Assembly (NCBI GenBank): GCA_035575715.1
Contig: DATLXN010000029.1
Coordinates: 14,079 to 78,078 of the forward strand
DNA: 64,000 nucleotides
From: Vicinamibacterales bacterium
GTDB taxonomy: Bacteria > Acidobacteriota > Vicinamibacteria > Vicinamibacterales > UBA2999
Direction of reading: 5' to 3'
Positions 1 through 64,000 of this stretch are shown here, piece by piece. Within the stretch, counting starts at the first letter, position 1, and the number at the start of each line of letters is the position of its first letter. Under the pieces are notes generated by a model. The model was given only the letters and a program-made list of their open reading frames with translations, was not told the DNA's origin and made no database searches. The position numbers and the translations under genes were made by a program.

Positions 1-230
1 AACAGAATCGCGGCGTCGACCTCGATGCGCTGCACGGGCTGGAGGGTGACCTGGGTGGCAAGCTCGGGGGCCCGACACAGCTGCAAAAGTGTGTAGTTCT
101 GGCGCAACGCGCGGTATTCGGCCATGTAGCGGCCGGCTTGCCGCATGAACCAGACGGGCGTCTTGTCGACAGGTTGGCGCCGGCACGCGCGGAGAAACCG
201 GCTCTCGCGCACATCCGGCGCAGTCAGCAT
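1..230 (-). CDS. hemE: uroporphyrinogen decarboxylase, N-terminal fragment (gene runs off left edge)
   Basis: My own reverse translation from ATG (230-228): [76 protein letters not shown]. [16 protein letters not shown] and VTLQP are the conserved HemE N-terminus. Absent from the ORF track (no stop in window). Confidence 0.85.
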
Positions 231-273
231 GCATGCTATATTATCGAGTTTTGTTTCGATTCCGGAGGTCTAG

Positions 274-1050
274 GTGAGCCCGATCCTCGTGAGGCCGGTT
301 CGCGAGCAGTTCGAGCACGATCGCGTCATTCGAGTTCTGCAGACGCGTTATCAGCGGAAGTTCGAGGTCGCAATCAACCCTGGGGCGGAGCAAAACGCGT
401 CGGTCACGGTTGGCGAACTCCCCATGTACCCTGACCTGATCCTGTATAGCCAGGATCGCGGTCGTAAAGTACAGGCGACGATCGAGGTCGAAACCGTCGA
501 ATCGATCAATACCCTCGAGGCGATGGCCGAATGGGTGCAGTTCAGCAAACTGCGCGGCACGCCGTTCTACCTCTACGTCCCGCCCAACATGGTCGACACG
601 GTGCGGCGCTTGTGTACAGAGCACCAGGTGCCGTTTGCGGAAATCTGGACCTATCACACCGCGGTCGATCAGATCCGTTTCACGATGGTTTATCGCGGTC
701 CCGACGCGCCTCGGCAGTCTGCCGCGATGCGCGCGATGGAGAGCGACGAGCCGATGGTGCCGGCCATGAAGGCCAAGCCGCTCGCCGCCGCCCCCCTGAA
801 GGCCGACCACAAGCCGGCGGCCACTGTCATCGCCAAGCCAGGCCCAGTAAAGACGGCTGCACCGGCCAAGCCGGTCTCAAAGAAGCCGCTGGCAAAGAAG
901 CCGCTGGCGAAGAAGCCGCTGGCGAAGAAGCCCGCAGCCAAAAAGACGATTGTCAGGAAGAGCGCCACCAAGAAGGCGACCACCAAGGGCGCTCAGAAAA
1001 CCACGTCGAGTAAGACCAAGAAGTCCGCTCGGCCCGGCAAGCGCCGCTAG
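274..1050 (+). CDS. hypothetical protein: about 145-aa globular N-domain plus Lys/Ala/Pro-rich histone-H1-like C-terminal tail
   Basis: GTG start at 274 with GGAGG at 264-268 (5-nt spacer). Tail is ...KPVSKKPLAKKPLAKKPLAKKPAAKKTIVRKSATKKATTKG.... No family recognised for the N-domain. Confidence 0.8.
   Translation: MSPILVRPVREQFEHDRVIRVLQTRYQRKFEVAINPGAEQNASVTVGELPMYPDLILYSQDRGRKVQATIEVETVESINTLEAMAEWVQFSKLRGTPFYLYVPPNMVDTVRRLCTEHQVPFAEIWTYHTAVDQIRFTMVYRGPDAPRQSAAMRAMESDEPMVPAMKAKPLAAAPLKADHKPAATVIAKPGPVKTAAPAKPVSKKPLAKKPLAKKPLAKKPAAKKTIVRKSATKKATTKGAQKTTSSKTKKSARPGKRR
880..939 (+). repeat. 15-bp tandem repeat x4 (AAGAAGCCGCTGGCR) encoding KKPLA units inside the CDS
   Basis: Copies at 880-894, 895-909 and 910-924, plus a degenerate copy at 925-939, read directly. 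Confidence 0.9.
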
Positions 1051-1058
1051 GACCGCGC

Positions 1059-1748
1059 GTGCCGTTCCTGCGCATCGCTCGCGATCAGCGCGGGTACGAA
1101 ACGACCTTCCTGGTTCACTCCTTTCATCCGGGCGAACAGCCGCGCGTGCTGTACTGGTACCGGAGCGCGCCAGAAGTGAAGATTGGGCGCAAGGCGCTTG
1201 ACGAAGACGCCATCCGCGCGATCGAAGAGCAGCACCCCGACGTCGAATTCGATTGGCCGCAGATCCTCGAAGTGGGCGCCGCGATGGTTGCCGACTTCGA
1301 CGCCCGTAACGATCATGTCCCGCAGCGACGCGGCGCCGATCAGGAACGCGTGCGACGGAAGCCGGAGCGTCGTCGTGAGGCCGCCCCGCCTGCGCCCGCG
1401 GTTGACGAGGCTGCGTCAGGCACCGCGTCGGTCGCCCCCACACCGCCGCCTGTCGCGCCAGTCACCCCGGTCACGCCGCCCACGGCTCCGCGCACCGGCC
1501 CGGACAGCTTGAGCGAACTGGTCGGCCGCGAAATCGCGACCCGGCTCCGGTCGCGCTACGCGGAGCTTGCCGCTCGCATTGAGCACGAGGCGGATGACGC
1601 GGTGCGTTCGTCATGGCGCGCCCGTGCCGTCGCGATTGATCCTGATCGCTGGCTGACGCCGGAAGACATCCTGCGCGGCATCCAGCACGCCGACCCGCTC
1701 TTCGATGAGCTGCGTCGTGACGTTGCGATGCGCCCACCGGCTCGCTAG
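1059..1748 (+). CDS. hypothetical protein with central Pro-rich linker
   Basis: 229-aa ORF starting 8 nt after the previous stop (GTG). Coding-like GC3. No recognised motif. Confidence 0.65.
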   Translation: MPFLRIARDQRGYETTFLVHSFHPGEQPRVLYWYRSAPEVKIGRKALDEDAIRAIEEQHPDVEFDWPQILEVGAAMVADFDARNDHVPQRRGADQERVRRKPERRREAAPPAPAVDEAASGTASVAPTPPPVAPVTPVTPPTAPRTGPDSLSELVGREIATRLRSRYAELAARIEHEADDAVRSSWRARAVAIDPDRWLTPEDILRGIQHADPLFDELRRDVAMRPPAR

Positions 1749-1796
1749 CGCTCTGCACTAGACTGGGGTCTCCCCCAATTGAAGGAGTTGGTTGTC

Positions 1797-3578
1797 ATGA
1801 AATTATGGGTGGCAGCCTTCGTGGCGGCAGTCTGTGCATTGCCGATGAACGCGCAGGCGCAAATCAAATCGGAAGTCGTCGCAAGTGGACTGTCGAAACC
1901 GCTCGGATTTATTCCAGACCCGGCGTTTGCGAACGTCCATTACATCGTTCAACAAGCCGGTCTGGTGCGTGTCCTGCGCGATGGGCAACTGCAATCGGCA
2001 CCGTTTATCGACCTGACCGGGATCGCTCGCCTGAGTGGCGGGGAGCAAGGTCTATTGGGGATGGCCTTTGCCCCCGACGTCGCCAGTGGCCGCGTGTTTT
2101 TTCATTACACCGACGTCAACGGCGACCACGTGGTGTCACGCTATCGCCGGTCGGCGGGCTCGCCGCTGCGGCTCGATCCGTCCACCCGCTTCGATATCCG
2201 TTGGCCAACCGGTGGGCGGGTGCTGTCACAGCCGTTCTCGAACCACAACGGCGGCCACCTGATCTTCGGCCCGGATGGGTACCTGTACATCGGTCTCGGC
2301 GATGGCGGGAGCGGTAATGACCCGACCAACAAGGCCCAGGATCCCACGTCGCTGTTGGGAAAGATGCTGCGGCTCGATGTCAATGTCGCGGACGGCGATG
2401 ACGTCGGGTACCGCGTGCCTGCGGATAACCCTTTCGTGGACGGGCAACCGATCGTCGCGATGCCGGAGATCTGGGCGGTCGGGTTCCGAAACCCCTGGCG
2501 CTATACCTTCGACGACCTCGGCCCTGATGCGACCGGGGCACTGATCATCGCGGACGTTGGCCAAGGGCAGCGCGAAGAAATCAATTACGAGCCGCGCAAC
2601 GCCGGCGGGCGGAATTACGGATGGCGCATCCGCGAAGGTCGCATTGCGACACCTAATGTTCCGCCGACGTCGCCGGCCTTCGGCCCGCTGGTCGACCCGA
2701 TTTTCGATTACTCGCATACCGACGGACGATCGATCACTGGAGGCTACATCTACCGAGGAACGGGCCTTGGCGCGAGTTATCGCGGGCGCTATTTCTACGC
2801 CGACTTTGTCAGGGCGCGCGTCTGGTCCCTAGGACTGGCGGTCAGCGCCTCAGGCGAAGCGACTGCAACCGACGTGATCGAACACACCACCGAGTTGGGT
2901 TCCGGAATCACGGGAGGCATTGCGTCGTTTGGTCGCGACTTGTCGGGCGAGTTGTACGTCGTGACCTTCGCCGGACGCGTCGTGAAAATCGTCGCCGACG
3001 CCGGTCCGGCGCCCTCAGCGCCCCAGGATGTGCGTGCCGTTGTCTCAGGTTCGACGGTGACGGTCTCGTGGACCGCGCCCGCTGCGGGCGCGGTGCCGTC
3101 ATCGTACCGCCTCGAAGCAGGCTCGGTGTCGGGCGCATCAGATCTCGGGATCGTGAGCACCGCCGGCCCCGAGACCTCGCTGACGTTTCCCGGAATTCCC
3201 GCCGGCACCTATTTCGTGCGAGTTCGTAGTATCACCGGCGGCGGCGCCAGCGTGGCGTCGAACGAGGTCACGATTGTTGTGGGTGGTGGCGGCTGCGGCG
3301 CCGCTCCGCCTGCGCCAACAGACTTCGCCTCGACGGTCAATGGCCGAGAGGTGACGCTCACCTGGCAGGTCTCATCGACGGCGAGTGGACCCACGAGTTT
3401 TAGTATCGAAGCGGGCAGTGCGAGTGGCGCGGCCAACCTGGCGATGATCAGTATCGATGGCGGCCTGCGGTCGCTCTCGGTGTCGGCGCTGCCTGGTCGG
3501 TACTTTGTCCGCATCCGTGGCCACAACGACTGTGGCACGAGCGGCGCCTCGAACGAGGTCACCGTCACGGTGTTTTAG
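1797..3578 (+). CDS. PQQ-dependent sugar (glucose/sorbosone) dehydrogenase with two C-terminal fibronectin type III-like domains, secreted
   Basis: ATG at 1797 preceded by GAAGGAG (1781-1787). Signal peptide MKLWVAAFVAAVCALPMNAQA. Motifs HNGGHLIFGPDGYLYIGLGDGG and FRNPWRYTFD. Two about 90-aa repeats (PSAPQDVRAVVSGSTVTVSWTAP..., PPAPTDFASTVNGREVTLTWQ...). Confidence 0.85.
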   Translation: MKLWVAAFVAAVCALPMNAQAQIKSEVVASGLSKPLGFIPDPAFANVHYIVQQAGLVRVLRDGQLQSAPFIDLTGIARLSGGEQGLLGMAFAPDVASGRVFFHYTDVNGDHVVSRYRRSAGSPLRLDPSTRFDIRWPTGGRVLSQPFSNHNGGHLIFGPDGYLYIGLGDGGSGNDPTNKAQDPTSLLGKMLRLDVNVADGDDVGYRVPADNPFVDGQPIVAMPEIWAVGFRNPWRYTFDDLGPDATGALIIADVGQGQREEINYEPRNAGGRNYGWRIREGRIATPNVPPTSPAFGPLVDPIFDYSHTDGRSITGGYIYRGTGLGASYRGRYFYADFVRARVWSLGLAVSASGEATATDVIEHTTELGSGITGGIASFGRDLSGELYVVTFAGRVVKIVADAGPAPSAPQDVRAVVSGSTVTVSWTAPAAGAVPSSYRLEAGSVSGASDLGIVSTAGPETSLTFPGIPAGTYFVRVRSITGGGASVASNEVTIVVGGGGCGAAPPAPTDFASTVNGREVTLTWQVSSTASGPTSFSIEAGSASGAANLAMISIDGGLRSLSVSALPGRYFVRIRGHNDCGTSGASNEVTVTVF

Positions 3579-4395
3579 GTGTCTCCAGCCTGATCGCGCG
3601 GGCTGCGGCTCGCGCGATCAGCACGCTGGCAATCACCGTCGTCACTAAACCGACCGCGATCAGCACCCAGTAGATTGGTCCGCGTGGCGCTGTGGCGCCC
3701 CTCGCCAGCGCCGCCACATCGCCGGCGACCTTGCCCGCGTAAACGTACATCGTGATCGCCGGCGCCATGCCGATCAGCGCAAGGGCATAGTCCCGTGTGC
3801 GCACGCGAGTGATCCCGAGGATGTAATTGAGCAGGATATAGGGGACGGCGGGGGACAACCGCAACAGGAACATCAGCCGCACGCCCTCGGACTCCACCGC
3901 GCGGTCGACGGCGGCGAGACGCGGGTGTCGCGCGACGTACGACTCGACAAAGCGCCGCACGGCATAGCGCGCCGTCCAGAACGCCAGCATCGCGCCGAGT
4001 GACGCGCCGAGCATCGCGTAGATGACCCCGTAGGCCACACCCCACAGAGCGCCGGCGGCGATGGTCAACCAGACGCCGGGGATCAACAGCACAGCGGCGA
4101 TGCCGTAGCCGCCGATGAAGGCGGCGGGGCCCCACACGCCCAGCGATTGCACCCAGGCGGCGTAGGCGGGCAGGCGCGCGGCCGCCTCACGCCCAAACAA
4201 CAGCAAGGCGATCAGCCCACAGATCGCGATCGCAGCTTTAGCCAGGCTGCTTACTCGCGTGCGAACTTGGACTCGATGGCGTCGACTTTTGCCAGCCGGC
4301 GCAGGTGGCGTTCTTCTGCCGAAAACGTCGCGCCAAGGAAGGCCTCGACGAGCACGCGCGCCAACGCCGGGCCGACCACCCGGGCGCCAAGACAC
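3565..4395 (-). CDS. TVP38/TMEM64 (DedA-related) family membrane protein; start uncertain
   Basis: Motif VRLMFLLRLSPAVPYILLNYILGITRV. The only start codon upstream of the first TM helix is GTG at 4395, which overlaps the rpiB 3' end by 145 nt in another frame. Confidence 0.7.
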   Translation of the reverse strand: MSWRPGGRPGVGARARRGLPWRDVFGRRTPPAPAGKSRRHRVQVRTRVSSLAKAAIAICGLIALLLFGREAAARLPAYAAWVQSLGVWGPAAFIGGYGIAAVLLIPGVWLTIAAGALWGVAYGVIYAMLGASLGAMLAFWTARYAVRRFVESYVARHPRLAAVDRAVESEGVRLMFLLRLSPAVPYILLNYILGITRVRTRDYALALIGMAPAITMYVYAGKVAGDVAALARGATAPRGPIYWVLIAVGLVTTVIASVLIARAAARAIRLETPKTP

Positions 4396-4706
4396 ATCAC
4401 ATTGATGTCGTCATGTTCGACGGCCTGGCGCGCGGAATAGGTGTCGTGGCAGACGGTGGCACGGACGCCTGGGAATTTGCTCGCCGCGACCGCCACTCCC
4501 GCGCCGCTGCCGCAGACGATGACGCCGCGATCGACCTGGCCATTGCGAATCGCAGTGGCGACGGCTTCGGCGATGTCCGGATAATCGACCGCGGCACTCG
4601 AATGGGTACCCAGATCGAGAATCTCATGGCCCTGTTGCGCCAACACGCCTGCCAAATCGCGTTTCATCTCAAAGCCTGCATGATCGGCACCGACAGCGAC
4701 CCTCAT
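4251..4706 (-). CDS. rpiB: ribose-5-phosphate isomerase B
   Basis: MRVAVGADHAGFEMKRDL...VIVCGSGAGVAVAASKFPGVRA matches the RpiB/LacAB family. Internal ATG at 4706 chosen so the gene does not overlap the upstream gene (stop at 4720). Confidence 0.9.
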   Translation of the reverse strand: MRVAVGADHAGFEMKRDLAGVLAQQGHEILDLGTHSSAAVDYPDIAEAVATAIRNGQVDRGVIVCGSGAGVAVAASKFPGVRATVCHDTYSARQAVEHDDINVMCLGARVVGPALARVLVEAFLGATFSAEERHLRRLAKVDAIESKFARE

Positions 4707-4719
4707 CGCCTCATCATAA

Positions 4720-6708
4720 CTAAGGTGTGGCCTTCCACCGGGCACTAACCCTCGCGATTTCACCACCCGGCGCCCACGTCACCAGAACTTTGGCGCCGTT
4801 CGGGCCACTCTTGTGACGCACCTGGTCGGTGGCGCGGATGCTCGCCGACATCCCTCTGGTCAACTTCACCGGGGTGCCGTTGATCACCTGATCGATCTCG
4901 CCGTCGAGCACATAGAACGTTTCGGTGACGGCATGACGATGCTCGCCGGAATCACTGTTGGCGGGGAAGGTCAGTTCGACAATTTCCACTTCGCTGCCAC
5001 GGACATCGGTCTGGTCGACTAAGACCCGCATCGAGACGCCGCTCGGGCTGACCAACGTGCGCGCGGTCGATGTCGCCGGTGCGCGATACGACGGTCCGTA
5101 GAGCACACGCCCCGGCCGCGCGGCGGTCATCGCGCCATTCTCGAAGGCCACTTGGCCATTGACAATCACATGCGTGACGCCTTCCGCGTAGCTATGCGGT
5201 TTCTCGAAGGTCGCCGTATCGCGGACGCGCGCGGCATCGAAGACCGCGATGTCGGCCTTCATCCCGGTGCGCAGCACGCCGCGATCGCTGAGACCGAGCC
5301 GCTGCGCCGGCAGCGAGGACATCTTCTGCACTGCTGTCTCCAGCGAGATCAGCTGTTTGTCGCGCGCATACACGCCGAGGACGCGGGCGAAGGTGCCGTA
5401 GCTACGCGGGTGCGGATGATTGCGGCCAAACACCGGAATCTCCCCATCCGACCCGATCATGGTCGCCGGGTGCACCATGATGCGCTGCAGATCCTCTTCG
5501 TTGATCGCGTGGAAAATTCCTTGCGCGCCGCCTTGTTCAACGATCCACAGCGCGGCCTCGGCCGCGTTCTCGAGGGTCACTGGTTGTCCGCGTTTCTTTG
5601 ACGTGATCTCGGCGAGATTCATACCCGCCAAAGTCGGGTCGAACTGCGCACTGGACACCACCACGTTCTTCGGATCACCGCCGCCGCGCTCATCACGAAT
5701 GATCGCGACGGTCTCGCCTTTGATCTTGGCGCGTGTCGCCGGGTCCTTCAGTCGCTTCAGCGTCGCCTCGTTGCCGCCTTCAAGCGCCCACGCCGGCAGC
5801 AGCGCCGATCCGATGCTGGTCGCCGACGCCGTGTAGGGATACTGATCGATCGTCGCGTCGACGCCGCGCGCCCGCGCTTGGTCGACCAGCCGCAACGTCT
5901 CGACCGATCGCCCCCAGTATTTCTTGCCGACGACCTTGTGATGGGTCAGCTGGGTCGGCAGGCCCCCTTGTTCGCCAATCGCAATCGTTTCGCGAACACT
6001 GTCGACGACCTTCGACGCTTCGTCGCGCATATGTGAGATGTAAATGCCTCCCATCGCGCCAGCGACTTTCGCCAGTTCCACCACTTCCGCGGTCGTGGAG
6101 AACGTGCCGGGCACGTAGAACAACCCGGAACTCAAACCAAACGCGCCCTGTTCCATTCCTTGCCGGACCAGGCCGCCCATCCGCTCGACTTCCTCCGGAG
6201 TGGCCACTCGATCGACGGCGCCCATCACGGCACTGCGCACCGAACCCTGACCGATGAAGCTGGCGAAGTTGGGTGTAAACCGCGTCGCCGCCACGGTCGC
6301 GAGAAAGGGCCCGAGCGGGACGTCGGACCCGCCGTCTGGGCCTTCGACCAGCGTGGTGACGCCTTGGCGGACATAGTTGTCAGCCGTCGGCACTTCAAAA
6401 ATGCCGCGTCGCGCATGGGTGTGGATGTCGATGAAGCCCGGCGCGACCACCATCCCGCTGACGTCGATGACCCGCCCGGCGGGCGCCTCGATGCGCGGGG
6501 CGATCTGGACGATGGTGTCGCCGACGATGGCAATGTCACCGCGATACCACGGGCTCGCCGTGCCATCGACAATCCTCCCCCCGCGAAGGATGAGGTCATA
6601 GGCGCGCGGGGCTGCGCTCTGCGCCTGGGCATCGATAGGGTTGCCGCCGCTGGTGAGAGCGAGGGCCAGAAATGCGATCACGGCTGAAACTCGAAGATAG
6701 GAGCTCAT
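4720..6708 (-). CDS. N-acyl-D-amino-acid deacylase (D-aminoacylase, amidohydrolase superfamily) fused to a C-terminal cupin domain, secreted
   Basis: Signal peptide. DLILRGGRIVDG...VAPGFIDIHTHA, YISHMRDE and HHKVVGKKYWG...DQYPYTASATS. C-terminus GEHRHAVTETFYVLDGEIDQVINGTPVKL is cupin_2-like. Confidence 0.85.
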   Translation of the reverse strand: MSSYLRVSAVIAFLALALTSGGNPIDAQAQSAAPRAYDLILRGGRIVDGTASPWYRGDIAIVGDTIVQIAPRIEAPAGRVIDVSGMVVAPGFIDIHTHARRGIFEVPTADNYVRQGVTTLVEGPDGGSDVPLGPFLATVAATRFTPNFASFIGQGSVRSAVMGAVDRVATPEEVERMGGLVRQGMEQGAFGLSSGLFYVPGTFSTTAEVVELAKVAGAMGGIYISHMRDEASKVVDSVRETIAIGEQGGLPTQLTHHKVVGKKYWGRSVETLRLVDQARARGVDATIDQYPYTASATSIGSALLPAWALEGGNEATLKRLKDPATRAKIKGETVAIIRDERGGGDPKNVVVSSAQFDPTLAGMNLAEITSKKRGQPVTLENAAEAALWIVEQGGAQGIFHAINEEDLQRIMVHPATMIGSDGEIPVFGRNHPHPRSYGTFARVLGVYARDKQLISLETAVQKMSSLPAQRLGLSDRGVLRTGMKADIAVFDAARVRDTATFEKPHSYAEGVTHVIVNGQVAFENGAMTAARPGRVLYGPSYRAPATSTARTLVSPSGVSMRVLVDQTDVRGSEVEIVELTFPANSDSGEHRHAVTETFYVLDGEIDQVINGTPVKLTRGMSASIRATDQVRHKSGPNGAKVLVTWAPGGEIARVSARWKATP

Positions 6709-6739
6709 GGCGGGCGACTATACCTTGGGTGGCGGCCGA

Positions 6740-7055
6740 CGACACCTGGGGACGGATACCTTGGGGGCGGAGTGGATACCTTGGGGACGGAGGTCGGGCA
6801 CAGATCACGGCGTGGGGACGGAGGTCGCCCCTTGGCCCGGGGGCGGGGACGGAGGTCGCCGTTCGCCGTGGGACGGGGACGGAGGTCGGGTCCAGATCCG
6901 CGCCATTTCCCTGGGACGGGGACGGAGGTCGCCCTTCGCTGTGAGGCGGGGACGGAGGTCGGCCTAGGAGGTCGGCCCACTGGCCCGGGGCGGGGACGGA
7001 GGTCGACAACCCGGAGGTCGACAACCCGGAGGCCGACAACCCGGAGGCTGACGAC
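6740..7055 (+). repeat. intergenic array of GGGGACGGAGGTCG motifs followed by a 15-bp tandem repeat
   Basis: Exact 14-mers start at 6783, 6814, 6845, 6875, 6918, 6948 and 6992 (spacing 30-31 or 43-44 bp). Degenerate copies at about 6746-6780. ACAACCCGGAGGYYG x3.5 at 7006-7059. Confidence 0.9.
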
Positions 7056-7089
7056 CGGATCGCCGGGTCGCCCGTCTTATAATGTTGCT

Positions 7090-8364
7090 ATGCAATACAA
7101 GCGATCCCGTCTCTGGATGGGCCTGGCGTTAGCCCTGACCGCCGGCGTTAGTGTGGGTGCGCAAGCGCCCGCTGGACAGGCCGCGCCACCCGGGGTGCCC
7201 GCCGTCCAGGCGCCGCGCCAGCCCGACTTCCGCAGCGCGGTCGATTACGTGACGATGGACGCCATCGTCCGCAACGGCAAAGACCAGTTTGTCGCCGACC
7301 TCACCCGTGATGACTTCGAAGTGTTCGAGGACGGCGTCAAGCAGGACGTCTCGTCCTTTACGCTGGTCCACGGCGGGCGCGTGCATAACCTGATGGCCGC
7401 GCCGCCTCCGCCGGCCCAGGAGGGGATCATCCTGCCGCCGTCGCGCCCGCGCAACGATGCGGCCGGCCGCATCTTTTTGATCATCGTCGACGACCTGCAT
7501 CTCGATTTCCGCAACACCGGGCGGATCCGCGACCTGTTCAAGCGCATCTCGCGCACGCTGATCCACGAAGGCGATATGTTCGGGATCGTCTCGACCGGCC
7601 CATCGTCATTAGCCATCGACTTGACCTACGACCGCAAGATTCTGGACGACGCGATCAAGAAGATCACCGGCAATGGCCTGAAGCCGTCCGACGTGATTCA
7701 AGGCGCCGAGGGCGCTGAGGGCCCGTCAGAAGTGCGCTACCGCGCCCACGTCGCGTTTTCAACCGCGACCGACATTGTTCGGCAACTCGAGAAGGTCACC
7801 AATCGCCGCAAGGCGGTGGTCTGGGTGAGCAACGGCTTTGACTTCAATCCGTTTGCTGAATCCCGGCTCGGTGAAGACCCGGTGTTCGGCGGCCGCTTTG
7901 GCCAGAGTCGAGAAGAAGGCCGCGAGCAGCGTGATCAGTTCAATCGCGGTCAAACGTTTGCGGATGCCGACCTCGCCCGCGAGCTCGGCGAGCTGACCCG
8001 ATCAGCCAATCGCGCCAACGCGACGATTTACACCATTGACCCGCGCGGGCTGGTGGCCGGCGCCGACCTCGACGAGCAGCTCGATCCGATGGAGTTTGGC
8101 GAGCATGTCCGAAAGACGCAAGACAGTTTGCGCGTTTTAGCCGACGAAACTGGCGGGATTGCCGTCGTCAACCAGAACGATTTCGATAAGGCCTTGAAGC
8201 GGATTGATGCGGAGACCAGCGATTACTACGTGCTGGGTTATTCATCGACCAATCCCGACCCGCTGAAGCGGACGCGCAAGATCGAAGTGAAGGTCAAGCG
8301 TCCAGAGATGCGCGTCATCTCACGCACGTCGTATTCGCTGAAGCCAGCGGTGCAGAGCAAGTAG
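7090..8364 (+). CDS. VWA domain-containing protein (acidobacterial VWFA-related, TIGR03436-like)
   Basis: ATG at 7090 gives signal peptide MQYKRSRLWMGLALALTAGVSVGAQA. FRSAVDYVTMDAIVRNGKDQFVADLTRDDFEVFEDGVKQ is the typical family N-terminus. The 530-aa track ORF upstream only translates the repeat array. Confidence 0.85.
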   Translation: MQYKRSRLWMGLALALTAGVSVGAQAPAGQAAPPGVPAVQAPRQPDFRSAVDYVTMDAIVRNGKDQFVADLTRDDFEVFEDGVKQDVSSFTLVHGGRVHNLMAAPPPPAQEGIILPPSRPRNDAAGRIFLIIVDDLHLDFRNTGRIRDLFKRISRTLIHEGDMFGIVSTGPSSLAIDLTYDRKILDDAIKKITGNGLKPSDVIQGAEGAEGPSEVRYRAHVAFSTATDIVRQLEKVTNRRKAVVWVSNGFDFNPFAESRLGEDPVFGGRFGQSREEGREQRDQFNRGQTFADADLARELGELTRSANRANATIYTIDPRGLVAGADLDEQLDPMEFGEHVRKTQDSLRVLADETGGIAVVNQNDFDKALKRIDAETSDYYVLGYSSTNPDPLKRTRKIEVKVKRPEMRVISRTSYSLKPAVQSK

Positions 8365-8367
8365 TCG

Positions 8368-8565
8368 TTACGCGAGGCGCGCCGGGGCTTGGACCGTCGG
8401 TGGCCGGTCGCGCCGCGCTGCGGCGATCGTCTCCTGAATCCGTTCGCGCAGCCAGTCGACCGGCTGTGGCTGCAGCGTGACGAATTCTTTCCATTCGTCA
8501 TGGTTGAGAACGACGGAGATCACGTGTTCGCGATGGTCGTACATGGTGCCGACGATCCTAGTCAC
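8368..8565 (-). CDS. small hypothetical protein (65 aa; possibly starts at ATG 8544)
   Basis: ORF with high GC3 in an otherwise empty 250-bp gap. No motif recognised. Confidence 0.4.
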   Translation of the reverse strand: MTRIVGTMYDHREHVISVVLNHDEWKEFVTLQPQPVDWLRERIQETIAAARRDRPPTVQAPARLA

Positions 8566-8616
8566 GTGCCCTGGTATTCAAAAATAGAATGATCGAATCG
8601 GATCGATGTGAATCGA

Positions 8617-9522
8617 TCATGACGGTGTGAGCCGCAGCTTGGGGCGGACGCGCTCAAATGCCCGAATCACTTCCTGAACCGTCCGCGGCGTGCGACTCAT
8701 CTTCGGGTAGACCCACCCGGTTTCGCGCACCAACGACCGGCCTTCAATCCGGGCGCAGAACAAGTGGCCACTGGCCACGTCGCGCGACACGGCTTGAAAC
8801 GGGATGATGGTGATGCCGATGCCGTTGCGGACCATCGCCTTGATGATCTCGACATTCTCGGTTTCCATGACGATTTGCGGTTCAATCCGCGAGGTCATGA
8901 AGAATTCATCGACCACCCGCCGCGAATTGGACCCGGATTCAAACAGCACGAACGGCTGGCGGACGAGGTCCTGGGGCAGGATCTTGCGCTTGCGAGACAG
9001 CGGGTGCTTCGCGGCCGTCACCAGCAGCAGCTCCTCTTGCATCACCGGAACGGTCACCAGATCGGGCTGGTCGACTGGAATCGTCAGAAGCGCCAGGTCG
9101 CCGGTGCCGCTGCGCAGGTGCGCGATGCACCGTTCCGAGCTGCCGGTCACCAGCTTCAAGTCGATCGCCGGGTGCTGGCGCTTCAACTCTTGGAGGAGTG
9201 GGGGAAAGACGTAGAGGCAGACGGTCATGCCGCCCATCAGGCGCACCTGCCCGCGCAGCGATTCCTGGCTATCGGTGATGCCGGCAATGGTGTCTTTCAG
9301 GTCCTGAAAGACCCGATGCGACAGCTGCAGCAGCGAATCGCCAGCGGGGGTAATCCGAACGCGTCGCCCGACGCGCAGAAAGATCGGCTCTTTCAGCTCG
9401 TCCTCGAGCAGCAGAATCTGCCGGCTGATTGCCGATTGCGAAACGTGGAGTTTGTGACCGGCGGCGGTGAACGAGCCGGTTTCGGCGATGGCGCGAATGA
9501 TTTCCAGCTGACGAAGATCCAA
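8617..9522 (-). CDS. LysR family transcriptional regulator
   Basis: N-terminal wHTH MDLRQLEIIRAIAETGSFTAAGHKLHVSQSAISRQILLLEDEL plus a LysR substrate-binding domain. Confidence 0.9.
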   Translation of the reverse strand: MDLRQLEIIRAIAETGSFTAAGHKLHVSQSAISRQILLLEDELKEPIFLRVGRRVRITPAGDSLLQLSHRVFQDLKDTIAGITDSQESLRGQVRLMGGMTVCLYVFPPLLQELKRQHPAIDLKLVTGSSERCIAHLRSGTGDLALLTIPVDQPDLVTVPVMQEELLLVTAAKHPLSRKRKILPQDLVRQPFVLFESGSNSRRVVDEFFMTSRIEPQIVMETENVEIIKAMVRNGIGITIIPFQAVSRDVASGHLFCARIEGRSLVRETGWVYPKMSRTPRTVQEVIRAFERVRPKLRLTPS

Positions 9523-9600
9523 AGTGTCCCCCAGGTAGCCGCAGCTTACATGCGGGCCGGAGATGGATGCAATGTGGATCAGTCGTTTTATGGATGCCAG

Positions 9601-9641
9601 GATCAGGGATCGGGGATCAGGGATCAGGGATCAGGGATCAG
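9601..9641. repeat. heptanucleotide tandem array (GATCAGG)x6, one variant GATCGGG
   Basis: Read directly: gatcagg gatcggg gatcagg gatcagg gatcagg gatcag. Confidence 0.95.
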
Positions 9642-9678
9642 AAAGACAAAGGGCGGACGCAGCACGCTGCGTCCGCCC
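9641..9678 (-). terminator. intrinsic terminator of the peroxiredoxin gene
   Basis: 12-bp perfect stem GGGCGGACGCAG/CTGCGTCCGCCC (9651-9678), loop of 4 nt. On the minus strand it is followed by TTTGTCTTTC. Confidence 0.7.
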
Positions 9679-9701
9679 TCAGTCGACACGGTTGGCGTCC
9701 C

Positions 9702-10307
9702 CTAGGGCTTCTTTTTGACCAGGGCGCAGGCGCCGATCGCGCCGGCGGGATCCATCGCGGCTTGCGCGGCATCGATATGCCGCAGGATGCCGGCGTCATC
9801 GATGACAAACGTGTATCGACGGGCCATCCCGGAATTCTCGTCGAGGATGCCGAGCTTCCGGGTGTAGTCGCGTTTAGAGTCGCTGAGCAATGGGAAATCG
9901 AGTTTCATCGATTCGCGGAAGGCCAGGTTGGCCCAGGTCGAATCAACGCTGACACCGAACACCATGGCGTCGTTGGCGTTGAACTGGGCGTAGTTGTCCC
10001 GATACCGGGACATCTCGGTTGTTCAACCCGGCGAGAAAGCGGCCGGGAAGAAAGCGAGGACGACGACCTTGCCCTTCAAGTCGGAGAGCTTGGCGGTCTT
10101 CGACGTGGGTCGGGCGCCGGGGGCCGCCGGCTCGAGATAGGACAGCGAGAAGTCCGGCATCGGCTCGCCGACCTTCACCGTTGGTGGCGGTGGGGGCGGA
10201 GCAGCTTGCGCCGGGGGCGTCGCGGGGGCTTGAGCGGCTGCGGCAACCGGTGCCAGAGCCAACAAGCTAATCGCGCAGACGCCCAACACCGTGAGAGCGC
10301 ATTTCAT
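9702..10307 (-). CDS. secreted peroxiredoxin (AhpC/TSA-BCP-like) with in-frame TGA (10025-10023) at the peroxidatic Cys position; probable selenocysteine
   Basis: Track ORFs 10023..10307 and 9702..10013 are in the same frame, joined by TGA ACA ACC GAG. The joined protein reads ...KGKVVVLAFFPAAFSPG-U-TTEMSRYRDNYAQFNANDAMVFGVSVDS...DFPLLSD, so the PxxxSxxC motif has TGA at the C position. Signal peptide present. Confidence 0.7.
9996..10011 (-). promoter_or_regulatory. SECIS-like hairpin 11 nt downstream of the in-frame UGA
   Basis: Minus strand: UGA-ACAACCGAGAU-GUCCCG-GUAU-CGGGAC. 6-bp perfect stem, loop begins with G, stem extendable (U-A, mismatch, G-C, A-U). Confidence 0.55.
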
Positions 10308-10352
10308 GAGTCAAATACTACACGGGTACCGACGCCGCCCCTCGTCGCGGCG

Positions 10353-11264
10353 TCAGCGAAGGGCGTTCTTCGTGCGCGCGATCGCCTCTTTCAGGTAGTG
10401 CTCATCGAGTTCGATGCCGATGAAACCGACTTTCAGGCGGGCGGCGGCGACCGCCGTGCTGCCCAGGCCGAGAAACGGATCCATCACCACCTGCGCGCGG
10501 TCCACGCCGTGGAGGCGAATGCAGTTCTCAGGCAATTTGGGCGGGAAGGTGGCCGGGTGCGGGCGGTCGCGATCGCGGCTCTGGATGGTTTGGTAGGGGA
10601 TGAACCACGCATTCCCGCGGCAGCGGACATCGGCGCCGCCCCCCTGCCAGCGCGTGACGTTTGACTTGTCCTGATACTTCACGCCAAGCGCCAGCCGGTC
10701 GATCGGGGTGTGCGCGTCCGATGAGAAGTGGAAGATAAATTCCTGGCAGTCGTGCAGGAACCGGCTCGAATTGATTGGCTTGTAATGGCCCACTGCGAGG
10801 TCGTCAGTCAGCCCCGCGCGCACGCCGGCCGCGTCCTTATCGATGGCGATCGACTTGATCCAATGGATGGTGTTCTGCAGCTGCAGGTGCGCACGAGCGG
10901 CCTGGGCCACGTCAAGCGCCGTCCACGGGTCGGTCGGCTTGGCGCCGACGTTGAGAAATAACGACCCGTGCGGCGCCAAGACACCCGCGACCGCCGCAAT
11001 CCACTCGCCAGTCCAGGCCAGATACTCGGCGCGAGGCCGCTGATCATCGTAGGAGCGATAGCGAATCCCCAGGTTATACGGCGGCGACGTCACCACGACG
11101 TTGGCATGCGCGCGTGGCAGTTGGCCCAGCACTTCGACGCAATCGCCAAGATAAAAGCGGAGGGCTCGCGAACCGCGAGATAACAAGGCGTACGGTGTAG
11201 GTAAACGCAACGGGGTGGATTGTACCGAGCCGGGGCGGGAAGTACAAGGCAGAGCGGCCGGCAC
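10353..11264 (-). CDS. site-specific DNA methyltransferase (N4/N6 family, beta-class order, SPPY motif IV); no partner endonuclease seen
   Basis: VVVTSPPYNLGIRY (motif IV) lies N-terminal and VMDPFLGLGSTAVAAARL (motif I) C-terminal. PF01555-like. Confidence 0.85.
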   Translation of the reverse strand: MPAALPCTSRPGSVQSTPLRLPTPYALLSRGSRALRFYLGDCVEVLGQLPRAHANVVVTSPPYNLGIRYRSYDDQRPRAEYLAWTGEWIAAVAGVLAPHGSLFLNVGAKPTDPWTALDVAQAARAHLQLQNTIHWIKSIAIDKDAAGVRAGLTDDLAVGHYKPINSSRFLHDCQEFIFHFSSDAHTPIDRLALGVKYQDKSNVTRWQGGGADVRCRGNAWFIPYQTIQSRDRDRPHPATFPPKLPENCIRLHGVDRAQVVMDPFLGLGSTAVAAARLKVGFIGIELDEHYLKEAIARTKNALR

Positions 11265-11295
11265 TGCGGCGCAGCACCGGGGAGACGACCGGGTC

Positions 11296-11505
11296 CTACG
11301 CGTTCAGCGCGACCGCGCTCCCGGCGGACTCGAAGCGTTCGCGCTGCGCCGAGACCGTGTGATTACGCCGATGGGCGTGGCTGCCGCAGCCGGTGCCCTT
11401 TTCTTCGACGTAAACGATTTCTCTCGTGCTACCAACGTCGCGGTAGCGACCGACGACGCAGCCGCAGTCGAGAGTGGCAAAGCCAAGAAGGCGAACAACA
11501 CTCAT
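11296..11505 (-). CDS. small Cys/His-rich hypothetical protein (69 aa)
   Basis: ATG at 11505 preceded by GGAG (7-nt spacer). MSVVRLLGFATLDCGCVVGRYRDVGSTREIVYVEEKGTGCGSHAHRRNH is a possible Zn site (CxC...CxxHxH). Stop is 31 nt before the MTase start. Confidence 0.6.
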   Translation of the reverse strand: MSVVRLLGFATLDCGCVVGRYRDVGSTREIVYVEEKGTGCGSHAHRRNHTVSAQRERFESAGSAVALNA

Positions 11506-11528
11506 GGGAATCTCCGTGCCGCTCACTA

Positions 11529-11544
11529 AGCAAGTTCAGTGCCG
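11529..11544 (-). promoter_or_regulatory. sigma-54-type -24/-12 promoter-like element
   Basis: Minus strand CGGCAC-TGAAC-TTGCT fits TGGCAC-N5-TTGCW with correct GG/GC spacing. It lies about 25 nt upstream of the ATG of the small Cys-rich gene. Confidence 0.4.
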
Positions 11545-11751
11545 CAGCGTGCGCGTGTATCGTTTGCGACGACCCGCATGACTGGACAGCCGACTTGATG
11601 AAATTCCTGCCCTAAATTCACACCCGCTCGGGCGCATGAACGTTCGGTCAGACGGGCACCAAGGAGATTGTGGACGCTCGACGTGACAAAGCGTGGACGT
11701 TTTGGATCAATCTTCGTCACTTTGAATTTGCGGCGGAGCCCAGTCCCGCGA

Positions 11752-14700
11752 TCACTTCGTCGCGTCGGCCCATCCCCGGCGCGCCGCCTCGGATGTCGGA
11801 TCGATGCTGAGTGCCTCCGCGAAATACTTCGCGGCCTGTGCACGATGACCGGTCTGCATCTCGAGTGTTCCGAGGTTGGCGTAAGTCGCCGGGTCACGCG
11901 GATCGGCCGCGAGCGAGGCCTTGAACGCCGTCCGTGACTCCTCATGCTGGCCGAGGCTGGCCAGGCACGCGCCAATCAGGTTGTGCGCCTTGGCATGCCG
12001 CGGGTTGAGCGCAATGACGCGGCGCGCTTCGGTCAGCGCCAATGGCGTCCGGTTTTCCATGAACAGCAACGCCGCGCTGTAGTAATGCGCGGCCTCGCTC
12101 GACGGTGCTTCGAGGCGCAAGCGAGCCACCACCGGCTTCATGCGTTCGGTGTCGCCGACGTCCGAGAGCACCGACGCGAGCTGCTCGAGCGCGGCGACAT
12201 TGCCGGCGTTGGTCTGCAGCATCGCCAACGGGATCCGGACCGCGTCGTCGATCACGCCTGCCGATGCCAGCAGCCGGGACAGCGCCAGCTTGGCCTCCTG
12301 GTGCGCCGGGTCGGCGGCGAGGCGTGTCAAAAAGAGACGCGCCTCGGACCCGCGCTGTTGCGGCCCGGCGGTCCTGATCAGCCCCTCGAGCGCCTGCGCG
12401 TCATGCGGGTCACGCTCCAGTGCGCGAACGAAATCGTCGTAGGCGGGGCGGACGGCGTCGGCGCGACTGAGCATCAGGCCGCGGTCGCGGAGCGCTGCGG
12501 GCGTCGCGCCCGCCAGCGCGTTGGCCACGGCCGCCGGACGCGTCGGCGTGGTCGCGGCCAGTGTGCGAAGTAAGGCCGCATTGTCGGCGGCGTTGCGACC
12601 AAACGCACTCTGCGGTCCAGAGAACTCCAGCGCGGCCCGGTCATCCGACTGTACCGGCGCATTCGCGGCCCACGCCGCCAATGCCTGGCCCTCGGCGACA
12701 AACATCGACAGCAATTGAAACGGCTCACGGGCTCCGACCGAAGCCAGGTCCGCGGCGACGCCCGGCCGATGCCAGGCTTGCGCCATGCCGTCCATCCTTG
12801 GCCCTAGCGGGGCGTTCGAACCGATCAGCAACACGTCGCCGTCACCGACCAGCCATAAAGTGCCGTCGGGAAACACCGACACGAAGGTCGCGGCAATCGA
12901 TTGCAGATCGCGCGTGCTGATGTCGTAGGTGTGAGCCCACTGGCACAGCACGCCGCCGGGGGCTAGACGATCGCGTGCGGCTTGGAAAAACTCGCGCGTG
13001 AACAGCGAGGCAATGCCCGCCATCCATGGATTGGACGGCTCCGACACGATGACGTCGTAGGTCTGTCGGGTCAGTAGCAGGTGGGTGCGGCCGTCACCGA
13101 CGATGATGTTGGTGCGCGGGTCGACTGCGGCGCGATGATTTTCGGCATCGAAGTAGCGGGACGCCTCGACCACTTCAGGCGAGATTTCCAGGACGTCGGC
13201 ATGCGCAATCGGATGGGTCAGCGCCGAGCCGAGCGTGACACCGCTGCCCAGACCGAGGATGGCAATGCGCTTGGGATCAGGATGCAGCAGCATGGGCATA
13301 TGTGCGAGGAGCCGCTGGGTCAGCATGTCGCCCGCGTTCGACGCATCGACCTTGCCGTCGATCGAGAGCGAGGTCGTGCCACCGACTTTGCGCACCGCCA
13401 CGGTGCCGCTCGGGCCTTCGCCGTAGTAGAGGACCTCGCCGGCTGTCAGCCCCGTGCGCAGGTCCTGTCCTTCCATCACCGAGGCGTACTTGTAAGCACC
13501 ACTTGATAGCAGCAGTCGATCCCAGGTCGGAAGGAACGCGCCGAGCAGCAGCACTGCCACGGCGGTGGTTCCGGCAACGAGGCGCGCGCGGCCGTTGACA
13601 TGCCCGAGCAGCAGAATCACCAGCGATCCGATCGCACCGACGATGGTAACGACCCGAATCGTCCCGTGAAGGCCGACCGTCGGAATCAGGACGAAGCCCG
13701 CAAGCAGTGCGCCGACAATCGCACCGGCCGTGTTAATGGCATAGATGAAGCCCAGATCGGCACTGACGCGGTCGTCGCGACGGGTCGCGACGGCAACCGC
13801 AAATGGAAACGCGGCGCCAAACGCAATGGTCATCGGCGCCAGGAGCACGATCGCGATCAGCGCCTGTCGCGTCAACACGCTGACGAATGTGGCGTCGGCA
13901 CGAGACACCACCTCCGCCACCGAGAGAAAGCCGCGATCGACCAGCAGGACCGAACCCGCCGCACATCCGACCGACAGCGCGAGACACAGCGACAGCCCGG
14001 TGAGTGGTTGACGGCTGCGCGCCGCGAGTCGCGACGCGATCGCGGCTCCGACGGCGAGGCCGCCGATAAACACCGCGACCATCGTGCTGAACGCGTAGGT
14101 GGTCGGACCGAGCATCAGCGCCAGCAGGCGCGTCCACACCACCTGTAGGGTGAGTGAGGCGAATCCGGAAATACCGAGCGCTGTGGCGGCGAGGGCTCGC
14201 TGGGCTGGCCTTGGTTCGCCAGCGTCCAGGACGCGCTCCCCGCGCGCGACTCGCGGGCTGCGCTTTCTCGCAGGACTCGCGCCGCCCTGCGGGTCTCCCA
14301 CGGCGACTCTCGCAAGATTCGCGGCGCTCGCAGGAACGGCGGATCGAGCGATCGACCACGCGCCGGCTGCGGCGATCACGTTGAGCGCGACGCCGACCCA
14401 CGTGGCTCCGGCGAGGCCAAGAAAAGGCAGGAGCAAGAATCCCGCAAGCAGCGCACCGATCGCCGCGCCGATCGTGTTCGCGGCATAGAGCCGTCCGGCA
14501 TCACGGGCGGCAGTCCCGGCATGCTGCACGAACCAACGCGAGGCGATTGGGAAGGTCGCGCCCATCGCCGCCGCCGGGATCGACAGCAACAGCAAACTGG
14601 TGACCAGCCGCAGGACGGCGAATGCCGTGCCGCCTGCACCATCGGCGTAGGTGGATGCCAGCAGCGGATCGAGCCCGCGAAGCTCAAAGGGCAAGATCAA

Positions 14701-14949
14701 CGCGAGCACCGCGACGCCAATCTCCAACCCCGCGTAAACGCGGAGCGCCCGCACCGGTTCGAGTGCCGCCCCGCGCCGCCCGCCGATCGCGGATCCAGCG
14801 GCGAGACCACCCATGAACGCCGCCAACACCGTACTGGCCGCTGCCACGCCGTGCCCCAGTTGCAGGGTCAACAGCCGCGTCCAGGTCACCTCGTAAATCA
14901 GCGCCGCGGCTCCAGAGGCCGCAAAAATCAAAGCAAACGCGCCACGCAT
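11752..14949 (-). CDS. fused polytopic membrane domain / spermidine synthase-like domain / C-terminal TPR repeats
   Basis: About 14 TM segments. ILGLGSGVTLG...VIVSEPSNPWMAGIASLFTREFF is spermidine-synthase-like. C-terminal TPR units. Confidence 0.85.
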   Translation of the reverse strand: MRGAFALIFAASGAAALIYEVTWTRLLTLQLGHGVAAASTVLAAFMGGLAAGSAIGGRRGAALEPVRALRVYAGLEIGVAVLALILPFELRGLDPLLASTYADGAGGTAFAVLRLVTSLLLLSIPAAAMGATFPIASRWFVQHAGTAARDAGRLYAANTIGAAIGALLAGFLLLPFLGLAGATWVGVALNVIAAAGAWSIARSAVPASAANLARVAVGDPQGGASPARKRSPRVARGERVLDAGEPRPAQRALAATALGISGFASLTLQVVWTRLLALMLGPTTYAFSTMVAVFIGGLAVGAAIASRLAARSRQPLTGLSLCLALSVGCAAGSVLLVDRGFLSVAEVVSRADATFVSVLTRQALIAIVLLAPMTIAFGAAFPFAVAVATRRDDRVSADLGFIYAINTAGAIVGALLAGFVLIPTVGLHGTIRVVTIVGAIGSLVILLLGHVNGRARLVAGTTAVAVLLLGAFLPTWDRLLLSSGAYKYASVMEGQDLRTGLTAGEVLYYGEGPSGTVAVRKVGGTTSLSIDGKVDASNAGDMLTQRLLAHMPMLLHPDPKRIAILGLGSGVTLGSALTHPIAHADVLEISPEVVEASRYFDAENHRAAVDPRTNIIVGDGRTHLLLTRQTYDVIVSEPSNPWMAGIASLFTREFFQAARDRLAPGGVLCQWAHTYDISTRDLQSIAATFVSVFPDGTLWLVGDGDVLLIGSNAPLGPRMDGMAQAWHRPGVAADLASVGAREPFQLLSMFVAEGQALAAWAANAPVQSDDRAALEFSGPQSAFGRNAADNAALLRTLAATTPTRPAAVANALAGATPAALRDRGLMLSRADAVRPAYDDFVRALERDPHDAQALEGLIRTAGPQQRGSEARLFLTRLAADPAHQEAKLALSRLLASAGVIDDAVRIPLAMLQTNAGNVAALEQLASVLSDVGDTERMKPVVARLRLEAPSSEAAHYYSAALLFMENRTPLALTEARRVIALNPRHAKAHNLIGACLASLGQHEESRTAFKASLAADPRDPATYANLGTLEMQTGHRAQAAKYFAEALSIDPTSEAARRGWADATK

Positions 14950-14972
14950 TGTGACGAGCTTATCAAACCAAG

Positions 14973-15013
14973 GATCAGGGATCAGGGATCAGGGATCAGG
15001 GATCAGGGATCAG
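14973..15013. repeat. heptanucleotide tandem array (GATCAGG)x6
   Basis: Read directly. Same unit as 9601-9641. Contains the stop codon of the upstream minus-strand gene. Confidence 0.95.
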
Positions 15014-16981
15014 TTCGTTGGCGGTCAACTCGCGGACGACCGGACGATACAGCACCATCGGGCCTTCGCGCGCGATTTCGTGGAGGTTCCAGGCGTCGGC
15101 GGCGAAATCGATCAACGCCTGCGGAGCACGCGCGTGGTTGATGACGACGTAGCCGACTCGGGAGCGGCGGATGAAGGACGGACCTTTCGCCCGCACGCGG
15201 TCTTCCTGCGCCGGGGTCAAGCTGCGCCCTTCGCTCAACGTCAGAAGCGCATCGACGGTGGCTTGCGAGCGGACCTCGCGGACACGTTTCTGCGAAATGC
15301 GCGAGAGGTAGCCGCCGATCAGGCGCTTGCCATGCCGCGTCTGGTAATACAGATAGCGCGAACTGAAGTCGCCAGCGGCAAAGGTGCCATCACGCACACC
15401 GATCGGCAGTTCGATAATCCGAACCGGCTGCGGGTCGGCGGCCACGATGTCGTAGATACGTGGCATCTCGGCGGAATACAGCGTGCGCGGTGCGGGCAGC
15501 AGCTCCAACAGCAAGGCGACGCCGGCCAAGGAGACGATCAGGCGCCGCTTCTCAGGATATCGTCGTCCCAGCGCCGCGAGCGCGCCGGCAAACAAGATCG
15601 CGACGCCGAGTGCCGCGACGACCGCAAATCGCGTCGGCGTCCGGGCCGTGCCAATGAGCGGCACATAGCGCAACAATGCCCACGGCCCAGGAACGTGCGT
15701 GTTGAAGCCGGCCAGGTAAATGAACGGCCCTAACGACAACGCCGCGAAACCGGCAGCCAGCCAAATCCAGGCGGCGCGCGGCCGATAGCCGCCGCGCCAC
15801 ACGGCGAACGCGAAAATCACGAGCGCCACAAGACTGAGCGACGCGGTGTATTCAACGAACACTGTGGGCTGCGCCGTTTGCTGGTCGTTGAACCAGCGCG
15901 CCACTGGATGGTTGGGATTGAAGGTGAACAGCCCCAGGAGGTCGACGCCGCGCGGACTACTGCGCCAGAGCGTTGGCGGCGACACGTAGCGGCCGTCGGC
16001 AACGCGTTGACCGAGCCCATACAGCACCGGTGAAAGGGGCACCGCACACGCGAACACCCCAATCAGCAACACGCGGACCGCGGCTGGCGACCAGCGGCCG
16101 GTGGGCATGAGGAGGTACGGGCGTGCCTGGATCGTGAGCCGTGCCAGCACGAGCACCGTCAAGAGCAACACCGGTGTGTAGAGCCCGTGCGCGCGGATTT
16201 CCACGCCGGCGATGGTGATCACGCCGCCACCGGTAACAACGATGGCTACGATGCCGAGGGCCACGGCGCCGATGGCACTATCCAGTGTCCACCTCCATCG
16301 CCACGGCGATGTCCTCGCATCAAATCGCACCTTTGCCCATCGCGCCGTCAAGTAGGCTGACGCAATCAAGAGGCAGAAGACCGCATAGTAAGCGTCACAG
16401 AAGCCGGCCCACGCCATACACGCGCCGGCGAGAGCCGCGTGACTTGCTTTGCGTGACTGGTGAGCCTTGCTTAGGAACAACACGAAGACCGCGAGCGGCG
16501 CCGCCGCCACCAGGCTGAAGTGGGCGGTCGATCGCGCCACCAGCACCGGCGACCAGGCAAACGCGACGCCGGCGAGCCACGCCTCGGGCCGACTCGCGTC
16601 GGTGACATGACGCACCAGCGCGTAGGTAGCCAGCGCAGTCATCACCGAAACGGTCAGCAAGACGACGTTGAAGGTCGCCACCACGCCGAGGATCGGGATC
16701 AGCGGCAACGCCAGAACATTAAGAAAGACGGTGTAGTTGTGCTGGGACAAATCGACCGGTCGGGTCAAGGACAACACTTGTTCGGTCGTGAACGGATTGC
16801 GTCCGCGCACCAGCGCTTCATGCTGGAATACCCATTGGTTCCAGATGTAGACGCCAGTATCTCCGCCTGGATCACCGGTCAGCGCTGTGCCCATCTGGAG
16901 AGCCAGCGGCCAAGTGAAAGCGAGCGCGACAAGGACGTATCCGAGGACGACGGCGATCCGGGGGGATGTACGCCGCAGCAT
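14996..16981 (-). CDS. large polytopic membrane protein, possible GT-C-type glycosyltransferase (function uncertain)
   Basis: 661-aa ORF with more than 12 hydrophobic segments and a soluble C-terminal domain. The last codons (..LIPDP*) are encoded by the heptamer array. Confidence 0.75.
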   Translation of the reverse strand: MLRRTSPRIAVVLGYVLVALAFTWPLALQMGTALTGDPGGDTGVYIWNQWVFQHEALVRGRNPFTTEQVLSLTRPVDLSQHNYTVFLNVLALPLIPILGVVATFNVVLLTVSVMTALATYALVRHVTDASRPEAWLAGVAFAWSPVLVARSTAHFSLVAAAPLAVFVLFLSKAHQSRKASHAALAGACMAWAGFCDAYYAVFCLLIASAYLTARWAKVRFDARTSPWRWRWTLDSAIGAVALGIVAIVVTGGGVITIAGVEIRAHGLYTPVLLLTVLVLARLTIQARPYLLMPTGRWSPAAVRVLLIGVFACAVPLSPVLYGLGQRVADGRYVSPPTLWRSSPRGVDLLGLFTFNPNHPVARWFNDQQTAQPTVFVEYTASLSLVALVIFAFAVWRGGYRPRAAWIWLAAGFAALSLGPFIYLAGFNTHVPGPWALLRYVPLIGTARTPTRFAVVAALGVAILFAGALAALGRRYPEKRRLIVSLAGVALLLELLPAPRTLYSAEMPRIYDIVAADPQPVRIIELPIGVRDGTFAAGDFSSRYLYYQTRHGKRLIGGYLSRISQKRVREVRSQATVDALLTLSEGRSLTPAQEDRVRAKGPSFIRRSRVGYVVINHARAPQALIDFAADAWNLHEIAREGPMVLYRPVVRELTANELIPDP

Positions 16982-17074
16982 TAGCAGGGCGCGAACTGTA
17001 TCACGCTTGTGTGCAATGGTGGGACGAACGGGTAAACGAGGGTGATTTAACGGACGTAAAGCAGGGCCCCAGAC

Positions 17075-17179
17075 GTCGGTCGTCGGTCGTCGGTCGCCGG
17101 TCGTCGGTAGCCAGTGGTCGGTGGTCGGTGGTCGGTGATCGGTGTCCGGTAGCCGGTGGCCGGTAGCCGGTAGCCGTTA
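17075..17179. repeat. heptanucleotide tandem array, about 15 units (GTCGGTC / GTCGGTG / GCCGGTA variants)
   Basis: Strict 7-nt register from 17075: gtcggtc x3, gccggtc, gtcggta, gccagtg, gtcggtg x3, atcggtg, tccggta, gccggtg, gccggta x2, gccgtta. Confidence 0.9.
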
Positions 17180-17237
17180 ACCGGACGCCCGAAGGTGCCT
17201 GATTTTTTGTTACCCTACCGCGAAGCTGTCCTACCGG

Positions 17238-17388
17238 CCGAAGGCTGGTCCCACCGCGAAGCGGTCCTTAAGAGGACCGAACCCCAAAAAGAAAAGGCCG
17301 GACACCCGAAGGTGCCGGCCTTTTGTCGCCCTCCCGCGACGCGGTCCGACCAGCCCGAAGGCTGGTCCCACCGCGAAGCGGTCCTTAA
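17238..17388. repeat. 34-bp perfect direct repeat pair (CCGAAGGCTGGTCCCACCGCGAAGCGGTCCTTAA)
   Basis: Copies at 17238-17271 and 17355-17388. The second copy contains the TAA stop of the TonB-dependent receptor gene. Confidence 0.9.
17283..17320 (-). terminator. intrinsic terminator downstream of the TonB-dependent receptor gene
   Basis: Minus strand GGCCGGCACC-UUCG-GGUG(U)CCGGCC followed by UUUUCUUUUU. TTTT also follows on the plus strand, so it may be bidirectional. Confidence 0.75.
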
Positions 17389-20324
17389 AAGTCGAAGCGG
17401 ACGCCGAAGCGGACGATGCGCGGGTCGAGAATGCCCGTCACTTCCCGATACAACGAGTCGATTGCCGGCGACGTGGCTGTCGCGCGCGCCCCAGCGGTCG
17501 TCTGCCTGAAGGCCGTGACCGGTGCGGCGTTGCCGACGTTGAAGGCGTCGATCATGCCCGTCACCCGGGCGGCCCGACCGAACTTGAACGTCTTGTCCAG
17601 ACGGAAGTCGAGGATGCTCACCGTCGGATACCGGTTTGCGGTGATCGGTTCCACCCGCACGGTCTGCGTGCTGTCGCCAGGAAACGCGACGCTGATGGTG
17701 CGACCGTAGTTCTGGCCGCTCTGGACCTTCCACGAGCCTGACACGCCGAGATCGAAGGGCAACAGATAGCGGCCGATGACCTTGTAGTTCCACGTCGTCG
17801 ACGTTTCCCGTCCAAACTCGTCGCCAAACAGGCGACGGGCCGGTCGATACGAGAAGAAGCGGGTGTAGCCGGTTGTGTCGTGTTGCATTGTCGACCAGGT
17901 GTAGCCGGCCGAGCTGAGCAACATCCACTTGCCGGAGAACCGGCGATTCACGGCCAGTTCTACAGTGTGGTAATCAGCGTCGGCCCCCTCCGGATTAGTG
18001 AAGACACGGTCGGTGCCAATGGTGGCCGGTCGGTCGAAGGTGTTGAAGGTCTGATCATCGCCGTTGCCGGCGATATTGTCCGGACCCGGGTCTCTGATCG
18101 TGAACGGAACCGTGTAGGCTGGCGTACGGATGGCATCCTCTTCCCCCCAGATGTTCCGCATGTTCTTGTAAACATACGATGCGCGTCCAGACAACCCTTG
18201 GACGATTTCGCGTTCGACGTTGGTCGACAGCTCGTTACTAGTCGGGCGGACAAAGTCGCGATCGATCCGGACGAAGCCGCCGCCGCCCTGTGTGGAAACG
18301 AAATTGCCGAGCTCCTGCGGACCGTCAAGCAAACGATTGCTGTTCAGGTCGCAGTTGGTGGTGCGCTCCGCCGTGCACGGCAGGAACTGATAGCGCAACT
18401 GGGCGCGGCCGACCGGGTTTTCGAGGTCAGCTAGTTCGTCGGCCGAGTTCCAGCGGGATTGCCCGAAGTAGACCTTCAGCACCGTCCGGTTATCGCCGGT
18501 CAGGTCATAGGCCATCCCGACGCGCGGCGACAACGTCTTGGTGTTGGCGACATCGCGCGCCGCGACCGTTTGCGGCGCGATGAACGACTGGTAGCGCGCA
18601 TCGTTAAAGCCCGAGAGCTGTGGCAGGCCATTAGGCGTGAACTGCTGCTCCGGCCAGCCGTCGCGGTAGGTCTCAAAGCGCAACCCGAGGGTGGCAGTGA
18701 GCCGATTGGTCAGCTTCCACGTATCGTTCACCCACAGGGAGTTGTATTCCACGTCGTTGACCGGTGAGGTGGGGGTGTTGTAGAGGTCCACCTGGTTCAC
18801 CAAGCCGTTGTTGTCTCGATAGAAGATGTCGAAGGGCTGGTCGCGGAACAGGTTGCGACGGTCGCGTTTCCAGTCATAACCGACCTTGAAGTCGTGGCTG
18901 CCCGCCCAGCCGTCCTGGAAGTAGCTCAGGGTGGTATAGAACTGCGGCTTGTACCGCTTTTGGTCCTGATAGCTGTCGTTGCCGCCGCCGTCAAAGCGGA
19001 TGAGCGTGGCCTCGTCGCGTCGGCCGGGACCCCACGGTCCGTCGTAGAGGCCGAAGTCGCGGGTCGGCCGCAGCGGGAAGAAGTTGTACCACTGGCCGGC
19101 CAGCACATCGAGGAAGGCCCGGCTGCCAAGGACACTGGTCCATTCGACTTTCATCGGATAGTTGCGTGAGGCCTGGTACTGCGCGGCAGACAGCGGCGTC
19201 GATGGGCCAAGCCCGCGCTTGTCCTGAAGCTTTTCGCGCTTGTTGAGAAAGCCGATCACCTGATTGTTGCGGTTGAGCTGGAAGGTGCCCTTGAAGGTGT
19301 ACTTGTTGGAAAGTTTCGACCGCTCGATTAAGTCCGAGCCCAAGGTGAACTTGTACTGATCATTGAGACGCCAGCTGGTAAAGAACCACGCCTTCTGCTT
19401 CCATAGGGGCCCACCGACGTTGAAGTTGATGTCGTATTGCCGATCGATGGGATTGCCCCGGGTCAGTGCATTTCGCACAAAGAAATTCCCGCCGTCGCCC
19501 TGCGGCTTGCCCACGCTGAGGAAGCCTGGGACGTTGTTGTCAATGGTCGCGTCGCCTTCCCAGTCGCTGTAGTAGCTGCCAGTGAAGCGGTCGCCGCCAG
19601 ACTTGACGCTCAGACTCAGCACCGCGCCGCCGGCAAACGCCGAGGCGTCCGCGCCAGCGCCGCCGACCGACATTTCCTCGAACGACCCGAAATCGAAATA
19701 GCCGGCGTTGCCGTTTGTGCCCTCGGTCGTGTCAATGCCCTCGAGCTTGGTCTGGTTCTGATCGTCGAAGCCGTAGGTGCGATAACCAGTCTGAACGCCG
19801 GTGCGCGAGCCACCAACGTCGTAGGAGGTCATCTGCAGTCCCGGCGCCTGTGACATGGCTGCCCAGATATCGCGAGCGTTAGGGATGTCGGTGAGCAGTT
19901 CCTTGGTAAAGTTGGTGCCCAGTGTGGTCGTCGAGGTGTCAACGACTGGCGATTCACCGGTGACCGTCACGGTTTCCTGCAGCGTTGCCAGTTCCAGTTT
20001 CTGGTCAACCGTCAAGGTCTGGTTAATCACCACGCGAATGCCTTCGCGTTTCACGCTCTGAAAGCCGGCTAGTTCGAACCCGACCACGTAGGTGCCGGGC
20101 GGAAGCGCCAGAAAACGGAAGGAGCCGTCGTCGCCGGTGACTTGCACCTGCGGCTGGATCAGCGCCGGGCTGCTGACCGTGACCGTGACGCCCGGCATGA
20201 TCGCACCGCTGTTATCCGTCACCGTGCCGTTGACACGGCCACGGAAGTCCTGTGCGCTGGTGGACGCCACTGCCGTAAGCAGCACCAGACACAGGCTCAC
20301 CGCAAATTTCTTGCTCAGCCTCAT
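17385..20324 (-). CDS. TonB-dependent receptor with N-terminal carboxypeptidase-regulatory-like domain
   Basis: ATG at 20324 with GGAGGA 5 nt upstream. Signal peptide. GRVNGTVTDNSGAIMPGVTVTV...DGSFRFLALPPGTYVV. Terminal beta-strand ...VRFGVRFDF. Confidence 0.9.
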   Translation of the reverse strand: MRLSKKFAVSLCLVLLTAVASTSAQDFRGRVNGTVTDNSGAIMPGVTVTVSSPALIQPQVQVTGDDGSFRFLALPPGTYVVGFELAGFQSVKREGIRVVINQTLTVDQKLELATLQETVTVTGESPVVDTSTTTLGTNFTKELLTDIPNARDIWAAMSQAPGLQMTSYDVGGSRTGVQTGYRTYGFDDQNQTKLEGIDTTEGTNGNAGYFDFGSFEEMSVGGAGADASAFAGGAVLSLSVKSGGDRFTGSYYSDWEGDATIDNNVPGFLSVGKPQGDGGNFFVRNALTRGNPIDRQYDINFNVGGPLWKQKAWFFTSWRLNDQYKFTLGSDLIERSKLSNKYTFKGTFQLNRNNQVIGFLNKREKLQDKRGLGPSTPLSAAQYQASRNYPMKVEWTSVLGSRAFLDVLAGQWYNFFPLRPTRDFGLYDGPWGPGRRDEATLIRFDGGGNDSYQDQKRYKPQFYTTLSYFQDGWAGSHDFKVGYDWKRDRRNLFRDQPFDIFYRDNNGLVNQVDLYNTPTSPVNDVEYNSLWVNDTWKLTNRLTATLGLRFETYRDGWPEQQFTPNGLPQLSGFNDARYQSFIAPQTVAARDVANTKTLSPRVGMAYDLTGDNRTVLKVYFGQSRWNSADELADLENPVGRAQLRYQFLPCTAERTTNCDLNSNRLLDGPQELGNFVSTQGGGGFVRIDRDFVRPTSNELSTNVEREIVQGLSGRASYVYKNMRNIWGEEDAIRTPAYTVPFTIRDPGPDNIAGNGDDQTFNTFDRPATIGTDRVFTNPEGADADYHTVELAVNRRFSGKWMLLSSAGYTWSTMQHDTTGYTRFFSYRPARRLFGDEFGRETSTTWNYKVIGRYLLPFDLGVSGSWKVQSGQNYGRTISVAFPGDSTQTVRVEPITANRYPTVSILDFRLDKTFKFGRAARVTGMIDAFNVGNAAPVTAFRQTTAGARATATSPAIDSLYREVTGILDPRIVRFGVRFDF

Positions 20325-20561
20325 GGGGTTCCTCCGAAGTTCAAAACACACGACGACGCACGACCATAGCCAAATGGGACGCGCGACGAATCTCTGACTG
20401 GAAACGTCGATCTTACACGAAAATTCCCACGGCTGGGTTTATGCCGAACTGTCCGGACGTGGCTGTTGCGAGTGACGCGGAACCGTCGTGCGGTTCCGCG
20501 GGGAGGGGGGCGCTGTGACGACGGTGCGCCGGTGGGGAAGACTTGGTAGATACTCTCGGCC

Positions 20562-21809
20562 ATGCGAATCGTCTTTGGACTCATTGTTCTCGCCCTTGCC
20601 TCGCCGGCTTTTGCGCAACAGGACGCGGCGCAACTCGGCGCCAAGCTGCTCCAGGAGGCGGCCGTCAAGAACGCGGTCGAGGCCATCCGCGCCGCCGAAC
20701 CGCAAACCCTGGAGGATCAAGTCCGGCTTTGTGAAGTCGAAGCGCCGCCGTTCAAGGAAACCAAGCGCGCGCAACTGTACGCGCAGATGTTCAAAGAGAT
20801 CGGGCTGACCAATGTCCGCATCGACAAGGAGGGCAATGTCCTTGGCGAAAAACGCGGCACGCAGGCGCGTCCGCATCTGGTCTTCAGCGCCCACCTCGAT
20901 ACCGTGTTTCCCGAAGGCACCAATGTCACCGTCAAACGCGATGGGACGATGTTCCGCGCGCCGGGCATTGGCGACGATTGTCGCGGGCTCGCCGTCGTGC
21001 TCGCCGTCGCGCGTGCGATGGTCAAGGGCAACATCCAGACGCCGGGGACGATCACCTTTGTCGGGACCGTCGGCGAAGAAGGCCTCGGCGATCTGCGCGG
21101 CGTGAAATTTTTATTTCGCGAAGGCATGAAGGGACAAATCGATCGCTTCGTGTCGATCGACGGCACCGGCCTCGGCATGACGCACATCGCTGTCGGCAGC
21201 TTGCGCTACCGCGTGACCTTCAAAGGGCCGGGCGGTCACAGCTACGGCGCGTTCGGGATGGTCAACCCAATTCACGCGCTCGGCCGCGCGATGGCACGGG
21301 TCTCCGATTTCGAGGTGCCGCGCGAACCGAAAACGACGTTCAACGTCGGCCGGATCGGCGGTGGTACGTCGGTCAACGCGATTCCGTTCGAGGCATGGGC
21401 CGAAGTCGACATGCGTTCGGCCGACCAGGCCTCGCTGCAGTCGATCGACGCGAAATTTCACAAAGCGGTGGATGATGCGGTCGCTGACGAAAACGCGCGA
21501 TGGGGCAGCCGTCAGTTAACCGTGGAGAAGACCGTCGTCGGCAATCGCCCTGCCGGTCGAACCCCGGCCGACTCAGCGATCGTCTTAGCCGCTGTGTCGG
21601 CGACCCAGGCGCTGGGTTTTGCAGTGACGCTCGATGAGGGGTCAACCGACTCGAACATCCCGATGAACATGGGCATCCCGGCGATCACCATCGATGGCGG
21701 CGGGCGAGGCAGCGGCGCGCACGCGCTCGATGAGTCGTTTGATTCGACAAATTCATGGCAGGGCTCGCAGCGTGCGTTACTGCTTGCGATCGTGCTTGCT
21801 CAGCAGTAG
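20562..21809 (+). CDS. M20 family metallopeptidase (peptidase T / deacylase-like), secreted
   Basis: Signal peptide. HLVFSAHLDTVFPEGT, GIGDDCRGLAVVL and GTVGEEGLGDLRG. Confidence 0.85.
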   Translation: MRIVFGLIVLALASPAFAQQDAAQLGAKLLQEAAVKNAVEAIRAAEPQTLEDQVRLCEVEAPPFKETKRAQLYAQMFKEIGLTNVRIDKEGNVLGEKRGTQARPHLVFSAHLDTVFPEGTNVTVKRDGTMFRAPGIGDDCRGLAVVLAVARAMVKGNIQTPGTITFVGTVGEEGLGDLRGVKFLFREGMKGQIDRFVSIDGTGLGMTHIAVGSLRYRVTFKGPGGHSYGAFGMVNPIHALGRAMARVSDFEVPREPKTTFNVGRIGGGTSVNAIPFEAWAEVDMRSADQASLQSIDAKFHKAVDDAVADENARWGSRQLTVEKTVVGNRPAGRTPADSAIVLAAVSATQALGFAVTLDEGSTDSNIPMNMGIPAITIDGGGRGSGAHALDESFDSTNSWQGSQRALLLAIVLAQQ

Positions 21810-22343
21810 CTCTCGATAGCGCGCCAACTCCACGCCTCGCTGCTTGCGCATGCCGCGGTCGCAGTAGAGGAGCCAGACGATGAAAGCAGCGTGCGGCAGC
21901 GCCAGCACGATCAGTTCGAGCTGAATCGGCGCCGGAAAAATCACGGCGAGAAAGTTCAGGAGTGTGGCGAGGAGGAAGATCGGCAGGAAGAGCGGGTGCA
22001 CGCCTGCCCCAGGAAGCGCCGGTCCGAACAGCATTGCGCTCCGCTCCCAAGCCGGCGGAGCGAGGCGCGAAGCCTCGCCCTCGTCCGATTCTTCAAAAAA
22101 CGCCTGCAAATAACGGCCAATCCGTTCCACGCCGAGGTGCATTGAGCGAATCACTTCGAAGGTCGTGAGCAACACCAATAACGGCACAGTCGCTGCAATT
22201 GGATTCGGCAGCCAGATGAGGATGCAGACGAGCACAGCAGCCCACACGGAGATACCGGCGAGCGCCATGACCGGTCGAGCATTGCTGCGCGAGCGAATCG
22301 TTTCTCGGAGCGCGGCGTATTCCAGCCCGACCAGATCAGTCAT
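21777..22343 (-). CDS. hypothetical membrane protein (about 4 TM)
   Basis: 188-aa ORF with lower GC3 than its neighbours. Convergent 33-nt overlap with the M20 gene. Confidence 0.6.
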   Translation of the reverse strand: MTDLVGLEYAALRETIRSRSNARPVMALAGISVWAAVLVCILIWLPNPIAATVPLLVLLTTFEVIRSMHLGVERIGRYLQAFFEESDEGEASRLAPPAWERSAMLFGPALPGAGVHPLFLPIFLLATLLNFLAVIFPAPIQLELIVLALPHAAFIVWLLYCDRGMRKQRGVELARYRELLLSKHDRKQ

Positions 22344-22406
22344 TGGTAATATTTACACGCCGACCCGAGTGATCTCGCTAAGTGCCTGTGACATCTGGAG
22401 ATACAC

Positions 22407-22434
22407 TTGCGCTCTACAGGGAAGATGTTACAAT
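22407..22434 (+). promoter_or_regulatory. sigma-70-like promoter (TTGCGC-N16-TGT-TACAAT, extended -10)
   Basis: -35 at 22407-22412, TG at 22426-22427, -10 TACAAT at 22429-22434. About 100 nt upstream of the carboxypeptidase gene, in a lower-GC gap. Confidence 0.45.
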
Positions 22435-22533
22435 GCCGACTAGACATTATAGAAACACTTCTCTGCGATTGACTGAGAGGTCTGAGGTTCCCAGCCTTCG
22501 GCCCTTCTCCCTGGCTCCAGAAGCGAGATATTG

Positions 22534-23670
22534 ATGCAATCCGGTGCCGTTCGGAAAATGATGCGCCTCGCCGTTGCCGTGACGGTTGCGCTTGTGCTGG
22601 GTACACCCGCTGAGCCGCTTGCGGCAGCCCAGTCGCGACGCTCCTCCCGTCCGTCGGTCGCCAAGGTGGCCCAGGCTGGAAAGCGACCCGCGGCGAGAAA
22701 AAGGTCTGGCGCCAGAAAACCGGTCGCCAGCAGGGCAACCCGGCGCTATTCGGCGGCGGCTTCGCGTGCACGGGCGGCCCGCGTCGCGTCAGCGCGTGCA
22801 GCAGCCGTCGCCCGCACACGCGAGACGCAGACCCCCCGGTTCAAGCTGGATGACCTCGGCGAGCAGGTGCCGGACGTTCGCGCCGCGGCTGCGATCATCT
22901 ACAACCCCGAGACCAATCAGGTGTTGTGGGAATCGAACTCACAGGATCAGCTTTCGATCGCCAGCATCACCAAGGTGATGACGGCGCTGGTGTTCCTCGA
23001 ATCGGGGATGCCGCTGTCGACCCGAGTCAACGTGCAGCGCAGCGACGTTTATCGTGCCTCGACGACGTATATCCGCGTCGGCTACGAAGTCACTGCCGAC
23101 GATCTGTTGAATCTGTTGTTGATCGGGTCGGACAACGCGGCGGCGCGCGCGCTAGCGCGGGTGTCGCCCTATGGTGCGTCGGGCTTCGTCGACCGGATGA
23201 ATCAGAAGGCCGCCGAACTCGGACTCGAGCGCACCCACTATGCCGACCCGTCCGGGCTGCTCGCGTCAAACGTGTCGTCGGCCTACGACATGGCCCGCCT
23301 CATCGCGTTCGTCTCTGCGGACGAACGGATGGGCAGCGTGATGCGCAAAGCCAAGCACACCGTGTACGCGGGTAACCGCCAGATCAACGTATCGAGCACC
23401 AATCATCTGGTGCGCAGCGGTGAATTCGATGTGGTCGGCGGCAAGACCGGTTTCATCAGCCGTTCTGGGTATTGCCTGGCGACGATGCTTCGCTTGCCCC
23501 GGACCGGCCAGAAAGTCGCGGTCGTCGTGCTCGGCGCCCGGTCGAATCAAGGACGCTTCTGGGAGACGCGGCATCTGTTCAACTGGATGAGCACTCATAC
23601 ACAGAAGCTGTTGAATATGGGCGCGCAGCCCCAGCCCCAGCCGCGGGAGAACGACGCGGCACCGCAATAA
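22534..23670 (+). CDS. D-alanyl-D-alanine carboxypeptidase (peptidase S11, low-MW PBP)
   Basis: SIASITK (SxxK), GSDNAAA (SxN) and GGKTGF (KTG). Arg/Ala-rich N-terminal region. Start could be 22531, 22534 or 22558. Confidence 0.85.
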   Translation: MQSGAVRKMMRLAVAVTVALVLGTPAEPLAAAQSRRSSRPSVAKVAQAGKRPAARKRSGARKPVASRATRRYSAAASRARAARVASARAAAVARTRETQTPRFKLDDLGEQVPDVRAAAAIIYNPETNQVLWESNSQDQLSIASITKVMTALVFLESGMPLSTRVNVQRSDVYRASTTYIRVGYEVTADDLLNLLLIGSDNAAARALARVSPYGASGFVDRMNQKAAELGLERTHYADPSGLLASNVSSAYDMARLIAFVSADERMGSVMRKAKHTVYAGNRQINVSSTNHLVRSGEFDVVGGKTGFISRSGYCLATMLRLPRTGQKVAVVVLGARSNQGRFWETRHLFNWMSTHTQKLLNMGAQPQPQPRENDAAPQ

Positions 23671-23679
23671 CGCTCGTTT

Positions 23680-23700
23680 CCAGTTCCCAGTTGCCAGTTC
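23680..23700. repeat. heptamer repeat (CCAGTTS)x3
   Basis: CCAGTT at 23680, 23687 and 23694. Confidence 0.7.
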
Positions 23701-23704
23701 AAAG

Positions 23705-23736
23705 GGGCCGCCCACTCATGGGCGGCTTTTTTATTT
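23705..23736 (+). terminator. intrinsic terminator after the carboxypeptidase gene
   Basis: GCCGCCCA-CUCA-UGGGCGGC (23707-23726) followed by TTTTTTATTT. Confidence 0.8.
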
Positions 23737-23794
23737 CTGTTCGGGTAATCCGCCTTTGGCACTGACAACGGGTAAGTGGAAACTCTCGTCGCCC

Positions 23795-24667
23795 TTATCC
23801 GTTGTTAAACCCTTTTTGCATCACCACCGCGTCGAGCGGGAGCGTCGCGATCGAATCGAGCGCCGGCATGACCGCGCGTCCGGCGCGCCGGCCATCAAGC
23901 GTCTTGATATACCGTCGGCACGACTGGCAGGCGGTGACGCGATAGGTGCCGTCTGGTGTGGCGAAGCTGGTGATCATCTTCTTATCGCTCTCACCACAAA
24001 ACGGGCAGGCAATCGGTTCGGTCGGCCAACGCGTCTGACACCGGCCGCACACGAGCAGTCGCTCGCTGGTTGACGTGATGCACGCGAAGTCCGGTTCGCC
24101 GCCGCAGACCGGGCACACGCCGCGTTTCCAGGCGCCGAACGCGCCACGCTGCTGCAGCACGTCGGCACTGCGCACCAGAAACGGCCGCATCGCCCACGCC
24201 AGCACTTCGTCGAGCATTTCAATCGACGGATCGCTGGTGCCGCGGTCGAACCATTGGCAGGCGAGTTCAGGGAGGTTAGGGCTGCGGCCGACGTCGTGGA
24301 GACGTGCCATCGCGGCGGCATCAACGGCCTCGTGCCGTCGAAGAATGTCGGTGATCTGGCGAAATAGGAGGCGCGCTTCGTTCCAGTCGATCGGTAACCG
24401 ATCAAACGTGAGCAGAGGCTGCCCACTCGACAGACGCGTGGCAATTTCTTCGGCCGACAACATCACCGAGGCCGTCGCCACGCGTGTCTGAATTCGACGA
24501 AGAGCCGCAACGAGCTCGATCTGAAGCGACGCGGCCGCCGACAACTCGGGCTGGCGCTCGGCCAGCGCTCGGAGTTCCGCAACTTCTCGAGGGTCGTGGC
24601 GTGCACCAGGGGCAGGGCGCGACACAGTCGAGATTGTACAAGAAACACCGGCTTTGACGGCTGTCAC
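23795..24667 (-). CDS. fdhE: formate dehydrogenase accessory protein FdhE-like
   Basis: Four CxxC pairs in FdhE arrangement: CPVCGGEP...CGRCQTRW...CPFCGE...CQSCRRYIKTLD. Confidence 0.8.
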   Translation of the reverse strand: MTAVKAGVSCTISTVSRPAPGARHDPREVAELRALAERQPELSAAASLQIELVAALRRIQTRVATASVMLSAEEIATRLSSGQPLLTFDRLPIDWNEARLLFRQITDILRRHEAVDAAAMARLHDVGRSPNLPELACQWFDRGTSDPSIEMLDEVLAWAMRPFLVRSADVLQQRGAFGAWKRGVCPVCGGEPDFACITSTSERLLVCGRCQTRWPTEPIACPFCGESDKKMITSFATPDGTYRVTACQSCRRYIKTLDGRRAGRAVMPALDSIATLPLDAVVMQKGFNNG

Positions 24668-24702
24668 CTTTCAGACGCGCGGCGCCGCCATAATGTGAAG
24701 GC

Positions 24703-26433
24703 ATGTGCGCCACACGTAAATCGCTCCCCAAATCCAAGCCCGCCATCAGGCGTCAGGCATCAGGCATCAGCAAGCCCGCACCCAAGTCTCTGCCACCGGA
24801 CGCGCCGCCGCCGCCACCCGCGGCGGCCCCCGCACTGGTGAAGGCCGCGGCACCCCCAAAGGCATCCGCACGCGTGAAGGCGGCACCGGCGAAGGTGACG
24901 GCCGCCCTGCGAATCCTGATGGTCGCGTCCGAGGCTCACCCCTTCTCCAAGACCGGCGGCCTGGCAGACGTGGCGACCGCTCTCTCACGCGCATTGGGGC
25001 GTCTCGGGCACGACGTCACGCTCGTCACGCCGCGCTACCGCGGCGTGGCGGGGGGCAAACCAATCGATGCTGTCCGCGCGTATGTCGCCGAGCGCTGGCT
25101 GGAGGCGACCTTACTGGAAGTGCCTCTCGGTCCCGGCGCCCGCGCTCTACTGATCGATTGCCCGCCCCTCTACGATCGCTCCGGTTTATACGGGGAACAG
25201 AACGTCGACTATCCCGACAACGCGGCACGGTTTGCCTTTCTGTCGATTGCCGCGCTCGATTGGGCGGCCTCCCAACCGGTCGCCCCGTCGGTGATCCACA
25301 CCCACGACTGGCAAGCGGGGCTTCTGCCGGCGTATGCCCGGCGGCTCGACGCACACCAGGCCGCCGGTCGAACCGTCAGCCTGCGCGATGTGCCGACCGT
25401 ATTCACCATTCACAACCTCGCCTATCAGGGCATCTTCGCGAAGACGTGGGTGCCGCGGCTCGGACTGCGCTGGGAGGACTTCACGGTGGCCGGCTTTGAG
25501 TTCTGGGATCACGTCAGCTTTTTGAAGTCCGGCGTCATGTTCAGTGACGCGCTGACCACGGTGAGCCCGGCCTACGCCGAGGAAATTCAACGGCCGGAAT
25601 ATGGCTACGGCTTCGAGGGGATCATGCGTGCCCGTGGCGCGGCACTCAGCGGGATCGTGAATGGCATTGATGGTGACGAGTGGAACCCGGCCAGTGATCG
25701 CTACTTGCCGGCGGCCTTTGATGCGACCGAGATGAGCGGTAAGCGCGAGGCCAAGCGCGCGCTACTCGTGGCCTTTGGCCTGGCGGCAGACGATGAGGCG
25801 CTGCAACGGCCGGTGGTTGGGATGGTCTCGCGGATGGTGGAGCAGAAGGGCTTCGATCTGATCGAAGCGCTCGCCAGCCATCTCCCGTCGCTCGATGCGA
25901 CGTTTGTCGTCGTCGGCACCGGCGACCCACGGTTCGAAGGGATGTGGCGGGCACTGGCGGCCGCGAATCCATCACGGATCGGCACCTTCATCGGCTTTGA
26001 TGAACGCCGCGCGCATCTGGTTGAAGGCGGCGCCGATATCTTCCTGATGCCGTCGCGCTTCGAGCCGTGCGGATTGAATCAGATGTACAGCCAACGTTAC
26101 GGCACGGTCCCGGTCGTCCGCGCGGTCGGCGGGCTGATCGACACGGTGCGCCCGTTCAATGCAAAAAGCGGTCAGGGCACCGGCTTTCTGTTCAACGACT
26201 ACACCCCCGCTGCGTTACTGGAAGCGTTAGCACTCGCCCTGGGCGCGTATCGCCAACCGGGCCAGTGGGCGCGGCTGCAGGCCAACGGCATGAAGAAGGA
26301 TTTCTCATGGCAGCGTTCGGCAGCGGAGTATGTGAAGGTGTATAAAAGAGTGATCGCCGCGCGCCGGAAATCCGGCAGCGGTAAAACAGCGGGCACCGGC
26401 ACGCAGGAACGGATCGGCCGGCGTGACATCTAA
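24703..26433 (+). CDS. glgA: glycogen synthase (ADP-glucose type); the 64-72 aa K/P/A-rich N-terminal extension is uncertain
   Basis: LRILMVASEAHPFSKTGGLADV is the canonical GlgA N-terminus, beginning at codon 69. Alternative starts are GTG 24895 and ATG 24919. Confidence 0.9.
   Translation: MCATRKSLPKSKPAIRRQASGISKPAPKSLPPDAPPPPPAAAPALVKAAAPPKASARVKAAPAKVTAALRILMVASEAHPFSKTGGLADVATALSRALGRLGHDVTLVTPRYRGVAGGKPIDAVRAYVAERWLEATLLEVPLGPGARALLIDCPPLYDRSGLYGEQNVDYPDNAARFAFLSIAALDWAASQPVAPSVIHTHDWQAGLLPAYARRLDAHQAAGRTVSLRDVPTVFTIHNLAYQGIFAKTWVPRLGLRWEDFTVAGFEFWDHVSFLKSGVMFSDALTTVSPAYAEEIQRPEYGYGFEGIMRARGAALSGIVNGIDGDEWNPASDRYLPAAFDATEMSGKREAKRALLVAFGLAADDEALQRPVVGMVSRMVEQKGFDLIEALASHLPSLDATFVVVGTGDPRFEGMWRALAAANPSRIGTFIGFDERRAHLVEGGADIFLMPSRFEPCGLNQMYSQRYGTVPVVRAVGGLIDTVRPFNAKSGQGTGFLFNDYTPAALLEALALALGAYRQPGQWARLQANGMKKDFSWQRSAAEYVKVYKRVIAARRKSGSGKTAGTGTQERIGRRDI
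24744..24771. repeat. heptamer repeat (CRTCAGS)x4
   Basis: catcagg cgtcagg catcagg catcagc, read directly. Confidence 0.8.
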
Positions 26434-26451
26434 GGATTGAGGCACTCATAC

Positions 26452-26778
26452 ATGGCTTCCGAAAAGGTTAAGACCCTCACAGATGCCGACTTTGACCAGT
26501 CGGTGAAAGACGGCGTGGTTCTGGTCGACTTCTGGGCGGAATGGTGCGCCCCGTGCCGTCGCCTGGCGCCGACGGTGGATCAGCTGGCTGATGATTACAA
26601 CGGCCGAGTGACGGTCGCCAAAGTCAACATCGACGAGAATCCGGCGACGCCGAATCGGTTTTTCATTCGCGGCATTCCCACCTTGCTGCTGTTCAAGAAC
26701 GGCGACCTCAAAGAAACCATCGTCGGACTCGCGGCCAAGGACGATCTGGTCCGCGTGATCGACAAGCACCTGGCCTAA
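26452..26778 (+). CDS. trxA: thioredoxin
   Basis: VLVDFWAEWCAPCRRLAP (WCAPC variant of WCGPC) and GIPTLLLFKNG. Confidence 0.9.
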   Translation: MASEKVKTLTDADFDQSVKDGVVLVDFWAEWCAPCRRLAPTVDQLADDYNGRVTVAKVNIDENPATPNRFFIRGIPTLLLFKNGDLKETIVGLAAKDDLVRVIDKHLA

Positions 26779-26782
26779 GCCA

Positions 26783-27709
26783 ATGACGCACCGAGAGGTC
26801 ACGATCATCGGGACAGGTCCCGCGGGTCTGACCGCGGCGCTCTATGTCGGGCGCGCCAACCTCCGTCCGCTGGTCATCGAAGGTATCGAACGCGGCGGTC
26901 AGCTGATGCTCACCACGACGGTTGAAAACTATCCTGGCTTCCGCGACGGCATCATGGGGCCGGACCTGATGGAAGACATGCGCGTCCAGGCCGAGCGCTT
27001 TGGCGCGACGTTTCTCCAAGGCGACGTGGCGGCGATTGACCTGACGCAGCGGCCGTTCCGTTTCACGGTTGACAAGACCGACTACACCACCGATACGTTG
27101 ATTCTCGCGACCGGCGCCTCGGCCAAGTGGCTCGACCTGGGGGTCGATAAACAGCTGTCCGGCCGCGGCGTGTCCACCTGCGCGACCTGTGACGGGTTCT
27201 TCTTCAAGGGACGCGACGTGGCCATCGTCGGCGGCGGCGACACCGCGATGGAAGAAGCAATCTATCTGTCGAAGCTCTGTTCGACGGTGACCGTGATCCA
27301 CCGTCGCGACACCTTGCGGGCGTCGAAGGTGATGCAGGACAAAGCCAAGTCCACGGCCAACATCAAATGGATTTGGCACACCGAAGTCATCGACATCAAG
27401 GATGTGACCAAGGGTGAAGTGACCGGCCTGGTGCTGCGCAACCTGCAGACCGGCGTGGTCAGCGATCTACCGATTGCCGGGATTTTCATTGCCATCGGCC
27501 ATATCCCGAACACCAAAATGCTCGCTGGGCAGCTCACACTCGACGAGAACGGCTACATCGTCACGCACGGCGGAACGCGCACCAATGTGCCGGGGGTATT
27601 CGCCGCCGGCGACGTGCAGGATCACATTTACCGGCAGGCGGTCACCGCCGCGGGATCGGGCTGTATGGCCGCGATCGACGCGGAGCGGTTTCTGTCAGGC
27701 ATCGAGTAG
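26783..27709 (+). CDS. trxB: thioredoxin-disulfide reductase
   Basis: IIGTGPAGLTAALY, redox-active CATCDGFFF, GGGDTAMEEA and FAAGDVQD. Confidence 0.92.
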   Translation: MTHREVTIIGTGPAGLTAALYVGRANLRPLVIEGIERGGQLMLTTTVENYPGFRDGIMGPDLMEDMRVQAERFGATFLQGDVAAIDLTQRPFRFTVDKTDYTTDTLILATGASAKWLDLGVDKQLSGRGVSTCATCDGFFFKGRDVAIVGGGDTAMEEAIYLSKLCSTVTVIHRRDTLRASKVMQDKAKSTANIKWIWHTEVIDIKDVTKGEVTGLVLRNLQTGVVSDLPIAGIFIAIGHIPNTKMLAGQLTLDENGYIVTHGGTRTNVPGVFAAGDVQDHIYRQAVTAAGSGCMAAIDAERFLSGIE

Positions 27710-27730
27710 GCCGCTTCGCGGTGGGACCGC
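27709..27730. repeat. REP-like element GGCCGCTTCGCGGTGGGACCGC (reverse complement of the 17251/17369 element)
   Basis: Lies between the convergent trxB and mnmA stops. Partial copy GGACCGCTTCGCGTGG at 40610-40625, between the pgsA and UXS stops. Confidence 0.6.
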
Positions 27731-27752
27731 TGCACTGCCGCCGTCCCTACGC

Positions 27753-28832
27753 TCAGTCAATCCAGCCGCCACCCAGCACCACATCGCCCTCATACAGCAC
27801 GACGGCCTGGCCCGGGGTCACGGCGGATTGCGGTTCTTCGAATTCCAGCTCGAGGCGCGTTACGTCGATGGCGCGCACACGCGCGGTGGCGGGTGCGTGC
27901 CGATGGCGGATCTGCGCCGTCACCGGTTGCCAATCCAGTGCCGGACGTCCCGACACCCAATTCACCTGCGATGCGCTGAGCGTGCGGCGGCTTAACGCGT
28001 CGCGCGGGCCGACCACCACTTGCGCCGTGGCCGGTTTAATCTCGAGCACATACAGGGGGTCTCTGGACGACAGCCCGAGACCTTTGCGCTGTCCGATCGT
28101 GAACCTGTGCACACCAGCGTGCGCGCCAACCACTTCGCCACCCTGATCGATGAGACTGCCTGGTCGGCGCAGTTCAGGCGCGGCGCGTTCGATGAACGCC
28201 GCGTAGTCACCGTCGGGAACGAAACAAATCTCCTGGCTATCTTTTTTTTCGGCGACGCGCAGGTTCAGCCGGCGTGCGTGGTCGCGCACGGTTGGCTTGT
28301 CGAGATGGCCGATCGGAAATGCCGCACGCGATAACTGTTCCTGGGTCAGAGAAAAAAGAAAGTAGGTCTGGTCCTTGGAGTGATCAACACCGCGGCGCAG
28401 CCGATAGCTGCCATCGACCTGCTGTTCGATCCGGGCGTAGTGGCCGGTCGCCAGTGCCTCGGCCCCGTAACCGAGCGCTCGTTCGAGCAGGGTGGAGAAT
28501 TTCAGATCGGCGTTGCAGTGCGCGCACGGGATCGGCGTCCGGCCGGCGCTGTATTCATTGATGAAATTCGACACGACCTGCTCGTCGAACCGGCTCTCGA
28601 AGTTGACGATATAGTGCGGAATGCCGATCGCTGCAGCGACCCGGCGCGCGTCATAGAGATCGTCGATCGTGCAGCAGGTGCCAAACGACTGCCCAGAGCG
28701 CGTTTCGCCTTCGCTCTGATCGTAGAGCTGCATCGACACCCCGATCACCTCGTGGCCCTGCTCGGCGAGCAGCGCCGCGGCGACCGATGAGTCGACACCG
28801 CCCGACATCGCGACCACAATTTTCATAGACAA
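27753..28832 (-). CDS. mnmA: tRNA 2-thiouridine(34) synthase
   Basis: MKIVVAMSGGVDSSVAAALL (PP-loop) plus conserved Cys residues of the MnmA family. Confidence 0.92.
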   Translation of the reverse strand: MSMKIVVAMSGGVDSSVAAALLAEQGHEVIGVSMQLYDQSEGETRSGQSFGTCCTIDDLYDARRVAAAIGIPHYIVNFESRFDEQVVSNFINEYSAGRTPIPCAHCNADLKFSTLLERALGYGAEALATGHYARIEQQVDGSYRLRRGVDHSKDQTYFLFSLTQEQLSRAAFPIGHLDKPTVRDHARRLNLRVAEKKDSQEICFVPDGDYAAFIERAAPELRRPGSLIDQGGEVVGAHAGVHRFTIGQRKGLGLSSRDPLYVLEIKPATAQVVVGPRDALSRRTLSASQVNWVSGRPALDWQPVTAQIRHRHAPATARVRAIDVTRLELEFEEPQSAVTPGQAVVLYEGDVVLGGGWID

Positions 28833-28850
28833 CGACGTTGCACGGAACGT

Positions 28851-30017
28851 TTACTTTCTTCCCCCCACTGTGGAGAGACGTCGAAGTTTCTCAATCAGCG
28901 CCGGCAGCGCCTCGATCACCCGATCAATGTCGCTGTTGGTGTTGCTCGCGCCGAGGCTGAAGCGGATCGAGCTGAGCGTGCGCGCGTGGGGTAGTCCCAT
29001 CGCTTTCAGGACGTGCGACGGCTCGAGCGTGCCTGACGAACACGCCGAACCGGATGACACGGCAATGCCTGCCAGATCCAGCCCGATCAGCAGCGACTCT
29101 GATTCAATCCGTTCGAAACTGATGTTGCTGGTGTTCGGGACGCGCGGCTCGGCAGCGCCATTGCGTTGCGCGCCATCGATAGCGTTGAGCACGCCGTCTT
29201 CGAGACGGTCCCGCAACACCCGAAGCCGTGCCGATTCACCGGCCATCTTGGTGAGCGCCAGTTGCGCCGCGGCCCCAAGGCCGACAATCCCGGGCACGTT
29301 CTCGGTGCCCGCACGGCGATTGCGTTCCTGGCGCCCGCCGGTGACGAAGGGCAGCAGGCGCACACCTTTGCGCAACCACAGGGCGCCAATGCCTTTCGGC
29401 CCGTAAAACTTATGCGCGGAGATCGACACGAGATCGACCCCGAGCGCCTTGACGTCGATCGGAATCTTGCCGGCGGTCTGCACCGCATCGGTGTGGACCA
29501 TGGCGCCGCTGGCTTTCGCGATCGCGGCGATCTCGGCGATCGGCTGGATGGTCCCGATCTCGTTATTGGCGTGCATCACCGAGACCAGGGCGGTGTCGTC
29601 GGTGATCACATCGCGCAACGCATCGGGATCGATCACGCCAGTTGCGGAGACCGGGAGCAGTGACACACGCCAGCCGCGCTTGGCGAGCGCTTTCACGGTG
29701 TTGAGCACGGCTTCGTGTTCGATGGCGCTGGCGATCAGATGTCGACGGCCGGTCGCCTCGAGCGCTTCAGCAACGCCGCGCACCGCAAAGTTGTCGCTCT
29801 CGGTCCCCCCGCCGGTGAAGATGACTTCCGAGGGCTCCGCACCGAGCATCGCTGCGACGTGGCTCCGCGCATCGTCGACGCCGGCTTTGGCTTGCTGACC
29901 AAAATGATGGACGCTCGACGCGTTGCCCCATAACTCGCGAAGCGCGCGGTCCATGCGGTCAGCCACCTCGGGCGCGACCGGTGTTGTCGCGTTGTGATCG
30001 AGATAGATGCGGCTCAC
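28851..30017 (-). CDS. cysteine desulfurase (NifS/IscS class I)
   Basis: IYLDHNATTP, SISAHKFYGPKG (PLP Lys) and SSGSACSSG (active Cys). Confidence 0.9.
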   Translation of the reverse strand: MSRIYLDHNATTPVAPEVADRMDRALRELWGNASSVHHFGQQAKAGVDDARSHVAAMLGAEPSEVIFTGGGTESDNFAVRGVAEALEATGRRHLIASAIEHEAVLNTVKALAKRGWRVSLLPVSATGVIDPDALRDVITDDTALVSVMHANNEIGTIQPIAEIAAIAKASGAMVHTDAVQTAGKIPIDVKALGVDLVSISAHKFYGPKGIGALWLRKGVRLLPFVTGGRQERNRRAGTENVPGIVGLGAAAQLALTKMAGESARLRVLRDRLEDGVLNAIDGAQRNGAAEPRVPNTSNISFERIESESLLIGLDLAGIAVSSGSACSSGTLEPSHVLKAMGLPHARTLSSIRFSLGASNTNSDIDRVIEALPALIEKLRRLSTVGGRK

Positions 30018-30064
30018 CGTCCAGCGATCGTAGCATTCCTCCTAACCCTCAGCAATAAAAGGAC

Positions 30065-30094
30065 TAGACAACGCTCGCCGGTGGTCCGTATACT
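30065..30094 (+). promoter_or_regulatory. candidate sigma-70 promoter TAGACA-N18-TATACT
   Basis: In the lower-GC 240-bp gap. It would give a leader of about 160 nt for the bactofilin gene. Confidence 0.35.
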
Positions 30095-30257
30095 AATTTT
30101 GCTTCAGAACCGAAGCCCAACTTCCCCGGGTTTCATAAGCGACCCTCTAGTGATTCTTGTAGTGCCGGGTTCCAAACTGCCAAAGGGCCACTGAACGTGG
30201 CAGTGCGGCACTGGGCACGTGGCACAACACGCGACACCCCGAGGGGGAGGATTTCAG

Positions 30258-30830
30258 ATGTGGAAGCGTGACGAGTCGGTGAAGCCGACTACCCCCCAGC
30301 CATCGGCCCCCGCGGCGCCCGTGGCAGCGGCGCCAGTACCAGCTCCGGCTGCGGCGCCGCAAACTCCTCAGGCAACCAGTGACATACGCTCGCAGATTGA
30401 GAGGGACAAGGTGAATATCGGCAAGTCGGTCGTCATTAAAGGCGAACTCAGCGGCAGCGAAGACTTGACGATCGAAGGTCATGTCGAAGGCAAGATCGAA
30501 CTGCGCGACAACGTCCTCACGATTGGTCCCAACGGCAAGATCCGCGCAGAGGTGTTTGCCAAAGCGGTGATCGTCCTCGGCGAAGTGACCGGCAACGTCA
30601 CCGCGTCAGAGAAGGTCGACATCCGCGACAACGGTTCGGTCGATGGCGATATCATCTCGCCGCGCGTCGCGATTGCCGAGGGCGCCCACTTCCGTGGCAG
30701 CGTCGACATGCAGCGGGCCGGTGCTGGCGGCGCCAAGCCGGGCCAGTCCACTCCCGCCAAGCCCGCTGGGCAGGGTGGGTCACCACAGCCGCCGGTTGGT
30801 ACGCAGACCGGTCAGAAGGTCGGCGCGTAG
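30258..30830 (+). CDS. bactofilin (polymer-forming cytoskeletal protein, DUF583)
   Basis: ATG at 30258 after GGGGAGG. IGKSVVIKGELSGSEDLTIEGHVEGKIEL...VDGDIISPRVAIAEGAHFRGSVDM is the beta-helical bactofilin repeat. Confidence 0.88.
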   Translation: MWKRDESVKPTTPQPSAPAAPVAAAPVPAPAAAPQTPQATSDIRSQIERDKVNIGKSVVIKGELSGSEDLTIEGHVEGKIELRDNVLTIGPNGKIRAEVFAKAVIVLGEVTGNVTASEKVDIRDNGSVDGDIISPRVAIAEGAHFRGSVDMQRAGAGGAKPGQSTPAKPAGQGGSPQPPVGTQTGQKVGA

Positions 30831-30836
30831 CGCGCG

Positions 30837-31523
30837 ATGGCCGGTGCTGCTCGGTCACTGACCGATCTCTTTTCCATCTTCGGGGGCCGTCGTGCCCCCG
30901 AAGGTGATGCGACGGCCGATGCGCCGGCATCACCGCAGGAACCGCTGTATCCCACCAAAGCGCTGGCAACCTTTTTCAAGGTGCTGCAGTCTCGCGACAA
31001 GCCGACGCTCATCGATCTCGGTCCAGTGGTCGGCAGCAACGTCACGTTTTTCGGCGAGCACCTCGGCTGCCGCATCCGCGTTGAAGACGTCGCGGCCGAT
31101 ATCGAGCGGCATCACAAGGCCGGCAATCTCAACGAGCTTGCGACGTTCTTCAAATCACGGTTTCCACAGGAGTCCGAAAGCATCGACGGCATTCTGTGTT
31201 GGGATGTGCTCGACTTCCTCGAACGCCCCGCCGCGCTCGCGTTGGCGAGCGCATTGTCACGCCTGCTGCGTCCCGATGGCGCCCTGCTTGGCTTCTTCAG
31301 CACCGCCGAAGGCCGCGCGCAGGTCTACACCAAGTACTTGGTCGTCGACGAAGTCAGCCTGCGGTATCGGACCTATCCGTCATCGGTCTCGCGGCAAAAG
31401 AGCCTGCTCAATCGCGACATCATCAAGATGTTCGACGGATTGCGGGTCACCGATTCGTTCCTGATGAAGAACAACGTCCGCGAAATTCTCTTCCGCAAAC
31501 CCGCATACCTCGCCGGCCGCTGA
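30837..31523 (+). CDS. class I methyltransferase-fold protein with degenerate SAM motif I
   Basis: LIDLGPVVGSN replaces VLDLGCGxG. ILCWDVLDFL...LLRPDGALLGFF. Starts 6 nt after the bactofilin stop. Confidence 0.7.
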   Translation: MAGAARSLTDLFSIFGGRRAPEGDATADAPASPQEPLYPTKALATFFKVLQSRDKPTLIDLGPVVGSNVTFFGEHLGCRIRVEDVAADIERHHKAGNLNELATFFKSRFPQESESIDGILCWDVLDFLERPAALALASALSRLLRPDGALLGFFSTAEGRAQVYTKYLVVDEVSLRYRTYPSSVSRQKSLLNRDIIKMFDGLRVTDSFLMKNNVREILFRKPAYLAGR

Positions 31524-31555
31524 CCCTGGTCACAGCGCAAGGGTCGAAGGGCAAC

Positions 31556-32359
31556 GTGAGGAACCCCGTCGTCGCGTTACTCACCGATTTTGGCACTCGC
31601 GATCACTATGCGGGGACCCTCAAGGCGGTGGTGTTGAGCGTGTGTCCCGACGCGACGCTGGTCGATATCGGTCACGACATCGACCCGCATGACGTCCTGG
31701 GCGGGGCCCTCGAACTGGCCGCCTGCTATCGCTACTTTCCGGCCGGCACGGTGTTTCTCGTCGTCGTGGATCCCGGCGTCGGTTCGAGCCGACGCGGGCT
31801 GGTCGCAGAGACCCGCGATTACCGATTCGTCGCCCCCGACAATGGCGTGTTGACCGGCGTCTTCAGCGACACACCGCCGTCCCGCGTGGTCGAACTGACT
31901 GAGCGGAAATACGCGCGTGCCGCCGTCAGTCGGACGTTCGAAGGCCGTGACCGGTTCGCACCCGCCGCCGGGTGGCTCGCCAAAGGGACCACGGTCGCCG
32001 CGTTCGGCCGCGCCATCGCTGATTATCATCGCCTCGTGATCCCGCGCGCGTCACTTGGGGACGACAGCATTGCGGGGTCGATCCTTCGGGTCGACCGCTT
32101 CGGTAACCTGATTTCGAACATCGATCGTGCGGCCTTCGACCACCTCGCCAGAGGCGGCCCGATCGTGGTCCGCATCAACGACCGCACTGTGGATCGGGTG
32201 GTGGCGACCTACGCGGAGGCCACCCCCGGTGAGCTGTGTGCACTCTTTGGCAGCACCGAGCACCTCGAGGTCGCGGTCAACGGCGGCAGCGCCGCAGCGC
32301 TGCTCGGCGCTGGTCGCGGCGCTTCGGTAACCGTCGGCGCGACAGACGGCGGGCATTGA
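31556..32359 (+). CDS. SAM hydroxide adenosyltransferase / SAM hydrolase family protein (DUF62, chlorinase-fluorinase fold)
   Basis: GTG at 31556. VALLTDFGTRDHYAGTLKAV...VVVDPGVGSSRR. The upstream part of the 387-aa track ORF overlaps the previous gene out of frame. Confidence 0.85.
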   Translation: MRNPVVALLTDFGTRDHYAGTLKAVVLSVCPDATLVDIGHDIDPHDVLGGALELAACYRYFPAGTVFLVVVDPGVGSSRRGLVAETRDYRFVAPDNGVLTGVFSDTPPSRVVELTERKYARAAVSRTFEGRDRFAPAAGWLAKGTTVAAFGRAIADYHRLVIPRASLGDDSIAGSILRVDRFGNLISNIDRAAFDHLARGGPIVVRINDRTVDRVVATYAEATPGELCALFGSTEHLEVAVNGGSAAALLGAGRGASVTVGATDGGH

Positions 32360-32360
32360 C

Positions 32361-32420
32361 CAATCACCCAATTCATCCCCAATTCAATCGCTAATCGCTC
32401 AATCGCCAAATCGCCCAATG
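32361..32420. repeat. degenerate 7-8 nt repeat (AATCGCY / CCAATTC)
   Basis: AATCGC at 32386, 32393, 32401 and 32409, preceded by CCAAT-type units. Confidence 0.5.
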
Positions 32421-32445
32421 TTTGGTACCATCCGCGGTTGCCATG

Positions 32446-33651
32446 CTTAATTTCGACTTAACCGAAGAACAGCGCCTGCTCGAACAGAGCGTGCGCGAGT
32501 GGGGTGCCCGCGAAGTGGCGCCCAAGATTCGCGATCTCGATCGGCAACACCGCTTCGATAAGGAACTGATTCTCGGCGGCATGAAACGTCTCGGTTTGCT
32601 GGGCGTGTCGGTGCCTCAGGAATACGGCGGCGCGGGGATGGATTACATCGCCCTCGGCCTCGCCAGCGAAGAGCTCGAATACATCGATACCTCACTGCGC
32701 GTGATCATGTCGGTGCACGCCGGGCTGAACTGTTTGTCGCTGCTGACCTGGGGCAACGAGGAGCAGAAGAAGAAGTATCTCGTGCCACAGGCCCAGGGCG
32801 ACAAGCTCGCCACCTACGGTCTGACCGAGCCGTCGGCCGGCAGCGACGCGCGCGGGATTCAGACTACGGCCGTCAAGAAGGGTGACCGCTACATCCTCAA
32901 CGGCGAGAAGATGTGGATCTCGCTGGCCGATGTGGCCGACCACTATCTGGTGTTCGCCTGGTCAGATGCCGAGAAGAAGAAACAGCGTGATGTCGGCGGG
33001 ATCAGCTGCTTCATCGTCGAGCGGGGCTTCAAAGGCTTCTCGAGCGGAACACTCAAGGAGAAGTGGGGCATCCTCGCCGGCAATACCGGCTTCTTCAAAA
33101 TGGACGACATGGAAGTCCCCGCCGAGAACCTGCTCGGCCGTGAGGGCGAGGGATTCAAGATTGCGATGACCGCGCTCGATCAAGGTCGTTACACGGTGGC
33201 CGCTGGCGCCACCGGGTTGATTCGGGCCTGCCGGGACGCGAGCAGTAAGTACGCGCTCGACCGAAAGGCGTTCGGCCAGCCGATCGCCGAGTTTCAGTTG
33301 GTCAAGGAAATGATCGCGCGCATGGAGGCGGACTATCAGATCTCCCGCCTGTTGTGGATGAAGTCGGGCTGGATGAAGAACGCCGGTCAACGGAACACAC
33401 GCGAGACCAGTCTGGCGAAGTGGTACTCGACAGTCGCGTCAGAAACCGCCGCCGGCAACGCGGTACAAGTGCACGGGGCCAACGGGTATTCCGACGAGTA
33501 TCCAGTCGGCCGCTTCTATCGCAATTGCAAGGGGGCGGTGATTTACGAAGGCACCCGCGAGATTCACACGCTGATGCAGGCCGACTACGTGCTGGGCTAC
33601 CGTCAGGACAAGGGCTTGCGGTGTGAGCTGCCGCCCTACGCGCGCGATTAA
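32446..33651 (+). CDS. acyl-CoA dehydrogenase
   Basis: [13 protein letters not shown]..., [12 protein letters not shown] and IYEGTREIH. Confidence 0.9.
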
Positions 33652-33683
33652 TTCGCGGAGCTGAAACTCCGCGCTGGACAATT

Positions 33684-34718
33684 ATGCAGACGCAAACCTC
33701 GCCGGCGAAGACGGTGGATCGCAAGACGATGGAATCGGATCTCTCGCTGGAGTTCCTGCGAGTCGTGGAGCAGGCCGCCGTGGCCTGCGCCCATACCATG
33801 GGGCAAGGCGACCGGCATCTCTCCGACCAGGCCGCGGTCGAGGCGATGCGCAAAGAACTCGACACCGTCCCGATCGATGGGACCATCGTCATCGGCGAGG
33901 GCGAGCGTGATGAAGCGCCGATGCTCTACATCGGCGAAAAAGTCGGCATGGCGCAGAAGCCGAACGGCACCATGCGGCAGTTCGACGAAGTCGACATCGC
34001 GGTCGATCCGCTGGAAGGCACCAATCTGTGCGCGACCGGCGAACCGAATGCGATTGCCGTCCTGGCGACGTCGGAGCGTGGCGGTTTGCTGCACGCCCCC
34101 GACGTCTACATGGAGAAGCTGGTGGTCGGACCCAGCTCCAAGCACGTGGTCGATCTCGATGCGCCGGTGCGCGAGAACCTTCGCGCCATCGCACGCAGTC
34201 TCGGCCGCCAGATCGACGAGCTCACCATCGTCGTCCTCGATCGCCCGCGCCACGAACAGCTGATCGCGGATATCCGCGCCACTGGCGCGCGCATTCGCCT
34301 GATCGGAGACGGCGATCTGTCCGCTGGTATTGCCGCGGCCGTCGCCGGCAGTGGCGTGCACGCGGTGATGGGGACCGGGGGCGCACCGGAAGGGGTGCTC
34401 TGCGCGGCGGCGATGCGCTGCTTGAACGGCGAAATCTTTGCGCGCCTGGTCGTGTCCAAGCCGGAACACGAAGAGCGCTGCCGCGCGATGGGGATCACCG
34501 ACACCAAGCGCGTACTCAAATCGGCCGACCTCGCGTCGGGTCGCGACATCATTTTTGCGGCGGCCGGTGTCACCGACGGCACGCTGATGAAAGGCATCCG
34601 GTTCTTCGGCGAAGGCACCAGGACCAGCTCGATCATCATGCAGACCAATCCGCATCGCATTCGCTTCATCGACAGCATCCAGGTCTACCCGGGTCCGGCG
34701 GTTAAGATTCGTTTCTGA
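33684..34718 (+). CDS. glpX: class II fructose-1,6-bisphosphatase
   Basis: [35 protein letters not shown] and DPLEGTNL. Confidence 0.92.
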
Positions 34719-34720
34719 AG

Positions 34721-35950
34721 TTGCTGTCGGACACGCAGAGTCGGCGTAACGTTGTCGTTTCGGCGGCGACCGGGTTCCTCGGCTTCGCCGGCTTCACCGT
34801 CGTGATGCCGTTCCTCCCGCTCTACATCAGCGAGCTTGGCGTCAAGGACGTCGGTGAGATCGCGCTGTGGAGCGGTCTGACCCTCGGCGCGACGCCAGCC
34901 ATCACCGCAATCAGCGCGCCGCTGTGGGGGCGGGTCGGCGATCGCTACGGCAGCAAACTGCTGGTCATCCGCTCGCTCGGCGCCTTCGTCCTGACCAAGG
35001 GCGCGATGGCGTTCGTCACCGCGCCGTGGCAGCTGGTCGCCCTGCGCGGGCTGTTGGGCGTCTTTGCCGGGTACGGCGCGTTGACGATGTCGATGGCGGC
35101 CGAATCGGTGCCGCGTGACGAGATGCCGCGGGCCATCGGCTTGGTGCAGATGGGGCAGCGCCTGGGGCCTGCGCTCGGCCCGATCGTCGGCGGCCTGCTG
35201 GCGCCGGTCGTCGGCTTGCGTCGCGCGTTTCTGGTCACCGCGGCGTTCTACCTGGCGGCGCTGCTGATGGTCTCCATCTTTTACAAGGAGCCGCGCGAAC
35301 GGCACACGCGCGAAGCGTCGCGCAGCCTGTCGTCGGTCTTTCGACAGTTGATTGCGACGCCCGGCTTCCTGCTGGTGCTGTCGGTGATCTTCACGCTCCA
35401 GACCGTCGATCGCAGCTTCAGTCCGATTCTTCCGTTATTCGTCGAACAACTCGGCGTCGCAAGCGATCGCGTCGCGACGATTTCGGGGGTGTTGTTCTCG
35501 ATGGTTGCCGTCTGCGCCGCGGTCGGCCACAAGGCTGCGGCGTGGTTCATGGCGCGGTGGTCCCCGCGCGCGTTGATCACCGCCGTGGCCGTGACGACCG
35601 CGTCGGCGTTAGTGGCCATCGTCTGGCTGCCCTCCATGGCGACGCTGACCATTGCGCTGATCGTGGCAAGTCTCGGGATCGGCATTGCGATGACCGCCGC
35701 CTACAGCGTCGCCGGTGCGTTGCTGCCGGCCGATGCGCATGTGACGGGCTTCGGGATCATGACCACGGCGTCGCTGATCGGCCTGGCCTTCAGCCCGGTG
35801 CTGGCCGGCCTGGTCGGTTCGTCGGGGTTGCGTGTGGTGTTTGTCGTCGATGTGTTGCTGTTGATCGGCGTGGCGGTCGCCGTCGCGACGCGGATGACTA
35901 GAAGGCGCGAAACATCGCCACTGCTACCAACGTCGGAACCAGCGCGCTGA
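34721..35950 (+). CDS. MFS transporter
   Basis: 12 TM segments. GRVGDRYGSKLL-type motif A (WGRVGDRYG). TTG start. Confidence 0.85.
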   Translation: MLSDTQSRRNVVVSAATGFLGFAGFTVVMPFLPLYISELGVKDVGEIALWSGLTLGATPAITAISAPLWGRVGDRYGSKLLVIRSLGAFVLTKGAMAFVTAPWQLVALRGLLGVFAGYGALTMSMAAESVPRDEMPRAIGLVQMGQRLGPALGPIVGGLLAPVVGLRRAFLVTAAFYLAALLMVSIFYKEPRERHTREASRSLSSVFRQLIATPGFLLVLSVIFTLQTVDRSFSPILPLFVEQLGVASDRVATISGVLFSMVAVCAAVGHKAAAWFMARWSPRALITAVAVTTASALVAIVWLPSMATLTIALIVASLGIGIAMTAAYSVAGALLPADAHVTGFGIMTTASLIGLAFSPVLAGLVGSSGLRVVFVVDVLLLIGVAVAVATRMTRRRETSPLLPTSEPAR

Positions 35951-37319
35951 GAAACAGGCGCACCGGAGATACGCTTCCGTCGAAGAAGCGGCTGAGCAGC
36001 GATTGACCGGCGGGATTCGGCGCATTCGCGATCACCGTCAAGCCGCCACCGGTCACGGCGCCTTCCACCACCGCCACCTTCAACGGATCGCTCAAGTCAG
36101 GCACCAGCGTCGCCAGGTAGGTGATCAGGGCGTTATCGTTGAAGGCGGTCAAGCCCGTCGCGGCGAAAAACAACGGCTCCTCGCTCAAGCTGGCGAGGAC
36201 CGGTGCAATCCACCACCCCTGCAACCCGCCGTGGATCACCAGGCCGGCGAGGAAGAAGCCGACCAGTAGCGGGCCTTTGAGCGCGATCTCGCTCTGGTAG
36301 ACGGCCGTCGCTTTCGCCACGCCGAGAAAAATCAGGAAGCCGCCGACAAACAGCGCCGGGTAATGCGCGGTGAAGACCGTCCAGGCCATGAACAAGATGT
36401 GGACCGCAGTGAGCCAGGCCGGCACCGGTAACAGCGCACCGGTACCGGTGCTGAACTCGCCATCGGCGACGTCCGCATCGAGCATGGGCAGGCGCTTTTT
36501 CAGCGTCGTCAATTCCTTCTTGAAGTAGAGGCAGTAAACCAGGTTGGAGACGACGATGGCGGCCGCGGCCCGGAGGCCGAAATGTCCGAGCATGAACGGC
36601 GTATCCCATCCCCACGTGCGCGCCACCATCAGGACCGGCGGCGCCGCGAAATGCGTCAGCGTCCCGCCAATCGAGACGTTCACAAACAGCAGTCCGAGCG
36701 TCGCGTACTTGAGCCGGGGACTCGGTTGCAGGTCATAGAACTGGCGCGCCAGGAGCAACGCACAGATGGTCATCGCAGCCGGTTCGGTAATGAACGACCC
36801 CAGGAGCGGCCCGGCCGTCAGGATGGCCAGCCACCACGCCACCGGCGTGGCGCCGCCAACGACCGCGACACGCCGTAAGGCGGCTTCGGCAAAGAGCACG
36901 ATCGGCCTGGTCGAGGCCAACGCCATGATCACCACGACAAACAGCGGCTCGGTGTAATTGACCACGTCGTTGACGTAGTGCTTCGCGGCCTCCCATCCTT
37001 CGCCCAATGTGGCCGCGATTAAAAGGACAATGGCCCACAGCCCGAAGACAACTTCGATCTCGCCGAGGAAGTGCAGGGACTCGGCCGTCACACTCGGCGA
37101 TGGTGCCCCGCCTGCCGTGCGACGCCTTGCGTCGTGACGCTCCTGGACGCGGTGTGCCCAAGCGACGAAGTACGGCGCCGCGAAGGTGTGGATGATGGCG
37201 AGGGCAAAGATGGTCGTCGCCACCGCATTGAACGGATTGATCGCGACGCGGTCGAGCAGGGTCGCGATCAGGGAGGGCTGAGACGGCGGGTAGGCGTCCA
37301 GCGGTAACGGCAGGTCCAC
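35898..37319 (-). CDS. putative Na+/H+ antiporter-family membrane protein (DUF1504-like)
   Basis: 473-aa polytopic ORF. N-terminus INPFNAVATTIFALAIIHTF resembles that family. Assignment is tentative. Confidence 0.65.
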   Translation of the reverse strand: MDLPLPLDAYPPSQPSLIATLLDRVAINPFNAVATTIFALAIIHTFAAPYFVAWAHRVQERHDARRRTAGGAPSPSVTAESLHFLGEIEVVFGLWAIVLLIAATLGEGWEAAKHYVNDVVNYTEPLFVVVIMALASTRPIVLFAEAALRRVAVVGGATPVAWWLAILTAGPLLGSFITEPAAMTICALLLARQFYDLQPSPRLKYATLGLLFVNVSIGGTLTHFAAPPVLMVARTWGWDTPFMLGHFGLRAAAAIVVSNLVYCLYFKKELTTLKKRLPMLDADVADGEFSTGTGALLPVPAWLTAVHILFMAWTVFTAHYPALFVGGFLIFLGVAKATAVYQSEIALKGPLLVGFFLAGLVIHGGLQGWWIAPVLASLSEEPLFFAATGLTAFNDNALITYLATLVPDLSDPLKVAVVEGAVTGGGLTVIANAPNPAGQSLLSRFFDGSVSPVRLFLSALVPTLVAVAMFRAF

Positions 37320-37393
37320 AGACCAGACAGATTACACAGAATCCGGAGAATCCACCGAACTACCGCATCGCCCCGCGATCACAGGCGCGTCGT

Positions 37394-38722
37394 GTGACCG
37401 GCCGGCGAAGGACGCGTGATAAAATCAAAGCGAACATGCCCGCCGAAGAGCGCGCGGCGCTGGTCGGTCTGGTGACCGGCACCTCGCGCCGCGTCGATGC
37501 CGAACATTCATTGGAAGAGCTGGCCGGTCTTGCCGACGCTGCCGGCGCTCACGTCGTGCTTCGGGTGCTGCAGGAGCGTCCCAAACCAGACTCGGCGACC
37601 TTTCTCGGATCCGGCAAGGTCGAACTGCTTGGCCGCGCGATCGCCGAAGCGGATGTCGACATCGTCATCTTTGACAACGAGTTGTCCCCGGCACAACTGC
37701 GCGAGTTACAGAAGCGACTCGAGATCAACGTCGTCGATCGGACACAACTGATTCTGGACATCTTTGCGCGGCGCGCCCGCACGCGCGAAGGCAAGCTGCA
37801 AGTTGAGCTCGCGCAGTTGAAATACCTGTTGCCGAGACTGGTCGGTTCCAGTCTCGCATTGTCGCGACTGGGCGGCGGCATCGGCACCCGCGGTCCCGGC
37901 GAGACCAAGCTCGAAGCGGACCGGCGACGCATCCGCACCCGGATTCATGCGCTTGCAGAAGACATTGATGTGGTGCGGCGTCGGCGCGGGCAACTGCGCG
38001 ACCGCCGTCAGAAGACGGCGGTCCCGACGGTGGCACTGGTCGGCTACACCAACGCCGGCAAGACGACGCTGTTTAATCGGCTGACCAAGTCTGACGCCCT
38101 GGCCTCCGACGCGTTGTTCGTGACGTTGGACCCGCTGGTCCGGCGCGTTCACCTGCCGGATAAGCGCGAACTCCTGCTGTCGGACACCGTCGGATTTGTC
38201 GATCGATTACCGCACGCACTGGTCGCGGCGTTTCGCGCCACACTCGAAGAGACGGCCGAAGCGGACCTTGTCTTACACGTCATCGACGCCTCGTCGCCCG
38301 AGAGAGAACGGCAGATGGCAGCCGTGACCCGCGTGCTGGAAGAAGTCGGCGCGACCGAAGTAGCGCGCGTCGACGTGTTCAACAAGATTGACCGGCTGTC
38401 GACCGACGAGAAGCGCCGGCTGCGCGAAGCCGACCCGTCAGCGGTGTTGATCTCGGCCGCCACCGGCGCTGGCTGTGGCGACCTGATTGAGATGATTGCT
38501 GCCAAGGTCGCTCTTGATCAGCAGAAGGTCACACTCGAGTTCGATTTGTCGTCCGACCAGGACAAAGAACGACTGTCGTGGCTCTATCGCCACGGCCAGG
38601 TGCACAGCCAGGTGATGCGTGGTGACCACGCCGTGCTCGAGGCCGAAGTCCCTCGTCGTCTCCTCGATCGCGTTCAACCGATTAGCGCGACCAAGAAAAG
38701 GTCCAGAGGCAAACGTGCGTAG
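37394..38722 (+). CDS. hflX: GTPase HflX
   Basis: LVGYTNAGKTTLFNRLT (G1), DTVGF (G3) and NKID (G4), plus the HflX N-domain. Confidence 0.9.
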   Translation: MTGRRRTRDKIKANMPAEERAALVGLVTGTSRRVDAEHSLEELAGLADAAGAHVVLRVLQERPKPDSATFLGSGKVELLGRAIAEADVDIVIFDNELSPAQLRELQKRLEINVVDRTQLILDIFARRARTREGKLQVELAQLKYLLPRLVGSSLALSRLGGGIGTRGPGETKLEADRRRIRTRIHALAEDIDVVRRRRGQLRDRRQKTAVPTVALVGYTNAGKTTLFNRLTKSDALASDALFVTLDPLVRRVHLPDKRELLLSDTVGFVDRLPHALVAAFRATLEETAEADLVLHVIDASSPERERQMAAVTRVLEEVGATEVARVDVFNKIDRLSTDEKRRLREADPSAVLISAATGAGCGDLIEMIAAKVALDQQKVTLEFDLSSDQDKERLSWLYRHGQVHSQVMRGDHAVLEAEVPRRLLDRVQPISATKKRSRGKRA

Positions 38723-40055
38723 GCTGCTGACGGTCATGCTGCTGACGATGGTGATCGCGTCGTGTGCGGCACGCACCGTCCCCCCGCCGGTCGTGATGGC
38801 GCCGCGGCATCCGGACTTCATGTTTCCCATGGTGCCGCAAGGCGCCTCACCGGTGCAGGCCGCGCGTATCGATCGCGCGTGGGAGTACCTCCAAGCGGAC
38901 AACTTCCGCGCCGCCGAGCGCGAACTGCAGGCGGCGATCAAACAGCAGCCGGACTTTCATCCGGCCGAGGCCGTGTTCGGCTATCTCGAGCTCGCCCGTA
39001 AGGATGCCAAGGATGCGGTCGCCCGCTTTGATCGGGCACTGCAGGCTGAGCCCAGCTACGTGTCAGCACTGGTCGGGCGCGGCCGCGCGTTGCTCGAACT
39101 GGGACGCGACGGCGAAGCGCTGGGCAGTTTCGAAACCGCTTTGAAAACCGACCCGTCGCTGACCGATTTGACGGGACGGATCGAGGTGCTGCGCTTTCGC
39201 GCCGTGCAGGACAACCTGGCGCGGGCCAAAGCGGCGAGTGACGCCGGGCGCTGGGCGGACGCGCGGATGGCCTACGCGCAGGCAATTGTCGCCTCGCCCG
39301 AATCTGCGTTTCTCTACCGGGAACTCGCGCTCGTCGAACAGAAGGCCAATGAGCCGACGCTGGCGCTGGAGAATTTTCGCAAGGCCGTGTCACTTGACGG
39401 GTCTGACTCGCGCTCGATCGCGCAGATCGGCGCCCTTCTCGAAGCGCAAGGTGACGTGACCGGCGCGCTTGACGCCTACGAGAAGGCGCGAGCGATCGAC
39501 CCCGGTGAAGTCGCCGCCGAGCGACTGGTGAAACTACGTGACGCAGTCGCGCTCGCGAAACTGCCCGAAGAATATCGCGTCATCCCTGCGCTGACCGTCG
39601 TCACGCGCGGCGAAGTCGCGTCGCTCCTGGGCGTGCGTCTGGCGCCGCTCCTGGCCAGGACCCGTCCGCGGCAGGTCGTCGTGACTGACGGTCGCGGGCA
39701 TTGGGCGCAACAGTGGATTCAGGCGGTGGTCCGCGCCGGTGTGATGGACACCCAGCCCAACTACACGTTTCAGCCGAACGGCCGCGTCCGCCGCGGGGAC
39801 ATGGCCCAGACCGTTGCCCGCGTGTTGAACCTGATTGCGGCGAACCGGCCGGCGGCGGCGAAGGCGTGGCAAGGCACCAAGCCGAAGATCGCCGACGTCT
39901 CGCCGGGTCATCTTAGTTATCCCGCGGTCTCGCAAGCGGTCGCCTCAGGTGTCATGCCGCTGACCGAGACCGGCGGGTTTCAACTGCTTCGGCCGGTGAC
40001 CGGCAACGAAGTGATCGACATCGTCAGCCGCCTCGAAGCACTCGCCAAGCCGTGA
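38715..40055 (+). CDS. lipoprotein with TPR repeats and two C-terminal SLH-like domains
   Basis: GTG at 38715 overlaps the hflX stop by 8 nt. Lipobox LTMVIASC. TPR units. GHWAQQWIQAVVRAGVM...FQPNGRVRRGDMAQTVARVL is SLH-like. Confidence 0.8.
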   Translation: MRRLLTVMLLTMVIASCAARTVPPPVVMAPRHPDFMFPMVPQGASPVQAARIDRAWEYLQADNFRAAERELQAAIKQQPDFHPAEAVFGYLELARKDAKDAVARFDRALQAEPSYVSALVGRGRALLELGRDGEALGSFETALKTDPSLTDLTGRIEVLRFRAVQDNLARAKAASDAGRWADARMAYAQAIVASPESAFLYRELALVEQKANEPTLALENFRKAVSLDGSDSRSIAQIGALLEAQGDVTGALDAYEKARAIDPGEVAAERLVKLRDAVALAKLPEEYRVIPALTVVTRGEVASLLGVRLAPLLARTRPRQVVVTDGRGHWAQQWIQAVVRAGVMDTQPNYTFQPNGRVRRGDMAQTVARVLNLIAANRPAAAKAWQGTKPKIADVSPGHLSYPAVSQAVASGVMPLTETGGFQLLRPVTGNEVIDIVSRLEALAKP

Positions 40056-40609
40056 CCGGCCCGATCTTCACGCTCGCCAATCAGCTGACGCTTTTGCGCA
40101 TGTTGCTGATTCCGGCGTTCGTGTTGCTGCTGGTCTACGGGTATTCCGGGTGGGCGTTGATCGTGTTCACGGTCGCGGGTGCGACCGACGCGCTCGATGG
40201 CCTCGCTGCACGCTACAGCAATCAGAGCACCGCCCTTGGTGCGTGGCTCGACCCGATGGCCGACAAGCTCCTCCTGGTCACGACGTTCATCGTGCTCACG
40301 CTGCCGAACATCGGGTTGATCAATCGCATCCCGATCTGGCTGACCGTCACGATCATCAGCCGCGACGTCGGCATCGTCCTCACCGTCGCGATCGTCAGCC
40401 TCGCGCTCGGGCCGCGGACCTTTAAACCGACGATGCTGGGCAAGACCGCCACCGCACTATTCATGGTCACCTGCATCGTGGTGATGTTGTTCAACTACCT
40501 CGGGCACACGTCTTGGGTCGTCGACGCGTTCATCTGGTCGGCACTGGCGGTGACGCTGCTGTCGGGGATTGATTACGTGTTCCGGATTGCGAAGATCTTG
40601 AATGAATAG
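40052..40609 (+). CDS. pgsA: CDP-diacylglycerol--glycerol-3-phosphate 3-phosphatidyltransferase
   Basis: DALDGLAAR...GAWLDPMADKLL, the CDP-alcohol phosphatidyltransferase motif. Confidence 0.88.
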   Translation: MTGPIFTLANQLTLLRMLLIPAFVLLLVYGYSGWALIVFTVAGATDALDGLAARYSNQSTALGAWLDPMADKLLLVTTFIVLTLPNIGLINRIPIWLTVTIISRDVGIVLTVAIVSLALGPRTFKPTMLGKTATALFMVTCIVVMLFNYLGHTSWVVDAFIWSALAVTLLSGIDYVFRIAKILNE

Positions 40610-40627
40610 GACCGCTTCGCGTGGCTA

Positions 40628-41566
40628 TCAGACTTTGGTGCGGAAGTAATCGATTGTGCTGGTCAACCCTTCGCGTAGCGCCACTTTCGGTTCCCAGCCA
40701 AGCAGCGTGCGCGCCCGCGTGATGTCTGGCTTGCGCACCTTCGGGTCGTCCTCGGGTAATGGTCGATACACGATCCGGCTGGACGACCCGGTCATCTCGA
40801 TAATCACCTTCGCGATCTCTGCGATGGACATTTCCGACGGGTTGCCAATGTTCACCGGATCGTTCTCAGCCGACAACATCAGACGGATGATCCCGTCCAC
40901 AAGATCGCTGATGTAACAGAAACTGCGCGTCTGGCTGCCGTCACCGAACACGGTGACGTCTTCGTTGCGCAGCGCCTGCGAGATGAACGCCGGGACCGCG
41001 CGGCCGTCACGGATCCGCATGCGTGGCCCGTAGGTGTTGAAGATGCGAACGATCTTGGTGTCGAGCCCGTGGAAGCGGTGATATGCAACGGTCATCGCTT
41101 CGGCAAAGCGTTTGGCTTCGTCGTAAACGCCGCGCGGGCCGATCGGATTGACATTACCCCAGTAGGTTTCTTTCTGCGGATGCTCGAGCGGGTCGCCGTA
41201 GACCTCGGAGGTCGAGGCGATCACGAACGTGGCGCCTTTGGCTTTGGCCAACCCGAGCGCTTTGTGCGTCCCCAGCGCGCCCACCTTCAGCGTCGGAATC
41301 GGCAGTTCGAGGTAATCGATCGGGCTGGCCGGACTGGCCCAGTGCAGGACGTAATGCACCGGTCCCTCGATATAGATGTAGTTGGTGACGTCGTGCTTGA
41401 TGAACTCGAACTGGCGATTACGCAGGTGCGCGATGTTGGCAATGTCGCCGGTCAGCAGGTTATCGATGCCAATCACCGCGTAGCCGCGATCGAGCAAGGC
41501 TTCCGCCAGATGCGAGCCAATGAACCCGGCGGCGCCGGTAATGACGACGGTTTGTTGGGCGCTCAC
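40628..41566 (-). CDS. UDP-glucuronate decarboxylase (UDP-xylose synthase), SDR family
   Basis: [14 protein letters not shown] and YDEAKR. GTG at 41566 gives a 4-nt GTGA overlap with the upstream stop (the track start 41611 would overlap by 49 nt). Confidence 0.9.
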
Positions 41567-43002
41567 GCGGCGTGCCGGTGCGGAAACAGACCCCGAAACA
41601 GCGTCAGCCACATGATCTTCAGGTCCAGCGACACCGACCAGTTTTCGATGTAATACAAGTCGTACTCGATACGTTTCTCCAGCGACGTATTGCCACGCCA
41701 GCCGTTAACCTGTGCCCATCCGGTGATCCCGGCCTTGACCTTGTGACGCAGCATGTACTGCGGAATGCGGTGCTTGAACTGCTCGACGAAGAACGGCCGT
41801 TCCGGCCGTGGTCCGACAATCGACATGTCACCCTTGAGAACGTTCCAGAACTGCGGCCACTCATCGAGATCGCGTTTGCGCAGCCAGTGCCCGATCGCGG
41901 TGGCGCGCGGGTCGTCCTGGTCCGACCACACCGGGCCTTCCTCTTCGGCATCCATCGGCATCGTGCGGAACTTGTAGACGATGAACTGCTTGCCGTCGAG
42001 GCCCATCCGCTCCTGGTGGTAGAACACCGGACCCGGCGAGTCGCGCTTGATCAACCAGGCAATGATGAAGGTCGGAATCGACACCGCGATCAACGCCGCC
42101 AAAGAAATGGCGATATCGAGCGCCCGCTTGACCGCGGCATTGACTCCCTGCAGCGGGACGTCGTTGAGGTTGATGACTGGAACGCCGTCGAGATCCTCGA
42201 GTCGCGCGCGCAGCGCGATGAACTGCAACAGGTCCGGGACGACTTTGACGTCGACGCCTTCACGGCTGGTTGATTCGACCAGATCGAGAAGCTTCATGTG
42301 CTCCTCGAGCGGCAACGCGACGTAGAGATGGTCGACGCGCTCGCTACGGACGATTTCCGCCGCTTCACTCAGGCGGCCGAGCAGCGGCAGGCCGCGATAG
42401 CCCAGATGATCGCCGCCGGCGCGGTCATCGACAAAGCCGATGATCTGGAACCCCAACTCGCGGTGCTCCAGCACCTTGTCCGCGACCAGCCGGCCCAGTT
42501 CGCCAGCGCCCGCGATGAGTATGCGCCGCAGACCAACACCGGCCACCCATCGACGCTCGAGCGCTTCGCGCACGAGTTTGCGCGACAGATAGCCCAGCGC
42601 GATGTTGAAAAACAGGAAAATGCCCCACACCGCGCGCGAGAACTCATAGGCGCCTTGGGCTTTGAGCTCGTCGGTGACGTAGTAGGTGCCGATATACAGC
42701 GTGAGCACGACACCAAACACCACCGCGATGATGCTGCCGACCAGGACGTTGAAGAAGTCGTCGATGCGCGAGCGGCCGCGCCGTAGTCGATACAGCCCTT
42801 GCAGGTGAAACGCCAACGGCACGATCACCGCGATGAAGGGCAGGATGTCGAGATACTGCTCGAACGGCGGTTGACCTTTCGGCGCAGGAATCAACCCGGT
42901 TTCGAAGCGAGAGAAGTAGGCGAGGATGAACGCCACCATGCCCAACAGGGCATCGGTAGCGACGTGAAACGCGACCAGCAACCGGTTGTGGCGCTTTACC
43001 AT
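41563..43002 (-). CDS. polyprenyl-phosphate glycosyl-1-phosphate transferase (WcaJ/EpsB-type priming sugar transferase)
   Basis: [13 protein letters not shown]...[26 protein letters not shown] and [20 protein letters not shown]. Confidence 0.9.
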
Positions 43003-44102
43003 CGATACCCGAGTGGTGCCGCCATGGTGTCCTCGATCACTGCGGCAATCTCATGCGCGAAGCGCTCGCGGCTGAAGCGCTCGGCGTGGGTGCGAATCCG
43101 CGTCGCATCCCAGGTCGTGGCCGCCGCCTGCAGCAAGCCCTCGGCGAGCGCGGCCTCGCCCGGTTCGACCAGGATGCCGGTTTCGTTGTCGAGCACCGTC
43201 TCGCGGGCGCCGCCGCGACCGAGGGCCACCACGGGACGACCGCAGGCCTGCGCCTCGAGTGGGACGATCCCGAAGTCCTCTTCACCAGGAAGAATGGTCG
43301 CGGTCGTCGATCGATAGAGGTCGCGAATCTCTTCGTTGGTCGACCAGCCGAGAAATCGCGCCGTTCCGCCGCTCATCGCTTCCAGCCGTGCGCGCTCCGG
43401 TCCATCGCCGACGATGGTCAGCGGGACGTTGGCGAGGCGGGCGGCGTGAATCGCAAGGTCGACGCGTTTGTAGGGCACTAAAGCGGACACCACCAAAAAA
43501 GAAGGTTGCGCCGGCGCGGGCGACGGCGTGTAGAACGTCGTTTCGACGGGGGGATACACAATGCTCGATCGGCGATTATAGTACAGCGAGATTCTCTTCG
43601 CAACATATTGGGAAATAGCGAGATAGCGGTGTACGCGGCCTTCAGTGGCACGGTCCCAGCGGGCCATCGCCGCCATCACCGGACGCATCAGCTGGCTGGC
43701 GGTCTTGCCGACCCGCTCGGGTCCGAAATAGGCATCGAACTGGTCCCAGGCGTAGCGCATCGGTGTCAGGCAATAGCACAGGTGACGAGTACGCCCCGGC
43801 ACAACGACGGACTTTGCCGCACAGTGACTGGTGCTGAGCACCAGATCGTAGCCGTCGAGGTCGAACTGTTCAATGGCGATCGGGAACAGCGGCAGGTAGT
43901 GCCGGTAGAGACGGCCCGGGAAAGGCAGTTTCTGGATCATCGAGGTGCGGACGCGTCGCTGTTCGATGATCGGGTCGGTCGCGCCCGGCACCTGCACCAA
44001 GGTGAACAGATCGGCGTCGGGAAACATTTCGCAGAACGCCAGTAGCGCGCGCTCGCCGCCGCGCATCCCTGTCAGCCAATCGTGGATCAGGGCGACTTTC
44101 AC
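42996..44102 (-). CDS. glycosyltransferase family 4
   Basis: GT-B fold. C-terminal EDFGIVPLEAQACGRPVV (E-x7-E region). Confidence 0.85.
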   Translation of the reverse strand: MKVALIHDWLTGMRGGERALLAFCEMFPDADLFTLVQVPGATDPIIEQRRVRTSMIQKLPFPGRLYRHYLPLFPIAIEQFDLDGYDLVLSTSHCAAKSVVVPGRTRHLCYCLTPMRYAWDQFDAYFGPERVGKTASQLMRPVMAAMARWDRATEGRVHRYLAISQYVAKRISLYYNRRSSIVYPPVETTFYTPSPAPAQPSFLVVSALVPYKRVDLAIHAARLANVPLTIVGDGPERARLEAMSGGTARFLGWSTNEEIRDLYRSTTATILPGEEDFGIVPLEAQACGRPVVALGRGGARETVLDNETGILVEPGEAALAEGLLQAAATTWDATRIRTHAERFSRERFAHEIAAVIEDTMAAPLGYRW

Positions 44103-45211
44103 CGCTCGAGCACTTCCATGTAATTACGATGGGTCGCCGCCGCCGAGAGGGTCCACGAAAAGTCGCGCGCGCGGGCCAGGCCGCGGGCGATCAGATCGCG
44201 GCGCAGGCTGTCGTCGGTCACTGCTTTAATCAGGCCGTCAGCAATCGACGAGGGTTCATACGGATCGACGAGCACCGCCGCGCCGCCGGCAATCTCGGGC
44301 AGCGACGACACGTTCGATGTGACCACCGGCGTGCCACACGCCATCGCCTCGAGCGGCGGTAAGCCAAACCCTTCGTATAGCGACGGGAACGCGAACGCGC
44401 GGGCCAGCCGGTAAAACGCCGCCAGCGTCTCGTACGGCTGGAACCCGAGAAAGCGGACGTACTTATCGACCCGATGGCGATGGACCGCCTGCCGCAGCGG
44501 CGGATACTTCGACAGTTCGTCGCCAATGATGACCAGTCGGAGATCGTCGAGCCCGGCCGCGCGTGTCCGCGCGAAGGCATCGATTAACCGCTCGAGATTT
44601 TTATGCGGCTTGATGTTGCCGACATACAGCACGAACGGGTGATCGAGTTGATAGCGCTGCCGGATCAGGTCCATGCGCGGTTCGTCCGGCGGGGCGAGAA
44701 ATCGCTCGTCGATGGCGTTGTAGATGACTTCCACCTTGTCGGCCGGGATGTCGAAGAAGCGCAGGATGTCGCGCTTCGAGGCCTCCGACACGGTGAGAAT
44801 GCGATCGGAGATCCGGGCCGCGCTCCACATCGACGCACGTGCGTAGAGATGCGCGAGCCGGCTTGGCAGGTATTGCGGAAACATCAAATGGATGCAGTCG
44901 TGGATGGTCACGACGCTGCGGCAGCGCGTGAGCGGCGGCAGGACGTAGTGCGGTTCGTGCAGCAGGTGGGCGCGCTCGCGGACCAGGCTGATCGGAATGC
45001 GCACTTGTTCGCCGAGTGAGTACGGCTTGGCGGACTCGGGCACGGCGCGAAAGTTCGGTCCCAGCCCGCCGACCGTGCCGGCATCGTCGGGGCGGCACAA
45101 AATGACGTAGTCGGTGTGCGGATCAAGCAGCGCGAGGCCTCGGAGCGTATTGCGGATATACGTCCCGATGCCAAAATCGTGAAGCTTACGCGCGTCAATC
45201 GCGATCCGCAT
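44099..45211 (-). CDS. glycosyltransferase family 4
   Basis: [10 protein letters not shown]... and [18 protein letters not shown]. Internal ATG at 45211 chosen. Confidence 0.85.
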
Positions 45212-45281
45212 CGACCACCGAATTAACCACAGATTCCCGGGATTACACAGCACAAACGCGGCATCCCTGTAAGATGCGTCC

Positions 45282-46952
45282 ATGCAACGCATGGTTCTCT
45301 CGCTTCTTGGCGTGATGACGGTCTTGACTCACCCGGCCGCGCAGTCGGCACGGGCGCCGTTCGCCGAGTCAATCACCGACCACGAGCTGCGCGCCGATCT
45401 GTTCTTTCTTGCCTCTGATCGGATGCAGGGGCGACTGACCAACACCCCGGCCAACCTGCTGGCCGGCGACTGGGTGGTCTCGCAGCTTCAAGCGGCGGGC
45501 CTGCGTGCCGCCGGGCACGGCGGCGGATTCGAGCATCGTTACGCACTGATGGCCGCGACCTTGCGCGACGGCAACGTCATGCGGATCGGTCCCCCCGACG
45601 CCTACCTGCGACCGAGTGTAACGGTCGGCACCGGTTTCTACCCACACCGGTTCAGCGCCAACGCCACGGTTGATGCCCCGGTGGCATTTGCCGGCTTCGG
45701 CATCTCGTCGCCTGAGCGCGGCTACACCGACTACGGAGGCGACCCTGCGGCGATCGCCGGCAAAGTCGTGTTGTTGCTCGATCGGGAACCGGGCGTCGCC
45801 GATCCCGACAGCATCTTTGACGGCGTGGTGACCGCGGAAGTGGCGCAGCCGATCAGGAAAGTGCTCGCCGCCCAGGAGAAGGGCGCGCTTGGCGTGATCT
45901 TCGTCGAAGATGTGCACAACGCCGCCGGGCCGCCGCCTGATTTCCAGGCCCAGGCGACGACCTACTGGCCGGCGACGCCGCCGCGCGTCGAGCGCTATAC
46001 ATTGTCCGCCTGGGCCGATCGGGTCCGCATCCCGGTCGTGCAGGTGTCGCGTGCGGTCGCTGAACAATTGGTCGCGGGTTCGAAGCGGTCGCTACTCGAC
46101 CTGGCGAAATCCGCCGAGACCCGCGGTGGCAGTGTCCCGGTCGCCTTGAACGCGCGCGTGTCGCTGACGACGGCCGTTGCCCATCAGACGGTGCCCGACC
46201 GTTCGATCGTCGCGATGATCGAAGGGGGCGATCCGAAACTGAAGGATGAGTACGTCCTGGTCAGTGGCCATTTCGACCACGAAGGCGCGGATGGTCCACG
46301 CGTATTCAACGGCGCCGATGACGATGGCTCAGGCACTGTCGCGTTGATCGAGATCGCTGAAGCCTATGCCCTCGCGGCGGCGGCAGGACAGCGTCCCAAA
46401 CGATCGATCATCTTCGCCGCCTGGAACTCGGAAGAACGCGGATTGCTCGGGGCGTGGGCCTACACCGAAGATCCGATCGTGCCGCTCAACAAGATAGTCG
46501 CGGTGATCAACATGGACATGATCGGCCGCAACGAAGAAGTGCAGGTGGGTGGCGGTGCACGGTTTCGCGGTCTCGAGCTGCAAACCGCGGAGTCCAATGC
46601 CAATGCGACCAACGTGATCGGCACCGTGCGCAGTCCTGACCTGCGCGCCGCCGTTGAGGGTGCCAATGCCGGCATCGGCGTCGACTTACGCTTTCGCTAC
46701 GACAACAACGCGTCGAACCTGATGCGACGCAGTGACCACTGGCCCTTCATTCAGCGCGGCGTGCCCGCCGTCTGGGTGCACACCGGGTTGCACCCCGATT
46801 ACCACACCATCTACGACCGGCCCGAGAAGATTAATTACCCCAAGATGCTGAAGATCGCGCGGCTGGTCTACCAGACCAGTTGGGATCTCGGCAACGCCGT
46901 GGCGCGACCACGATTGCTGCCCATGACCGGCGTCGGCATGGCCACGCCCTGA
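45282..46952 (+). CDS. M28 family aminopeptidase with PA domain, secreted
   Basis: VSGHFDHEG...GADDDGSGTVALIEIA and FAAWNSEERGLLG. Confidence 0.85.
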   Translation: MQRMVLSLLGVMTVLTHPAAQSARAPFAESITDHELRADLFFLASDRMQGRLTNTPANLLAGDWVVSQLQAAGLRAAGHGGGFEHRYALMAATLRDGNVMRIGPPDAYLRPSVTVGTGFYPHRFSANATVDAPVAFAGFGISSPERGYTDYGGDPAAIAGKVVLLLDREPGVADPDSIFDGVVTAEVAQPIRKVLAAQEKGALGVIFVEDVHNAAGPPPDFQAQATTYWPATPPRVERYTLSAWADRVRIPVVQVSRAVAEQLVAGSKRSLLDLAKSAETRGGSVPVALNARVSLTTAVAHQTVPDRSIVAMIEGGDPKLKDEYVLVSGHFDHEGADGPRVFNGADDDGSGTVALIEIAEAYALAAAAGQRPKRSIIFAAWNSEERGLLGAWAYTEDPIVPLNKIVAVINMDMIGRNEEVQVGGGARFRGLELQTAESNANATNVIGTVRSPDLRAAVEGANAGIGVDLRFRYDNNASNLMRRSDHWPFIQRGVPAVWVHTGLHPDYHTIYDRPEKINYPKMLKIARLVYQTSWDLGNAVARPRLLPMTGVGMATP

Positions 46953-46960
46953 GTCGCGCG

Positions 46961-47815
46961 TCAGCGCGACTTGGTGGCCGGCTGGCCGGTCGGGCGGTCT
47001 TTGCCGGTGACGCGCAAATACATCTTCAGCAGCGCGACCCATTGCGGATGATGTTTCTGGTAGTAGGCCATCTGACTCTGACGGCGCAGCCGTTCGGTGT
47101 GCGGATTGCGTGATGCGGATCGGCCGCGCAGGTGCAGCACCTCCGATTGCGGGATGAACAGGATGCTGCGCCCGCGCTTGCGCAACTGCACACACAGATC
47201 AACATCCTCGGTGTACATGAAGAAACGTTCGTCGAGCAGGCCGACCGCTTCGAGGTCTGCGCGACGGGCCACCAGGCAGGCGCCGCTGACCCATTCGCGT
47301 TCGCCTGCCAGGCGCGACCAGCCATCGACGCGCCGGACCACCGCGCGGACCCGTCGGCGATACAGATCGCCGATCAGTTTCTGGCGCAGTTCCCCCCACG
47401 GTCCGAGCGTCCAGCCGAACGACAACTCGGGAAAACCGGCCGCATCGACCAGCCGCGGTCCGGCCGCGGCCGCTTCGGGGTGCGCCGCGAGGCCGCGGAT
47501 CAACGACGGCAGCGCGCCGGGCGGCACGATGGTATCGGGATTGAGCAGCAGGACGAACTCGCTGCGCGTCGCGCGGATGCCGAGGTTATTGGCGCGGGCG
47601 AACCCGAGATTGGCGCCGGCCTCGATCACTTCGACCTGCGGCCAGTTGCGCCGGACCATCGCCACGGTATCGTCGGTGGATGCGTTATCAACGACGGTAA
47701 TCATTGTGTCGAACGGAGCGGTGTGCCCGACCAGTGAGCGCAGGCAGGCATCGATCTCATCGCGCACGTTGTAGCTGACGATGACGATCGCCAGCGACGA
47801 ATCGTCGACGCTCAT
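46961..47815 (-). CDS. glycosyltransferase family 2
   Basis: LAIVIVSYNVRDEIDACLRSL and NPDT. ATG at 47815 gives a 4-nt overlap with the upstream GT4 stop. Confidence 0.85.
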   Translation of the reverse strand: MSVDDSSLAIVIVSYNVRDEIDACLRSLVGHTAPFDTMITVVDNASTDDTVAMVRRNWPQVEVIEAGANLGFARANNLGIRATRSEFVLLLNPDTIVPPGALPSLIRGLAAHPEAAAAGPRLVDAAGFPELSFGWTLGPWGELRQKLIGDLYRRRVRAVVRRVDGWSRLAGEREWVSGACLVARRADLEAVGLLDERFFMYTEDVDLCVQLRKRGRSILFIPQSEVLHLRGRSASRNPHTERLRRQSQMAYYQKHHPQWVALLKMYLRVTGKDRPTGQPATKSR

Positions 47816-48993
47816 GACCGCCGCGCCGCGTGGACCGCGATCGCCGCACGATACGCCTCTCGCGCGGAGCATGCGCTGCCGGCCCAGGTGTAACGCGCGG
47901 CTTGTGCCAGGCCCTGCGAGACGGCTGCTGTCGCGGCATCCTGGTCCAACAGCCGCTCCATCTCGTCGGCGATCCCCTCGACGTCTTCCGGATCGACAGG
48001 TATCGCTGCCGCCCCCGCCACTTCAGGCAACGACCCGCGATTGGAGACCACCACCGGAACGCCGCAGGCCATCGCCTCGAGGACTGGCAGCCCAAAGCCC
48101 TCGTCGAACGACGGTAGCACCAGCATTCGGGCCGTGCGATACAGGTCGCGACGTTCGTCGTTGCTCACATAGCCCAGTACTTTGATGTCACTCCCCAGGG
48201 GCTTGCTTTTCAGACGCGCCACCTCCGCGCGACCGGCATCGGCGACTCGCCCGGCAAGCAGGAGCGGGGGCGCATCCCGGCGGCAGACGCGCAGGCGGGT
48301 ATACGCACGAAGCAATCCGCCGATATTTTTGCGTGCATCCAGGGTGCCGACAAACAGGATCGACCCGCCACCGCCACCGCCACCGCCGCTGACCGCGCGA
48401 TCGGTGGCAACAGCGCTCGCCCAACCCGGCGCCCCGGGTGAGCACACCGTCACCCGGTCACGCGTCACATTCAACACGCGCACCACTTCGGCCGCCGCAT
48501 AGTGTGACGGCACCACGATGTGATCGGCGCGATGCGCGTGCGTGCGGACTAAAGCAGGGAAGTCGCGACGCATTTCGGCTTCAGTGCGATCGGGATGCGA
48601 GAGGAAGTGCAGATCGTGAATCGTGATCACCTGAGCCGCGCGGCTGCTGGGAATGAGCAGCGGTGATTGCGCATGCACCACGTCAGCCGCGCCCGCGATC
48701 CATTCGACTGGTGGCCATTGCAGTCGATTCCATGTCCAGGTCAATCCCCGCACCGGGAAACGACGATCGATCACAGACACACCGGGTAGGTCGGTCGCGA
48801 GTTGCGGTGAGGGTCGGTCCTTCCAGGACGCAGTGAAGACCGCGATCTCGTCGGTGGCGGCCGACGCAGTCGGCGCCGCCAAGGCGCGGGCCAGCTCATG
48901 CACATACTCACCCACGCCGGTCCGATCGCGCAGCGCGGGACGGTAGTCGAGCAGGATCCGCACCGCCGCGAAGGGTACCACAAATGACAACAA
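47812..48993 (-). CDS. glycosyltransferase family 4
   Basis: EGFGLPVLEAMACGVPVV. GT-B fold. Confidence 0.85.
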   Translation of the reverse strand: MLSFVVPFAAVRILLDYRPALRDRTGVGEYVHELARALAAPTASAATDEIAVFTASWKDRPSPQLATDLPGVSVIDRRFPVRGLTWTWNRLQWPPVEWIAGAADVVHAQSPLLIPSSRAAQVITIHDLHFLSHPDRTEAEMRRDFPALVRTHAHRADHIVVPSHYAAAEVVRVLNVTRDRVTVCSPGAPGWASAVATDRAVSGGGGGGGGSILFVGTLDARKNIGGLLRAYTRLRVCRRDAPPLLLAGRVADAGRAEVARLKSKPLGSDIKVLGYVSNDERRDLYRTARMLVLPSFDEGFGLPVLEAMACGVPVVVSNRGSLPEVAGAAAIPVDPEDVEGIADEMERLLDQDAATAAVSQGLAQAARYTWAGSACSAREAYRAAIAVHAARRS

Positions 48994-49012
48994 GTCCTTG
49001 TGGGTCAGTATG

Positions 49013-49041
49013 TTGACAGCATCAGGAGCGGATGATAACCT
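49013..49041 (+). promoter_or_regulatory. candidate sigma-70 promoter TTGACA-N17-TAACCT upstream of ugd
   Basis: Perfect -35 at 49013-49018 and -10 at 49036-49041. Confidence 0.4.
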
Positions 49042-49091
49042 GCCATGTTTTGGCCGTCTGTAGACGTCGGCGCCAGGGGTAATCCGAGCAA

Positions 49092-50387
49092 ATGAAGATT
49101 GCGGTGGTCGGCACGGGGTATGTGGGTCTAGTCGTCGGCGCCTGTCTCGCCGAGACCGGCAACGATGTGACGTGCGTCGACAAGGACGACGCCAAGGTTC
49201 GCTTGCTGCGCAAAGCGCGCGTGCCGATCTACGAACCCGGCCTGACCGAACTGGTCGGCAAGAACACTGCAGAAGGTCGCCTGACCTTCACCACGCAGTT
49301 ACCCAAAGCGATCAAGGGCGCACAGGTCGTGTTCATTGCGGTGGGGACCCCGCAAGGCGAGGACGGATCGGCCGACCTGCAGCACGTGATGGCGGTCGCC
49401 AAACAAATCGGCCAAGCGATGGATGGCTACCAGGTCATCGTCAACAAGAGCACTGTCCCGGTCGGTACGGCAGAGAAAGTGCGGGCGGTCATTCGCCGCG
49501 AAACCACGCACCCGTTCAGCGTGGTCAGTAACCCCGAGTTCCTGAAGCAGGGCGCCGCCGTCGATGATTTCATGAAACCCGATCGCGTGGTCATCGGCGC
49601 AGAAGATCCGCGCGGTGCCGAGATGATGGTCGCGCTGTATCAACCCTTCACGCGGACCGGCGCCCCGATCATGGTGATGGACTGCGCCAGCGCCGAATTG
49701 TCGAAGTACGCCGCGAACGCGCTGCTGGCGACGCGCATTTCATTCATGAATGAGATTGCGAATGTCTGCGAGGTGTTTGGCGCCGATGTCGATCGCGTCC
49801 GCCAGGCGGTTGGTTCGGATCGCCGGATCGGGACGTCGTTTCTGTTTCCTGGCGTCGGCTACGGCGGCAGCTGCTTCCCCAAGGATGTCAAAGCGCTGGT
49901 GCGCTTTTCGGCCGATCGCCAATATGACTTCAAGGTGCTGAAGGCGGTCGAAGCGGTCAACGAGTCGCAAAAGCGCGTCCTGGTCACCAAGATGGAGGCG
50001 CATTTGGGGTCGCTGAAGGGAAAAACCATTGCGGTGTGGGGCCTCGCCTTCAAGCCGAAGACCGACGACATGCGTGAGGCGCCGGCGATCCCGATCATCC
50101 AGGCGTTGGTCAAGAAGGGCGCCAAGGTCCAGGTCTATGACCCTGAGGCGACCAAAGCAGCGAAGCTGATTTTCGGAACGACAGTGCACTACGCGACCAA
50201 AAGCTACGACGCGCTGCGCGGCGCGGATGCGCTCGCCATCATCACCGAGTGGCACGAGTTTCGCGAGCCCGACTTCCCGCGCATGCGCAAGCTGATGAAG
50301 ACGCCGGTGATTTTCGACGGCCGCAACATCTACCAGCCGCAACACATGAAAGCCCACGGCTTCACCTACCACTCGATCGGACGTTAA
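49092..50387 (+). CDS. ugd: UDP-glucose 6-dehydrogenase
   Basis: MKIAVVGTGYVGLVVGACLA and GGSCFPKD. Confidence 0.92.
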   Translation: MKIAVVGTGYVGLVVGACLAETGNDVTCVDKDDAKVRLLRKARVPIYEPGLTELVGKNTAEGRLTFTTQLPKAIKGAQVVFIAVGTPQGEDGSADLQHVMAVAKQIGQAMDGYQVIVNKSTVPVGTAEKVRAVIRRETTHPFSVVSNPEFLKQGAAVDDFMKPDRVVIGAEDPRGAEMMVALYQPFTRTGAPIMVMDCASAELSKYAANALLATRISFMNEIANVCEVFGADVDRVRQAVGSDRRIGTSFLFPGVGYGGSCFPKDVKALVRFSADRQYDFKVLKAVEAVNESQKRVLVTKMEAHLGSLKGKTIAVWGLAFKPKTDDMREAPAIPIIQALVKKGAKVQVYDPEATKAAKLIFGTTVHYATKSYDALRGADALAIITEWHEFREPDFPRMRKLMKTPVIFDGRNIYQPQHMKAHGFTYHSIGR

Positions 50388-50389
50388 CT

Positions 50390-51382
50390 GTGGGCCGCGT
50401 CCTCGTCACCGGCGGGGCGGGCTACATCGGCAGTCACGCGGTTCGCGCGCTGGTCGAAGACGGCCACCATGTCGTGGTCCTCGATGACTTGTCCGCTGGG
50501 CATCCCGAAGCCGTGCCGCGCGGTGTGCCGCTGGTCCGCAGCCGGATTCACGATGGCGCCTGCGTCGTTGCGACGCTGCGCGAGCACGACATCGACGCGG
50601 TGATGCATTTTGCGGCGTGGCTGTCGGTCGGCGAATCGGTGCGCGTGCCGCTCGCCTATTACGAGAACAATGTCGTCGGCAGCCTGGCGCTGCTCGCCGC
50701 GATGGAGGAAGCCGGTGTCAGCCGCCTGGTGTTCTCCTCGACCTGCGCGATCTACGGAGAGCCGTCGGTCGTCCCGATCACCGAAAGCGCCGAGCAACGA
50801 CCGATCAACGCCTACGGCGAGACCAAGCTGGCCATCGAACACGCCCTGGCCCACGTCGAGCGCGCGTCTGGATTGCGCTGGATCGCGTTGCGCTATTTCA
50901 ATGCCGCCGGCGCCCATCCCGACGGCACCATCGGCGAAGATCATGCGCCGGAGATTCACCTCGTTCCACGCGCGATTGAGGCGGCGAGCGGTGGCGAACC
51001 GCTGCAGGTATTCGGCGAGGATTATCCGACGCCCGATGGCACCTGCCTGCGCGACTACATCCACGTCTGCGACCTCGCCGACGCCCATCTGGCCGCGTTA
51101 CGTGCGCTGGACGGTGATGCGCCGTCCGGCGGATTCAATGCAGGCACTGGCCGTCCCCACTCGGTTCGGGCGGTGATCGATACCGTGAGCCGGGTGGTCG
51201 GCCAGCCGGTCCGGTGGACCGCGGCGCCACGCCGGCCCGGCGACCCGGCGACGCTCTACGCGGCGAGCGACCGCCTCCAACACGAACTTGGTTGGCAACC
51301 CAGATATCCTGAGCTCGAACAGATCGTGGAGCACGCCTGGCAGTGGCATCGGCGCCACCCACGTGGCTACGCGACGCCCTGA
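50390..51382 (+). CDS. galE: UDP-glucose 4-epimerase
   Basis: GTG at 50390. VLVTGGAGYIGSH and YGETKL. Confidence 0.9.
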   Translation: MGRVLVTGGAGYIGSHAVRALVEDGHHVVVLDDLSAGHPEAVPRGVPLVRSRIHDGACVVATLREHDIDAVMHFAAWLSVGESVRVPLAYYENNVVGSLALLAAMEEAGVSRLVFSSTCAIYGEPSVVPITESAEQRPINAYGETKLAIEHALAHVERASGLRWIALRYFNAAGAHPDGTIGEDHAPEIHLVPRAIEAASGGEPLQVFGEDYPTPDGTCLRDYIHVCDLADAHLAALRALDGDAPSGGFNAGTGRPHSVRAVIDTVSRVVGQPVRWTAAPRRPGDPATLYAASDRLQHELGWQPRYPELEQIVEHAWQWHRRHPRGYATP

Positions 51383-53166
51383 TGGACGTGCTCCTTCGGC
51401 TTCTCCGTTACGCGGCCCCGCACCGCATGCTGATCGCCGGCGCGACGCTGGCGATGCTGGTCTACGGGGCGGCGTCGGCATGGCAGGCGTGGCTGATCAA
51501 GCCGATCATCGACGAGGTGTTGCCCAATCAGTCGCGACTGCGCTTTGTGGCGACCGGGATCCTGGTGTCGTACTTCCTCAAGGGCGTTGGCGGCTACTTT
51601 TCGAGCTACCTGATGGACGATCTCGGTCATCGGGTGGTGATGCGGCTGCGCAATCAGCTATTCGCCCACTTGCTCGATCAGTCGGCGGCGTTTTTTGCGC
51701 GTCGCACCACCGGCCAGCTGTTGTCACGCATCAACAATGATGTCGGACAGGTGCACCGGGCGATTGCCGAAACGGTCGGCGACCTGTCACGAGAATCGTT
51801 GGCGCTGATTGGTTTTGCCGGCCTGCTGTTTTATTACGACGCCGGTTTGGCGCTGCTGTGCATGACCGGTGCGCCCCTTGCGATCTATCCGCTGGTCCGC
51901 CTCGGCAAACGATTGCGAACGGTGACCCGGTGGAGCCAGGAGCGGCTGGAATACATGTCGCACGTGGCCGCCGAAGCGTTCACCGGTCACCGCATCGTCA
52001 AGGCCTTTGGCGCCGAGGGCCGCGAGGCGGCCAAGTTCGACCGCGCATCACAGGCGCTGTATCGCACCAATCTCAAGGTCACCGGCGTGCTCTCGGTGTT
52101 GCCGCCGATGATGGAGTTCCTGGGTGGCGTGGCCATCGCCGGTGCGCTGTGGTACGGCAGCCGCGAGATCGCCATGGGGCGGTTGACGGCGGGTGAGTTC
52201 ACCTCGTTTGTGGCGGCGTTGCTACTGATGTACGGTCCGGTCAAAAAACTCAGCCGGGTCAACGCCAACCTGCAGCAAGCGGTGGCGGCATCCGAACGGA
52301 TCTTCGAACTGCTCGACGTCCATACCGAGGTCACCGACCAGCCGGACGCCCGGCCGCTGCCCGCCTTTCGGGACGCGTTCGAGTTTCGCGACGTCTGCTT
52401 TGGCTACGAGGACGGCCATGGCCGCAACACGCTGAAGGGCGTCTCGTTTACCGTCCGTGCCGGCCAGATGATCGCGATTGTCGGTCGCAGCGGCGCCGGC
52501 AAAACGACACTGGTCAACTTGATTCCGCGGTTTTACGACGTCACCTCCGGAGCGATCATGATCGACGGCGTTGACACGCGCGACGTCACCGTGCAGTCAC
52601 TGCGCGATCAAATCGGCATCGTCACCCAGGACACCGTGCTGTTCGATGACACCATTGCGACCAACATCGCCTACGGTGTGCCCGGAGCCACGCGTGAACA
52701 GATAGAGGCGGCGGCGCGCGCCGCCCATGCGCACGACTTTATTGCCACTCTTCCGGATGGCTACGACACAGCCATCGGTGAGCGCGGCCAGCGGCTGTCA
52801 GGCGGCCAGCGGCAGCGCCTCGCCATTGCGCGCGCGCTGCTGAAGAATTCGCCGATTCTCATTCTTGACGAGGCCACCTCGTCGCTCGATTCAGAATCGG
52901 AGCGGCTGGTCCAGGACGCACTGATGACGCTGATGCTCAACCGCACGTCGTTCGTCATTGCGCATCGCCTCTCGACGGTTCGCCGTGCAGATGCGATCAT
53001 CGTGCTCGAGCGCGGCCGGATCGCCGAGATCGGCCGGCACGATGAGCTGGTGGCGCGCCCCGGGGGCGTGTATGCGCGGCTCCACCAGATGCAGTTAATC
53101 GAGGGCAAGTCACGATCGGGCGTGACTGCCGTCGCGACCGGTTCGAAGGCTGAAAGCACCCCATGA
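51382..53166 (+). CDS. msbA: ABC transporter permease/ATPase, lipid A/lipid exporter MsbA-like
   Basis: ATG overlaps the galE stop (TGATG). Six TM segments, then GRSGAGKTT, LSGGQRQRLAIARAL and ILILDEATS. Confidence 0.8.
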   Translation: MDVLLRLLRYAAPHRMLIAGATLAMLVYGAASAWQAWLIKPIIDEVLPNQSRLRFVATGILVSYFLKGVGGYFSSYLMDDLGHRVVMRLRNQLFAHLLDQSAAFFARRTTGQLLSRINNDVGQVHRAIAETVGDLSRESLALIGFAGLLFYYDAGLALLCMTGAPLAIYPLVRLGKRLRTVTRWSQERLEYMSHVAAEAFTGHRIVKAFGAEGREAAKFDRASQALYRTNLKVTGVLSVLPPMMEFLGGVAIAGALWYGSREIAMGRLTAGEFTSFVAALLLMYGPVKKLSRVNANLQQAVAASERIFELLDVHTEVTDQPDARPLPAFRDAFEFRDVCFGYEDGHGRNTLKGVSFTVRAGQMIAIVGRSGAGKTTLVNLIPRFYDVTSGAIMIDGVDTRDVTVQSLRDQIGIVTQDTVLFDDTIATNIAYGVPGATREQIEAAARAAHAHDFIATLPDGYDTAIGERGQRLSGGQRQRLAIARALLKNSPILILDEATSSLDSESERLVQDALMTLMLNRTSFVIAHRLSTVRRADAIIVLERGRIAEIGRHDELVARPGGVYARLHQMQLIEGKSRSGVTAVATGSKAESTP

Positions 53167-54074
53167 TCAAGAGCATGACCGGCTTTGCTTCGCTGACCCG
53201 CGACGATGAGCGCGGCAGCATCGGCCTGACGATTCGGGCGGTCAATCACCGCTTCCTCGACATCCAGCTGCGTTTGCCGTCATCACTCGCCGACATCGAA
53301 TCGCGGGTGCGGGGCGTCCTCCAGAAGCGACTGGCGCGCGGGCGGATTGAACTGGCGTTGTCGTTACAGCTGCGGCAGGCAGCGTCGCCCCACATCGAGC
53401 TGCAAGAGGAATTTGCGCGTGCGGTGGCGACGGCGATCGACGTCGCGCGCGAACGTGGTCTGGTCAAGGGCGACCTGACGCCCGGCGACCTGCTCCGGAT
53501 GCCGCAGGCCTTTATCATCCGCGACCGCGCGGCGGATACCGAGGTGCTCGGTAACGTGCTGGGCGATGCGGTCGAGGCGGCCGTGCACAGCGCGATCGAT
53601 CAACTCGAGGAGATGCGGGTGCGTGAAGGGCAGCACCTGGCTACCGATCTCGACGCACGGAAGGACGCGCTTGGTGGGTTCATCGAGGACGTGGCGCGCG
53701 CGGCTGAGGCCGGCCGCCTGGCGCTCGAGGCGCGGCTGACCGACCGCGTCAAGGAGCTTGCGGCGGGGACCGGTTTCAAACCTGTTCCCGGTTCCGCCGA
53801 AGCCGCCGCCATCGCGCAGGAGATCGTGCGGGTCGCGCAACGCTCGGACATCACCGAAGAGGTGACGCGATTTCGTGGGCATTTGGCACACTGGCAGGCG
53901 CTGTCGGCGTCGCCGGAGCCATGCGGCCGCAAACTGGACTTTCTGCTGCAGGAGATGAACCGCGAGGTCAACACCATCGGTTCAAAGGCCGACGGCTTGC
54001 AGGTCTCCGAATTAATCATCCAAGCAAAGGCCGAACTCGAGCGGATGCGGGAGCAGGTCCAGAATGTCGAGTAG
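53163..54074 (+). CDS. yicC: YicC family stress-induced protein
   Basis: MIKSMTGFA...RAVNHRFLDIQLRLP and C-terminal EMNREVNTIGSKA. Confidence 0.88.
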   Translation: MIKSMTGFASLTRDDERGSIGLTIRAVNHRFLDIQLRLPSSLADIESRVRGVLQKRLARGRIELALSLQLRQAASPHIELQEEFARAVATAIDVARERGLVKGDLTPGDLLRMPQAFIIRDRAADTEVLGNVLGDAVEAAVHSAIDQLEEMRVREGQHLATDLDARKDALGGFIEDVARAAEAGRLALEARLTDRVKELAAGTGFKPVPGSAEAAAIAQEIVRVAQRSDITEEVTRFRGHLAHWQALSASPEPCGRKLDFLLQEMNREVNTIGSKADGLQVSELIIQAKAELERMREQVQNVE

Positions 54075-54690
54075 GCGAGGCCTGTTGTTCATCGTTTCGG
54101 CGCCGTCGGGCACCGGCAAGACGACGTTGGTCGAGCGCCTGGTGCAAATGCTGCCGAATTTGCGGATGTCGCGCTCGTACACCTCGCGGCACGCGCGTGC
54201 TGGTGAGCGCGACGGGGTCGACTACCACTTCATCAGCCGGGAATCGTTCGAGCAGCGCGTTCGTGACCACGGGTTTCTCGAGTGGGCGGATGTCTTCGGC
54301 AATTACTACGGCACAGCGGCAGCCGACGTCGAGCGGCTGATCATCGACGGACAGGACGTGGTCCTGGTCATCGACGTGCAGGGCGCGCAGCAAGTCAAAG
54401 CCCGCGGCTTCGACCACACCGCGATTTTCATCCTGCCGCCGTCATTCGAAGTACTTGAGCAGCGTCTGCGAGGCCGCAGCAAGGATTCGGAAGAGCAGAT
54501 GCAGCGGCGGCTGACGACAGCCCGAGCCGAGGCATCCAGCTACGTCGACTACGACTACGTCGTGGTCAACGACGACCTCGAGCCGACCGTGGTGCGGCTG
54601 CAGGAGATCATCGCGGCCGAACGATCCCGCACGCACCGGATGAAATCGGTGGCAGAATCGATCATCGGGACTTTCCAGGCAGACCACTGA
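54064..54690 (+). CDS. gmk: guanylate kinase
   Basis: LFIVSAPSGTGKTTL and SRSYTSR. Confidence 0.92.
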   Translation: MSSRRGLLFIVSAPSGTGKTTLVERLVQMLPNLRMSRSYTSRHARAGERDGVDYHFISRESFEQRVRDHGFLEWADVFGNYYGTAAADVERLIIDGQDVVLVIDVQGAQQVKARGFDHTAIFILPPSFEVLEQRLRGRSKDSEEQMQRRLTTARAEASSYVDYDYVVVNDDLEPTVVRLQEIIAAERSRTHRMKSVAESIIGTFQADH

Positions 54691-54691
54691 C

Positions 54692-55909
54692 ATGGCCTTA
54701 ATTGCGCTCGGCGTGTGCGGCGGGATTGGCGCTTACAAGGCCGTCGAAATTGCGCGTGGCCTGCAGAAGCAGGGGCATGACGTCGCCACCATCATGACCC
54801 GGTCGGCGACGCAGTTTGTCGGCCCGGTGACGTTCGAGGCGATCACGCGCCGCGAAGTGATTACCGACCAGTGGAAGCCGGGCGCCAATGCTGACATCGA
54901 GCATATCGCGCTCGCGTCGTCCGCGGACCTGCTGCTGGTCGCGCCGGCGACCGCCAACGTGATCGGCAAGTTCGCCAACGGCATCGCCGACGACTTCTTG
55001 TCATCGCTGTACCTGGCGACGACCGCACCGGTGCTGATCGCCCCGGCGATGAACACCAACATGTTCGCGCATCCAGCGGTGGTGCGAAACCTCGACACGC
55101 TTGCGGCACGGGGGGTGCTGTTTGTCGATCCGGGCGACGGCTACCTGGCGTGCGGCTGGATCGGCAAAGGCCGGTTGGCTGAACCAGCCGAGGTGGTCGA
55201 CGCGGCGATCGCGGTGTTGCGACCGAACGGACCGTTATCCGGCAAGCGGCTGCTGATCACGGCCGGGCCGACGCTCGAGGACATCGACCCCGTGCGGTTT
55301 GTCGGCAATCGATCGAGCGGACTGATGGGTTACGCGATTGCCGCCGAAGCGTCGCGGCGCGGCGCGCGCGTCACGTTGATTTCAGGGCCGACAAAACTCG
55401 CGGCGCCGCGCGCCGAGGAGATCATTCAGGTGCGCAGCGCCGCGCAGATGCACGAGGCGGTGCTCTCGCGCGCGGAGCACGCCGATGTCGTGGTAATGGC
55501 AGCGGCAGTGGCCGATTACACCATCGCCACGCCGGACCCGCACAAGATCGCCAAGCGTGACGAACCGCTGACGCTGACCCTGACCCGCACCCGCGATATT
55601 CTCGGCGAACTGGGCCGGCTGCCGTCGCGGCTTGCGGCCGGGCGGCCCGTACTCGTCGGCTTTGCCGCGGAAACCCATGACGTGCTTGCGCACGCGCGGC
55701 AGAAACTGGATCGCAAAGGGGCTGATCTGATCGTCGCCAACGACGTGTCCTTACCCGGTGTCGGCTTTGACACGTCGACCAACGCCGTGACGTTGGTGTC
55801 GCGCGACGGCGCAGAAGATATCCCGCTTCAGCAAAAATCCGCGGTCGCCGCCCGCTTACTCGACCGTGTCGAACAACTGCTCGAGGTTCATGTCTCACGA
55901 TCTCGCTGA
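54692..55909 (+). CDS. coaBC: bifunctional phosphopantothenoylcysteine decarboxylase / phosphopantothenate-cysteine ligase
   Basis: GVCGGIGAYKA, PAMNTNM and ITAGPTLEDIDPVRFVGNRSSG. Confidence 0.92.
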   Translation: MALIALGVCGGIGAYKAVEIARGLQKQGHDVATIMTRSATQFVGPVTFEAITRREVITDQWKPGANADIEHIALASSADLLLVAPATANVIGKFANGIADDFLSSLYLATTAPVLIAPAMNTNMFAHPAVVRNLDTLAARGVLFVDPGDGYLACGWIGKGRLAEPAEVVDAAIAVLRPNGPLSGKRLLITAGPTLEDIDPVRFVGNRSSGLMGYAIAAEASRRGARVTLISGPTKLAAPRAEEIIQVRSAAQMHEAVLSRAEHADVVVMAAAVADYTIATPDPHKIAKRDEPLTLTLTRTRDILGELGRLPSRLAAGRPVLVGFAAETHDVLAHARQKLDRKGADLIVANDVSLPGVGFDTSTNAVTLVSRDGAEDIPLQQKSAVAARLLDRVEQLLEVHVSRSR

Positions 55910-56678
55910 ACATCTGCGCTTTTTTGAGGACCTCGGGGTCACCGGGATCAGCCGCGACCAGGCGTGGCGGGCACGCCGCGCCAAAATCCCCATGGTGGCC
56001 CCGGCTGCCGAGCCACCTCCGTCCCCGGCCGCGTCGGCACCTCCGTCCCCAGAGGCCTTGCTGACCTCCGTCCCCACTGCAATGACCTCCGTCGCCACTG
56101 CAAAAGTTGCGACGCCCTCGCAGTTATTGACGCTCTTGCGCGAGGAGATCGGGCCGCTGTGCATGCGCTGCAAACTCGCCACCCTGGGACGGAAGCAGGT
56201 GGTGTTTGGCATCGGCAACCCGAACGCTGACCTGATGTTCGTCGGCGAAGCGCCGGGCGCCGACGAGGATGAACAAGGCGAGCCCTTCGTCGGCCGCGCC
56301 GGGCAGCTGTTGACCAAGATCATCGAAGCCATCGGCCTGCGTCGTGACGATGTCTATATTGCCAACGTCATCAAGTGCCGGCCGCCGGGGAATCGCAACC
56401 CGGAGCCTGATGAAGTCGATCAGTGTGAGCCTTTCCTGTTTCGTCAGGTCGACGCGATCAAACCAAAGGTAGTCATCGCGCTGGGAAAGTTCGCGACTCA
56501 ATCGTTGCTGAAGACCGGCGAGCCGATCACGCGCTTACGCGGCCGCGTCTTCAATTATCGGGGCGCGTCGTTGATCCCGACTTTTCACCCGGCCTACCTG
56601 CTGCGCAATCCCACCGCGAAGCGCGACGTGTGGGATGACATGAAAAAGGCCCGCGCGATCTTACAAGGCGACGAGTAG
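55890..56678 (+). CDS. uracil-DNA glycosylase family 4 with N-terminal extension and repeat-encoded linker
   Basis: GIGNPNADLMFVGEAPGADED...FVGRAGQLL and VIKCRPPGNRNP. Alternative GTG start at 55866. Confidence 0.88.
   Translation: MSHDLAEHLRFFEDLGVTGISRDQAWRARRAKIPMVAPAAEPPPSPAASAPPSPEALLTSVPTAMTSVATAKVATPSQLLTLLREEIGPLCMRCKLATLGRKQVVFGIGNPNADLMFVGEAPGADEDEQGEPFVGRAGQLLTKIIEAIGLRRDDVYIANVIKCRPPGNRNPEPDEVDQCEPFLFRQVDAIKPKVVIALGKFATQSLLKTGEPITRLRGRVFNYRGASLIPTFHPAYLLRNPTAKRDVWDDMKKARAILQGDE
56014..56096 (-). repeat. four copies of the GGGGACGGAGGTS motif (inverted orientation) inside the UDG coding sequence
   Basis: Plus strand: CACCTCCGTCCCC at 56014 and 56038, GACCTCCGTCCCC at 56063, GACCTCCGTCGCC at 56084. 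Confidence 0.85.
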
Positions 56679-56684
56679 CCGCGC

Positions 56685-58913
56685 GTGCCCCGGCTGATCG
56701 CGGTCGCGGTGCCGGTCCCCGCGCTCGACCTGCTGACCTATCGCATACCTGACACGATCGCGTTGCCGGTGGCCGGCGCGAGGGTGGTGGTCCCGCTCGG
56801 TCGACGGACCTTGACCGGGGTCGTTGTTGGCGCCGCGCCGACGCCCTCAGGCGACTTCTCGCTGCGTGACGTTGTCGAGGTCCTCGACGACGCCGCGTTT
56901 ATTCCCGCCGACGTGCTTCAACTCACTGAATGGGTGGGAGACTTTTATCTCGCCGGTCCCGGTTCGACATTGGCCGCGGCAATGCCGCCCCATGCCCTGA
57001 CCGGACGCGTCGACCGGTTCCGCACCATGCGGATCGTGTCGCTCTCCGCCGAAGGACACGACGCAGGCGTCGATGCCGGACGGGGGCTGCGGCAGAAAGA
57101 CGCTGTCGCGGCGCTGAAGGCCGCGCCCGATGGCCTGAGCGCCGGACAGCTTGCGGCGGCCGGCATTTCTGCTGCAGTCGTCAACCGGCTTCACGCCCTG
57201 GGTCTGGTGACCGTGCGCAAGGAGCGTGTCGATCGCGATCCGTTTGCGTCCGGCGCGGCGCTGGAGACCCGCGGCGGCGAGGGGGCGCGGGTGCTGACCG
57301 ATGAGCAGCGCACCGCCGTTGCGACGCTAGGGACGCTCGCTGCGACCAGAAAATTCCACGTCGCCCTGGTCCACGGCGTCACCGGGAGCGGGAAGACCGA
57401 GGTCTACCTGCATCTGGCCGAGCAGGTGCGACGCAGCGGTCGCGGCGTCCTGATGCTGGTGCCGGAGATCGCGCTGACCCCGGCGGTCGCGGCCGTTTTC
57501 CGCGCGCGGTTTGGCACCGGCGTCGCGATTCAGCATAGCGGCCTCTCAGAAGGCGAGCGGCACGATCAATGGCACCGCATTCGACGCGGCGATGTCGACG
57601 TGGTGATCGGCACGCGTTCGGCGATCTTTGCCCCGTTGGCCCGCCCCGGCCTGATCATCGTCGATGAAGAACACGACACCTCCTACAAGCAAGAAGAGAT
57701 GCCGCGCTACCACGGGCGTGACGTGGCGGTGATGCGCGGCAAGTTTGCCGATGCCCTGGTCGTGCTCGGTTCTGCGACGCCATCAATGGAGTCGTACGCC
57801 AATGCGCAGCAGTCGCGTTACACGCTGATTTCGCTCAAGCGACGCGTCCTCGACCGTCCGCTGGCTGCGGTTCGGATCATCAACATGCGCGACGAGTTCG
57901 CCGAAGAGGGACCGGACGTCATCCTGTCGCGACCGTTGCGCGAGGCGATGCAGGCCAGGCTCGACAAGCACGAACAGATTTTGATCCTGCTCAATCGCCG
58001 CGGCTACGCGGCGTCGGTGTTTTGCCGCCAATGCGGCAGCACGATGGATTGTCCGAACTGCAGTGTGTCGTTAACCGTCCATACCGGACGAAATGCCTGG
58101 CGGGCGCGCTGCCATTACTGCAACTACTCGCGGCTGGTGCCGCGCCAGTGCCTGAACTGCGCGGCGCCGTATCTGGAACATGTTGGGTTTGGGACCGAAC
58201 GGGTCGAAGCGGAAGTGGCCGCTTTGTTTCCACACGCGCGCATCGGGCGCGTTGACCGCGACACGATCCGCAAGCGGGGCAGTCTCGCCGACCTGCTCAA
58301 TCGCTTCGCGCGCCGTGAGCTCGACGTGCTGGTCGGTACGCAGATGATTGCCAAGGGCCATGACTTTCCGCAGGTCACACTAGTCGGCGTGATCTCGGCG
58401 GATGTGGGGCTGGGGATGGCTGATTTCCGCGCCGCTGAGCGTACGTTCCAGCTGTTGACTCAAGTCGCCGGCCGCGCCGGCCGCGGCGAGCAGGCGGGCG
58501 AGGCGATGATTCAGACTCTCTTCCCCGGGCATTACAGCATTCGGTTCGCGACCGCACAGGACTATCCGGCGTTTTACGACAAGGAAATCGAGTTCCGCCG
58601 TGCCATGCGTTATCCGCCTCTCATTGCGATGATCAACGTTGTGGTCAAAGGGCCGACCTACGACACCTCGATGGCGGCCGCGGCCGACCTGGCCCGCCGC
58701 GTCAGCGAAATCTCCAAGCCGACCGGTGGGTTCGTCCTGCTCGGACCTGCCCCGGCGCCGTTGACGCGATTACGTGGCGAAAACCGCGCGCAGTTTTTTC
58801 TGAAGGGCACCTCGCGTGCGGCGATGCGCGCGGCGCTGAGACAGGCGCTCAGCGAGGTCCCCGAAATCGCGCGCAAGACTGCTGTTGATGTCGATCCGTT
58901 GAGCGTGCTGTAG
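56685..58913 (+). CDS. priA: primosomal protein N' (replication restart helicase)
   Basis: GVTGSGKTEVY, DEEHD, and the Cys-rich insertion CRQCGSTMDCPNCS...CHYCN...CLNC. Confidence 0.92.
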   Translation: MPRLIAVAVPVPALDLLTYRIPDTIALPVAGARVVVPLGRRTLTGVVVGAAPTPSGDFSLRDVVEVLDDAAFIPADVLQLTEWVGDFYLAGPGSTLAAAMPPHALTGRVDRFRTMRIVSLSAEGHDAGVDAGRGLRQKDAVAALKAAPDGLSAGQLAAAGISAAVVNRLHALGLVTVRKERVDRDPFASGAALETRGGEGARVLTDEQRTAVATLGTLAATRKFHVALVHGVTGSGKTEVYLHLAEQVRRSGRGVLMLVPEIALTPAVAAVFRARFGTGVAIQHSGLSEGERHDQWHRIRRGDVDVVIGTRSAIFAPLARPGLIIVDEEHDTSYKQEEMPRYHGRDVAVMRGKFADALVVLGSATPSMESYANAQQSRYTLISLKRRVLDRPLAAVRIINMRDEFAEEGPDVILSRPLREAMQARLDKHEQILILLNRRGYAASVFCRQCGSTMDCPNCSVSLTVHTGRNAWRARCHYCNYSRLVPRQCLNCAAPYLEHVGFGTERVEAEVAALFPHARIGRVDRDTIRKRGSLADLLNRFARRELDVLVGTQMIAKGHDFPQVTLVGVISADVGLGMADFRAAERTFQLLTQVAGRAGRGEQAGEAMIQTLFPGHYSIRFATAQDYPAFYDKEIEFRRAMRYPPLIAMINVVVKGPTYDTSMAAAADLARRVSEISKPTGGFVLLGPAPAPLTRLRGENRAQFFLKGTSRAAMRAALRQALSEVPEIARKTAVDVDPLSVL

Positions 58914-58929
58914 ACTCGCGGCCGTCGGC

Positions 58930-59115
58930 CGCGAGCAGGACGCGCGGCAGTTCACTGGCTTCGCATCCTCACGCCGCTCGCCGGACAGCCGTCGCTTCGC
59001 TCGGCTGCAGGAGCTCGGCGGCTTCGCGCCTCGCTCCTGCACGCGAGTCCCCGAGCGTGTCCCGCGGGCGCCGTGAGTCTGCGAAGCCAGTGAACCGGCG
59101 CCCGTCCTGCTCGCG
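58930..59115. repeat. 186-bp element bounded by 35-bp inverted repeats (about 32/35 match)
   Basis: Left arm 58930-58964 CGCGAGCAGGACGCGCGGCAGTTCACTGGCTTCGC. The reverse complement of 59081-59115 is CGCGAGCAGGACGGGCGCCGGTTCACTGGCTTCGC. An inner pair TGCAGGAGC/GCTCCTGCA is also present. Confidence 0.85.
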
Positions 59116-59153
59116 TGCGCCCTTCGATGATGCGCGAGGGCGCGCGCGAGTCC

Positions 59154-60128
59154 TCACTGACCAGTCACAAACGGTTCGATCGGCGCCGGCGTGAAGCAGA
59201 TGATCAGCATGACCAAGCCCACCACGGCGAGAATCAGTCGCGTCCGATCCATCTGCATGTCGTCGTCGAGCGTCGGCGGATGATGCGGCCCCATGACGGC
59301 CAGCATGACGACCATCAGGATCGTCCAGATCAGCCAGCTCATTGAGAAGATAGTCAGACCGATCGCCACGCACACCATCAGCAGCGTGAGCAGCGCCGAG
59401 CCGCGACCGAGCACGGCATAGGCGACGTGGCCGCCATCGAGTTGGCCGATGGGAAACAGGTTGAGCGCGGTGGCGAGCAGGCCAAACCATGCGGCAAAGG
59501 CCATCGGATGCATGTTGATCGAGACCCCATCCGGCAGGTCGCCCCACACCAGCCACGAGGCGAAGCGAAAGAGCAGCGGCTCGCCGAGTTCGAGTCCGGT
59601 GAAATCGGCCGGCAGCTGCTCGGTCGCCGACAGGGTCAGCCCCATCACCAGGGCCGGCACCGCCACGAGGAAACCGGCGATCGGACCCGACAGACCGATA
59701 TCAAACAACGCGACTTTCGAGGGGATGCGATCGCGAATCCGAATGAACGCGCCCAGCGTGCCAGTCAGCGGCAGAGGCGCCGGCAGGAAAAACGGGAGTG
59801 ACGCGTCAACGCGATAGTACCGGCACGCCACGTAGTGCCCCATCTCGTGGCAGCCAAGGATGCCCAGGACGGTCGCGCTGTACCAGAGGCCATTGAGGTA
59901 GAGCGACGGGTCACGAAAATCAGGGAAGACGACGGCGTCGGCGTTGAAGCCTTGCGTGAAGCCCCAATAATGCAGCGCGCCCACCAACGTCGTCGTCACC
60001 ACGGTCATCAGGAACAAGACGATGTGGAGCCAGACGCGATCCTGGCGGGGCAGCGGGGGAGCAACGTAATAGGGCTCGAGGTCGCCGGGTTCAAGCGGCG
60101 GCATCGCCCGGTCGAGCGAGTCGGACAC
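59154..60128 (-). CDS. site-2 protease family (M50) membrane metalloprotease
   Basis: HEMGHY (HExxH) in a TM helix and a downstream GQLDGGH motif. Confidence 0.85.
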   Translation of the reverse strand: MSDSLDRAMPPLEPGDLEPYYVAPPLPRQDRVWLHIVLFLMTVVTTTLVGALHYWGFTQGFNADAVVFPDFRDPSLYLNGLWYSATVLGILGCHEMGHYVACRYYRVDASLPFFLPAPLPLTGTLGAFIRIRDRIPSKVALFDIGLSGPIAGFLVAVPALVMGLTLSATEQLPADFTGLELGEPLLFRFASWLVWGDLPDGVSINMHPMAFAAWFGLLATALNLFPIGQLDGGHVAYAVLGRGSALLTLLMVCVAIGLTIFSMSWLIWTILMVVMLAVMGPHHPPTLDDDMQMDRTRLILAVVGLVMLIICFTPAPIEPFVTGQ

Positions 60129-60130
60129 GG

Positions 60131-60400
60131 CTATCCGATATTCTGCAGTTCTTTACCGGGCTTGAAACGAATAGTGCGACCGGGGGGGATGCGCACCTCT
60201 TTGCCGGTGCGGGGATTGCGCCCAATGCCGCGCTTGCGCGGCTTCACCTGAAAGACGCCGAAACCGCGCAATTCGATCCGTTCGCCCCGCTGCATCGAGT
60301 GGCGCATGGCCTCGAAAACGGCATCGACAGCCAGCTCTGCCTTGACCTTGGTGATTTCCGCCACCCGGGAGACTTCGTTGACGATATCGACCTTGATCAT
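60131..60400 (-). CDS. IHF/HU family DNA-binding protein
   Basis: RIELRGFGVFQVKPRKRGIGRNPRTGKEVRIPPGRTIRFKPGKEL. Confidence 0.88.
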   Translation of the reverse strand: MIKVDIVNEVSRVAEITKVKAELAVDAVFEAMRHSMQRGERIELRGFGVFQVKPRKRGIGRNPRTGKEVRIPPGRTIRFKPGKELQNIG

Positions 60401-60570
60401 GAATGGCGGAAACGCTCCGAGAGCGTCTAACTATCTTATTTCGAGTCACTTACGCTGTCAAACCCACAAGTACTTGCGTTACAGGGAGTTATCGGCCGCT
60501 GCCAGTAGAGGCTACACCCCGCTGAAACCCACAAGCCCTTGTGAGACTGTAAGATAGGGCGAACGCTGCC

Positions 60571-61992
60571 GTGTCAGTCAAGCGCCTGCCCTCTGTCGTC
60601 CTCGTCGGTCGCCCCAATGTGGGCAAATCGACCTTGTTCAACCGCCTGACCGGGACGCGCCGCGCCATTGTGACGGCGATCCCGGGGACGACTCGCGACG
60701 TGCTGACCTACCCGGTGGTCTGGGAGGACATGGGCCTCGAGCTGACCGACACGGGAGGCATGTTTGGCGCCTCCCACGACCCGTTGCATCAGCTGGTCTT
60801 CGAACGTGGGCAACGCGCCATCGCCACCGCTGACGTCATTGTGTTCGTCGTAGACGGCCGGGAGGGGTTGGTGCCGGGCGATGAGGACATCGCACATGCG
60901 GTGCGCGGAGCAAACGTTCCCGTGATTCTCGCGGTGAACAAAACCGACGATAAACGCGCGCAGGCCGGGGCGCTGGAGCTCTATCGACTCGGGTTCGATC
61001 CGATCCATGAGGTGAGCGCTGAGCACGGTCACGGCGTCGGCGAGTTACTCGACGAGATCGCCAAGCGCTTACCGCGTACGGTGCGTCTGCGCAGCAAGGA
61101 CGCGGACGAAGACGAGGAACGTGAGGAAGGCGATCGCGCGTCGGACACCGCGGGCGGCCACGCCGCCGAAACCGCCGTGGCGATTGTCGGGCGTCCCAAT
61201 GCCGGCAAGTCCTCGCTGGTCAATCGCTTGCTCAAGGAAGAGCGGATGATCGTGTCGGATGTGCCGGGGACGACCCGCGATTCGGTCGACACGATGTTGC
61301 GCTGGCACCGCAAGCAGTTCCGGATCGTGGACACCGCCGGGATTCGCCGGGCCGGCCGCGTCCATAGTGGCGGCCAGGTGGAACAGGTCAGCGTGATGCT
61401 GGCGCGTCGCGCCATCGAGCGCGCTGATGTGGTGGTCCTCGTGCTCGATGCGACGGCGGGCGCCACCGATCAGGATGCGGCAATCGGCGGCGATGCGCAT
61501 AAGGCCGGGCGAGCGGTGATCATCGCCGCCAACAAGTGGGACCTGATGAAAGACCAGGGCCCCGACGGCTACAAAGTGTTCGATGAGCGGACCCGCTACC
61601 AGCTCAAGTTTCTCGAGTACGCGCCGATCCTGCACATTTCCGCGAAGAGCGGTGAACGCACCCCGAAGTTGCTCGAAGCGATCGACCGCGTGTCAGCGGC
61701 GCGCCGCAAGCGGGTCCCGACCCCCGAGCTGAATCGATTTATCGAGCGGATCACCGCAGGGCAGCGGCCGGTCAGTCCCGGTCATAACAACGTGCGCATT
61801 CTGTACGCAGCGCAGACCGGGGTCGCGCCGCCGATGTTTGTGTTCTTTACCAACGTCGCGACCAAGTTTCATTTTTCGTACGAGCGCTTCCTCGAGAATC
61901 AATTACGGGAAGAATTCGGTTTCGAGGGCACGCCCATCAAGATCGCGGTCCGGAAGCGCTCGCGAGCGCGATCCGACACGCGGAAACAGTGA
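60571..61992 (+). CDS. der: ribosome biogenesis GTPase Der (EngA)
   Basis: Two GTPase domains (GRPNVGKSTLFNRL and GRPNAGKSSLVNRL) plus a KH-like C-terminus. Confidence 0.92.
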   Translation: MSVKRLPSVVLVGRPNVGKSTLFNRLTGTRRAIVTAIPGTTRDVLTYPVVWEDMGLELTDTGGMFGASHDPLHQLVFERGQRAIATADVIVFVVDGREGLVPGDEDIAHAVRGANVPVILAVNKTDDKRAQAGALELYRLGFDPIHEVSAEHGHGVGELLDEIAKRLPRTVRLRSKDADEDEEREEGDRASDTAGGHAAETAVAIVGRPNAGKSSLVNRLLKEERMIVSDVPGTTRDSVDTMLRWHRKQFRIVDTAGIRRAGRVHSGGQVEQVSVMLARRAIERADVVVLVLDATAGATDQDAAIGGDAHKAGRAVIIAANKWDLMKDQGPDGYKVFDERTRYQLKFLEYAPILHISAKSGERTPKLLEAIDRVSAARRKRVPTPELNRFIERITAGQRPVSPGHNNVRILYAAQTGVAPPMFVFFTNVATKFHFSYERFLENQLREEFGFEGTPIKIAVRKRSRARSDTRKQ

Positions 61993-62031
61993 TTTTCGCG
62001 TGATATACTCAATGGATCGGGTCGTGAAGTA

Positions 62032-62513
<482 letters not shown>

Positions 62514-62520
62514 AAGATTA

Positions 62521-62560
62521 CGGGCCGATTCCTTCAACAGGGGTCGGCCCGTTTGCTTTG
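62521..62560 (+). terminator. hairpin plus T-rich tract after tRNA-Pro
   Basis: CGGGCCGA (62521-62528) pairs with TCGGCCCG (62544-62551), followed by TTTGCTTTG. The 15-nt loop is rather large. Confidence 0.5.
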
Positions 62561-62608
62561 TACTGACGTATCGTTGACGTATTGCTGACGCGCGTCCAGC
62601 GCCCGGAC

Positions 62609-62636
62609 TTGACGTTGTTTGCTTTTCATGTAAGAT
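62609..62636 (+). promoter_or_regulatory. sigma-70 promoter TTGACG-N16-TAAGAT for the first accessory gene
   Basis: -35 at 62609-62614 and -10 at 62631-62636. Lower-GC context. ATG at 62670. Confidence 0.5.
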
Positions 62637-62669
62637 ACCTATCAGTCTCTTACGCGAGATACCAAACTA

Positions 62670-63182
62670 ATGACACCCCGACCAACCCGCGAATCCACCC
62701 ATCCGTTCACCCGCAGTGAAGCGGCGATGCTGGCCAATGCCTCCGCCCCTGTGGTGAAGAAACTGTCGCGAGCATTGCTGAACAAGAAGGGCGAAGGGAC
62801 GGGCAACTACCTGGGATACAGCATGGACGACGTCGTACGCATCCGGGTGGCGAAAGAGCTGCTGAAGGTCGGCGTACAAGTCGCCAGCATCCACGGCTTG
62901 TTCGAATCCATCGAGAAGGACTGGCCGCGCATCCGTCGTCTCGAAGCGATCCGCGACGGTGCTTGTTTGGTGCTGATCATCGGCGCGCTCGGCCCGAACC
63001 GAGACAGCGGCGGTCAGGTGTACCTGACAACCGCGCATGAAGCCAGGGAGTGGCTGCGACAGACGAAGCGCACCGTTGTCGTGATCGACATCGGCGCGAT
63101 CGTCGAAGACATCGAACAGAAGACCGGCCGGCAGTATCGCGAAGATACGGCCGAGGACCCAAGCGGGGGAGCGGCGCAATGA
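62670..63182 (+). CDS. hypothetical protein, possible MerR-like N-terminal HTH
   Basis: FTRSEAAMLANASAPVVKKL...YSMDDVVRIRVAKELLKVGVQVASI resembles the MerR HTH and wing. Weak. Confidence 0.65.
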   Translation: MTPRPTRESTHPFTRSEAAMLANASAPVVKKLSRALLNKKGEGTGNYLGYSMDDVVRIRVAKELLKVGVQVASIHGLFESIEKDWPRIRRLEAIRDGACLVLIIGALGPNRDSGGQVYLTTAHEAREWLRQTKRTVVVIDIGAIVEDIEQKTGRQYREDTAEDPSGGAAQ

Positions 63183-63397
63183 ACTCTGTGCAACCGTCGC
63201 CTTGGCTCACTGCCAGCGAAGCGGCCGAATACCTGAAGCGCGGCCGACGCTTCGTCTTGCGCGAGGTTCACGCCGGCCGATTGCGGGCGGCTCGCATCGG
63301 CGGCCGTGGCGAGATTCTCACGCGGGGCGAATGGTGCGACCAGTACGTTACCGACCAGGCCTCGCCGGTGGCAGTAGCATCGCGGCGGAGTGCGTAG
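63179..63397 (+). CDS. excisionase-family helix-turn-helix DNA-binding protein (HTH_17-like)
   Basis: ATG at 63179 overlaps the previous stop (ATGA). WLTASEAAEYLKRGRRFVLREVHAGRLRAARIGGRGEILTRGEWCDQYV. Confidence 0.8.
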   Translation: MNSVQPSPWLTASEAAEYLKRGRRFVLREVHAGRLRAARIGGRGEILTRGEWCDQYVTDQASPVAVASRRSA

Positions 63398-63399
63398 CC

Positions 63400-63690
63400 A
63401 TGGGCGAACCCTTGGGCTGCGCGGACGGGCTTATCCCGGAGGAAACATCGTCCTCTGATCAGGCGGAGCGCGCGCATCATCGCGACCTGCCAACGATCGA
63501 ACCTGAAATCGCATGGGCCGAACTCGTGCTCTTGCGTCAGCATGTTGCCACGCTGATCTGGTGCCGGCAACGGCGGCAGCGCGTGGTGCGATATGACTCC
63601 GTCACGGGGTTGGTCTGCGAACTGGAATGGGCGACGGAGCGCATTCATCGCCTTGAGCGGGTGTTGGCGCGGAAGGGGCGTGCGGCGTGA
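63400..63690 (+). CDS. hypothetical protein (96 aa)
   Basis: ATG 2 nt after the previous stop, and its stop overlaps the next start (GTGA). No motif recognised. Confidence 0.55.
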   Translation: MGEPLGCADGLIPEETSSSDQAERAHHRDLPTIEPEIAWAELVLLRQHVATLIWCRQRRQRVVRYDSVTGLVCELEWATERIHRLERVLARKGRAA

Positions 63691-64000
63691 ATACGTCCGT
63701 TCCACCGTTCCCCGTCATCGTGAATAACAGACTGCGCGGGGGCCGCAGTAGCGCCGTTGCGGCGATCCAAGAACCGAATCACGACCGATGGGACGAGCCG
63801 CCTGCCGCTCCTGCGACATCGGAGCCGGTGGTCTTCCCGAGCTCGTGGCGATTGCTCGATGACGTCGAATTGATGGACCTGAACGATCCCGAGTTTCTGA
63901 TCGATGGCGTGATTCCGCTTCAGGGTGTGGGCGTAGTCTACGGGCCGAGCGCTTCGGGCAAGACGACGCTGCTGGCGGGCATGACAGTGGCACAGGCGAC
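63687..64000 (+). CDS. AAA_25/RepA-like ATPase (island replication/helicase-type), N-terminal fragment
   Basis: My translation from GTG 63687: VNTSVPPFPVIVNNRLRGGRSSAVAAIQEPNHDRWDEPPAAPATSEPVVFPSSWRLLDDVELMDLNDPEFLIDGVIPLQGVGVVYGPSASGKTTLLAGMTVAQA. It contains PEFLIDGVIP plus Walker A GPSASGKT. Open to the window end, so absent from the ORF track. Confidence 0.8.
   Translation, partial: MNTSVPPFPVIVNNRLRGGRSSAVAAIQEPNHDRWDEPPAAPATSEPVVFPSSWRLLDDVELMDLNDPEFLIDGVIPLQGVGVVYGPSASGKTTLLAGMTVAQA

Follow-up and report, generated by a model that had tools for sequence, protein, structure and literature searches.

A peroxiredoxin gene of soil Acidobacteria with UGA at the peroxidatic position, probably read as selenocysteine

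The interrupted peroxiredoxin gene and its neighbours

We analysed a 64,000-nucleotide stretch of DNA from a Vicinamibacterales bacterium (the window). On its minus strand, two ORFs (10023..10307 and 9702..10013) were observed to lie in a common frame, separated only by TGA ACA ACC GAG. Joined, they give 201 codons, with the TGA (10025..10023) as codon 95, and the translation around it reads VVVLAFFPAAFSPG-TGA-TTEMSRYRDNY. When a Cys was placed at residue 95, the Pfam domain AhpC-TSA (PF00578) matched residues 46-178, spanning the UGA, over profile positions 1-124 of 124 (E 3e-35, 121.3 bits against a cutoff of 26). The sequence and the Pfam match bear out the initial annotation, which had joined the two ORFs into a single AhpC/TSA protein. 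The coordinates of the features are given in Table 1.

Table 1. Features of the peroxiredoxin locus, in positions of the window
Feature	Position	Strand	Basis or remark
Complete peroxiredoxin CDS	9702..10307	-	201 codons, UGA as residue 95, TAG stop
Putative Sec-translocon signal peptide or N-terminal anchor, residues 1-~25 (MKCALTVLGVCAISLLALAPVAAAA, then Q)	10233..10307	-	Sequence
Pro-rich linker, residues 26-43 (QAPATPPAQAAPPPPPPT)	10179..10232	-	Alignment A1
Active-site motif P88-A-A-F-S92-P-G-U95 (PxxxS/TxxC(U))	10023..10046	-	Alignment A1
In-frame UGA at the peroxidatic position, probably read as Sec	10023..10025	-	TGA in related loci
Whole SECIS-like element	9978..10027	-	Folds; lower stem encloses the apical hairpin
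Apical SECIS-like hairpin	9995..10012	-	UGUCCCG 10012..10006 / CGGGACA 10001..9995; 7-bp stem
Arg164 codon	9816..9818	-	R164 invariant in the 20-sequence alignment A1
Cys194 codon, candidate resolving Cys near the C-terminus	9726..9728	-	C194 invariant in alignment A1
Intrinsic-terminator-like hairpin and T-rich tail	9639..9680	-	22 nt past the TAG stop
LysR-family regulator, neighbour	8617..9522	-	Pfam HTH_1 and LysR_substrate

About 1300 homologues of the window peroxiredoxin were found. In an alignment of 20 of them (alignment A1), P88, S92, P93 and G94 were invariant, and so was FFPAAFSPG-C-T at the UGA column. The residue-95 column was Cys in the Cys forms, which places the TGA exactly at the codon of the peroxidatic Cys, as had been claimed. 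We take R164 to be the conserved peroxiredoxin active-site Arg, by its position in the family and not by a structure-based alignment. The candidate resolving residue, C194, was kept in every complete Sec form listed (GAC/GVC...KKK).

By eye, the N-terminus consists of MK, about 20 hydrophobic residues and AAA before a Q, and is signal-peptide-like. An equivalent, variable hydrophobic N-terminus was visible in every homologue of the alignment. It may be a cleavable signal peptide or, just as likely on these residues, a membrane anchor that stays uncleaved. In the linker that follows, P40, P41 and P42 were invariant and P38 and P39 nearly so, with the domain start VKVG coming next. Both the signal-peptide-like segment and the Pro-rich linker had been described in the initial annotation, and both can be recognised by inspection of the window protein and of every aligned homologue.

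The gene had also been credited with its own terminator, and such a site was indeed found: a hairpin at 9680..9649 with a 14-bp stem (10 GC pairs) and a 4-nt loop, followed by the tail TGTCTTTCTG. The gene further downstream on the same strand was confirmed by Pfam as a LysR-family regulator, and we regard it as context only for the peroxiredoxin gene. A LysR gene adjoins the peroxiredoxin gene also in two related loci, in the same order in L042 and divergently in L030. The LysR protein of the window is not on record, and the N-terminal ORF of the peroxiredoxin gene has no entry in the protein collection. The DNA methylase gene located just upstream has TGA as its stop codon. TGA therefore serves as an ordinary stop in this genome, and there is no global TGA reassignment.

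A SECIS-like element downstream of the UGA

The core GUCCCG-GUAU-CGGGAC was located at 10011..9996, 11 nt past the UGA, where the initial annotation had placed a SECIS-like and extendable hairpin; the pair U10012-A9995 makes it 7 bp long. Its GUAU loop (10005..10002) starts 17 nt past the UGA. A lower stem is formed by GUUGAAC (10027..10021), which includes the UGA, with GUUCAAC (9984..9978). For a 60-nt segment the MFE was -23.1 kcal/mol (z = -3.55), and 0 of 200 shuffles were as stable. In E. coli fdhF, too, the extended stem has the UGA itself at its base.

The bSECIS model describes a loop of 3-9 nt, a stem of 4-16 bp, a UGA spacing of 16-37 nt, a G in the first two loop positions and an MFE of -7.5 kcal/mol or lower (PMC13188914). 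The window hairpin fits the model throughout (4-nt loop, 7-bp stem, G first, 17 nt, and MFE). Set beside other bacterial SECIS elements, its loop reads G then U and its UGA lies inside the lower stem; in primary sequence it does not resemble fdhF, as is usual for bSECIS elements (PMC13188914). Rfam gave no bacterial SECIS match, either for the whole window at gathering thresholds or for 9900..10100 at E <= 10, and these scans returned only tRNA-Pro and a chance miRNA match.

We observed that 98.5% of the cells of the apical stem were paired in 39 distinct sequences, as against 34-54% in slid controls. The lower helix was 94.6% paired in 29 sequences, and U-A pairs in it have changed to U-G. 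Within the apical stem, the third positions of a Ser and an Arg codon pair with each other, as CG in 30 sequences and UA in 9, with zero mismatches and with synonymous changes. A second compensatory pair (GC in 38, CG in one) came about via Met-to-Leu and Asp-to-Glu changes. The observed covariation score was reached by 0 of 500 shuffles, a statistic that is inflated by sequence relatedness; since most of the hairpin does not vary, the evidence for covariation comes from a small number of variable pairs.

The hairpin was absent at the equivalent place in the ten Cys forms that were folded. Mean MFE was -13.0 kcal/mol in these ten, as compared with -18.3 in Sec forms, and the folding z ranged from -1.6 to +1.0 in the ten Cys forms and from about -3.6 to +0.2 in Sec forms of type 1, the commonest type. 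Two type-1 and two type-2 Sec sequences folded no better than shuffles (z +0.1 to +0.4). The comparison of homologues suggested in the initial annotation has given a column that is either Cys or TGA, with a SECIS-like hairpin in the TGA forms and none in the ten Cys forms folded, and the hairpin itself stands as described, with its 7 bp, its fit to the bSECIS model and its covariation.

Sister subclades carry two other SECIS-like architectures, which also fit the bSECIS model. The type 2 hairpin has one compensatory pair (UA in 5, CG in 2), and in type 3 the stem is long and its GGC loop lies 23 nt past the UGA. A Solibacteraceae-type hairpin, CUGG-CGUA-CCAG, was dropped as a candidate, as the fold predicts a longer stem with a GGC loop. 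What sets these elements apart from bacterial SECIS elements is that three architectures occur inside one orthologous family. Three SECIS solutions in one orthologous gene are usable for the study of SECIS evolution under coding constraints.

Conservation of the UGA and the readings of it

The closest database protein (P0001) was 76% identical to the window protein and had a W at the residue-95 column, where its DNA is TGA. The same codon was TGA in another relative (L001). We scanned a TGA-specific degenerate pattern against GTDB species-representative genomes and obtained 41 TGA loci, all of them in Acidobacteriota MAGs, mostly labelled Vicinamibacterales. The downstream ORF was complete (104-109 codons) in these loci except for four that run off the locus and for L007, an uncultured Acidobacteriota MAG by label, in which the downstream frame ends early, at 69 codons. 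The TGA form is carried by, among others, three complete or near-complete assemblies, the chromosome OY970174.1 (L042) and the 3.7-Mb CAWEBU010000006.1 (L008) and CAWJYM010000004.1 (L037). The 120 metagenome matches listed comprised 25 with TGA, 89 with TGC and 6 with TGT; among them, UGA stands for Cys in about one fifth of environmental family sequences. The recoding to Sec proposed in the initial annotation is supported by the TGA in L001, in the 41 MAGs and in the 25 metagenome contigs, together with the intact downstream ORF. The initial annotation had also been right in expecting automated callers to miss the gene: the family is systematically mis-annotated, public calls either splitting it into two ORFs or putting Trp at the active site, as in P0001.

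An NJ tree grouped the TGA forms into two monophyletic clades, one with 51 distinct sequences and the other with 5, neither of which includes a Cys form; in the larger clade, identity went down to 50%. For the part of the gene before the TGA the median dN/dS was 0.27, and for the part after it 0.30, with dS about 0.9. Between the window and L030, the half downstream of the TGA gave dN 0.078 and dS 0.827. The gene halves on both sides of the TGA are under purifying selection.

We also looked for the Sec machinery and for other candidate genes. No tRNA-Sec was found in the window by ARAGORN or Rfam, the only tRNA there being the tRNA-Pro, nor by ARAGORN in 162 related loci (955 kb). No selA, selB or selD gene was seen among those of the window. 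A scan of the window for further TGA-joined ORF pairs with coding-like GC3 returned two, both antisense to real genes, and neither is a credible candidate. In the related loci, a scan of this kind gave antisense artefacts and, apart from them, just L146.

An in-frame stop, if seen in one sequence alone, would usually be taken for a pseudogene by recent nonsense mutation or for a sequencing or assembly error, and the frame of L007, which is cut off late in the gene, could be seen in the same light. However, the TGA recurs in 41 species-level genomes, in L001 and in 25 metagenome contigs among the 120 matches listed, in a monophyletic and deeply diverged clade whose downstream half is constrained. 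An identical 103-aa C-terminal ORF, directly following a short upstream ORF, was present in three other metagenome assemblies, which argues against a read error. None of the close relatives found had TGC at this codon, and the otherwise identical relative with TGC that the initial annotation had named as a sign of recent mutation was not found among them. The conservation of the TGA, the depth of the clade and the dN/dS have effectively refuted this reading, and we consider it extremely improbable. The UGA could otherwise be a true stop, leaving a 94-residue exported fragment and possibly a 103-residue protein from the ATG at 10013, in the manner of a split or regulated gene. Gene callers annotate precisely these two ORFs, and the ATG lies 9 nt past the TGA. 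This ATG, however, encodes the Met that is conserved in the family motif C-T-x-E-M and that the Cys forms also have; the catalytic residue would be missing from both fragments, the C-terminal piece would have no signal peptide, and the stop would fall on the one codon with known Sec/Cys exchange, next to a covarying hairpin. A true stop is thus very improbable.

The UGA might also be recoded to a residue other than Sec, either to Cys by a tRNA(Cys)UCA that resembles tRNA(Sec) and acts with a paralogue of SelB, or to Ser or another residue by an acidobacterial allo-tRNA suppressor. The selC* tRNA(Cys)UCA with selB* has been described in some anaerobes, and allo-tRNAs, which are frequent on Acidobacteria-assigned contigs, may be nonsense suppressors (PMC5389517). 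A SelB*-type route would likewise predict a SECIS-like hairpin, and Sec and Cys at a UGA are indistinguishable by sequence alone. On the other hand, selC* was reported in Firmicutes, Thermodesulfobacteria, Nitrospirae and Proteobacteria and not in Acidobacteria (PMC5389517), whereas Sec use in Acidobacteria is documented (PMC1794560; PMC12013277). Recoding of UGA to Cys would bring no obvious gain over TGC, the codon of most family members, and no such tRNA was seen in the 955 kb of related loci. We therefore regard non-Sec recoding as improbable. It is a little less probable still that Cys or Ser is delivered at the UGA by a non-canonical suppression system of Acidobacteria which the hairpin assists and which uses either a tRNA(Sec)-like tRNA with a UCA anticodon or an allo-tRNA; in that case, the acidobacterial allo-tRNAs would have their first natural client gene family in this abundant soil clade.

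The proposed selenoprotein and its relatives

The reading that we prefer is that the two ORFs are very probably one gene for an exported, atypical 2-Cys-type peroxiredoxin with Sec as its peroxidatic residue. By exported we mean periplasmic or envelope-anchored, a location proposed from the N-terminal sequence. When the ribosome arrives at UGA95, the hairpin just 3' of it would recruit SelB-GTP-Sec-tRNA(Sec), and Sec would therefore be inserted with no termination. The N-terminal signal sequence would route the unfolded chain via SecYEG, and the Pro-rich linker may tether or space the domain. Going by peroxiredoxin chemistry, U95 in a site with P88, S92 and R164 would reduce peroxides and become a selenenic acid, which C194 would resolve to a selenenylsulfide, to be recycled by an envelope thiol-reductant.

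Vicinamibacterales-type Acidobacteria are common soil bacteria, and if the proposed reading is true, the peroxide defence in the envelope of this soil lineage would be influenced by how much selenium is available. Sec-peroxiredoxins have been known since 2001, and PrxU of Eubacterium acidaminophilum is a validated example. The principle of Sec replacing the peroxidatic Cys of a peroxiredoxin is not new. What we describe is a large, overlooked TGA peroxiredoxin clade in soil Acidobacteria, of a selenoprotein kind already known; it is a further member of that kind since Sec-peroxiredoxins are already established bacterial selenoproteins. We found no description of this clade in the literature on selenocysteine in Vicinamibacter or Acidobacteriota. 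The clade falls outside all NCBIfam selenoprotein models, and selenoproteome surveys based on such models may therefore miss it.

By 2006, the selenoprotein family 'Peroxiredoxin (Prx), PF00578, TxxU' had 12 members and 5 Cys-to-Sec events (PMC1794560), and Sec has been gained from Cys several times in the family (PMC1794560; PMC13188914). With the Sec-peroxiredoxins such as PrxU, the window protein shares the Pfam domain, the presumed Sec for the peroxidatic Cys in PxxxT/SxxC and a SECIS-type hairpin within the coding region, just past the UGA. It differs from the PrxU family in having the motif SxxU rather than TxxU, in its additional N-terminal signal sequence and Pro-rich linker, and in a candidate resolving Cys at the extreme C-terminus. 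With the PrxU model NF040737 (equivalog) it scored 67.8 bits against a cutoff of 270, and it is therefore not a PrxU orthologue. The model Prx-SUH (NF045827) was not among its matches at E <= 0.001. The hosts also differ, being soil Acidobacteriota of Vicinamibacterales type here and mostly anaerobic Deltaproteobacteria and Clostridia in the selenoprotein-rich list (PMC1794560).

The best PDB sequence matches were to Sulfolobus tokodaii 2ywn/4g2e and S. solfataricus Bcp4 3hjp (E 2e-25 and 1.7e-23). These archaeal BCP/PrxQ proteins share VVVLAFYPAAF..CTKEM and the domain length with the window protein, but they are cytoplasmic and use Cys. The peroxidatic and resolving Cys pair four residues apart that is typical of BCP is missing here, and the conserved second Cys is C194. 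Against the E. coli-type BCP model NF006960 the score was 66.1 bits, with a cutoff of 140.

The Cys orthologues, from Vicinamibacteria and other Acidobacteriota, were 45-61% identical to the window protein and share with it the signal sequence, the PPPPPP linker, FFPAAFSPG-C-T and the C-terminal Cys. They carry TGC or TGT in place of TGA, without the hairpin in the ten that were folded. After this codon they are variable (EMAKYQE, EMKQYQT and others), in contrast to the hairpin-constrained EMSRYRD of the Sec forms. The family offers a natural experiment in which Sec and Cys orthologues are directly comparable. The Cys orthologues are named 'peroxiredoxin' or 'mycoredoxin-dependent peroxiredoxin' by JGI and 'redoxin domain-containing protein' by NCBI.

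A peroxiredoxin frame interrupted by TGA

We observed that the two ORFs of the peroxiredoxin (Prx) gene lie in one frame, their sole separation being TGA ACA ACC GAG (minus strand of 9550..10450). The readthrough frame has 201 codons, MKCALTVLGVCAISLLALAPVAAAAQAPATPPAQAAPPPPPPTVKVGEPMPDF...VVVLAFFPAAFSPG-[TGA]-TTEMSRYRDNYAQF...GACALVKKKP, followed by a TAG stop. With residue 95 set to Cys, residues 46-178, which span the TGA, matched the full Pfam AhpC-TSA profile (E 3e-35, 121 bits versus a cutoff of 26). GC3 was coding-like on both sides of the TGA (0.90 upstream, 0.78 downstream). The initial annotation had joined the two ORFs into one AhpC/TSA protein and had placed the TGA at the peroxidatic-Cys codon; the sequence and the Pfam match across the TGA confirmed the former, and the homologue column, Cys in FFPAAFSPG-C-T, confirmed the latter. 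The terminator and the LysR regulator that it had described 3' of the gene were also found.

The DNA methylase gene directly upstream of Prx terminates with TGA, indicating that TGA is an ordinary stop in this genome and that the code is not globally reassigned. A LysR gene also adjoins Prx in two related loci: L042 keeps the gene order of the window (methylase, Prx, LysR, VWA-like), whereas L030, the nearest relative, has the two genes in divergent orientation. This adjacency suggests a regulatory link.

We also noted tandem copies (about 6) of the 7-nt unit GGATCAG at two intergenic sites, one just beyond the Prx terminator and the other between genes 11752..14949 and 14996..16981. A two-unit probe gave 9 matches, versus 0.01 expected by chance. 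ORF translations from the intergenic region upstream of Prx in L030 had a similar GIR/QGSG periodicity, which may point to conservation of the repeat across the lineage.

Coordinates of features in the window, and related loci carrying the less common hairpins
Feature	Position or loci	Strand	Remarks
Prx, N-terminal ORF	10023..10307	-	
Prx, C-terminal ORF	9702..10013	-	
In-frame TGA	10025..10023	-	residue 95
Apical stem	10012..10006 with 10001..9995	-	7 bp, GUAU loop; extends the hairpin 10011..9996 of the initial annotation
Enclosing stem	10027..10021 with 9984..9978	-	GUUGAAC (includes UGA) with GUUCAAC; RNA fold
Terminator-like hairpin	9680..9639	-	14 bp and T-rich tail, 3' of the Prx stop codon
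LysR-family gene	downstream of Prx	-	same strand as Prx
GGATCAG repeat	9600-9641; 14970-15011		
Thioredoxin gene	26437-26778		
Thioredoxin reductase gene	26783-27709		
Class-V aminotransferase gene	28851-30017	-	
Type 2 and 3 hairpin carriers	L021, L034, L041, L053, L060, L084, L111, L150; L010, L015, L072, L098, L124		

Conservation of the TGA codon among homologues

We retrieved approximately 1300 Prx homologues from about 5.8 billion proteins. The full-length ones (about 200 aa, from Vicinamibacteraceae-like sources) had the same architecture as the window Prx, and the motif FFPAAFSPG-C-T was invariant in a 20-sequence alignment of homologues. The closest homologue, the database protein P0001 (76% identity), has W at the Cys column (FPAAFSPGWT). 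Its DNA, locus L001, carries TGA at this W codon, and translation of the contig under code 11 does not give P0001; this JGI gene call was presumably made with a TGA=Trp code. Public protein collections may thus contain selenoproteins disguised as full-length entries whose active-site residue is given as W. The expectation that automated callers would miss the gene was borne out both by P0001 and by three loci (L163, L164 and L165) where public calls split it into an N-terminal ORF of 39-45 aa and a C-terminal ORF of 103 aa. The AhpC-TSA match of the L163 N-terminal ORF was 'weak'.

We then used a degenerate DNA pattern for FPAAFSPG-TGA-T on one genome per GTDB species. This gave 41 loci, all from Acidobacteriota MAGs (most labelled Vicinamibacterales, two Solibacteraceae-like) and including closed or multi-megabase long-read assemblies. 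The frame was open beyond the TGA in 41/41 and reached a normal stop after 104-109 codons, except in L007 and in four loci where it runs off the end of the fetched sequence. In L007 (a MAG labelled uncultured Acidobacteriota) the frame stops 69 codons after the TGA, with the sequence diverging earlier, which suggests a frameshift that may be an assembly indel. When metagenome contigs were scanned with the same pattern carrying TGH, the residue-95 codon was TGA in 25, TGC in 89 and TGT in 6 of the 120 matches listed. The 103-aa C-terminal ORF of the window is also recorded in three other assemblies (Logan SRR7741809 and SRR6263248; ENA/JGI ERZ27252406), where a short ORF precedes it at identical spacing, which argues against a read error.

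In an NJ tree of 136 distinct sequences, the TGA (Sec) forms fell into two monophyletic clades, one of 51 sequences that includes the window and one of 5 Solibacteraceae-type sequences. No Cys form (TGC or TGT at this codon) lay inside either; in the homologue check proposed in the initial annotation, every close relative found carried TGA. Identity in the large clade goes down to 50% (median 66%). Its median dN/dS (Nei-Gojobori) was 0.27 for the 50 codons upstream of the TGA and 0.30 downstream, with dS about 0.9. For the downstream half of the window gene against L030 (88% identical), dN was 0.078 and dS 0.827. These ratios indicate that the part after the TGA is translated and constrained.

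Hairpins downstream of the UGA

The hairpin reported at 9996-10011 was present and could be extended to 7 bp. The 60-nt segment folded at -23.1 kcal/mol (z = -3.55), and 0/200 dinucleotide shuffles were equally stable. The bacterial SECIS (bSECIS) model requires an apical loop of 3-9 nt with at least 1 G in positions 1-2 (usually G then G or U), an upper stem of 4-16 bp, a UGA-to-loop distance of 16-37 nt and an MFE of -7.5 kcal/mol or lower (PMC13188914, a 2026 review). The window element, with its GUAU loop, 7-bp stem, 17-nt spacing and energy far below the threshold, agrees with the model throughout. No Rfam match to the region was obtained, as expected.

This architecture (type 1) is the commonest of three. 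Among 39 distinct type-1 Sec-form sequences the apical stem was paired in 98.5% of cells, while slid controls (3' partner moved 1-3 columns) paired in only 34-54%. One stem pair, formed by the synonymous third positions of Ser TCN and Arg CGN codons, was C-G in 30, U-A in 9 and mismatched in 0. When the sequences are taken in the leaf order of the NJ tree, those with U-A are interspersed among those with C-G, suggesting more than one switch. In L083 another pair is C-G in place of G-C, the encoded residues having changed from Met to Leu and from Asp to Glu. The covariation score was matched by 0/500 column shuffles of the 39 sequences, and the 60-nt alignment gave the same pairing pattern, with the lower stem 94.6% paired. 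The first loop base is an invariant G; it ends a codon for Arg (CGN) in most sequences and for Gln (CAG) in three.

Cys forms folded over the same interval gave the hairpin in 0/10 (mean MFE -13.0 kcal/mol, z -1.6 to +1.0); ten Sec forms had a mean MFE of -18.3 kcal/mol. In the type-1 Sec forms folded, z was about -3 in four, about -1.4 in two and +0.2 in one. Across the hairpin the encoded residues are EMSRYRD almost throughout the Sec clade; in Cys forms this stretch is variable (EMAKYQE, EMKQYQT, ELKKYHE).

Type 2 (the MQRYRE/MTRYRES group) has a 7-bp stem, GCGGUAU with AUGCCGC, 21 nt past the UGA, with G second in the loop. It was 100% paired in 7 sequences, with one compensatory pair (U-A 5, C-G 2), and its fold energy was no better than that of shuffles. 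Type 3 (Solibacteraceae-type) has a long interrupted stem and a GGC loop 23 nt past the UGA. Both fit the bSECIS model. In two subclades of one orthologous family, a SECIS-like hairpin of other position and build has taken the place of the common one, an example of SECIS turnover within a constrained coding sequence.

A selenocysteine reading and its alternatives

The best explanation, and a very probable one, is a single gene for a selenocysteine-containing peroxiredoxin, and the original reading of Sec recoding with a SECIS-like hairpin is supported by TGA conservation, selection and RNA structure. That the TGA marks a pseudogene or a sequencing error has a negligible probability, being contradicted by the 41 genome loci with an open frame and the 25 TGA codons among the metagenome matches listed, by the monophyletic TGA clades, by the downstream dN/dS of 0.30 and by the same ORFs in three other assemblies; in practice, a pseudogene or assembly error can be regarded as excluded. 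It is very unlikely that UGA95 is a true stop yielding two separate products, since both would be without the catalytic residue and the covarying hairpin would be unexplained. Recoding to a residue other than Sec is improbable. Sequence alone is unable to separate the two, and the literature describes both a tRNA(Cys)UCA that resembles tRNA(Sec) and is accompanied by a SelB paralogue, and allo-tRNAs, which are frequent on Acidobacteria-assigned contigs (PMC5389517); however, that tRNA(Cys)UCA was not found in Acidobacteria (PMC5389517), and UGA-to-Cys recoding offers no evident gain over TGC.

The window has no tRNA-Sec (its sole tRNA is tRNA-Pro) and no second selenoprotein candidate, and tRNA-Sec was found in 0/162 related loci (955 kb including the window). 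Three points give indirect support. A 2006 listing already credits Acidobacteria with 3 families of selenoproteins (PMC1794560), the acidobacterium Occallatibacter riparius is among Sec-utilising test genomes (PMC12013277), and the RBC084 MAG has two distinct TGA Prx paralogues, L016 (CADEDM010000361.1) and L024 (CADEDM010000158.1). This pair implies that the MAG decodes UGA in more than a single gene.

We infer that SelB would insert Sec at UGA95 under the guidance of the in-frame hairpin. The N-terminus, with a Lys, about 20 hydrophobic residues, an AAA|Q site and then a PPPPPP linker, is an arrangement common to all homologues. It predicts export by SecYEG, giving either a cleaved periplasmic enzyme or an N-terminally anchored one. 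In the putative active site, P88, S92 and the invariant R164 would surround U95. C194, near the C-terminus, is invariant and kept in every complete Sec form. It is the obvious candidate for the resolving residue, and may form a selenenylsulfide intermediate with U95 that would then be recycled by an envelope thiol reductant. Genes for thioredoxin and thioredoxin reductase are adjacent in the window, and not far from them is a gene for a class-V aminotransferase (NifS/cysteine-desulfurase-like). Enzymes of the latter type can serve as selenocysteine lyases; in the window nothing ties this gene to selenium.

Peroxiredoxins are well known among the selenoproteins of bacteria: by 2006 the family counted 12 members, and Cys had been converted to Sec 5 times independently (PMC1794560), and the 2026 review lists 'Prx, PF00578, TxxU' (PMC13188914). 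By analogy, the window Prx would work like the known Sec-Prx. It scored 67.8 bits against PrxU NF040737 (cutoff 270) and gave no match to Prx-SUH NF045827, indicating that it is not an orthologue of these curated Sec-Prx families. The closest solved relatives are the archaeal BCP/PrxQ-type proteins 2ywn and 3hjp. Unlike the known family, with its TxxU motif, the window Prx has SxxU, a signal sequence and Pro-rich linker, a candidate resolving Cys at the C-terminus, a host lineage of soil Acidobacteriota (Vicinamibacterales type), and three SECIS architectures within its single orthologous family. No paper describing the TGA Prx clade was found in the literature searched, an absence that applies to that literature only. 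In practice, the finding is of use for annotation and as comparative material on Sec/Cys and SECIS.

A different BCP-type peroxiredoxin, YFFPAAFSPGCT-TGA-EVCGFRD, was seen on the metagenome contig L146, with an in-frame TGA at about 3546 (+). This TGA is two codons past the peroxidatic Cys, between coding-like stretches of 155 and 108 codons, and may reflect an error, a pseudogene or a further instance of recoding.
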